Source: a virus | Lineage: Duplodnaviria; Heunggongvirae; Uroviricota; Caudoviricetes | Virus record (IMG/VR): IMGVR_UViG_3300011952_000025 | Length of the DNA stretch: 6,654 nt | Strand: one strand, 5' to 3' | Notes under the pieces: generated by a model | What the model was told of the DNA's origin: nothing | Database searches by the model: none | What the model saw: the letters and a program-made list of their open reading frames with translations, nothing else | Shown: in pieces, positions 1-6,654 of the stretch | Layout of the letters: the number at the start of each line of letters is the position of its first letter | How positions within the stretch are numbered: the stretch's first letter is position 1 | Program-made: the position numbers and the translations under genes

Positions 1-697
1 CCATACATATGTTCTGTCATTTTGGTGTTGAACTCGTTTGGTGTCCGAATTGGTAAAGAAGATATTTTGTTTAAAAAAGGAAGTGCTGTCCTCATCGAAT
101 ACAATTTAAAAGATCTTTTTTCGTCAAATACAGATCATCTAATGATCGTAGATGTTGAGGAGAAAACAGTTAATGATTTCTTTAAAAACTACACACTCTC
201 ACCTTTTTCTGTAAGAAGGTTTTATCCGGCATACTTGATAGTAGAATGTGAAGGTNNNNNNNNNNNNNNNNNNNNNNNNNNNNNNNNNNACCGTGGATGT
301 GGTTAGAAATCAAATATCACTTGCATGTCTTGCTGTCTTATCTTCAGAGAAAATAGTGCAAAGTTTTTTGTTCGGAAGTCTTAATAGCTTAGGTTGTAAA
401 GTTAAGGCTATTATTCACTCGGATATCTCAGCGTCATGGAGACTTTGTGATATATCTTCAAGATTATATATGAGCGAGAGTTTGTTAAAAAGAAAATTAA
501 AAGACGAAGGGGTATCGTTTAGTAGATTAATTCTTGAAGAACGAATGATGATGGCGCAAAGATTATTAATTTACAGTAACCATACTGTCGGCAAGGTGGC
601 GGGAATATGCGGGTATGACAATGCATCATATTTTGTAAGTGTTTTTAGAAGATATTTTGGTGTGCCTCCGCACCAATATTTATCAAGATTTTCTTAG
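1..697 (+). CDS. AraC/XylS-family transcriptional regulator; 5' end probably outside the window; interrupted by N-run 256-289
   Basis: C-terminal translation SESLLKRKLKDEGVSFSRLILEERMMMAQRLLIYSNHTVGKVAGICGYDNASYFVSVFRRYFGVPPHQYLSRFS is a typical AraC-type double helix-turn-helix, ending at TAG 695-697. Frame 1 is open from base 1 to the N-run; the post-gap part is in frame 2, so the true gap length is unknown. Visibly AT-rich compared with the phage structural genes. Confidence 0.75.
256..289. other. N-run (34 nt), unresolved sequence inside the AraC-family gene
   Basis: Literal run of n characters; reading frame differs on the two sides. Confidence 0.99.
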
Positions 698-766
698 AAG
701 ATATGATGTGATGGCATTTTATAAAGTTGTTTTTTTGAAGTGTAAGATTATACGATATTTTTAGCT

Positions 767-798
767 ACGCCAGAATAATTGCTGGCGTTTTTCTTTTT
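767..798 (+). terminator. Rho-independent terminator downstream of the AraC-family gene
   Basis: 7-bp stem acgccag (767-773) / ctggcgt (782-788), 8-nt loop, followed by TTTTTCTTTTT (789-798). Confidence 0.6.
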
Positions 799-888
799 GA
801 ATAGATGTTCGGGCCTTACGCTAATGTAATTTTTTTCCTTCTTCGAACCAAACCGTGTACACCATCCGTTATCTGCGGAGGTGAGGCT

Positions 889-1104
889 ATGAAATCCATG
901 GATAAGTTAACAACGGGCATCGCCTACGGCACCTCTGCAGGCAGTGCTGGCTACTGGTTTTTACAGTTGCTCGATAAAGTCACGCCCTCACAGTGGGCGG
1001 CAATAGGTGTATTGGGTAGTCTGGTATTTGGCATGCTGACGTATCTGACTAACCTTTATTTCAAGATTAAAGAAGACAGGCGTAAGGCTGAGAGAGGAGA
1101 GTAA
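889..1104 (+). CDS. S: Class II holin, phage 21 S-like pinholin with dual start (Met1 antiholin, Met4 holin)
   Basis: Translation [71 protein letters not shown] (72 aa). Shine-Dalgarno ggaggtgagg at 876-885. Two predicted transmembrane segments and a charged C-terminus. The MKSM dual-start motif matches the S21 71/68 arrangement as I recall it. Confidence 0.85.
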
Positions 1105-1108
1105 TCCA

Positions 1109-1453
1109 ATGACTCAAGTATACGAACTGGTTGTGAAAGGAGTCCGTAATTTTGAGAATAAAGTTGCGGTAACTTTAGCCTTACAGGACAAAGAACGCTT
1201 TGACGGTGAGATTTTTGACCTTGATATCACTATGGATCGTGTTGAAGGTGCTGCACTGGAGTTTTATGAGGCAGCAGCCAGAAGGAGAATCAGACAGGTG
1301 TTCTTGGATGTTGCTGCCGGGTTATGTGAAGGGGATGAGCAGTCGCCGGAAAAGCGCCCCATAATTTTAGAGGCGCAGAATGTGTGGATAACCTACAAAG
1401 GAAAGCTACCAGGAAGAATTACTGGTTATCTGAAGACTCCGCCGGAATGTTAA
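1109..1453 (+). CDS. Conserved lambdoid-prophage protein of unknown function located between holin and endolysin (YdfR-like by memory)
   Basis: 114-codon ORF starting 5 nt after the holin stop, preceded by gagaggaga. Soluble, charged protein MTQVYELVVKGVRNFENKV... Same strand and tight spacing as the lysis genes. Family assignment is from memory only. Confidence 0.6.
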   Translation: MTQVYELVVKGVRNFENKVAVTLALQDKERFDGEIFDLDITMDRVEGAALEFYEAAARRRIRQVFLDVAAGLCEGDEQSPEKRPIILEAQNVWITYKGKLPGRITGYLKTPPEC

Positions 1454-1691
1454 TTTTAACAGCATATTTCTCTTCCAGTAATGCCACCAGCCACTTGAAG
1501 GAATTTTGTTGTTCCTGGGACCATTTGGGGCTGTGTGATTCAAGCTGGAGCGATGCCAGTGTTGGTTGCATTTGTTCCCTGGGAATTGACAATGCCAGAT
1601 ATGAAAATGCGACAGTAAGGGCATTAACATCATCCCGAAGCCTGGAAATGCAGTCGAGCAACTCCTGAAGAGAAATGGTGTTATTGTCCAT
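1419..1691 (-). CDS. Hypothetical small protein (90 aa) antisense to the lysis operon
   Basis: ATG at 1689-1691 (minus) preceded by caagagga with ~7-nt spacing. Translation MDNNTISLQELLDCISRLRDDVNALTVAFSYLALSIPREQ... is helix-like and more protein-like than the overlapping + and - frame ORFs. Sits in a 343-bp spacer between the 1109-1453 gene and the endolysin, and overlaps the 3' end of 1109-1453 by 35 nt. Confidence 0.3.
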   Translation of the reverse strand: MDNNTISLQELLDCISRLRDDVNALTVAFSYLALSIPREQMQPTLASLQLESHSPKWSQEQQNSFKWLVALLEEKYAVKINIPAESSDNQ

Positions 1692-1796
1692 AAATAATCC
1701 TCTTGATTGTATTTACCTGTTCTCCGCCTGATTCAACAGGTTGGGACAGATAAACATATCCTGGGTTCAGAAATCGATAAATCCTGATAAATATCC

Positions 1797-2330
1797 ATGA
1801 ACGTAAAAGTCAAATACGGCCTGTCGGCTGCCGTTCTGGCGCTGATTGGTGCTGGTGCATCTGCTCCCCAGATACTTGACCAGTTTCTGGACGAAAAAGA
1901 AGGTAACCACACAATGGCATACCGTGATGGTTCCGGCATATGGACCATCTGTCGGGGTGCCACAGTGGTGGATGGAAAACCCGTTTTTCCCAATATGAAA
2001 CTGTCGAAGGAAAAATGCGACCAGGTTAACGCTATTGAGCGTGATAAGGCTCTGGCATGGGTGGAGCGCAATATTAAAGTACCACTGACCGAACCACAAA
2101 AAGCGGGTATCGCGTCATTTTGTCCCTATAACATTGGCCCCGGTAAGTGTTTTCCGTCGACGTTTTATAAACGGCTGAATGCTGGTGATCGTAAAGGTGC
2201 ATGCGAGGCGATTCGCTGGTGGATTAAGGACAGGGGGCGTGATTGCCGCATTCGTTCAAATAACTGTTACGGTCAGGTTATTCGTCGTGATCAGGAGAGC
2301 GCGTTAGTGTGCTGGGGGATCGACAGATAA
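1797..2330 (+). CDS. R: SAR endolysin (phage lysozyme, T4-lysozyme-like glycoside hydrolase with N-terminal signal-anchor-release domain)
   Basis: 177-aa translation MNVKVKYGLSAAVLALIGAGASAPQILDQFLDEKEGNHTMAYRDGSGIWTICRG... has a Gly/Ala-rich weakly hydrophobic N-terminal segment typical of SAR domains, followed by candidate lysozyme catalytic residues (the E of DEKEGN, the D of YRDGSG, the T of IWTICRG). First ATG after an in-frame stop. Confidence 0.88.
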   Translation: MNVKVKYGLSAAVLALIGAGASAPQILDQFLDEKEGNHTMAYRDGSGIWTICRGATVVDGKPVFPNMKLSKEKCDQVNAIERDKALAWVERNIKVPLTEPQKAGIASFCPYNIGPGKCFPSTFYKRLNAGDRKGACEAIRWWIKDRGRDCRIRSNNCYGQVIRRDQESALVCWGIDR

Positions 2331-2423
2331 GCAGAATATTTCTCTGAAAAATGACGTTGGCCAACGCGAGTGGATAACACGATATTCGTCATAAATGAAT
2401 TGAAGTAGTGAATAAGAGCAGAA

Positions 2424-2459
2424 CCCCCGATTGCGCGAACAGTCGGGTTTTTTGTGTTT
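2424..2459 (+). terminator. Terminator-like GC hairpin plus T-tract in the endolysin-Rz spacer
   Basis: cccga (2426-2430) pairs with tcggg (2443-2447) around a GC-rich loop, followed by TTTTTTGTGTTT (2448-2459). Confidence 0.45.
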
Positions 2460-2489
2460 CCTGACTCCGGAAAAGCCAAAGGAGAAAGT

Positions 2490-2627
2490 GTGTTTGATTT
2501 TAGCAAACTGATTCGGGAGATTCGAACTATGGTTGAAAAATTATCCACCTGGAAATTCATTCTTTTCTGGCTGGTGTTTGCGATTATGGCCTCCGGTTAT
2601 TTCATTGCTCAGATACGCTGGTGGTGA
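2490..2627 (+). CDS. Hypothetical small membrane protein (about 45 aa from GTG 2490, or 32 aa from ATG 2529), translationally coupled to Rz
   Basis: Strong Shine-Dalgarno aaaggagaaa (2478-2487) precedes GTG 2490. Translation (M)[44 protein letters not shown] has one clear hydrophobic helix. Stop TGA 2625-2627 lies one base before the Rz ATG 2629. Missing from the ORF track, presumably because it is short. Confidence 0.35.
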
Positions 2628-2628
2628 A

Positions 2629-2997
2629 ATGAAACCGGTTCTGTATGCGGTGATTGTTATTCTACTGGTGGTCAGTGGTGCGCTGTTGCTGGCAATAGCC
2701 CATTACCGCGATAATGCCATCATCTACAAAGAGCAGAGAGATGATGCGAAGACAAAACTCAGCCAGGCGAACGCAGCCATTACTGACATGCAGCAGCGCC
2801 AGCGTGATGTTACTGCACTCGATGCAAAATACCTGAAGGAATTAGCTGATGCGAAAGCTGAAAATGATGCTCTTCGTGATGATATTGCCGCTGGTCGTCG
2901 TCGGTTGCACATCAGAGCAGTCTGTCAGAGCGTGCGTGAAGCCACCGCCGCCTCCGGCGTGGGTAATGCAGCCGCCCCCCGACTGGCAGACACCGCT
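2629..2997 (+). CDS. Rz: Rz i-spanin (inner-membrane spanin subunit), lambda-like allele, 3' end lost in N-run 2998-3007
   Basis: Translation [123 protein letters not shown]: N-terminal transmembrane segment plus coiled-coil periplasmic domain, closely resembling lambda Rz as I recall it. The ORF-track start at 2533 (TTG) is rejected in favour of ATG 2629. Confidence 0.85.
2849..2997 (+). CDS. Rz1: Rz1 o-spanin (outer-membrane lipoprotein) embedded in the +1 frame of Rz copy 1, truncated by N-run
   Basis: ATG 2849 preceded by aagga. Translation [50 protein letters not shown]... has a lipobox (VVGC) and a proline-rich tract like lambda Rz1. Confidence 0.7.
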
Positions 2998-3007
2998 NNN
3001 NNNNNNN
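2998..3007. other. N-run (10 nt) joining two overlapping, diverged Rz/Rz1 segments
   Basis: Literal n characters. Sequence on both sides encodes the same part of Rz (HYRDNAI... onward). Confidence 0.99.
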
Positions 3008-3008
3008 T

Positions 3009-3383
3009 AATCATTACCGTGATAACGCCATCGCCTACAAAGAACAGCGCGATAAGGCCGCATCCATTATCGCTGACATGCAGAAACGTCAAAGTGATGT
3101 AGCTGAACTCGATGCCAGATATACAAAGGAGCTTGCTGATGCTAACGCGACTATCGAAAGTCTTCGTGCTGATGTTTCTGCTGGGCGTAAGCGGCTGCGC
3201 GTCAAAGCAGTCTGTCCCGACATGCATAAAATCACCGCCGCCTCCGGCGTGGATGATGGCACCAGCCCCAGACTTACTGACGCCGCTCAACGGGATTATT
3301 TCACCCTCAGAGAGCGACTGATAATAATGCAAAAACAACTTGAAGGGGCACAGCTATACATTCGAGAGCAATGCCTCAGATAA
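3009..3383 (+). CDS. Rz: Rz i-spanin, second (diverged) allele, 5' end missing at the N-run; carries the complete Rz C-terminus
   Basis: Frame-3 translation from the gap: NHYRDNAIAYKEQRDKAASIIADMQKRQSDVAELDARYTKELADANATIESLRADVSAGRKRLRVKAVCPDMHKITAASGVDDGTSPRLTDAAQRDYFTLRERLIIMQKQLEGAQLYIREQCLR, stop TAA 3381-3383. Confidence 0.8.
   Translation, partial: NHYRDNAIAYKEQRDKAASIIADMQKRQSDVAELDARYTKELADANATIESLRADVSAGRKRLRVKAVCPDMHKITAASGVDDGTSPRLTDAAQRDYFTLRERLIIMQKQLEGAQLYIREQCLR
3139..3321 (+). CDS. Rz1: Rz1 o-spanin (outer-membrane lipoprotein) embedded in the +1 frame of Rz
   Basis: ATG 3139 preceded by aaggag (3126-3131). Translation MLTRLSKVFVLMFLLGVSGCASKQSVPTCIKSPPPPAWMMAPAPDLLTPLNGIISPSESD (60 aa) has a signal peptide, lipobox Cys and proline-rich region, and is wholly nested in Rz. 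Confidence 0.85.
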   Translation: MLTRLSKVFVLMFLLGVSGCASKQSVPTCIKSPPPPAWMMAPAPDLLTPLNGIISPSESD

Positions 3384-3652
3384 AAACCGGCCAAGGATAA
3401 TCCGCTGAAGATTCGCCGGGGCTAGAGAGAGCCAAAGCTTTAATTGACACCATTACTCATAGCAAGGCAATGCATCGTTTTTATGAGGTCAATAGATGCC
3501 TGATTTATTTCTGTGCTCCGTATCGTCGCTGTATTCCTTCGTTAACCATGAGTGTAGTCCGACGGGGAGCACGAGTGTATGGGAATAATAAAAAAAGATA
3601 CACACCTGGGTTTACCGCTTTTATGCTTCGCGGGTTTGCTCTTCATGCAGCT

Positions 3653-3699
3653 AGTCCGGTACAGAGGTGTATGAAACCGGACTGCTGATTTAATTAATT
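3653..3699. terminator. 8-bp-stem hairpin with U-rich 3' flank on the + strand; also sits just 3' of the minus-strand cargo ORF stop
   Basis: agtccggt (3653-3660) pairs with accggact (3676-3683) around a 15-nt loop, followed by gctgatttaattaatt. Confidence 0.35.
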
Positions 3700-3700
3700 C

Positions 3701-4121
3701 CTATATTAATGGTCTGTTATTTTCAACATCTTCCATGTACAAAAGATCGTGATCAAACGAATAGTAAAACCTTATGTTTTTATCTATATCTGTAATCCAG
3801 CGATAAACACCTGCTTTTGCTAAAGTGAGACGATATTGATGAAATNNNNNNNNNNTGAAATGTAGATTTACCTGATATAAGATTTCTGGCTGCTTCTTTA
3901 ATTAATTCTGGTTTCTTTGATGTGCTAACTTTCACAAGTCCTCTACTGCCTCGAACTAATAAAATATTATCATCATGAGTAATTAGTCTTATATTATCAG
4001 TAGCCAGATAATAAATATAATGCGCAATATTATGGCGTTTTAATTCGGAGTAAAACCATGGGAAGTATAAATTACTTCTAACGTGTTCGAATATCTCTTG
4101 AAAAATATCTGCCTGCTCCAT
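3701..4121 (-). CDS. Hypothetical AT-rich cargo (moron) protein, about 140 aa, interrupted by N-run 3846-3855; family unknown
   Basis: ATG at 4119-4121 (minus) preceded by aagagga. N-terminal translation MEQADIFQEIFEHVRSNLYFPWFYSELKRHNIAHYIYYLATDNIRLITHDDNILLVRGSRGLVKVSTSKKPELIKEAARNLISGKSTF. After the N-run the most protein-like frame continues FHQYRLTLAKAGVYRWITDIDKNIRFYYSFDHDLLYMEDVENNRPLI to the stop at 3701-3703; the literal-frame ORF in the track ends at 3780 instead. Opposite strand to the late operon and strongly AT-rich. Confidence 0.45.
3846..3855. other. N-run (10 nt) inside the cargo ORF
   Basis: Literal n characters. Confidence 0.99.
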
Positions 4122-4252
4122 CAGGAAATATCCTCTTGTCACTGCTACTTCTTACCATGAGCTTAGATAGTTTGCATGATTTGTTCTCTCACATCAATCT
4201 GATCCGACCTCATTGAGGTGGGCGTTGTGAATACCTGATAAGAAATGTGGGT

Positions 4253-4294
4253 CCTCCCAATGGGGGAGGCTGGCACGGGGCGGGAGCGTCGCGG
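4253..4294. other. Candidate cos site: cosQ-like inverted repeat plus cosN-like sequence
   Basis: ACGGGGCGGGAGCGTCGCGG (4275-4294) matches lambda ACGGGGCGGCGACCTCGCGG at 16 of 20 positions. Inverted repeat cctccc (4253-4258) / gggagg (4264-4269) lies just upstream. The cosN-like site is about 185 nt upstream of the terminase small-subunit start, as in lambda (cosN to Nu1 about 190 nt). An AT-rich cosB-like tract follows. Confidence 0.45.
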
Positions 4295-4473
4295 AAAAAG
4301 GCTAGTTTTTGCATTTCCATGGCGGCGGCAGCATGTTTGGTAATTTATTGATAATTAAAAGTTATTTCCCTTTTCACCTGTACAATATTTTTTTCTTCCT
4401 GTCATTAGACCAGTTTGCAATTAATTGAAATATATAAATAAACCTGATTTTCACCTGCCAGATGGAGTTGCTT

Positions 4474-5001
4474 ATGTCAAATGTGAGCGGGATCGGTGAT
4501 GCTTATTACTGGAGTGTTTTTAAAATCGCCGAGGCCTTTGGGCTTCACCGGGACACAGTAAAAAAACGGCTCCTCGCGGCCAACACTCCTGTGGCTGCGA
4601 CTGTCAGGGGGAACCCCGTTTACGCCCTGCAGCATGTCGGGCCCGCCCTGTTTAGTGTGAAGCATGAGGCAGCAGACTCTGTTCATGATCCATCCCGTAT
4701 GGAGCCGAAAGAGAGAAAGGACTGGTACCAGTCTGAAAATGAAAGGATCAAGCTGGAAAAGGAGCAGCGAAAACTCATCCCAGTTGATGAAGTAGTCATC
4801 GTCTATTCGTCCATGAGAAAGGCTGTCGTCCAGGTTCTGGAGACAATTCCGGATGTTCTTGAACGCGATTGCGCTCTGACTCCTCAGGCCGTCGGCGTTG
4901 TACAGCAGGCCATTGATGACCTGCGATACACTCTTCAGGAAAAATCCTACGAGGCTTGTGCTGCTGAATTAATTCCTGATGAGGAAGGAGAGAGTCTCTA
5001 G
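4474..5001 (+). CDS. Terminase small subunit (Nu1-like DNA-recognition subunit); alternative start at ATG 4462
   Basis: Translation MSNVSGIGDAYYWSVFKIAEAFGLHRDTVKKRLLAANTPV... has an N-terminal helix-turn-helix analogous to lambda Nu1 and an acidic C-terminus. ggag precedes ATG 4474. Lies immediately downstream of the cos-like site and 9 nt upstream of the large subunit. Confidence 0.8.
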   Translation: MSNVSGIGDAYYWSVFKIAEAFGLHRDTVKKRLLAANTPVAATVRGNPVYALQHVGPALFSVKHEAADSVHDPSRMEPKERKDWYQSENERIKLEKEQRKLIPVDEVVIVYSSMRKAVVQVLETIPDVLERDCALTPQAVGVVQQAIDDLRYTLQEKSYEACAAELIPDEEGESL

Positions 5002-5009
5002 GAGGAATA

Positions 5010-6654
5010 ATGGGTTTTTCATCAGCCCGAAATTTGGGAAGGGACATATCGGCAGGATTTTCCCCACCACGTCGCATGCCGATTTCGGAGGCTGTTAAAA
5101 AATTCATGCGTGTTCCCAAGGGGGCTGGTAACTCGGTGCCATGGGATCCTGAACTGACACCCTACATCATNNNNNNNNNNATTGAGCCCATGAACTGCCT
5201 GGCATCGCGTGAATACGATGCGGTGATTTTTGTTGGTCCTGCGCGAACAGGGAAGACCATTGGTCTGATCGATGGATGGATTGTCTATACCATCGTTTGC
5301 GATCCTTCGGACATGCTCGTTGTGCAGATGACCGAAGATAAGGCCCGCGAGCATTCTAAAAAGCGCCTCGACAGAACGTTCAGAAGCAGTGCGGCGGTAA
5401 AGAAAAGAATGAGTCCACGTCGTAACGACAATAATGTCCATGATAAGACGTTCAGGGATGGCTCGTTCCTTAAAATTGGTTGGCCCTCGGTCAACATTAT
5501 GTCGTCGTCGGATTACCGGTTTGTCGCCTTAACCGATTACGACCGTTTTCCGGAGAATATCGACAGCGAGGGTGATGGTTTCTCCCTGGCCTCAAAACGT
5601 ACCACCACATTTATGTCCGCCGGGATGACTCTGGTGGAGAGCTCGCCGGGACGTGACATCTGCGACAGCAAATGGCGACGTAAGTCGCCTCATGAAGCGC
5701 CACCGACGACTGGTATTCTTTCCCTTTACAATCGTGGTGACCGCCGCCGCTGGTACTGGCCATGTCCGCACTGCGGTGAATATTTTCAGCCAGCTATGGA
5801 TGCCATGACCGGCTACCGTAATGAACCGGATCCCTTTAAAGCCAGTGAGGCGGCGTATCTACTTTGCCCGCACTGCAGCGGCATTATCACTGCGGAGAAA
5901 AAGCGTGAGCTCAATAGTGCAGGAGTCTGGTTGCGTGAAGGTCAGGTCATTGATCGTAACGGCAACGTTTCCGGTGAACCGCGCCGCTCCCGTATCGCCA
6001 GTTTCTGGATGGAAGGGCCAGCTGCTGCGTATCAGACCTGGGCGCAACTGGTTTACAAATTACTGACTGCAGAACAGGAGTATGAAGCGACAGGAAGCGA
6101 AGAAACACTCAGGGCGGTTATCAACACCGACTGGGGATTGCCTTATCTTCCTCGTGCCAGCATGGAGCAACGAAAAAGTGAACTGCTTGAGCAGCGGGCA
6201 GAGCCAGTTCCTTCCTGCAGTGTGCCGGATGGCGTTAATTTCCTTGTGGCGACAGTGGATGTGCAGGCGGGACGTCATCGCCGTTTTGTGGTTCAGGTAA
6301 CTGGCTATGGCAGTCGTGGCGAACGCTGGATTATTGATCGTTACAATATCACGCAGTCATTGCGCAGTGACTGCGACGGGGAGAGCCAGCGAATTGATCC
6401 GGCCAGCTATCCGGAAGACTGGGATGTCCTGCTGACGGATGTTTTTCATAAAAGCTGGCCGCTGGCCTCCGATCCTTCTCAACAAATGCGACTGATGGCA
6501 ATGGCGGTGGACTCCGGCGGTGAAGACGGGGTCACTGATAATGCCTATAAATTCTGGCGTCGTTGCCGTCGTGATGGCCTTGGTAAACGTATTTACCTGT
6601 TTAAGGGCGACAGCATCCGGCGCGCAAAACTGATCACCCGTACATTCCCTGATA
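5010..6654 (+). CDS. Terminase large subunit, GpA family (ATPase/nuclease), 3' end beyond window; interrupted by N-run 5171-5180
   Basis: aggagg (5000-5005) then ATG 5010. Frame 3 is open to the window end. Walker A-like VGPARTGKT; paired CxxC zinc-ribbon motifs WYWPCPHCGE and LLCPHCSG, as in lambda gpA; continuous GpA-like translation to base 6654. Confidence 0.9.
   Translation, partial: MGFSSARNLGRDISAGFSPPRRMPISEAVKKFMRVPKGAGNSVPWDPELTPYIXXXXIEPMNCLASREYDAVIFVGPARTGKTIGLIDGWIVYTIVCDPSDMLVVQMTEDKAREHSKKRLDRTFRSSAAVKKRMSPRRNDNNVHDKTFRDGSFLKIGWPSVNIMSSSDYRFVALTDYDRFPENIDSEGDGFSLASKRTTTFMSAGMTLVESSPGRDICDSKWRRKSPHEAPPTTGILSLYNRGDRRRWYWPCPHCGEYFQPAMDAMTGYRNEPDPFKASEAAYLLCPHCSGIITAEKKRELNSAGVWLREGQVIDRNGNVSGEPRRSRIASFWMEGPAAAYQTWAQLVYKLLTAEQEYEATGSEETLRAVINTDWGLPYLPRASMEQRKSELLEQRAEPVPSCSVPDGVNFLVATVDVQAGRHRRFVVQVTGYGSRGERWIIDRYNITQSLRSDCDGESQRIDPASYPEDWDVLLTDVFHKSWPLASDPSQQMRLMAMAVDSGGEDGVTDNAYKFWRRCRRDGLGKRIYLFKGDSIRRAKLITRTFPD
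5171..5180. other. N-run (10 nt) inside the terminase large-subunit gene
   Basis: Literal n characters; the frame happens to be the same on both sides. Confidence 0.99.

Follow-up and report, generated by a model that had tools for sequence, protein, structure and literature searches.

A Qin-like lambdoid prophage with an AraC-type regulator of the YdeO/PatE group as cargo between Q and holin

AraC-like regulators carried by prophages, namely PatE, PsrA/PsrB, and AppY, are an established route by which phages gain access to the E. coli circuits that govern acid resistance, motility, and virulence. PatE activates gadE, gadBC, and hdeAB, as does PsrB, while PsrA and PsrB act through GadE/YhiF, with PsrB binding to the hdeA and gadE promoters; patE (z0321) is located in CP-933H/OI-8 of strain EDL933, and "six additional Psr homologs" are mentioned in the same study (PMC10877973). 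By raising GadE/YhiF, PsrA and PsrB repress type III secretion (PMC10877973, PMC13502914). AppY is encoded in prophage DLP12, and YdeO is chromosomally encoded and controlled by EvgA. AppY binds to the gadE and gadY promoters directly, which is abolished by the exchange K170E, and its binding motif is known as a partial one of 8 bp; both AppY and YdeO activate gadE and the acid-fitness island (PMC10057817). The initial annotation of the DNA studied here had pointed out, by way of analogy, that such regulators rewire host regulons, and this analogy was well chosen, the closest characterised relatives PatE, PsrA/PsrB, and AppY being activators of the GAD regulon (PMC10877973, PMC10057817).

In this study, we analysed the start of a viral DNA stretch of 6,654 nucleotides (IMG/VR record IMGVR_UViG_3300011952_000025; in its full length referred to as the window). 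We read positions 1–697 as a cargo gene ("moron") that is intact, was acquired horizontally, and belongs to a Qin-like lambdoid prophage, an explanation that, taken as a whole, has a probability of roughly 0.6 in our estimate; three rivals to a cargo gene acting on a host regulon were all rated lower. Positions 1–255 and 290–697 are two pieces of a single open reading frame on the + strand, which an ORF listing gave as pieces 22–306 and 248–697 in different frames, with 34 N at 256–289 between the two coding pieces. A megablast search with positions 1–1110 revealed seven complete E. coli genomes with 100% identity on both sides of the N-run, and in these records the 1110-base query spanned 1124 bases, so that the 34 N correspond to 48 real bases, i.e., 16 codons. 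The seeming change from frame 1 to frame 2 is explained by this, and the ORF is uninterrupted in all seven genomes; the disruption that the N-run might have concealed did not materialise. The source genome of the window presumably carries the same 48 bases. Other N-runs of 10 N each are found at 2998, 3846, and 5171, and comparison with locus L001 (see below) showed short overlaps flanking each of them, so that the N-runs behave as scaffold gaps and not as length-preserving masks.

In NZ_AP021933 (locus L001), the regulator is annotated as "helix-turn-helix domain-containing protein" (CDS 7998–8711, 237 aa, WP_069903857.1), and a Shine-Dalgarno-like GGTGG is located a few bases 5' of its ATG. 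The first base of the window is the first base of codon 2 (L001 8001), only the ATG of the gene being missing; positions 1–255 are 100% identical to L001 8001–8255, and the stop codon TAG is found at 695–697. The following features were assigned in the window:

1–255, + strand: CDS of the AraC-like regulator, codons 2–86, N-terminal regulatory domain (identity to L001; ATG 3 nt before the window)
256–289, no strand: run of 34 N inside the regulator CDS, corresponding to 48 bases, codons 87–102, in genomes with identical flanks (megablast and uninterrupted L001 translation)
290–697, + strand: CDS of the AraC-like regulator, codons 103–237 and TAG stop (L001 translation, Pfam, structure matches)
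about 380–694, + strand: double helix-turn-helix DNA-binding domain of the regulator (HTH_18 at residues 158–234, i.e., 455–685)
767–798, + strand: intrinsic terminator, 7-bp stem and 8-nt loop (767–788) followed by the T-run TTTTTCTTTTT (789–798) (fold, conservation, distribution)
889–1104, + strand: holin, annotated essD, first gene of the lysis cassette and downstream border of the cargo slot (annotation; Phage_holin_2_1 in the related locus L100)

The identification as an AraC-type regulator, made initially from the letters of the sequence, was borne out by the Pfam domains HTH_18 (64.2 bits, cut-off 33.6) and HTH_AraC (49.8 bits, cut-off 26.6) and by colinear BLASTP alignments with members of the YdeO/AppY/PatE/Psr group, which covered residues 1–229 or more of 237 at 30–48% identity. 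The best NCBIfam match was the YdeO equivalog NF007407, in which residues 1–231 aligned to profile positions 1–229 of 253; as its score of 115.6 bits stays far short of the cut-off of 348, we regard it as a YdeO-like paralogue and not as YdeO itself. The protein is almost certainly an AraC regulator of the YdeO/PatE group that is carried as prophage cargo. PHROGs placed it in phrog_1450 ("unknown function"), the names attached to it were generic in all sources, and literature searches for a name or a study of the gene found no paper. PADLOC revealed no defence-system match for the regulator or for the YbgA and lipocalin genes of the same cassette, and an Rfam search of the whole window gave nothing credible, the sole match, to a snoRNA model from eukaryotes, reaching 26 bits where the gathering score is 55. 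The gene is an unstudied relative of known prophage acid-resistance regulators and not a new kind of system. It would hardly surprise a specialist, and the value lies in its annotation and in a directly testable hypothesis; the gene has apparently never been studied, yet about one sixth of the complete E. coli genomes contain it, as do inducible gut coliphages.

For comparison with characterised regulators, we took proteins from annotated genomes, namely ECs1087 and ECs0287 of strain Sakai and AppY, YbcM, EnvY, and YdeO of K-12. ECs0287 is the only AraC-type regulator annotated in Sakai prophage Sp1, and we take it to be PatE (z0321), presuming the Sp1/thrW prophage to be the counterpart of CP-933H/OI-8 of EDL933. 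Compared with the regulator, the following identities were obtained:

ECs0287 (probably PatE): 48% over the full length, 34% in the N-terminal domain, 66% in the DNA-binding domain
PsrA (ECs1087): 40% over the full length, 25% in the N-terminal domain, 56% in the DNA-binding domain
AppY: 31% over the full length, 23% in the N-terminal domain, 38% in the DNA-binding domain
YdeO: 30% over the full length, 19% in the N-terminal domain, 39% in the DNA-binding domain
GadX: 42% in the DNA-binding domain only, full length and N-terminal domain not aligned
YbcM: local match only, 11% in the N-terminal domain, 25% in the DNA-binding domain

PsrA and PsrB share 90% identity, and measured by this near-identity, the values of 48% to ECs0287 and 40% to ECs1087 (called psrA in PMC13502914) place the regulator outside the orthologues of PatE and PsrA/PsrB. 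ECs0287, a prophage AraC/XylS regulator of 247 aa, aligned with it from end to end, and both share the N-terminal motif M..CSVIL and the recognition helix SESLLKRKLK. In the multiple alignment of the family, C5 and S6 as well as the first recognition helix SESLLK(R/K)KL were invariant. AppY and YdeO also aligned over their full length, the residue K170 of AppY corresponding to the invariant K169 of the regulator, while their N-terminal domains were only about 20% identical to that of the regulator.

The names of the genes around the regulator point to a Qin-like lambdoid prophage. In L001, hokD, rem, and ydfU are followed by a Q antiterminator (84% identical to QuuD of DLP12), a strong hairpin with a T-run about 100 nt 3' of Q (L001 5858–5881), a lipocalin gene on the − strand, a YbgA-family gene, an AT-rich spacer of 406 bp (31% GC), the regulator, its terminator, the holin, YdfR/DUF1327, an endolysin (annotated rrrQ), an Rz-type lysis gene, a DUF1398 gene on the − strand, and the terminase. 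The ATG of the holin at window position 889 lies 191 nt 3' of the stop codon of the regulator on the same strand. The same arrangement was found in E. coli strain AS19-RrmA-, where the protein is 97% identical and IS3 has inserted in the vicinity, and among 80 IMG/VR viral contigs, namely those encoding relatives 84–100% identical to the regulator, the cassette of Q, lipocalin, YbgA, regulator, and holin kept its order wherever the flank was long enough. The isolated phages IdasGreatGrand and Lambda_2G7a displayed this order as well, and a tblastn search of a phage collection revealed family members in 29 phage records, 25 of them Escherichia phages, including mEp332, ev099, and an Stx2k phage. 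Thus, the gene does sit directly upstream of the holin in the lambdoid cargo slot, and, being on the + strand between Q and holin, also on the strand of the late transcript, as had been proposed.

Cargo in this slot is a familiar feature of lambdoid phages. In Stx phages, stx is carried between Q and the holin, and in DLP12 of K-12, nmpC occupies the interval between quuD and essD, on the late-transcript strand, where the prophage type of the window has the regulator; the cargo described here is a transcription factor, in contrast to a toxin (stx) or an envelope protein (nmpC). Regarding the related regulators, PsrA and PsrB (z1789, z2104) are likewise AraC-like regulators of lambdoid prophages, and psrA lies in the same cargo region of Sakai prophage Sp4, after Q and before the lysis genes, though followed by tRNA genes and not directly by the holin, and with a CAAX protease gene beside it. 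ECs0287 is situated at the end of the small thrW prophage remnant beside an IS fragment and appY at the far end of DLP12 beside ompT, so neither occupies the Q-to-holin slot. The psr genes of EHEC are linked to effector loci and Pch regulators, whereas the regulator of the window is widespread, its genomes originating from human, animal, food, and wastewater samples and from laboratory stocks. More distant paralogues followed the same pattern, as P0013 (60% identical) and P0016 (50%) immediately followed Q proteins belonging to other Pfam types; around the remote relatives P0024 and P0028, no prophage lysis context was recognisable.

With a threshold of at least 80% nucleotide identity, the regulator gene was found in 922 of 5426 complete E. 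coli genomes (about 17%), always on the chromosome, while a query including the holin matched 4364 genomes, as expected of a moron, i.e., a dispensable insertion between conserved phage modules. The composition of the gene, which the initial annotation had described as visibly lower in GC than the phage genes, also differs from its flanks. Sliding GC was 0.30–0.35 over positions 1–750 compared with 0.45–0.50 over the lysis genes, and in L001, the regulator (0.343) and its upstream spacer (0.313) contrasted with the holin (0.472), the endolysin (0.50), and the terminase (0.52–0.54, with 0.54 for the large subunit), that is, 0.343 against 0.45–0.54 overall.

As a further property of a moron, the gene is equipped with its own transcription terminator. 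The stem ACGCCAG/CTGGCGT (7 bp, five of them G-C) encloses an 8-nt loop, AATAATTG, at 767–788, and the T-run TTTTTCTTTTT follows directly 3' of the hairpin. Its folding energy was −11.3 kcal/mol (z = −3.15), and 1 of 200 shuffled sequences folded as well. A strong terminator had been proposed for this position; its presence, conservation, and linkage to the gene were upheld, whereas we would call its strength moderate. The opposite strand of the hairpin has no T-run, so the terminator works in one direction only. The hairpin was kept in 70 of 85 related loci and across diverged alleles, the sole common change being T or C in the loop; 11 of the 15 loci without the exact pattern showed a one-base deletion in the 3' arm. 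The spacer containing it (745–872) was detected in 563 genomes, no wider than the gene and far narrower than the query including the holin, which justifies speaking of its own terminator. Thus, the terminator travels with the regulator gene and not with the holin. The whole layout recurred in L100, where a terminator after Q is followed by a promoter-like TTGGCA-18-TATACT, a paralogue of the regulator, a terminator (GCCAGCATTATTGCTGGT with eight T), and a holin matching Pfam Phage_holin_2_1. The terminator between cargo gene and holin would offer a clean example of how a gene expressed in the lysogen can be placed within a late operon without triggering lysis.

Extension upstream located the start of the gene (ATG at L001 7998). 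In the spacer before it, two promoter-like hexamer pairs stood out by their conservation, namely TTTACA-16-TATGAT (L001 7639–7666), which is kept in all three allele groups including the otherwise diverged spacer of Lambda_2G7a, and TTGTGA-16-TATAGT (L001 7873–7900), kept in two. Such pairs were no commoner than in shuffled sequences, a consensus scan of the upstream region giving 12 promoter-like hexamers compared with 11.4 expected by chance, so that we treat the promoter as putative. The regulator would then have its own promoter in the 406-bp upstream spacer, outside the window, from which it would be transcribed in the lysogen. By analogy with its relatives, H-NS/Hha probably keep the gene silent until stress or the stationary phase relieves the repression. 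For appY, silencing by H-NS has been described (PMC10057817), and expression of psrA rose upon expression of the sRNA HnrS, which represses hha, a link considered indirect by the authors (PMC13502914); the latter response fits a model in which genes of this type are silenced by Hha/H-NS. The terminator at 767–798 would stop the regulator transcript and thereby keep holin and endolysin from being expressed in the lysogen, to which read-through into these genes would be harmful, so that the lysis genes would be shielded. After induction, RNA polymerase modified by Q, starting just downstream of Q, would pass the terminator, and the regulator would be part of the late transcript as well.

Judging from sequence comparison, we infer that the protein controls host genes; it would bind host promoters at AT-rich sites close to the −35 element, and, no ligand being indicated, its activity would probably be set by the amount of protein made. 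Based on the identity of its DNA-binding domain to those of ECs0287 (66%) and PsrA (56%) and on the conserved SESLLK(R/K)K, promoters of the gadE/hdeAB type are the most likely targets, and we tentatively propose the GAD/acid-fitness regulon as the main target, at slightly less than even odds. If the regulator does activate GAD, it would contribute to differences between strains in acid tolerance and stationary-phase physiology. Since identity to the characterised relatives is 30–48%, and 19–34% in the N-terminal domain, target range and input signals may differ. Control of a host regulon other than GAD, or a response to a gut-derived ligand via the diverged N-terminal domain, is unlikely in our view; if true, strains of many origins would have their physiology rewired by carriage of the prophage, with effects that could not be foreseen from PatE, Psr, or AppY. 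The diverged alleles of the regulator (76–86% identical, next to near-identical lipocalin and YbgA genes) could likewise differ in their target range.

Instead of a host regulon, the regulator might control its neighbourhood, i.e., the divergent lipocalin/YbgA genes or the late and lysis genes of the phage. AraC-family regulators often control adjacent genes, the lipocalin, YbgA, and AraC-like genes formed a group of constant order in every locus examined, and a transcription factor of the Rac prophage is reported to control both phage and host operons (PMC11879457). Paralogues occur in the same slot without lipocalin and YbgA, as in L100 (Q, gene, holin) and L099 (Q, gene); psrA has a CAAX protease gene and tRNAs as neighbours, and ECs0287 and appY lie at prophage ends. 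Between L001 and L051, dS was 0.02 for lipocalin and YbgA but 0.35 for the regulator, so that these genes are not evolving as one unit, and all characterised relatives of the regulator act on host promoters. We therefore consider purely local control improbable.

A second rival assumes that the protein senses a ligand in the manner of Rns, CsvR, and ToxT, i.e., a fatty acid or gut signal perceived via the N-terminal domain, with colonisation or virulence genes as targets in place of acid resistance. In a sequence search against solved structures, the DNA-binding domain of GadX was the best match (E = 2.7e-21), followed by Rns, CsvR, and ToxT. An AlphaFold2 model (mean pLDDT 87.5, pTM 0.80), whose underlying alignment had P0001, a 96%-identical protein, as its first sequence, revealed a beta-rich N-terminal domain (strands over residues 3–82), then helices and a seven-helix DNA-binding domain. 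The C-terminal domain of the model superimposed on GadX (3mkl) with an rmsd of 1.2–1.5 Å and TM-scores of 0.86–0.90 at 39% identity (Foldseek). Together with the Pfam matches, the model shows both parts of an AraC/XylS protein, namely the C-terminal double helix-turn-helix domain of about 100 aa and, set apart from it, an N-terminal domain for regulation or dimerisation. Over the full length, the solved structures that matched best in fold and in sequence were indeed Rns, CsvR, and ToxT (Foldseek E about 1e-10), and, according to their titles, the matched Rns and ToxT entries include forms with bound fatty acid (decanoic acid and an unsaturated fatty acid). The corresponding TM-scores were only 0.41–0.45 with an rmsd of about 15 Å, however, and the sequence matches to Rns and CsvR were limited to residues 117–236. 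Moreover, the N-terminal domain of the regulator (about 130 aa) looks shorter than theirs, the matching DNA-binding domain in those proteins beginning near residue 145, and for the closer relatives YdeO, AppY, PatE, and Psr, no ligand is reported in PMC10877973, PMC10057817, or PMC13502914. On balance, ligand sensing of this kind seems quite improbable, and a cargo gene acting on a host regulon is still our preferred reading.

That the gene is a decaying, AT-rich remnant without present function, as might be suspected from the often defective state of Qin-like prophages, from IS elements interrupting neighbouring genes in some copies, and from short variants of the protein, is hardly credible and largely refuted by dN/dS values of 0.18–0.34 across alleles (dS up to 0.62), by uninterrupted reading to a stop at 714, 726, 732, or 747 nt in all 83 loci with a match from residue 1, and by its occurrence in isolated coliphages and in the 922 complete E. 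coli genomes. The regulator gene is under purifying selection. The short variants form a cluster of 623 proteins of 178–233 aa, which points to truncation of the gene, or to starts that were called differently, in some of the genomes.

Unusually fast evolution of the regulator compared with its flanks was also considered and rejected, because Q (dS 0.20) and holin (dS 0.77) diverged between L001 and L051 as well, which indicates ordinary lambdoid mosaicism. A scan of species-representative genomes, which says little on taxonomic range because the peptide patterns used were narrow, found one close relative on a mis-binned 3.2-kb contig of a "Nanosynbacter" MAG, all other matches being distant and confined to the DNA-binding domain. 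Among the E. coli genomes, two main allele groups were apparent, with 95–100% and 80–90% identity to the gene of the window, and in a large protein collection, the exact protein was found on at least 1000 contigs.

Two additional cargo genes are located between the Q antiterminator gene and the AraC-like regulator, encoding a lipocalin and a YbgA-family protein. Both lie upstream of the window and are therefore given by their positions in L001 (NZ_AP021933), the reference E. coli locus in a Qin-like lambdoid prophage, together with further genes of the window:

L001 5915–7591: lipocalin gene (minus strand) and YbgA-family gene, upstream of the window, between Q and the regulator
Window 1109–1453: YdfR/DUF1327 gene, between holin and endolysin
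Window 1419–1691, opposite strand: 90-aa ORF, annotated as hypothetical in L001
Window 1797–2330: endolysin gene
Window c. 3701–4121, minus strand: DUF1398/YbcV-like gene, GC content of about 0.32

The lipocalin and YbgA genes were 97–99% conserved in nearly all related loci, including those carrying a different regulator allele. Comparison with PHROGs assigned both products to groups of unknown function, and neither of them matched the defence-system models. Some copies of the cassette displayed insertions of about 1.3 kb, located between YbgA and the regulator in L023 and L034, between the regulator and the holin in L048, and between Q and the lipocalin gene in L053. L040 revealed a larger gap together with a shortened YbgA match, and in L002 (E. 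coli strain AS19-RrmA-) YbgA was interrupted by IS3.

Within the window, the AT-rich DUF1398/YbcV-like gene looks like a further cargo gene. It is encoded on the opposite strand, flanked by the Rz gene on one side and the small terminase gene on the other, and is broken by an N-run. In the lysis region (window 889–2330), the holin starts with M-K-S-M, a possible dual start, and the 90-aa ORF runs over the end of the YdfR gene.

For psrA (ECs1087), the related regulator of strain Sakai (L003), RefSeq lists a product of 195 aa starting at 18804. A longer ORF of 237 aa (L003 18678–19391, ATG at 18678) was also found and, since its N-terminus (MVVVCSVIMV...) aligns with that of the whole regulator family, the annotated start is probably placed too far downstream.

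Comparison with L001 also revealed that the N-runs at window 256–289, 3846–3855, and 5171–5180 are not length-preserving and look like scaffold gaps of a draft assembly: the first has 34 N in place of 48 bases, while the sequences flanking the two 10-N runs overlap by 6 nt and 2 nt, respectively. At window 2998–3307, a run of 10 N is followed by about 300 nt in which the 3' portion of the Rz lysis gene occurs a second time, at 78% identity. This segment is absent from L001, to which the window is 100% identical up to 2997 and from 3308 onward. Either two prophage alleles were fused artificially, through scaffolding or an assembly bubble, or the segment is a genuine partial duplication of Rz.

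Finally, L009 (JARKOR010000151.1), a contig of 3.2 kb assigned to a 'Candidatus Nanosynbacter' MAG, harbored YbgA, the AraC-like gene, and the holin at 85–94% identity, and is almost certainly mis-binned E. coli prophage DNA.

What the first reader, a model, noticed from the sequence alone, without database searches (positions are those of the whole stretch)
1419..1691. 90-codon ORF antisense to the lysis operon, inside a 343-bp spacer between the holin-adjacent gene and the endolysin
Lysis genes in lambdoid phages are normally tightly packed, but here 343 bp separate the 1109-1453 gene from the endolysin. The cleanest ORF in that spacer is on the minus strand, with a Shine-Dalgarno-like caagagga and an ATG at 1691. 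Its product looks like a small helical protein, whereas the competing frames are Cys/Trp/His-rich junk. A convergent gene here would overlap the 3' end of the upstream gene by 35 nt and be transcribed against late transcription, which would suit a lysogeny-expressed factor or a lysis regulator.
Basis: inference. Interest (0 to 1): 0.55.

Follow-up and report, generated by a model that had tools for sequence, protein, structure and literature searches.

The report
Reverse-strand cargo gene in prophage lysis cassette
The 90-codon reverse-strand ORF between the YdfR-like gene and the endolysin is a real, conserved gene for a small helical protein of unknown function, an add-on ("reverse moron") of a kind long known in lambdoid phages rather than a new type of lysis regulator.

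Summary
In detail: a 343-bp gap, a 90-codon minus-strand ORF (1419-1691) with ATG and GAGG, and a 35-nt overlap with the YdfR-family gene. It is a real gene. Substitutions concentrate at its third codon positions, and it stays open in 41/44 variants while the shared-wobble plus frame is often broken. Relatives of 25-40% identity occur across Enterobacterales, including a chromosomal dinI-X-bssS gene in Serratia. It is already annotated as "hypothetical protein" (PGAP; phrog_2411) and sits in about 21% of complete E. coli genomes, BL21 included. It has no Pfam, NCBIfam, PADLOC, PDB or fold match. AlphaFold gives an acidic three-helix protein. About 308 bp (1445-1752) are extra DNA relative to sister phages. 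The same slot holds at least five other reverse-strand cargo genes behind one conserved promoter-like segment that empty sites lack. That segment and its leader hairpins also precede the annotated "reverse moron" genes of HK97, HK022 and ES18; in ES18 the convergent partner is again DUF1327. Homologues occur away from lysis genes, so a dedicated lysis regulator is unlikely. Function, promoter activity and expression remain untested.

The parts
1419..1691 (-). ORF90: coding sequence of a 90-aa acidic three-helix protein (phrog_2411; PGAP 'hypothetical protein', WP_069903859.1). The conserved core is residues 8-77. The last 8 or so codons read into sequence shared with ydfR.
   Evidence: Third-position bias is 130/217 events (p 1e-15). 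The frame is intact in 41/44 variants. Codon-usage LLR is +15.7 bits. Distant homologues at 25-40% identity. AF2 pLDDT 82.
1698..1703 (-). Shine-Dalgarno AGAGGA, 6 nt upstream of the ATG. The GAGG core (1699-1702) is invariant in the 44 unique sequences.
   Evidence: In the broader set, three minority variants (5 of 39 unique sequences) carry 1702 G>C/A (CGAGG or CAAGG), leaving AGG.
1692..1752 (-). Cargo-specific 5' leader of ORF90. It is a diverged version of the canonical reverse-moron leader: the HP1 segment is missing, and a local hairpin at 1714-1752 is not conserved in relatives.
1753..1781 (-). Candidate sigma-70 promoter (-35 TTTATC 1781-1776, 17 nt, -10 TATGTT 1758-1753), divergent from the endolysin start. 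It matches only 7/12 of consensus.
   Evidence: Invariant in relatives. Present in 71/96 junctions, covering every cargo type except the doubtful 79-aa one. Replaced in 24 of the 26 sites without a called cargo ORF; the remaining two include L304, which keeps TATGTT and holds a 2H10-type cargo whose ATG is mutated. Homologous to the region upstream of HK97 gp23, HK022 gp23 and ES18 gp25. Below the scan threshold. Activity not tested.
1445..1752 (.). About 308 bp of extra DNA (the cargo) relative to sister phages 2H10 and Perceval. Relative to K-12 Qin the whole of 1315-1786 is replaced.
1349..1375 (-). Weak candidate terminator for the reverse transcript: stem GCGCCUC/GGGGCGC followed by UUUU, inside the ydfR coding sequence, 44 nt after the ORF90 stop.
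   Evidence: -13 kcal/mol, z -2.2. Not found by the terminator scan. Proposed by analogy with the annotated terminators of HK97 gp23 and ES18 gp25.
1109..1453 (+). YdfR-family (DUF1327) gene, 114 aa, the convergent partner. It is mosaic: the N-terminal 69 or so codons are shared with Qin ydfR, and residues 1-112 with the 183-aa version in phage 2H10.
1797..2330 (+). Endolysin (Phage_lysozyme, rrrQ-like) downstream of the slot.
889..1104 (+). Phage-21-type class II holin (EssD).

Best explanation
ORF90 is a genuine protein-coding gene carried as a 'reverse moron': a small, self-contained transcription unit inserted backwards into the late operon of a Qin/Rac-like lambdoid prophage, at the junction between the DUF1327/YdfR gene and the endolysin.

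Shown here:
- It is under protein-level selection on the minus strand.
- It belongs to a small-protein family spread through Enterobacterales, with chromosomal members.
- It is extra DNA relative to sister phages.
- Its slot holds alternative reverse-strand cargo genes behind one shared upstream segment.
- That segment is homologous to the region upstream of the annotated reverse morons of HK97, HK022 and ES18.

Inferred:
- Transcription starts at the weak sigma-70-like promoter at 1753-1781 and runs away from the endolysin.
- Translation uses the conserved SD and ATG.
- The transcript ends inside the 3' part of ydfR.
- With the late operon silent in a lysogen, the gene can be expressed without convergent interference.

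The product is a soluble, acidic (pI 4.6) three-helix protein with no catalytic signature. My best guess, at about 20-25%, is that it acts by binding a host or phage protein as a lysogen-expressed accessory factor acquired from a host gene (Serratia-type dinI-X-bssS), not as part of the lysis machinery.
For: Coding strand.
- 217 substitution events along a minimum spanning tree fall 52/35/130 on ORF90 codon positions 1/2/3 (p 1e-15).
- dN/dS is 0.38, against 0.41 for ydfR.
- The frame is open in 41/44 unique sequences. The shared-wobble plus frame is broken in about 12/44 and has no conserved start.
- Stop-creating events number 1 on the minus frame and 10 on the plus frame.
- Mean BLOSUM62 of replacements is +0.28 for ORF90 and -0.66 for the plus frame.
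- The codon-usage LLR is +15.7 bits for ORF90 and -3.8 for the plus frame.
- There are no indels across 801 bp in 44 variants.

Family.
- HMM searches recover 81-99-aa relatives at 25-40% identity in Serratia, Sodalis, Chania, Gibbsiella and Citrobacter, with a conserved ELL..I..LR..VN.L.VAFSYLAF...ES motif.
- AF2 gives three helices at pLDDT 82.

Moron anatomy.
- Qin lacks the insert.
- The insert bounds are 1445-1752.
- Of 96 junctions, 30 hold ORF90. The others hold 88-, 104-, 91-, 210- and 105-aa reverse ORFs or nothing.
- The -35/-10 pair is present in 71/96 junctions. It is replaced in 24 of the 26 junctions where no cargo ORF was called.
- The shared promoter and leader match those upstream of HK97 gp23 ('reverse moron product'), HK022 gp23 and ES18 gp25. 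ES18 gp25 converges on a DUF1327 gene, as ORF90 does here.

Independence from lysis genes.
- Homologues lie between tail genes L and M and upstream of another holin.
- Others lie next to an M15 endolysin cassette and beside a truncated ydfR.
- In Serratia the homologue lies at chromosomal dinI-X-bssS.
Against: - There are no expression data of any kind.
- The promoter matches only 7/12 of consensus, below the scan threshold. It overlaps the endolysin's own upstream region, which could explain its conservation.
- No clear intrinsic terminator exists, only a weak hairpin followed by UUUU.
- GC content does not differ from the flanks.
- In the window the canonical leader hairpin HP1 is missing.
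- Many database copies are frameshifted or truncated, so the gene is dispensable in many strains.
- dN/dS alone cannot separate ORF90 from the shared-wobble plus frame (0.38 against 0.27). The count of discriminating substitutions is only 29 against 17 (p 0.05).
- The proposed function has no direct support.
Confidence: 0.6

Rival explanations
1. ORF90 works together with the convergent YdfR-family protein as a two-gene module, for example a regulator/partner or toxin-antitoxin-like pair. The link could run through RNase E or RNA, which Qin YdfR is reported to bind.
For: - The convergent pairing with a DUF1327 gene recurs in two unrelated genomic positions: the lysis cassette here, and ES18 gp24/gp25 between tail genes M and L.
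- HK97 and HK022 also carry a forward moron and a reverse moron as an overlapping convergent pair.
- The 3' ends overlap by 35 nt here.
- The N-terminal 72 residues of YdfR bind the RNase E catalytic domain, and YdfR co-purifies with RNA (PMC13232886).
Against: - ORF90 is kept intact where only the last 41 codons of ydfR remain (L086).
- The Citrobacter, Serratia, Sodalis and tail-cluster homologues have no DUF1327 neighbour.
- The same YdfR (identical through residue 112) is paired with unrelated cargo in phage 2H10.
- There are no PADLOC hits.
Confidence: 0.15
2. ORF90, or its antisense transcript, regulates lysis. It could damp leaky holin/ydfR expression in the lysogen or tune lysis timing, through convergent transcription or RNA pairing with the late mRNA, or through a protein inhibitor.
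For: - The gene lies between holin/ydfR and the endolysin, and its transcript would be complementary to the late mRNA over ydfR.
- The slot is used repeatedly for reverse-strand genes.
- A Citrobacter homologue also sits next to a holin.
Against: - Family members occur in tail clusters and in chromosomal loci with no lysis genes.
- Strong protein-level constraint shows that the protein, not merely the act of transcription, is selected.
- Phages with empty slots or other cargo keep the same lysis genes.
- No unusual RNA structure is present (z -1.3 and -1.55).
Confidence: 0.1
3. There is no minus-strand gene. The ORF is the antisense shadow of a plus-strand coding sequence (ORF94, or the decayed or frameshifted 3' extension of a longer YdfR), or a chance ORF that pipelines have annotated.
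For: - The plus frame 1384-1668 shares wobble positions with ORF90 and has an even lower dN/dS (0.27).
- Longer YdfR versions exist (183 aa in 2H10; phrog_2091, phrog_1085).
- 1% of shuffles give an ORF this long.
Against: - The plus frame carries stops in about 12/44 variants, lacks a conserved start, has an odd Cys/Ser-rich composition, and has a negative codon LLR.
- It hits no PHROG.
- The 2H10 extension has no similarity to any frame of the spacer.
- Minus-frame homologues at 25-40% identity in other genera cannot be shadows.
Confidence: 0.03

Closest known systems
'Reverse morons' of lambdoid phages: HK97 gp23 ('reverse moron product', convergent with moron gp22), HK022 gp23 ('srb', convergent with gp22), Salmonella phage ES18 gp25 (convergent with DUF1327 protein gp24). 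These are GenBank annotations from the work of Juhala et al. 2000 and Casjens et al. 2005; the moron concept is reviewed in PMC3594210.
   Same: - A small gene inserted backwards into the late operon, convergent with and overlapping a small forward gene.
- That forward gene is DUF1327 in ES18, as it is here.
- The gene is preceded by a homologous promoter-like segment (ATATCAGG...CCCTGG-TATGTT/TTAATG).
- It is absent from related phages.
   Different: - The location is the lysis cassette (ydfR/endolysin junction) rather than the tail cluster.
- The ORF90 protein is not demonstrably homologous to gp23 of HK97 or HK022 (hhalign E 0.29; profile-profile E 0.14). It is only marginally similar to ES18 gp25.
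- The window's leader has lost the conserved HP1 hairpin.
- Its terminator is weak.
HK97 gp15 moron and the host YebO family (Cumby et al. 2012; PMC3594210)
   Same: A small prophage moron protein whose closest distant relatives are chromosomal Enterobacterales genes of unknown function. That pattern suggests capture of a host gene followed by divergence.
   Different: - gp15 is an inner-membrane superinfection-exclusion protein in forward orientation.
- ORF90 is predicted soluble and acidic, lies in reverse orientation, and has no known phenotype.
Lambda bor (reverse-oriented, lysogen-expressed gene next to the lysis genes; from my own knowledge)
   Same: It is transcribed against the late operon, lies adjacent to the lysis cassette, and is expressed from the prophage.
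   Different: Bor is an outer-membrane lipoprotein located downstream of Rz. ORF90 has no signal peptide or lipobox and no sequence relation to Bor.
phrog_2411 / RefSeq 'hypothetical protein' WP_069903859.1, WP_000370546.1
   Same: ORF90 is a full-length member (E 3e-53).
   Different: These entries carry no function, no Pfam or NCBIfam model, and no link to the chromosomal Serratia-type relatives found here.

Membership tests
Moron (independent add-on transcription unit; Juhala et al. 2000, PMC3594210) | Extra DNA that is absent at the same position in related phages | tested here: met
   K-12 Qin has ydfR overlapping rrrQ. Homology to Qin breaks at 1314 and resumes at 1787. Relative to 2H10 and Perceval the unique part is 1445-1752. 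26/96 junctions had no reverse ORF of 50 aa or more called.
Moron | Own promoter | tested here: inconclusive
   The only candidate is a 7/12 sigma-70 match (TTTATC-17-TATGTT, 1753-1781), and nothing reaches the 9/12 threshold. It is conserved, it occurs in 71/96 junctions, and it is replaced in 24 of the 26 junctions without a called cargo ORF. It is homologous to the upstream regions of annotated reverse morons. Activity not testable here.
Moron | Own factor-independent terminator | tested here: inconclusive
   The scan finds no minus-strand terminator. A weak hairpin followed by UUUU lies at 1349-1375. The HK97 and ES18 counterparts have clear terminators.
Moron | Base composition different from the flanking genes | tested here: not met
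   GC is 0.40-0.46 across the insert and 0.41-0.51 in the flanks.
Moron | Expressed from the repressed prophage | not testable with these tools
   No transcriptome or proteome data were available, and the literature searches found nothing on this gene.
phrog_2411 | Full-length match to the family profile | tested here: met
   E 3.4e-53, residues 1-90 on profile positions 1-90 of 90.
HK022 Srb (gp23) / Perceval 79-aa family | Detectable sequence homology | tested here: not met
   The single-sequence hhalign gave E 5.9e-4 and did not hold up. Profile against profile gives E 0.14. The HMM score is 10.6 bits, inside the range of shuffled decoys.
ES18 gp25 / L270 105-aa family | Detectable sequence homology | tested here: inconclusive
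   hhalign gives E 6.8e-4 over the N-terminal 30 residues only. BLASTP of P0068 against L270 gives E 0.005, and the HMM scores are 7-11 bits.
Known anti-phage defence or toxin-antitoxin proteins (PADLOC) | Match to any defence-system model | tested here: not met
   No hits for ORF90, YdfR, two other cargo proteins or two distant homologues.
DUF1327/YdfR (for the convergent neighbour 1109-1453) | Pfam PF07041 above the gathering score | tested here: met
   142.4 bits against a cut-off of 25.

The most novel reading that the evidence does not exclude
The reverse-strand slot is part of a mobile 'promoter-leader-cargo' cassette system. In this reading a conserved promoter plus two leader hairpins drives a set of fast-diverging small helical proteins. 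HP1 has an invariant GUGGGA-type loop and covarying stems; HP2 has a GGAUGGCUGAUUAA loop. The cassette moves between late-operon positions (tail I/J, tail M/L, ydfR/endolysin), often together with a DUF1327/YdfR partner reported to bind RNase E and RNA. ORF90 would then be one allele of a diversifying lysogen-expressed system, such as superinfection exclusion or host-RNA-decay control, and the leader RNA would be a regulatory element that nobody has described.
Probability: 0.12. Interest if true: 0.65.

Novelty: new member of a known kind. Interest (0 to 1): 0.35.

Why it matters
The gene sits in about one in five complete E. coli genomes, including the workhorse BL21 and some Stx phages, yet has no name, model or function. 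Recognising it as a reverse moron with chromosomal relatives in Serratia makes it a tractable candidate for a lysogen-expressed accessory function. It also corrects the tempting reading of it as a lysis regulator. The wider by-product may be more useful than the gene itself. One conserved promoter-leader precedes many different reverse cargo genes, both at this slot and in the HK97, HK022 and ES18 tail clusters. That offers a handle for finding and studying such cargo systematically.

Tried and rejected
- dN/dS alone could not separate ORF90 from the shared-wobble plus frame. Stop codons, replacement quality and codon usage were needed.
- The 'degraded 3' end of a longer YdfR' idea is rejected. 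The 183-aa 2H10 extension matches no frame of the spacer, and the plus frame hits no PHROG.
- The CCTGTT-N13-AACAGG hairpin in the window's leader is broken in most relatives.
- There is no LexA box upstream of the window gene or of the two chromosomal homologues examined (Serratia-type L188/L189 and Sodalis L181). One CTG-N10-CAG match in L179 is the HP1 stem.
- Rfam has no family for the window or for the canonical leader.
- An identity with the AgvB-type prophage anti-sRNAs was considered and dropped. Those lie at the PR' moron site, not here (PMC4104026).
- HK022 put RNA could not be compared, because the paper's text holds no sequence.
- Homology of ORF90 to HK022 Srb looked promising but failed with a proper profile.
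- The one genome-contig scan was wasted on a pattern too short for 596 Gb and returned chance hits.
- Literature searches for YdfR/DUF1327, accession numbers, ybl58, phrog_2411 and srb found nothing on this gene.

Full report
**What is in the window.**
- The window is the late-gene region of a Qin/Rac-like lambdoid prophage of E. coli.
- It holds an AraC-type gene (248-697) and a terminator (767-788).
- Next come a phage-21-type holin (889-1104, PF04971) and a DUF1327/YdfR-family gene (1109-1453).
- A 343-bp gap follows, then a Phage_lysozyme endolysin (1797-2330), Rz/Rz1-like ORFs and packaging genes.
- An identical 801-bp stretch occurs in several complete E. coli chromosomes.

- The minus-strand ORF runs 1691 to 1419: ATG, 90 codons, TAA.
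- AGAGGA lies 6 nt upstream of the ATG.
- The last 35 nt overlap the 3' end of ydfR.
- In K-12 Qin the same three lysis genes are packed tightly, with ydfR overlapping rrrQ by 4 nt. The gap is therefore a real departure from that arrangement.
- About 1% of shuffles of 1380-1800 contain an ATG ORF this long, so length alone proves little.

**Is it a gene, and on which strand?** I collected 80 IMG/VR loci and several genomic loci holding relatives.
- Forty-four unique 801-bp versions align without a single internal indel.
- In the part of ORF90 that does not overlap ydfR, variable columns fall 15/12/32 on codon positions 1/2/3.
- Counted as events along a minimum spanning tree, the split is 52/35/130 (p 1e-15).
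- This periodicity is shared by the plus-strand frame 1384-1668, whose wobble positions coincide with those of ORF90. Nei-Gojobori dN/dS is low for both frames (0.38 and 0.27) and 0.6-1.9 for the other four. Other criteria were therefore needed.
- ORF90 is open with the same ATG in 41/44 variants. One has an internal stop and two lose the last codon. The plus frame carries stops in about 12/44 and has no conserved start.
- Stop-creating events number 1 against 10.
- Substitutions that are synonymous only in ORF90 outnumber the converse 29 to 17 (p 0.05). The converse cases are mostly K/R, D/E and N/S exchanges.
- Mean BLOSUM62 of replacements is +0.28 for ORF90 and -0.66 for the plus frame.
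- A codon-usage log-likelihood ratio (sense model against shared-wobble antisense model) gives +15.7 bits for ORF90 and -3.8 for the plus frame. Flanking genes score +18 to +63.

**The decisive evidence is distant homology.**
- A profile search of 1.84 billion representative proteins, followed by a second profile search, found relatives of 81-99 aa at 25-40% identity.
- They carry a conserved ELL..I..LR..VN.L.VAFSYLAF...ES...Q..F..LA.EL pattern.
- They occur in many Serratia species and in Sodalis, Acerihabitans, Chania, Gibbsiella, Chimaeribacter and Citrobacter.
- A shadow ORF cannot be conserved like that.
- The plus-strand ORF hits no PHROG. The C-terminal extension of the 183-aa YdfR of phage 2H10 has no similarity to any frame of the spacer. 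The 'decayed longer gene' reading is rejected.

**Status in databases.**
- PGAP already annotates the ORF as 'hypothetical protein' on the minus strand (WP_069903859.1).
- The depositors of phages Chlobot and vB_EcoS-783R2 do the same.
- It is a full-length member of phrog_2411, function unknown.
- The insert-specific 308 bp occur in 1125 of 5426 complete E. coli genomes but in only 3 of 50,697 phage records.
- E. coli BL21 carries an intact copy in its Rac prophage.
- Many database copies are frameshifted or truncated, as expected for dispensable cargo in decaying prophages.
- No paper in the library mentions it.

**The protein.**
- It is acidic (pI 4.6, net charge about -5), with no signal peptide and no hydrophobic segment.
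- AlphaFold2 with a 49-sequence alignment gives three helices (8-35, 38-52, 59-77) at mean pLDDT 82, with a disordered tail.
- The tail (residues 83-90) is encoded by sequence shared with ydfR of phage 2H10. The 35-nt overlap therefore looks like read-through of the inserted gene into resident sequence.
- There is no Pfam, NCBIfam, PADLOC or PDB sequence match.

**What kind of element it is.**
- Relative to K-12 Qin, window 1315-1786 is replaced.
- Relative to phages 2H10 and Perceval, only 1445-1752 is unique.
- Those two phages hold different reverse-strand ORFs at the same place: 88 aa (phrog_2572) and 79 aa (phrog_21218). Both also converge on variant C-termini of YdfR.
- I fetched 120 IMG/VR loci with the 27-mer that spans the shared junction and the endolysin start. 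I classified the 96 that have enough upstream DNA:
  - 30 hold ORF90.
  - 17 hold the 2H10 type.
  - 8 hold a 104-aa ORF.
  - 5 hold a 91-aa ORF.
  - 3 hold a 210-aa ORF.
  - 1 holds a 105-aa ORF.
  - 6 hold a doubtful 79-aa ORF.
  - 26 had no reverse ORF of 50 aa or more called.
- Every convincing cargo type follows the same segment, in reverse sense ATTTATCAGGATTTATCGG...CCCTGGATATGTT. This contains a weak sigma-70-like promoter (TTTATC, 17 nt, TATGTT; window 1781-1753).
- The hexamer pair is present in 71/96 junctions. Of the 26 junctions without a called cargo ORF, 24 have the -10 replaced (AGGTTT or CAGCTT). The remaining two include L304, which keeps TATGTT and holds a 2H10-type cargo whose ATG is mutated.

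**Link to known reverse morons.**
- A blastn search with the canonical leader hit intergenic DNA in HK97, HK022, Salmonella phages ES18, Oslo and SPN3UB, and phage Evi.
- In the three records opened (HK97, HK022 and ES18), the match lies immediately upstream of genes that the original annotators called morons.
- These are HK97 gp23 ('reverse moron product', convergent with moron gp22), HK022 gp23 ('srb', convergent with gp22) and ES18 gp25. ES18 gp25 converges on gp24, a DUF1327 protein.
- The arrangement in the window is therefore the lysis-cassette version of a known tail-cluster module: a DUF1327 gene converging on a small reverse gene behind this promoter.
- Other homologues of ORF90 also sit in reverse orientation at further late-operon positions: between tail genes L and M, near the terminase and upstream of a Citrobacter holin.
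- In Serratia the homologue is a chromosomal gene between dinI and bssS, in both loci examined.
- ORF90 persists next to a different endolysin cassette and next to a ydfR reduced to its last 41 codons.
- This independence argues against a dedicated lysis role and against an obligate partnership with YdfR.

**Caveats on the moron reading.**
- The promoter is weak and below the tool's threshold. It also overlaps the endolysin's upstream region.
- No minus-strand terminator passes the scan. A hairpin followed by UUUU at 1349-1375 is only a candidate, whereas the HK97 and ES18 counterparts are clear.
- GC content is unremarkable.
- The spacer RNA is not unusually structured on either strand.
- In the window the canonical leader is degenerate. 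The segment that forms hairpin HP1 in other cargo types is absent, and the local hairpin is not conserved.

**Relations among cargo proteins.**
- HK022 Srb and the Perceval 79-aa protein are related (BLASTP E 3e-7). ES18 gp25 and the 105-aa cargo are related (E 4e-31).
- ORF90's apparent similarity to Srb disappeared when a 12-sequence Srb-family profile was used (E 0.14).
- Similarity to the ES18 gp25 type is marginal.
- I therefore do not file ORF90 with any named moron protein.

**Verdict.**
- It is a reverse moron of unknown function, already annotated as hypothetical and common in E. coli prophages, with previously unremarked chromosomal relatives.
- Most likely it is an independently transcribed, lysogen-expressed accessory gene whose small helical product acts by binding another macromolecule. 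That last step is inference only.
- The interest of the gene itself is modest.
- The shared promoter-leader cassette and the diversity of cargo at this slot are the more intriguing leads.

Noticed in passing
L182 4900-5003; L179 4900-5003; L438 (HK022) 1470-1605; L437 (HK97) 1470-1604; L439 (ES18) 1470-1596; IMG/VR junction loci such as L212 and L267: A conserved promoter plus two-hairpin leader precedes many different reverse-strand cargo genes. HP1 is an 8-bp stem with a conserved GUGGG(A) loop. In 10 sequences, 95% of cells pair, 4 of 8 pairs change on both sides, and G-U wobbles fall on the cargo-sense strand; the covariation score was reached by 1 of 500 shuffles. HP2 has covarying stems around a GGAUGGCUGAUUAA loop just before the SD. 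There is no Rfam match. The GGA motifs in both loops and in the SD suggested CsrA to me, but that is only an idea.
   Followed up: partly
window 1445-1800 and loci L197-L316: The ydfR/endolysin junction is a cargo hot spot. It holds at least six different reverse ORF types (90, 88, 104, 91, 210 and 105 aa), and 26 of 96 junctions had no reverse ORF called. Some cargo-less sites (L206, L228, L237, L306, L315) keep the promoter and a short scar, AAGTCTTCAG-GCCAGCGGTGG-AGTCTTCAG. The 9-bp direct repeat AGTCTTCAG flanks the position where cargo sits (leader copy plus ydfR 3' end, window 1430-1438 on the plus strand). This hints at repeat-mediated gain or loss.
   Followed up: partly
window 1109-1453; L004 4055-4366; L096 1559-2110; L097 1559-1873; L283: YdfR is mosaic. 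Its N-terminal 70 or so residues are conserved, which is the part reported to bind the RNase E catalytic domain (PMC13232886). At least five different C-termini exist (103, 104, 114, about 117 and 183 aa; further PHROGs of 174 and 296 positions).
   Followed up: partly
L196 3474-3746 (E. coli BL21, NZ_CP170101.1 1371320-1371592): BL21 carries an intact 90-aa copy (WP_000370546.1) in an essD-ydfR-ORF90-rrrQ cassette inside its Rac prophage, next to trkG. This is a convenient strain for testing expression and function.
   Followed up: yes
L188 5001-5279; L191 4001-4282: In Serratia the family member is a chromosomal gene in the conserved order rne-pyrC-dinI-X-bssS-solA. It follows the dinI terminator, so it probably has its own promoter. 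No LexA box was seen upstream of it in L188.
   Followed up: partly
window 256-289, 2998-3007, 3846-3855, 5171-5180: There are runs of N (34, 10, 10 and 10 bases), so the window comes from a scaffold or is masked. None touches the finding.
   Followed up: no
window 2533-3383: The Rz region looks duplicated. Two Rz-like ORFs (2533-3102 and 3078-3383) each have an embedded Rz1-like lipoprotein ORF (2849-3010, 3112-3321), and an N run sits at the joint. The identical-flank genome (L001) has only one 'lysis protein' here.
   Followed up: no
window 248-697 and 767-788: An AraC-family regulator gene, followed by a strong intrinsic terminator, lies just upstream of the holin. It is probably another moron in the PR'-to-lysis region.
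   Followed up: no
L089, L091 (Stx-phage contexts): ORF90 also occurs in Shiga-toxin prophages, in the order stxA-stxB-PmrD-like-holin-DUF1327-ORF90. In some it is followed by a second, unrelated lysis cassette (Phage_holin_8, holin_3_7, Peptidase_M15_4) or by an IS66 element.
   Followed up: no

Follow-up and report, generated by a model that had tools for sequence, protein, structure and literature searches.

What lies between the endolysin gene R and the spanin gene Rz in this prophage, and does it belong to the lysis machinery? The stretch of DNA analyzed here (the window) is a 6,654-nt draft scaffold of Caudoviricetes record IMGVR_UViG_3300011952_000025 and corresponds to the late region of a lambdoid E. 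coli prophage. The identities of its genes (Table 1) were taken from profile matches and from the annotation of an identical complete genome, NZ_AP021933.1, in which the endolysin is annotated as rrrQ/lysozyme. Rz is interrupted in the window by a scaffold gap (N-gap at 2998 to 3007), and in the 100%-identical NZ_AP021933.1 it is one intact gene of 465 nt encoding 154 aa.

The spacer from the stop codon of R (2330) to the ATG of Rz (2629 to 2631) measures 298 bp, in agreement with the insert of about 300 bp that the original prediction had placed here. Every sequence statement of that prediction about the spacer, namely a hairpin with a T-tract, a strong ribosome-binding site (RBS) and a GTG-initiated open reading frame (ORF), is correct. 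In K-12 Qin, where the holin, YdfR, lysozyme and Rz genes follow one another as they do here, R overlaps Rz and nothing is inserted between the two. The Ynf small proteins of K-12 Qin were considered as a counterpart, and none corresponds to the 45-codon ORF of the spacer.

Table 1. Positions of genes and of observed or predicted elements in the window
Feature	Position	Strand	Basis or remark
AraC-like moron gene	ends at 697		
S21-type pinholin gene	889-1104		
YdfR/DUF1327 gene	1109-1453		
SAR-type endolysin gene (phage 21 R-like)	1797-2330	+	PF00959, E 2.7e-23; phrog_7; upstream neighbor of the cassette
Leader 3' of R	2331-2411	+	Outside the mobile cassette; common to lysis cassettes with different inserts
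A-rich tract, GC-rich hairpin of 8 bp and T-tract, marking the cassette's 5' boundary	2412-2459		
Putative cis-antisense RNA (~75 nt) over GTG start, SD and spacer, ending at the hairpin	2414-2491	-	Predicted from the -10 element and the terminator
UUUCCU (2457-2462) pairing with SD AGGAGA (2480-2485) across a small inner hairpin	2457-2485	+	Predicted from the MFE folds of 16 members
Gene of 45 codons encoding a small inner-membrane peptide, predicted to be of tail-anchored type	2490-2627	+	GTG start, TGA stop
Extended -10 element TGCTAAAAT within codons 3 to 6, directed toward the hairpin	2497-2505	-	Predicted
GGGAG (2515-2519), 9 nt, invariant ATG of Met14 (2529-2531)	2515-2531	+	Candidate second start
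Rz i-spanin gene	2629-2997	+	PF03245, E 1.3e-32; phrog_13
DUF1441 gene	4462-5001		
Large terminase gene	downstream of the DUF1441 gene		

The 45-codon ORF and its peptide

A Shine-Dalgarno (SD) sequence, AAGGAG (2479 to 2484), lies 5 nt ahead of the GTG (2490 to 2492), and the stop codon (2625 to 2627) is separated from the ATG of Rz by a single A (2628). The peptide has one hydrophobic segment at residues ~22 to 42, encoded at ~2550 to 2615, with a Kyte-Doolittle maximum of 2.0. AlphaFold2 predicts a single helix over residues 4 to 44 (pLDDT 89). Both models uphold the proposal of a single-helix peptide of about 45 aa. Such a peptide would have a cytoplasmic amphipathic N terminus, a single transmembrane (TM) helix and RWW at the C terminus. 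The match of the peptide to the PHROG 6632 profile (function unknown; E 2.9e-26) is full length, with residues 1 to 45 on profile positions 1 to 45 of 45. Profile searches found no family for it in Pfam, NCBIfam or PADLOC, a PDB sequence search returned chance TM matches only, and no holin match was present in Pfam or PHROG.

Together with the PHROG match, the pattern of substitution bears out the claim that this is a real small membrane protein. Values of dN/dS between diverged pairs are 0.05 to 0.23, which indicates purifying selection; the synonymous changes seen include CGC to AGA. Conservation of the peptide, which the original prediction had named as something to look for, was found: of 37 distinct module sequences drawn from ~97 loci, 36 have the same 45-codon frame uninterrupted, with its SD and a GTG, TTG or ATG start, which goes well beyond what chance would give. 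The C-terminal GQIRWW-stop is invariant, and length is constant. We considered whether the ORF might be incidental, with only a regulatory RNA, terminator or promoter element being conserved. This would accord with the strong nucleotide-level constraints in the hairpin and in codons 3 to 14. Against it, synonymous sites in the C-terminal half (23 codons) are saturated (pS, 0.71 to 0.81), and the amino acids, the length and the GQIRWW-stop are nevertheless retained; indels come in multiples of three, and every member retains the SD and the start. On this codon evidence we reject an incidental ORF, to which we attach almost no probability. Our comparisons thus confirm, at the level of sequence, a genuine conserved protein-coding gene for a small membrane protein. 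A minus-strand ORF of 89 aa (2291 to 2560) was rejected as a gene; it is without homologues, and the constraints fit the plus-strand frame.

The gene is widespread. A 310-bp region is present in 898 of 5426 complete E. coli genomes, at a coverage of at least 80% in 867 of them, and the cassette is also found in the Stx phage H-19B. The length of 45 aa and the GQIRWW at the C terminus are kept by homologues from Escherichia, Salmonella, Citrobacter, Edwardsiella, Yersinia, Sodalis, Izhakiella and Trabulsiella; a Pseudomonas phage has a relative of 48 aa. The homologues were collected as sets of 27 and 38; an exhaustive profile search gave only the 38 cluster representatives, of 32 to 86 aa as called, which share a conserved N-terminal stretch ending in (K/R)F followed by a TM segment. 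Some records annotate the ORF, such as EC_CP1639_39 in phage CP-1639 and WP_000459345.1 in O145:H28, and it is unannotated in H-19B, SPN3UB and most records of Stx phages. The existence of the ORF is therefore not new, as it is already catalogued as a hypothetical phage protein. A literature search that included accession numbers and family identifiers found no paper on the ORF or the cassette.

A cassette that moves between late-gene sites

Alignment of loci across genera defines the conserved unit as an A-tract, hairpin, T-tract, RBS and ORF. Similarity begins at the A-rich tract just 5' of the hairpin and its 3' edge falls exactly at the stop codon. The hairpin, the T-tract, a spacer of ~25 to 30 nt, the SD and a GTG, TTG or ATG start are present in every full-length member, including that of Pseudomonas. 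The hairpin and T-tract had been viewed as a separate feature of the insert; instead, they are part of the cassette. Upstream of ~2412, similarity to non-lysis contexts disappears, and the sequence upstream of the cassette differs between contexts. Sequence resembling the leader is also found 3' of R in SPN3UB and in Sakai Sp15.

The cassette lies between the endolysin and Rz genes in the window, SPN3UB, Citrobacter (locus L009), Edwardsiella (locus L008) and locus L106, with unrelated holins and endolysins; the Edwardsiella copy is 140 nt from an unrelated spanin pair. In SEN34, Rac-SA53 and Yersinia, it lies between the baseplate spike and wedge genes. Other copies occupy the moron region of lambda-like tail genes, either following gene K or at the equivalent tail position, or sit upstream of the terminase in an accessory region with ParE, RelB and HicAB genes. 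These contexts among late genes are unrelated and extend from Enterobacterales to Pseudomonas. To judge from the loci aligned, the cassette is horizontally mobile between late-gene sites of many prophages and has sharp boundaries. In Sakai Sp15, Sp10 and Sp6, the R-proximal leader is followed by ant and an unrelated 48-aa membrane ORF just before Rz. Since these prophages hold a different insert there, the R/Rz junction can be considered an insertion hot spot.

This distribution bears directly on the relationship to Rz. The single-nucleotide spacing between stop and start, whose retention in relatives had been put forward as a check, holds without exception for the E. coli, Citrobacter and Salmonella SPN3UB copies upstream of Rz, and is conserved wherever a PF03245-type Rz follows. 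Because the cassette lies exactly between R and Rz, translation of Rz is probably coupled to ribosomes terminating at 2627, and such coupling is plausible in the context of the window. As the same cassette sits at baseplate, tail moron and toxin-antitoxin sites, the coupling is context dependent and reflects where the cassette has landed. Thus, the co-translation with the spanins that was originally proposed is plausible here, but the non-lysis contexts speak against a dedicated partnership with them.

The same evidence weighs on the possibility that the peptide is a dedicated component of the lysis cassette, co-translated with Rz/Rz1 and acting on the spanins or on lysis timing, as the original prediction had envisaged. 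At least five lysis cassettes, whose holins and endolysins are unrelated, do have the cassette at the endolysin-Rz junction, the 1-nt spacing is maintained ahead of PF03245-type Rz genes, and the Sakai prophages also place a small TM ORF, albeit a different one, immediately before Rz. However, copies at the baseplate, tail moron and toxin-antitoxin sites have no spanin nearby, conservation stops at the stop codon of the ORF, and the lysis cassettes of K-12 Qin and of the phage 21 type work with overlapping R and Rz and no such gene. A lysis- or spanin-specific factor is thus not what the conserved unit describes, and we give this explanation little credence.

Signals overlapping the two candidate starts

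Synonymous variation is distributed unevenly along the ORF. Over 13 diverged sequences (78 pairs), mean pS is 0.00 in codons 3 to 6, 0.37 in codons 7 to 13 and 0.67 to 0.81 in codons 15 to 45. Within codons 3 to 6 the amino acids vary (F, I or L at position 4) and the synonymous sites never do; the codon for Ser5 is invariably AGC, and codon 4 invariably ends in T. We attribute the pattern in codons 3 to 14 to two overlapping signals, a predicted -10 element on the opposite strand and a possible internal start. The original description of the ORF was right about the coding frame but had missed these nucleotide signals in the first 14 codons, which the pS values bring out.

On the opposite strand, TGnTAnnnT is found at the same alignment column in 15/15 members, at nt 8 to 16 of the ORF. 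The motif is present in 16/16 members, compared to the 3 to 34% expected for each amino acid sequence with random synonymous codons. The corresponding -35 is poor (3/6). A transcript starting ~7 nt downstream of this predicted extended -10 would begin at the start codon of the ORF and proceed toward the hairpin. An opposite-strand promoter in the first codons and a terminator ~70 nt away, upstream of the RBS, would together constitute a layout of the sar type, and at the level of sequence the cassette displays both.

The hairpin has its stems at 2426 to 2433 and 2440 to 2447 around the loop CGCGAA, followed by the T-tract at 2448 to 2459 (tail TTTTTTGTGT). A terminator scan gave one site, compared to 0.4 expected in shuffled sequences. 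Across 15 diverged members, 91.6% of cells are paired and compensatory changes occur at 7 of 12 pairs, a degree of conservation that none of 500 shuffles matched. The hairpin and T-tract read as a bidirectional intrinsic terminator. Most members have an upstream A-tract that gives a U-rich tail on the minus strand, and in the copy of the window this minus-strand U-tail is weak (GGGUUCUGCUCUU). G-U wobbles give both hairpins greater stability on the coding strand than they have on the antisense strand. Since the wobbles favor the coding strand, a role as a coding-strand terminator or occluder is at least as well supported as one as an antisense terminator.

The second hairpin concerns the RBS itself. 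MFE folds pair UUUCCU with the SD across a small inner hairpin, the arms of which differ by subfamily (CCUUG/CAAGG, CGUUA/UAACG and CCUUCUG/CAGAAGG). The mean probability that the SD is paired is 0.78, compared to 0.58 in shuffled controls. This makes a modest case that the first RBS may be occluded by the UUUCCU/AGGAGA helix; its pairing registers vary across subfamilies, so that column-wise covariation cannot be counted. RNAalifold applied to both strands found the terminator hairpin only and no conserved structure within the ORF, and the opening energies of the first and second RBS showed no predicted difference. A strict sigma-70 scan found no promoter, a result that weighs against the predicted antisense promoter too, and the coding strand showed no promoter-like site.

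The second signal is at Met14, which is invariant across all aligned members of the family. An SD core precedes it in 15 of 17 diverged members, with a null probability of ~0.04 for R-E type sequences. The codon for Arg9 is always one of the rare CGG and AGG, and all 13 aligned members with Glu at position 10 encode it by GAG. In addition, a Serratia remnant and several gene calls start exactly at Met14. This suggests a second start that would give a 32-aa, TM-only isoform, and the conservation of GGGAG and Met14 could also have protein or RNA-structure reasons.

The immI sar/ant region of phage P22 (BK000583) has the same parts in the same order and spacing: a terminator after the upstream gene, a spacer with the RBS, and the start codon. 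In P22, the terminator follows arc, the ~32-nt spacer holds the RBS of ant, and the 5' end of sar abuts the ant ATG. Psar (TGcTATACT) is located at nt 7 to 15 of ant, and the -10 of the cassette is at the equivalent place. In both systems the spacer is ~32 to 38 nt and the -10 extends from nt +7/+8 to +15/+16, and the antisense RNA over the RBS, which is predicted in the cassette, is 68 to 75 nt. Neither ant nor the cassette ORF has a promoter of its own, both being read through from upstream. They differ in what is controlled, a 300-aa antirepressor in P22 and, as predicted, a 45-aa membrane peptide in the cassette. They also differ in their wobble pairs, which favor the coding strand in the cassette and the sar strand in P22.

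Whether this likeness reflects common descent was examined with covariance models. Against Rfam sar (RF00262), the window scores 14.1 bits (2417 to 2479, minus strand) and the best family member, Edwardsiella locus L008, scores 28.6 bits (2927 to 2997), both far below the gathering score of 43; sar is the best sub-threshold Rfam match at the coordinates of the predicted RNA. Focused Rfam scans gave sub-threshold matches only (sar, preQ1-II, His leader and rimP leader), and nothing but a spurious snoRNA match came from scanning the entire window at E<=1. A covariance model of the cassette element (R1) scores 17 bits on P22 sar, on the terminator part only and at the level of background terminators. 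Because of this score and the Rfam scores below gathering, homology to P22 sar was not accepted, and we regard the relationship as architectural, with descent unproven.

Several observations were made alongside. In the same prophages, model R1 also locates the cassette element ahead of further small TM ORFs, two of which terminate in AIRWW, and a TAnnnT hexamer occupies the equivalent place in each. Locus L012 carries a true sar/ant homologue at 4550 to 4623, separate from the cassette. In an Hfq-CRAC sRNA table compared with Sakai Sp15, Sp6 and Sp10, EcOnc11 lies downstream of Rz; as these prophages hold ant and the other small ORF, the table is uninformative on the cassette. A search of the Sakai Ribo-seq supplements did not find the peptide sequence, and the Sakai prophages inspected carry the different insert.

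Proposed gating of a late membrane peptide: model and precedents

We propose that the cassette is gated by its terminator, its RBS and an antisense RNA, so that the peptide would be made late. Only read-through from the late operon would give rise to the mRNA for the peptide, and in the window this would mean transcription that passes the terminator under Q antitermination. From the opposite strand, a constitutive promoter of the extended -10 type (2497 to 2505) would produce an antisense RNA of ~75 nt that pairs with the SD/GTG region and stops at the hairpin, as sar does in the control of ant in P22. This RNA, the UUUCCU/AGGAGA hairpin and the weak GTG would keep the full-length peptide off in the lysogen and low in lytic growth. 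Initiation at Met14 (GGGAG-N9-ATG) would yield the 32-aa TM-only isoform, and the balance between the long and the short form may be altered by the antisense RNA. Where the cassette sits exactly between R and Rz, it may incidentally gate spanin synthesis as well. The regulatory model as a whole is tentative, and we put its chances slightly below even. The layers of repression, and the location among accessory and toxin-antitoxin genes, lead us to suppose that the peptide is a membrane-active late product that would be harmful if mistimed. It might act, for instance, in lysis timing, membrane energization or exclusion. This is the weakest step of the proposal, and any specific function assigned to the peptide is at best unlikely to be the right one.

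The combination of a small peptide with a predicted antisense RNA raises the possibility of a type I toxin-antitoxin system, in which a membrane toxin and its antisense RNA antitoxin would serve prophage maintenance or abortive infection. Systems such as hok/sok, tisB/istR and zorO/orzO likewise feature a small hydrophobic peptide, an occluded or weak start, and an antisense RNA with a terminator hairpin. The cassette peptide is small and hydrophobic with a single TM segment, its RBS is predicted to be occluded and overlaid by a cis-antisense RNA, its start codon is weak, and several paralogous copies can occur in one prophage, beside ParE, RelB and HicAB genes. However, the putative toxin gene lacks its own promoter and directly follows a terminator, and the peptide has no match to a known type I toxin family or to a PADLOC or NCBIfam model. 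With no promoter of its own and a terminator upstream, little toxin mRNA would need to be neutralized in the lysogen. On balance, we find a toxin-antitoxin system of this kind quite unlikely.

A moron would be another way to account for such a gene. The term is that of Juhala et al. (2000), taken here as it is cited in PMC4104026. The cassette resembles a moron in being extra DNA between conserved late genes that moves among unrelated phages with sharp boundaries. A classical moron carries promoter, ORF and terminator on one strand, whereas the cassette ORF depends on read-through, with its terminator upstream, and the only self-contained transcription unit of the cassette is the predicted antisense RNA. 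More specifically, the peptide might be an inner-membrane protein made by the prophage for lysogenic conversion or superinfection exclusion, blocking phage DNA or modifying a host membrane protein. The cassette is indeed found at classic moron positions in late operons. Nonetheless, the gene has no conserved coding-strand promoter and lies behind a terminator, so that expression from a repressed prophage is not expected, and the peptide has no homology to known Sie proteins. We consider such a role very unlikely.

Dual-start holins, exemplified by lambda S107/S105 and phage 21 S71/S68, are also small membrane proteins with two possible starts and RNA structure at the first RBS. The cassette peptide differs from them in its single TM segment, its 45 aa and the 13 codons between its candidate starts, and it has neither a holin family match nor an exclusive association with endolysins. 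Moreover, the cassette is often located outside lysis cassettes, and the window already has an S21 pinholin.

For a choice between two starts, the nearest likeness is another locus of P22. Ranade and Poteete reportedly found in 1993 that the P22 sas antisense RNA switches sieB/esc between two in-frame starts. Like sieB/esc/sas, the cassette would have an upstream start plus a conserved internal one in the same frame, and its antisense RNA would target the region of the upstream start; here the internal start and the RNA are predictions. SieB, unlike the 45-aa peptide, is much larger and is produced from the prophage. In a review, sas RNA is listed as a regulator of alternative translation (PMC5415839).

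Returning to our model, its parts can be joined into a single reading. The cassette would be an undescribed, widespread RNA-gated switch in which a sar-like antisense RNA expressed from the prophage and an occluding hairpin choose between the 45-aa and the 32-aa isoform upon late read-through. It would set the translation of Rz through the 1-nt junction in about one-sixth of E. coli genomes, including H-19B-type Stx phages, and superinfecting relatives with the cassette could be targets of the RNA in trans. This combined reading is rather improbable in its entirety. The sar-like antisense promoter, the internal start and the mobility of the cassette, all of them predictions from sequence, appear to be undescribed.

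A large share of the prophages of E. coli, Shiga-toxin phages among them, have the ORF in their lysis cassettes, and most annotations omit it. The release of Shiga toxin from those phages depends on lysis. Should the regulatory predictions prove wrong, what is left is still a small membrane protein that is well defined and conserved. If they are true, the cassette would be a second, and much more widespread, example of P22 sar/sas-style control and a compact natural module for studying how harmful small membrane proteins are silenced until late. It would also be a possible hidden control point for spanin synthesis.

Scaffold structure around Rz

The window is a draft scaffold, with N-gaps at 256-289, 2998-3007, 3846-3855, and 5171-5180. 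The matching complete genome NZ_AP021933.1 is 99.9 to 100% identical to the window over 300-2997 and 3856-6654, and only 92.5% identical over 3008-3845, a piece within which the reading of Rz, the i-spanin gene, begins anew at about residue 25. The doubled Rz of the window is therefore an assembly artefact, its sequence derived from a paralogous prophage. Between the YdfR and endolysin genes, the opposite strand carries an ORF of 90 residues, which NZ_AP021933.1 lists as a hypothetical protein; this ORF converges on YdfR and overlaps its 3' end.

Coordinates of features in the window and in the collected prophage loci
Feature	Location	Strand	Remarks
Cassette-type terminator/RBS element before other small TM ORFs	L098 1909-2170; L102 3622-3879; L102 5148-5384		
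Genuine sar-like element	L012 4550-4640		5' of P22 Ant-like gene (ATG TCA AGT ATA GCA...)
Apparent Rz duplication	Window 2629-2997 + 3008-3383		Rz1 at 3112-3321
Alternative R/Rz insert	L113 730-1740 (Sakai Sp15); L115 1286-2278 (Sp10); L114 from 4548 (Sp6)		
Rfam sRNA-Xcc1	L011 4104-4191; L096 3554-3637; L098 4130-4218	- (all)	Above threshold, 63-80 bits
90-aa ORF	Window 1419-1691	-	phrog_2411, E 3.4e-53
Truncated cassette copy	L013 2998-3099 (Serratia sp. Ag1)		Between baseplate genes

Cassette-type elements at other positions

Our covariance model of the terminator/RBS element of the cassette (R1) gave scores of 58 to 64 bits for elements located 5' of other small TM ORFs, which encode 51 to 60 residues and are found in the same prophages as the cassette (L098 and L102). 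Two of these ORFs end in AIRWW, as in the main family of cassette peptides, and in almost the same position their first codons contain a TATACT or TATCAT hexamer on the complementary strand. The cassette copy in Serratia sp. Ag1 lacks the hairpin and codons 1 to 13, and its ORF starts exactly at the equivalent of Met14, the internal ATG of the cassette ORF, giving 32 residues. One Izhakiella prophage harbors both the cassette and a sar-like element, and the two element types are therefore distinct yet coexist. In three unrelated prophages, matches to sRNA-Xcc1 adjoin Bro-N/antirepressor genes shortly 3' of the cassette.

The junction of R and Rz

The leader downstream of R, the endolysin gene, includes a conserved short stretch, rich in GC, that follows AAAAATG (window 2350-2385). 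Its sequence is GACGTTGGCCAACGCGAGTGGATAA in the window, and the SPN3UB and Sakai Sp15 copies have GCCGTGGCGCCACGCGGGCGGATAA and GAGGTTTGCTTACATGGACGGATAA, respectively. Some copies allow the stretch to be read as a mini-ORF of 8 codons, and the frame is not kept in others. Behind this same leader of about 90 nt (window 2331-2411), the O157 Sakai prophages harbor another insert, consisting of an antirepressor gene and an unrelated 48-residue hydrophobic ORF (ECs_5741/ECs_1966, MGWLMISDKL...) that ends 7 nt upstream of Rz. A small membrane ORF lies directly 5' of Rz in both alternative inserts. The R/Rz junction is a hot spot for insertion.

Follow-up and report, generated by a model that had tools for sequence, protein, structure and literature searches.

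Two Rz/Rz1 spanin copies flanking a 10-N join in a lambdoid prophage scaffold of Escherichia coli: very probably a scaffolding artefact

Embedded spanins of the lambda type, in which the gene encoding Rz1 lies within that encoding Rz, are the ordinary arrangement of these two-component systems (PMC6139136, PMC5295617), and the homogeneity of lambdoid prophages has been reported to interrupt E. coli assemblies from short reads within the prophage regions (PMC7175801). The DNA studied here, hereafter the window (the whole stretch analysed, 6654 bases), can be compared with both. Its Rz comes after the genes for holin and lysozyme, as is the case in the lysis cassettes of lambdoid phages (architecture according to PMC6139136 and PMC5295617), but it is present in two pieces, each of which is an Rz by profile and carries an Rz1 embedded in the +1 frame. 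We see no biological difference between this locus and a lambda-type Rz/Rz1 locus, and the doubling is a property of the scaffold. As in the repeat-induced breaks and mis-scaffolding described for lambdoid prophages (PMC7175801), the window is broken inside the prophage, with one of the breaks at the point where two alleles converge and with a placeholder run of N; unlike the simple gap expected from such a break, one arm of the putative fork here stayed on the shared sequence, giving the look of a partial tandem duplication. We therefore consider with high confidence that the two Rz/Rz1 copies are a scaffolding artefact, that they are not adjacent on one DNA molecule and that the real locus has a single Rz/Rz1.

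As the window contains four runs of N within 6.6 kb, it consists of five contigs, designated A to E in Table 1 together with the features of the spanin locus; of the two Rz alleles at the join between contigs B and C, the first is called allele A and the second allele C.

Table 1. Contigs, runs of N and spanin features in the window
Feature	Position	Strand	Remarks
Contig A	1-255		
34-N gap within the helix-turn-helix regulator gene	256-289	.	Corresponds to 48 AT-rich nt in the closed genome; length only a rough estimate
Contig B	290-2997		
Rz i-spanin gene, allele A, codons 1-123	2629-2997	+	Truncated where contig B ends
Rz1 o-spanin gene, allele A, first 49 codons	2849-2997	+	Embedded, +1 frame of Rz; cut by the contig end
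10-N run (exactly 10 N) between contigs B and C	2998-3007	.	
Contig C	3008-3845		
Second, lambda-like Rz allele (allele C), 281-nt overhang	3008-3288	+	Codons ~24-117 of a 147-aa Rz and most of the embedded Rz1
Complete 60-aa Rz1 o-spanin frame of the second allele	3139-3321	+	Final part within the shared sequence
3' 557 nt of contig C	3289-3845	+	End of Rz (to 3383), intergenic region and 3' part of the minus-strand DUF1398 gene
Spurious 10-N run	3846-3855	.	6-nt overlap (TGAAAT) between contigs C and D; interrupts the DUF1398 gene
Contig D	3856-5170		
Spurious 10-N run	5171-5180	.	2-nt overlap (AT) between contigs D and E; lies in the gene for the large terminase subunit
Contig E	5181-6654		

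The preliminary description, made from the sequence alone, had reported two diverged but homologous Rz/Rz1 copies joined by ten N, and all of these features were recovered; the three other runs of N are not mentioned in it. The first copy opens with an ATG at 2629 and translates as MKPVLY...RLADTA up to the last base of contig B; its embedded Rz1 contains PPPPPAW and, at the cut end, DWQTP. Immediately after the run of N the sequence reads NHYRDNAIAYKEQRDKAASIIADMQKRQSDVAELDARY..., Rz restarts at codon 24 (NHYRDNAI) and continues to a stop codon at 3381-3383, and the embedded Rz1 translates as MLTRLSKVFVLMFLLGVSGCASKQ...PPPPAW...LNGIISPSESD; the allele C arm is recognisable by TAATCATTACCGTGATAACG... 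Read literally, the scaffold yields at this place a 101-aa Rz ORF with an internal start (3078-3383). Compared with each other, the two Rz copies are similar well above chance level: they share 55 of 99 residues in blastp (56%, E = 2e-35, with one 7-residue indel) and are 74% identical over 234 nt in blastn.

Both pieces belong to the i-spanin family, as they match the Pfam profile PF03245 (Phage_lysis) with E-values of 1.3e-32 (copy A) and 7.8e-41 (copy C). Against PHROG 13 (Rz-like spanin, 154 positions), copy A covers positions 1-123 (E = 1.3e-49) and copy C positions 24-154 (E = 3.7e-57), so that about 100 profile positions are present twice. The embedded ORFs both match the Rz1 profile PF06085 (E = 3.4e-18 for allele A, the Rz1 of which was completed with the closed-genome sequence for this comparison, and 3.3e-15 for allele C) and both fit the o-spanin type, an ORF of about 60 aa within Rz (+1 frame) that encodes a signal peptide, a lipobox cysteine and a proline-rich mature part; of these features the translations show the lipobox cysteine (VVGC and VSGC) and the PPPPPAW motif. 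A complete i-spanin, of about 147-154 aa, has a transmembrane segment at its N-terminus and a periplasmic domain behind it. Copy A retains the hydrophobic N-terminus of Rz and is without the C-terminal 31 residues, and copy C is without residues 1-23, that is the transmembrane segment.

Using closed genomes, we compared the window with complete E. coli chromosomes, which are relatives of the sequenced sample and not the sample itself. Six of them cover 99% of the window and each encodes one Rz, a 'lysis protein' of 154 aa. As a reference we took the prophage of E. coli strain 2D (NZ_CP059003.1, 2276612-2282961; locus L001), in which the annotated order is HTH regulator, holin EssD, YdfR, lysozyme, the single 154-aa 'lysis protein' (Rz), DUF1398 on the opposite strand, DUF1441 and large terminase; Pfam searches with the ORFs of the window itself confirm these gene identities. 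Contigs A, B, D and E are identical to this prophage (100%, gap-free) with order and orientation kept, and correspond to L001 positions 3001-3255, 3304-6011, 6564-7878 and 7877-9350, respectively. Allele A is the true Rz copy of this prophage: it is 100% identical to L001 5643-6011, within the gene annotated as the 154-aa 'lysis protein' of E. coli 2D.

Contig C behaves differently from the other four. Aligned with L001 5715-6569, its 838 nt are 88.8% identical overall, and every difference falls within the first 281 nt, the only part that is foreign to the closed-genome prophage. The many differences of this arm include a 21-nt indel and the last of them is at window 3288 (C, where L001 has G at 6012); from there on, window 3289-3845 is exactly L001 6013-6569 over 557 nt. 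Contig B ends at L001 6011, and thus one base only, the G at L001 6012, lies between the end of contig B and window 3289. When window 2998-3288 is swapped for this single G, the 154-aa Rz of L001 is obtained exactly, and it is only by joining copy A to 3289-3383, as in L001, that a full-length Rz arises. Contig C over its final 557 nt, and the four other contigs over their whole length, are collinear at 100% with the prophage of E. coli 2D and with the five other closed genomes. Relative to the prophage of E. coli 2D, the window has in addition 281 nt of a second Rz allele, four runs of N and duplicated contig ends of 6 and 2 nt, and it is without the 48 nt under the first gap and the one G at the B/C join. 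The lengths balance, with 6654 - 6350 = 304 nt = (34 - 48) + (10 + 281 - 1) + (10 + 6) + (10 + 2).

These comparisons bear on two suggestions made earlier. The first was that contigs from two different prophages had been joined, and of this the join itself stands; the idea of two large contigs of separate origin does not, as only the 281 nt at 3008-3288 of the 838-nt contig are foreign, the 557 nt that follow 3288 and everything downstream being 100% identical to the same closed-genome prophage that carries the upstream lysis cassette. The second was that the lysis cassette and the cos/terminase module might not be physically linked, which is not supported: in six closed genomes both are collinear, at 100% identity, with the contigs of the window. 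As the flanks are collinear in the closed genomes, the order of the modules in the scaffold is right and only 3008-3288 is misplaced. Two further relatives have the same flanks around different inserts between the lysozyme and DUF1441 genes.

In prophages of strains SJC33 and 30EVA2, otherwise near-identical to the one studied, the stretch between lysozyme and DUF1441 has been replaced (L052 3841-6265 and L053 3848-5245, respectively, equivalent to window ~2340-4250), in SJC33 by rzpQ (DUF2514), cspI, ymcF, ynfN and gnsB and in 30EVA2 by a pair of hypothetical genes, which makes the interval a hot spot of mosaicism. The ends of the contigs do not coincide with the mosaic boundaries in these two prophages, which lie at about 2249-2340 and 4246-4270.

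The other joins of the scaffold show what a run of N means in this assembly. Contigs C and D, and likewise D and E, overlap across their ten N (by 6 nt and 2 nt), and the 34 N of the first gap stand for 48 nt; the run lengths thus serve as placeholders or give a rough estimate. Projected on the closed genome, the start of contig C lies 297 nt ahead of the point where contig B ends, and the ten N at 2998-3007 are a placeholder of the scaffolder with no measured gap behind it. At 3846-3855 the join inserts 16 nt in the minus-strand DUF1398 gene (~3701-4121), which is frameshifted, and at 5171-5180 it inserts 12 nt in the large terminase gene (from ~5010), the translation of which acquires four X codons.

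From these observations we infer that the assembly graph forked within Rz. On this reading the window represents an ordinary lambdoid prophage of E. coli, assembled from short reads into a scaffold (P21-type holin, YdfR, lysozyme, Rz/Rz1, DUF1398, DUF1441 small terminase and large terminase), and the sequenced sample would have contained two Rz alleles that are identical from window 3289 on, allele A being continuous with the upstream lysis cassette and allele C probably belonging to a strain present alongside or to a different prophage. The assembler would have been unable to pass the fork, at which contig B halts, and the shared downstream sequence would have been emitted on the other arm as contig C, with 281 nt of allele C followed by the 557 shared nt. 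The scaffolder could then have linked B to C through the shared part; the distance implied between them would be negative, so that the minimum spacer of 10 N would have been written. Under this scheme the true single-Rz junction would read GACACCGCT-G-AACGGGATTATTTC (given also as GACACCGCT-G-AACGGGATT).

A fork of this kind predicts that the contig ends where the alleles converge, and the end of contig B lies within one base of that point, with 557 identical nt following; if the break had fallen at random in the ~6.3 kb, we estimate that an end within ~1 nt of the convergence would be expected about 5 times in 10,000. The preference already expressed in the preliminary description for a scaffold join over a genuine duplication is strongly supported by the five-contig structure of the scaffold, the single Rz in the closed genomes, the end of contig B at the convergence and the overlapping contigs at the other 10-N joins.

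The second allele has relatives of its own. The allele C arm is 95.8-96.6% identical to the prophage Rz of E. coli CFSAN018748 (L002), 95.1% to that of E. albertii (L051, protein P0001) and about 93% to the Rz of lambda-like phages. The CFSAN018748 and E. albertii genes belong to another prophage type, with a cassette of holin, GH24 endolysin and Rz; they are 95-97% identical at the nucleotide level to window 3008-3316 and have the same 21-nt deletion relative to allele A, but they part from contig C after 3307-3317 and their own Rz C-termini differ. All natural relatives of the arm cease to match contig C at these positions, 19-28 nt past its convergence with L001.

Allele C (3008-3307) is itself a mosaic, near-identical to CFSAN018748 up to ~3184 and identical to E. 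albertii over 3186-3307.

Searches for the complete arrangement gave no match. We found no exact copy of 3008-3300 in closed E. coli genomes (best 96.6%), nothing above 92.5% identity to contig C over at least 80% of its length among 5,426 closed E. coli genomes, and no phage above 92.5% over most of the length of the whole contig. As exact patterns, a 55-nt stretch specific for the allele C arm and one of 54 nt across the hybrid junction had no occurrence in IMG/VR or in the JGI metagenomes, collections that seem not to include the window's own record. The best full-length protein match to the 101-aa ORF product is 87%, and this product forms a singleton cluster in a collection of 15 billion proteins, its one source there being a JGI/IMG contig of 6654 nt, the draft scaffold that constitutes the window. 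A 40-mer over 3269-3308 (CTTACTGAC...CTCAGAG) was tried as a marker of the hybrid and rejected: its 43 IMG/VR and 5 genome loci are all distant Rz genes (~76-80% identity) that share the conserved core.

These results allow a variant of the artefact reading in which contig C is itself chimeric, the assembler having used the short stretch shared from 3289 to ~3307-3316 to pass from an unrelated prophage with a lambda-like Rz to the Rz of L001 type, so that no molecule in the sample would carry the hybrid. We regard this as possible but rather unlikely. It would agree with the point at which the natural relatives of allele C stop matching (3307-3317, 19-28 nt after identity with L001 starts), with the absence of the hybrid junction from the 5,426 closed E. 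coli genomes, IMG/VR and the JGI metagenomes, and with the singleton status of the 101-aa product. However, a shared stretch of 19-28 nt forks an assembly graph only at very small k-mer sizes and is spanned by ordinary reads, and therefore a chimera poorly explains the exact stop of contig B. Rz is also mosaic in nature: the N-terminal segment of the L001 Rz is unlike that of lambda-like Rz proteins (e.g. P0001) and its C-terminal end is that of contig C, so that a natural recombinant is plausible.

The second allele may have its source in another prophage, in a strain variant present in the same sample or in a chimeric contig. We lean towards contig C being a real second copy, derived from one of the first two, that would share at least 557 nt with this prophage, because 19-28 nt of shared sequence would not normally stop contig B where it stops, as a repeat of at least 557 nt would, and because Rz genes are plainly mosaic in nature. 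Considered as a strain-variant 'bubble', contig C already differs from allele A in its first 4 nt, which match the lambda-like allele, so that the bubble has no recognisable left end. A point against the artefact reading is that contig C starts within Rz without any cause visible in the sequence. The segment combination of this second Rz allele is not in the databases searched; it fits the known mosaicism of Rz and is only a mildly informative point.

Much less well placed than either origin of contig C is the possibility that the duplication is genuine, with a truncated allele A Rz/Rz1 followed on one molecule by an N-terminally truncated allele C Rz with a complete Rz1, the product of illegitimate recombination between two lambdoid phages; we judge such a chimeric spanin locus very improbable. 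The scaffolder did place both contigs adjacent, in this order and orientation, an intermediate stage of evolution with the entire spanin locus in duplicate has been postulated (PMC6139136), and a junction could be hidden under the 10 N. Against this, the closed genomes with identical flanks carry one Rz, and the two copies, far from being near-identical, are 74% identical at the nucleotide level and therefore do not result from a recent tandem duplication. The position of the upstream contig end within 1 nt of the convergence is predicted by a fork but not by a duplication, the other 10-N joins of the scaffold are demonstrably not real gaps, and both copies would fall short of a complete Rz, the first missing its C-terminus and the second its transmembrane segment. 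In the window the run of N separates the copies and no junction sequence is present, and the duplicated arrangement was not found among independent related assemblies, the six closed genomes that cover the window having one Rz each.

That the scaffold order is literally that of a real molecule, with allele A left by illegitimate recombination between two lambdoid phages as a 3'-truncated Rz/Rz1 and followed directly by allele C as a 5'-truncated Rz whose Rz1 is intact, is likewise very improbable. If it were true, the 'duplicate the spanin locus, then delete' intermediate put forward for the evolution of spanin architecture (PMC6139136) would have a living representative in this chimeric locus.

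Returning to the scaffolding artefact, we conclude that the duplication is almost certainly not a real feature and that the locus is almost certainly an ordinary lysis cassette of an E. coli lambdoid prophage. The significance is mainly one of data quality: the scaffold, read literally, suggests a duplicated or chimeric spanin locus and produces a series of broken gene calls, namely a 123-codon Rz stub, a 101-aa singleton ORF, a frameshifted DUF1398 and four X codons in the terminase. Recognising the artefact prevents a false 'new spanin arrangement' or a false orphan protein from spreading into catalogues.

Several other features were noted around the cassette. Between the lysozyme gene and Rz lies a small plus-strand ORF (2490-2627), of 45 aa when read from the GTG at 2490 and of 57 aa from the GTG at 2454, with an AAGGAG Shine-Dalgarno sequence upstream, a hydrophobic C-terminal half and a stop TGA that overlaps the start of Rz (TGAAATG). 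Its product has a match to phrog_6632, a family of unknown function (E = 3.6e-26), and none to Pfam, and no CDS is annotated at the equivalent place in L001. Just upstream of it, within the lysis cassette, there is a terminator-like hairpin (2426-2447) followed by a T-run. A 90-aa ORF on the minus strand (1419-1691) overlaps the 3' end of the YdfR-family gene and is a hypothetical protein in the closed genome.

Two low-GC islands (window 1-750 and 3600-4200, 30-35% against ~50% elsewhere) coincide with the HTH regulator and DUF1398 genes; they resemble morons, acquired accessory genes, on either side of the lysis cassette. Finally, position 1 of the records of phages Tritos and cdtI corresponds to window 4278, from which they match to the end of the window with 98.5-99.3% identity; because both records start there, the packaging (cos) end of this phage type is probably near 4278, upstream of the DUF1441 small terminase gene.

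Follow-up and report, generated by a model that had tools for sequence, protein, structure and literature searches.

A DUF1398-family gene between Rz and cos of a lambdoid prophage is intact and looks like independently expressed cargo

The minus-strand gene lying between the spanin genes and the cohesive-end site of the window analysed here (the whole stretch of 6,654 nucleotides, which is the lysis-to-packaging junction of a lambdoid prophage) is almost certainly an intact member of the DUF1398 family. From its sequence context it looks like a self-contained, independently expressed cargo gene, or moron, a term used in the sense of Hendrix and colleagues for an independently expressed phage accessory gene. 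Overall, the explanation that we favour, with some reserve, is that this intact cargo gene has a host-modulating binding role. The features on which the argument draws are the following, in window coordinates:

22-697, AraC-family gene
889-1104, P21-type holin gene
between the holin and lysozyme genes, DUF1327/YdfR gene
1797-2330, lysozyme gene
2629-3383, Rz/Rz1 genes, with the Rz stop at 3383
3648-3687, stable hairpin flanked by Rz and the DUF1398 gene, which converge on it, 14 nt past the stop of the latter
3701-4121, minus strand, DUF1398 family coding sequence, 421 nt in the window and 405 nt (134 aa) less a 16-nt scaffold artefact
3840-3861, scaffold-join artefact: TGAAAT (3840-3845), 10 N (3846-3855) and a repeat of TGAAAT (3856-3861)
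4131-4137, minus strand, Shine-Dalgarno-like AAGAGGA with a 9-nt spacer to the ATG, read directly from the sequence
4169-4197, minus strand, promoter-like element: TTGATG (4197-4192), a 17-nt spacer ending in TG, and CAAACT (4174-4169)
4201-4209, minus strand, degenerate GntR-type operator half-palindrome GGTCGGATC, abutting the -35
4278-4294, plus strand, cos cohesive-end site GGGCGGGAGCGTCGCGG; the DUF1398 start codon is 157 nt away
4462/4474-5001, DUF1441 small terminase gene (terS)
after terS, GpA-type large terminase gene (terL)

Reading the frames in the window, the minus-strand ORF runs from an ATG at 4121-4119 to a TAG stop at 3703-3701, and an earlier note on this DNA had correctly recognised both the start at 4121 and its Shine-Dalgarno sequence, which is kept as AAGAGG or GGAAGG in an alignment of DUF1398 upstream regions. 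As given, the ORF is interrupted by the N-run at 3846-3855, which leaves 88 N-terminal residues (3856-4121) and 47 C-terminal residues (3701-3844) in different frames because of the N-run alone. A prophage in E. coli WP2-W18-ESBL-08 (NZ_AP021933.1) matches positions 1-2997 and 3290-6654 of the window at 99.9-100% identity, N-runs aside. This reference genome has a single TGAAAT at the interruption, and the 16 nt that it lacks are the 10 N and the second TGAAAT copy. Across 3290-4500 the DNA is otherwise 100% identical in six complete E. coli genomes, with only those 16 nt missing (the base-by-base identity is displayed for the NZ_AP021933.1 locus). Compared with the reference prophage, the 10-N run at 5171-5180 conceals a 2-bp overlap and a 34-N run stands in place of 48 real bases. 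Judged by these alignments, the N-runs are scaffold joins of overlapping contigs.

Cutting out the 16 nt yields an uninterrupted ORF of 405 nt and 134 aa, and RefSeq holds the identical protein from NZ_AP021933.1 as WP_025238988.1, 'DUF1398 family protein'. Because this removal restores the ORF annotated in RefSeq, the length and frame of the gene are settled and there is no frameshift. The earlier note had estimated a protein of ~140 aa and regarded its true length and frame as uncertain; the length is 134 aa, and the complete E. coli genomes with otherwise identical DNA identify the N-run as an assembly artefact.

A further N-run, at 2998-3007, joins two different Rz/Rz1 alleles within 2629-3383. 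The part at 2629-2997 is 100% identical to the reference prophage, while 3008-3290 is a diverged copy that restarts near Rz codon 15-25, such that Rz and Rz1 seem partly duplicated. Most likely this is a scaffold join of contigs from two prophages rather than a real tandem duplication.

The joined protein matches Pfam PF07166 (DUF1398; YdfO-like) with 130.7 bits against a cut-off of 22 (E 3.6e-38), over residues 8-130 and the full length of the profile (1-119 of 119), and against E. coli YdfO, whose structure was solved by NMR (PDB 2HH8), it scores E 5.9e-38. An AlphaFold2 model of a 98%-identical sequence, built with 20 homologues (pLDDT 91.6), has the YdfO-like fold of 2HH8, with two alpha-alpha-beta-beta-beta repeats in tandem. 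Compared profile-to-profile, the two halves of the protein show a weak alignment (E 4.6e-4) whose register is sensible, suggestive of an internal duplication. Among 26 diverse aligned members only Y35, A96, G99 and W103 are invariant, and G84, V100, D106, Y114 and E125 are nearly so; the window protein carries all nine, and no catalytic constellation appears among the conserved residues of these 26 proteins. It has a mass of 16 kDa, a pI of 8.0 and no membrane segment (Kyte-Doolittle maximum 0.36). Outside the DUF1398 family, Foldseek returned no significant match, the fold being without a close relative there, and an NCBIfam scan gave nothing useful for the protein.

The earlier note's statement that the protein could be placed in no family is thus overturned by the full-length DUF1398 match, a homologue of solved structure and an identical protein annotated in RefSeq. 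Clear homology to a characterised family had been named as something that would count against its reading; membership of DUF1398 is clear, but the family itself is uncharacterised. In the same way, calling the gene the best candidate for an undescribed function is right only insofar as DUF1398 proteins are functionally uncharacterised; the family has long been catalogued. By sequence, the gene is an ordinary, already annotated member of DUF1398 and not a new kind.

The slot in which the gene resides is a recurrent one. The order Rz, DUF1398 (minus strand), cos, DUF1441 terS and GpA terL is shared by the window, lambda, E. coli 55989 and two further prophages. Alignment with the lambda left end placed cos at 4278 (window GGGCGGGAGCGTCGCGG vs lambda GGGCGGCGACCTCGCGG), and the first base of the phage Tritos record, like that of the cdtI record, also aligns to window 4278; the Rz stop at 3383 and the cos-like site, both noticed earlier, were confirmed. 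A search of the slot against Rfam found no RNA family. In lambda, lambdap78 (47042-47575, minus strand) lies between bor and cos together with the divergent lambdap79. Since lambda holds lambdap78 there on the same strand, the DUF1398 gene is a usual resident of the slot and not an unusual insertion. The earlier note had it that bor occupies this position in lambda, which is right but incomplete, as lambdap78, a DUF1398 gene on the same strand, and lambdap79 are found there too.

Lambda p78 (NP_597781.1) shares with the window gene the Rz/Rz1-cos slot and the antisense strand, and its prophage counterparts are YbcV (DLP12) and YdfO (Qin; PDB 2HH8). These three have an upstream promoter block in common with the window gene and a conserved core of similar length (134-136 aa), but are only 46-50% identical to the window protein in amino acid sequence (50% for the conserved core of lambda p78). 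G84, kept in the window protein and most of the family, is replaced in the YbcV/YdfO/p78 clade. The divergent ybcW/lambdap79 gene is present in lambda, DLP12, phage Tritos and E. coli 55989, whereas the window lacks it: tblastn of lambdap79 against the window found nothing, and no ybcW/lambdap79 gene is annotated in the NZ_AP021933.1 locus or in the two further prophages.

The window likewise differs from lambda in lacking bor (tblastn of Bor against the window gave nothing significant, with a best E of 0.047 outside the slot). Bor and the window gene are alike in being antisense accessory genes between Rz and cos of lambdoid phages; Bor, however, is a lipoprotein with a signal peptide, and the DUF1398 protein is unrelated to it. 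A Bor-like outer-membrane lipoprotein was rejected as a candidate, as the slot holds no Bor similarity and the window protein is without signal peptide, lipobox, Cys or hydrophobic N-terminus.

In E. coli 55989 the order is Rz, a minus-strand YbcV-type DUF1398 gene, a ybcW-like gene and DUF1441 terS, and in phage Tritos a DUF1398 and ybcW-type pair comes after a group of cold-shock genes. The window allele, with 2 aa differences, also occupies this slot in two further E. coli prophages, whose terminase alleles are different ones. The presence of a DUF1398 gene in the same slot of related prophages, on which the earlier note had made its proposal depend, was found in lambda, E. coli 55989 and these two prophages. 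Phage cdtI is 97% identical on the cos/terS side and has an unrelated ORF, orf60, after Rz, so the slot is variable, as accessory genes would be.

Several neighbouring features were recorded in their own right. The ~300 nt that follow Rz (3384-3700) are ~77% conserved in >2,000 E. coli genomes and, in part, in the stretch of lambda that separates bor from p78. Within them lies an unannotated 72-aa ORF (3470-3688, plus strand) with a weak match to PHROG 6954, labelled 'Rz-like spanin' (E 3e-10), which could be a gene or conserved non-coding DNA. Immediately before the holin gene, the AraC-family regulator at 22-697 (HTH_18; PHROG 1450; 237 aa in the reference) is ~33% GC and forms a second low-GC accessory gene of the prophage; it is broken by the 34-N run that replaces 48 real bases, and a terminator-like hairpin lies beyond it at 767-788. 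After the lysozyme gene, a hairpin at 2426-2447 (CCCGA...TCGGG, then T6) strongly resembles an intrinsic terminator. A 45-aa ORF at 2490-2627, absent from the RefSeq annotation, has one hydrophobic segment, matches PHROG 6632 (E 3e-26), and its stop abuts the Rz start codon. Finally, a 90-aa antisense ORF (1419-1691, minus strand) overlaps the 3' end of the DUF1327 gene, matches PHROG 2411 (E 3e-53) and is a RefSeq hypothetical.

The window allele was found in 9 of 5,426 complete E. coli genomes (at least 95% nucleotide identity). Its closest paralogue is the chromosomal ycgX, present in ~5,011 of the 5,426 (~92%), which adjoins bluR near the e14 prophage. YcgX and the window protein are both 134 aa long, with 65% amino acid and 70% nucleotide identity, and have in common the C-terminus ...EDVENN(K/R)PLI as well as an upstream block; ycgX is a fixed chromosomal gene outside any functional prophage, whereas the window gene is phage-borne and rare.

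An enterobacterial profile run against 1.84 billion representative proteins returned only 271 matches, and a broader profile returned 4,816 proteins, many of them from Bacteroidota, where the homologues are chromosomal with no phage context. The DUF1398 gene follows an AraC-family regulator (DUF6597 + HTH_18) in three of the look-ups in Bacteroidota, with different flanks, and a small cupin-like ORF in others. The neighbourhoods of distant homologues thus show a recurrent AraC(DUF6597)-DUF1398 pair and a cupin-like neighbour, and yielded no functional assignment. The AraC partners in Bacteroidota differ in their N-terminal domain from the AraC-family gene at 22-697 of the window. Proximity to the end of an aryl-polyene cluster and to Rhs/HigB looks incidental, and these were set aside as meaningful contexts. 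Matches in unrelated phyla lay on contigs of ~3.5 kb or 48.5 kb carrying one common sequence, 50% identical over residues 1-129 as lambda p78 is, in assemblies labelled Pseudomonas, Kitasatospora, Brevibacillus, Flavobacterium, Pedobacter, Shewanella and others. From the contig sizes and the lambda p78-like pattern these homologues were rejected as lambda control-DNA contamination; presumably the contigs are the nanopore 3.6-kb control strand and whole-lambda spike-ins.

The composition of the gene sets it apart from its surroundings. Its GC content is 31.6% (GC3 23.7%), compared with 46% for the window overall and 50-53% for the lysozyme, terS and terL genes. The AT-rich stretch covers ~500 bp (~3650-4150) and is essentially the ORF itself. 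A compositionally distinct segment had been reported previously; its AT-richness stands, but not its extent of ~900 bp, since positions 3384-3600 have a GC content of 44-45%. With a GC content far from the ~50% of its flanks and a variable slot, the description of an AT-rich, oppositely oriented accessory gene that looks horizontally mobile is supported.

The region upstream of the gene carries a conserved block. Upstream regions of 13 genes from four clades (window type, ycgX type, ydfO/ybcV and lambda) were aligned, and all 13 share a block of ~42 nt whose flanks are unrelated: GGTC(A/G)GA(C/T)CAGATTGA(A/T)G, 17 nt ending in TG, then CA(A/C/G)ACTA. It is therefore conserved upstream of every enterobacterial DUF1398 gene aligned, including lambda p78, and lies at 4210-4169 (minus strand) in the window, at 4769-4808 of the NZ_AP021933.1 locus and at 2986-3025 of the lambda locus. 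Between clades the block is 64-81% identical, compared with 39-50% at third codon positions, and each locus has a single occurrence of a motif derived from it, 35-75 nt ahead of the start codon. Its layout is that of a cassette with a GntR-type box, a TTGAAG-like -35, 17 nt and TGCAAACT; in the window the GntR/PdhR half-site is degenerate. The promoter-like block was detected only by comparing alleles; a scan for consensus promoters and terminators found neither a promoter upstream of the gene nor a terminator. The block escaped it because the -10 matches at only 3 of 6 positions, which makes the promoter weak by consensus. The native promoter for which the earlier note had proposed a check within 4122-4250 accordingly finds a counterpart in the conserved block at 4169-4210, but not in the consensus scan.

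At the operator position ybcV, ydfO and lambda p78 read GGTCAGACC, whereas the window gene reads GGTCGGATC. The half-site that is intact in those three genes is broken in the window by a change of ACC to ATC, so its regulation may differ from theirs; the left half of the block is also degenerate in several ycgX-type alleles. The sequence GGTCAGACC is a PdhR site reported by genomic SELEX, and in the same work PdhR binds and activates ybcV/ybcW, the mRNA of both genes being down ~10-fold in a pdhR mutant (PMC7660256). A search of the window with the PdhR consensus gave no site at up to 3 mismatches. Control by FadR was considered on account of a match at 4197-4213; with 3 mismatches this is within chance, and it is not claimed.

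On the other side of the gene, the hairpin at 3648-3687 has folding energies of -19.9 and -19.0 kcal/mol, with z -3.3 on both strands. It has a U-rich tail on the plus strand only and no U-run on the DUF1398 strand, and it failed the T-run rule of the terminator scan; from its sequence it is a candidate bidirectional terminator. The independent expression suggested by the earlier note is plausible given the gene's own conserved promoter-like block and this downstream hairpin.

Taken together, the low GC, the conserved promoter block with its operator remnant and the downstream hairpin are the grounds on which the gene is predicted to be independently expressed cargo. Consistent with this, its composition is unlike that of its flanks, and presence and absence are seen between the same adjacent genes, with orf60 in cdtI and other alleles plus extra genes in lambda and E. 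coli 55989.

The data on phenotype and expression were all obtained on paralogues with 46-65% identity to the window protein, mostly in high-throughput screens. Overexpression of T4 MotB raises ybcV and ybcW >1000-fold, in a study of how MotB alters H-NS-dependent repression (PMC7827196), and ycgX is de-repressed in an hha ydgT mutant (PMC3686432). An ionic liquid induces ydfO (PMC4077768), and overexpression of YdfO is said to raise oxidative-stress resistance (as cited in PMC4077768). In a sabinene-tolerance evolution study, a transcriptome comparison found the ybcV transcript ~11-fold higher (log2 3.5; PMC7181518), and overexpression of ybcV alters glycogen accumulation (PMC2853380). A computational study of 2025 concluded that no functional inference was possible for ycgX (PMC12356324). 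The literature found on DUF1398 paralogues consists of mentions in expression studies or screens, with no mechanism. The suggestion of H-NS silencing made in the earlier note fits the published data on the paralogue ybcV (PMC7827196).

From these observations a tentative mechanism can be outlined. In the repressed prophage, a weak, factor-dependent promoter of the gene's own would drive its transcription; silencing by H-NS is probable, with de-repression under stress as reported for ybcV. Its product would be a soluble cytoplasmic 16-kDa protein of two alpha-alpha-beta-beta-beta repeats whose most likely mode of action is binding, either to a host protein or to a small hydrophobic ligand, and not catalysis, because conserved polar residues are absent. 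The protein would tune the stress or metabolic physiology of the host in the lysogen's favour and have no part in virion assembly or lysis. This mechanism, a non-enzymatic cytoplasmic binding protein that the prophage expresses under stress to modulate host physiology, is put forward tentatively. By analogy with its relatives, the gene would be neither structural nor essential: lambdap78 is non-essential for plaquing by CRISPRi (PMC10695390), ycgX is chromosomal, and so are the homologues in Bacteroidota.

Another reading, in line with the anti-phage role that the earlier note had raised, is an anti-phage defence, superinfection-exclusion or counter-defence gene in the accessory slot of a prophage. 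Accessory loci of prophages often carry such genes, and the gene shows several of their usual traits: it lies next to cos, is low in GC, faces the opposite way and has a promoter-like block of its own. Moreover, the allele is patchy (9 of 5,426 genomes), and alleles replace each other in the same slot, which is YcgX-like in the window and YbcV-like in E. coli 55989 and lambda. Against this, none of the 5,027 PADLOC-DB 2.0 models matched at E up to 1, and the product is one small protein that lacks enzymatic and sensor domains as well as conserved catalytic residues. The closest paralogue is near-core in E. coli, the distant homologues in Bacteroidota are ordinary genes of the chromosome with AraC regulators as neighbours, and the one link to phages that was found, a phage-resistant APEC mutant that had lost ydfO, points in the opposite direction. 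A defence or exclusion role is without positive support, and we consider it unlikely.

It is rather less likely still that DUF1398 proteins are small ligand-binding platforms whose expression is wired to sensors of the GntR/FadR family (PdhR, perhaps FadR), coupling the host's membrane-lipid or central-carbon status to the phenotype of the lysogen. The fold is a pseudo-symmetric sheet with helices, and by analogy its nearest counterparts could be the lipid- or peptide-presenting MHC-like platforms. The likeness to MHC class I-like ligand-binding platforms (ULBP6, MICA, RAE-1, CD1 and EPCR) is one of structure only, at 4-11% sequence identity, and the order of secondary structure differs: DUF1398 has alpha-alpha-beta-beta-beta twice, whereas the MHC-like platforms have four strands and then one long helix, twice. 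On the modelled fold we regard the resemblance as structural analogy only, with no sign of common ancestry or of a ligand groove. Were the proposal true, the rare YcgX-like allele of the window, with its altered operator, would be a re-wired variant.

The labels attached to the family propose something else again, a virion structural protein. PHROG 413, which the protein matches with E 2.8e-47, is labelled 'head protein'; RefSeq now gives lambdap78 that name in the lambda record (NC_001416), and among the several other database records older ones have 'putative envelope protein'. Such a role is very improbable. The gene is antisense to the late operon, with cos between it and the head genes; knock-down of lambdap78 leaves plaquing unreduced (PMC10695390), and the sole note on p78 in the lambda record is 'Predicted by GeneMark'. 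Paralogues survive where there are no head genes, both in prophage remnants and at the chromosomal ycgX locus, the homologues in Bacteroidota stand outside any phage context, and the protein has neither a signal peptide nor a membrane segment. The 'head protein' and 'envelope protein' labels are probably a propagated misannotation. Least credible of all is a decaying or non-functional remnant, either truly split or a mere hitch-hiker: although the halves are out of frame in the window as given, and databases often hold truncated or partial DUF1398 proteins, the frame break comes wholly from the 10 N and the 6-bp duplicated overlap, a pattern that the other scaffold joins repeat, the window protein has every family-invariant residue, and a pseudogene is excluded by identical intact genes (the gene is intact in nine complete genomes) and by dN/dS values of 0.10 against the sister allele and 0.11 against ycgX (dS saturated at ~2 in the latter comparison), which at ~0.1 indicate that the coding sequence is under purifying selection.

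The gene and its family are already documented, as are a homologue's structure and the occurrence in lambda, and an identical protein is annotated in RefSeq. What the present analysis contributes is that the apparent frameshift is only a scaffolding artefact and that the family labels 'head protein' and 'envelope protein' are unsupported. Beyond this, one of the few lambda genes still without an assigned function travels as a cassette with a conserved promoter/operator, which makes its regulation by PdhR/FadR-type factors and H-NS directly testable.
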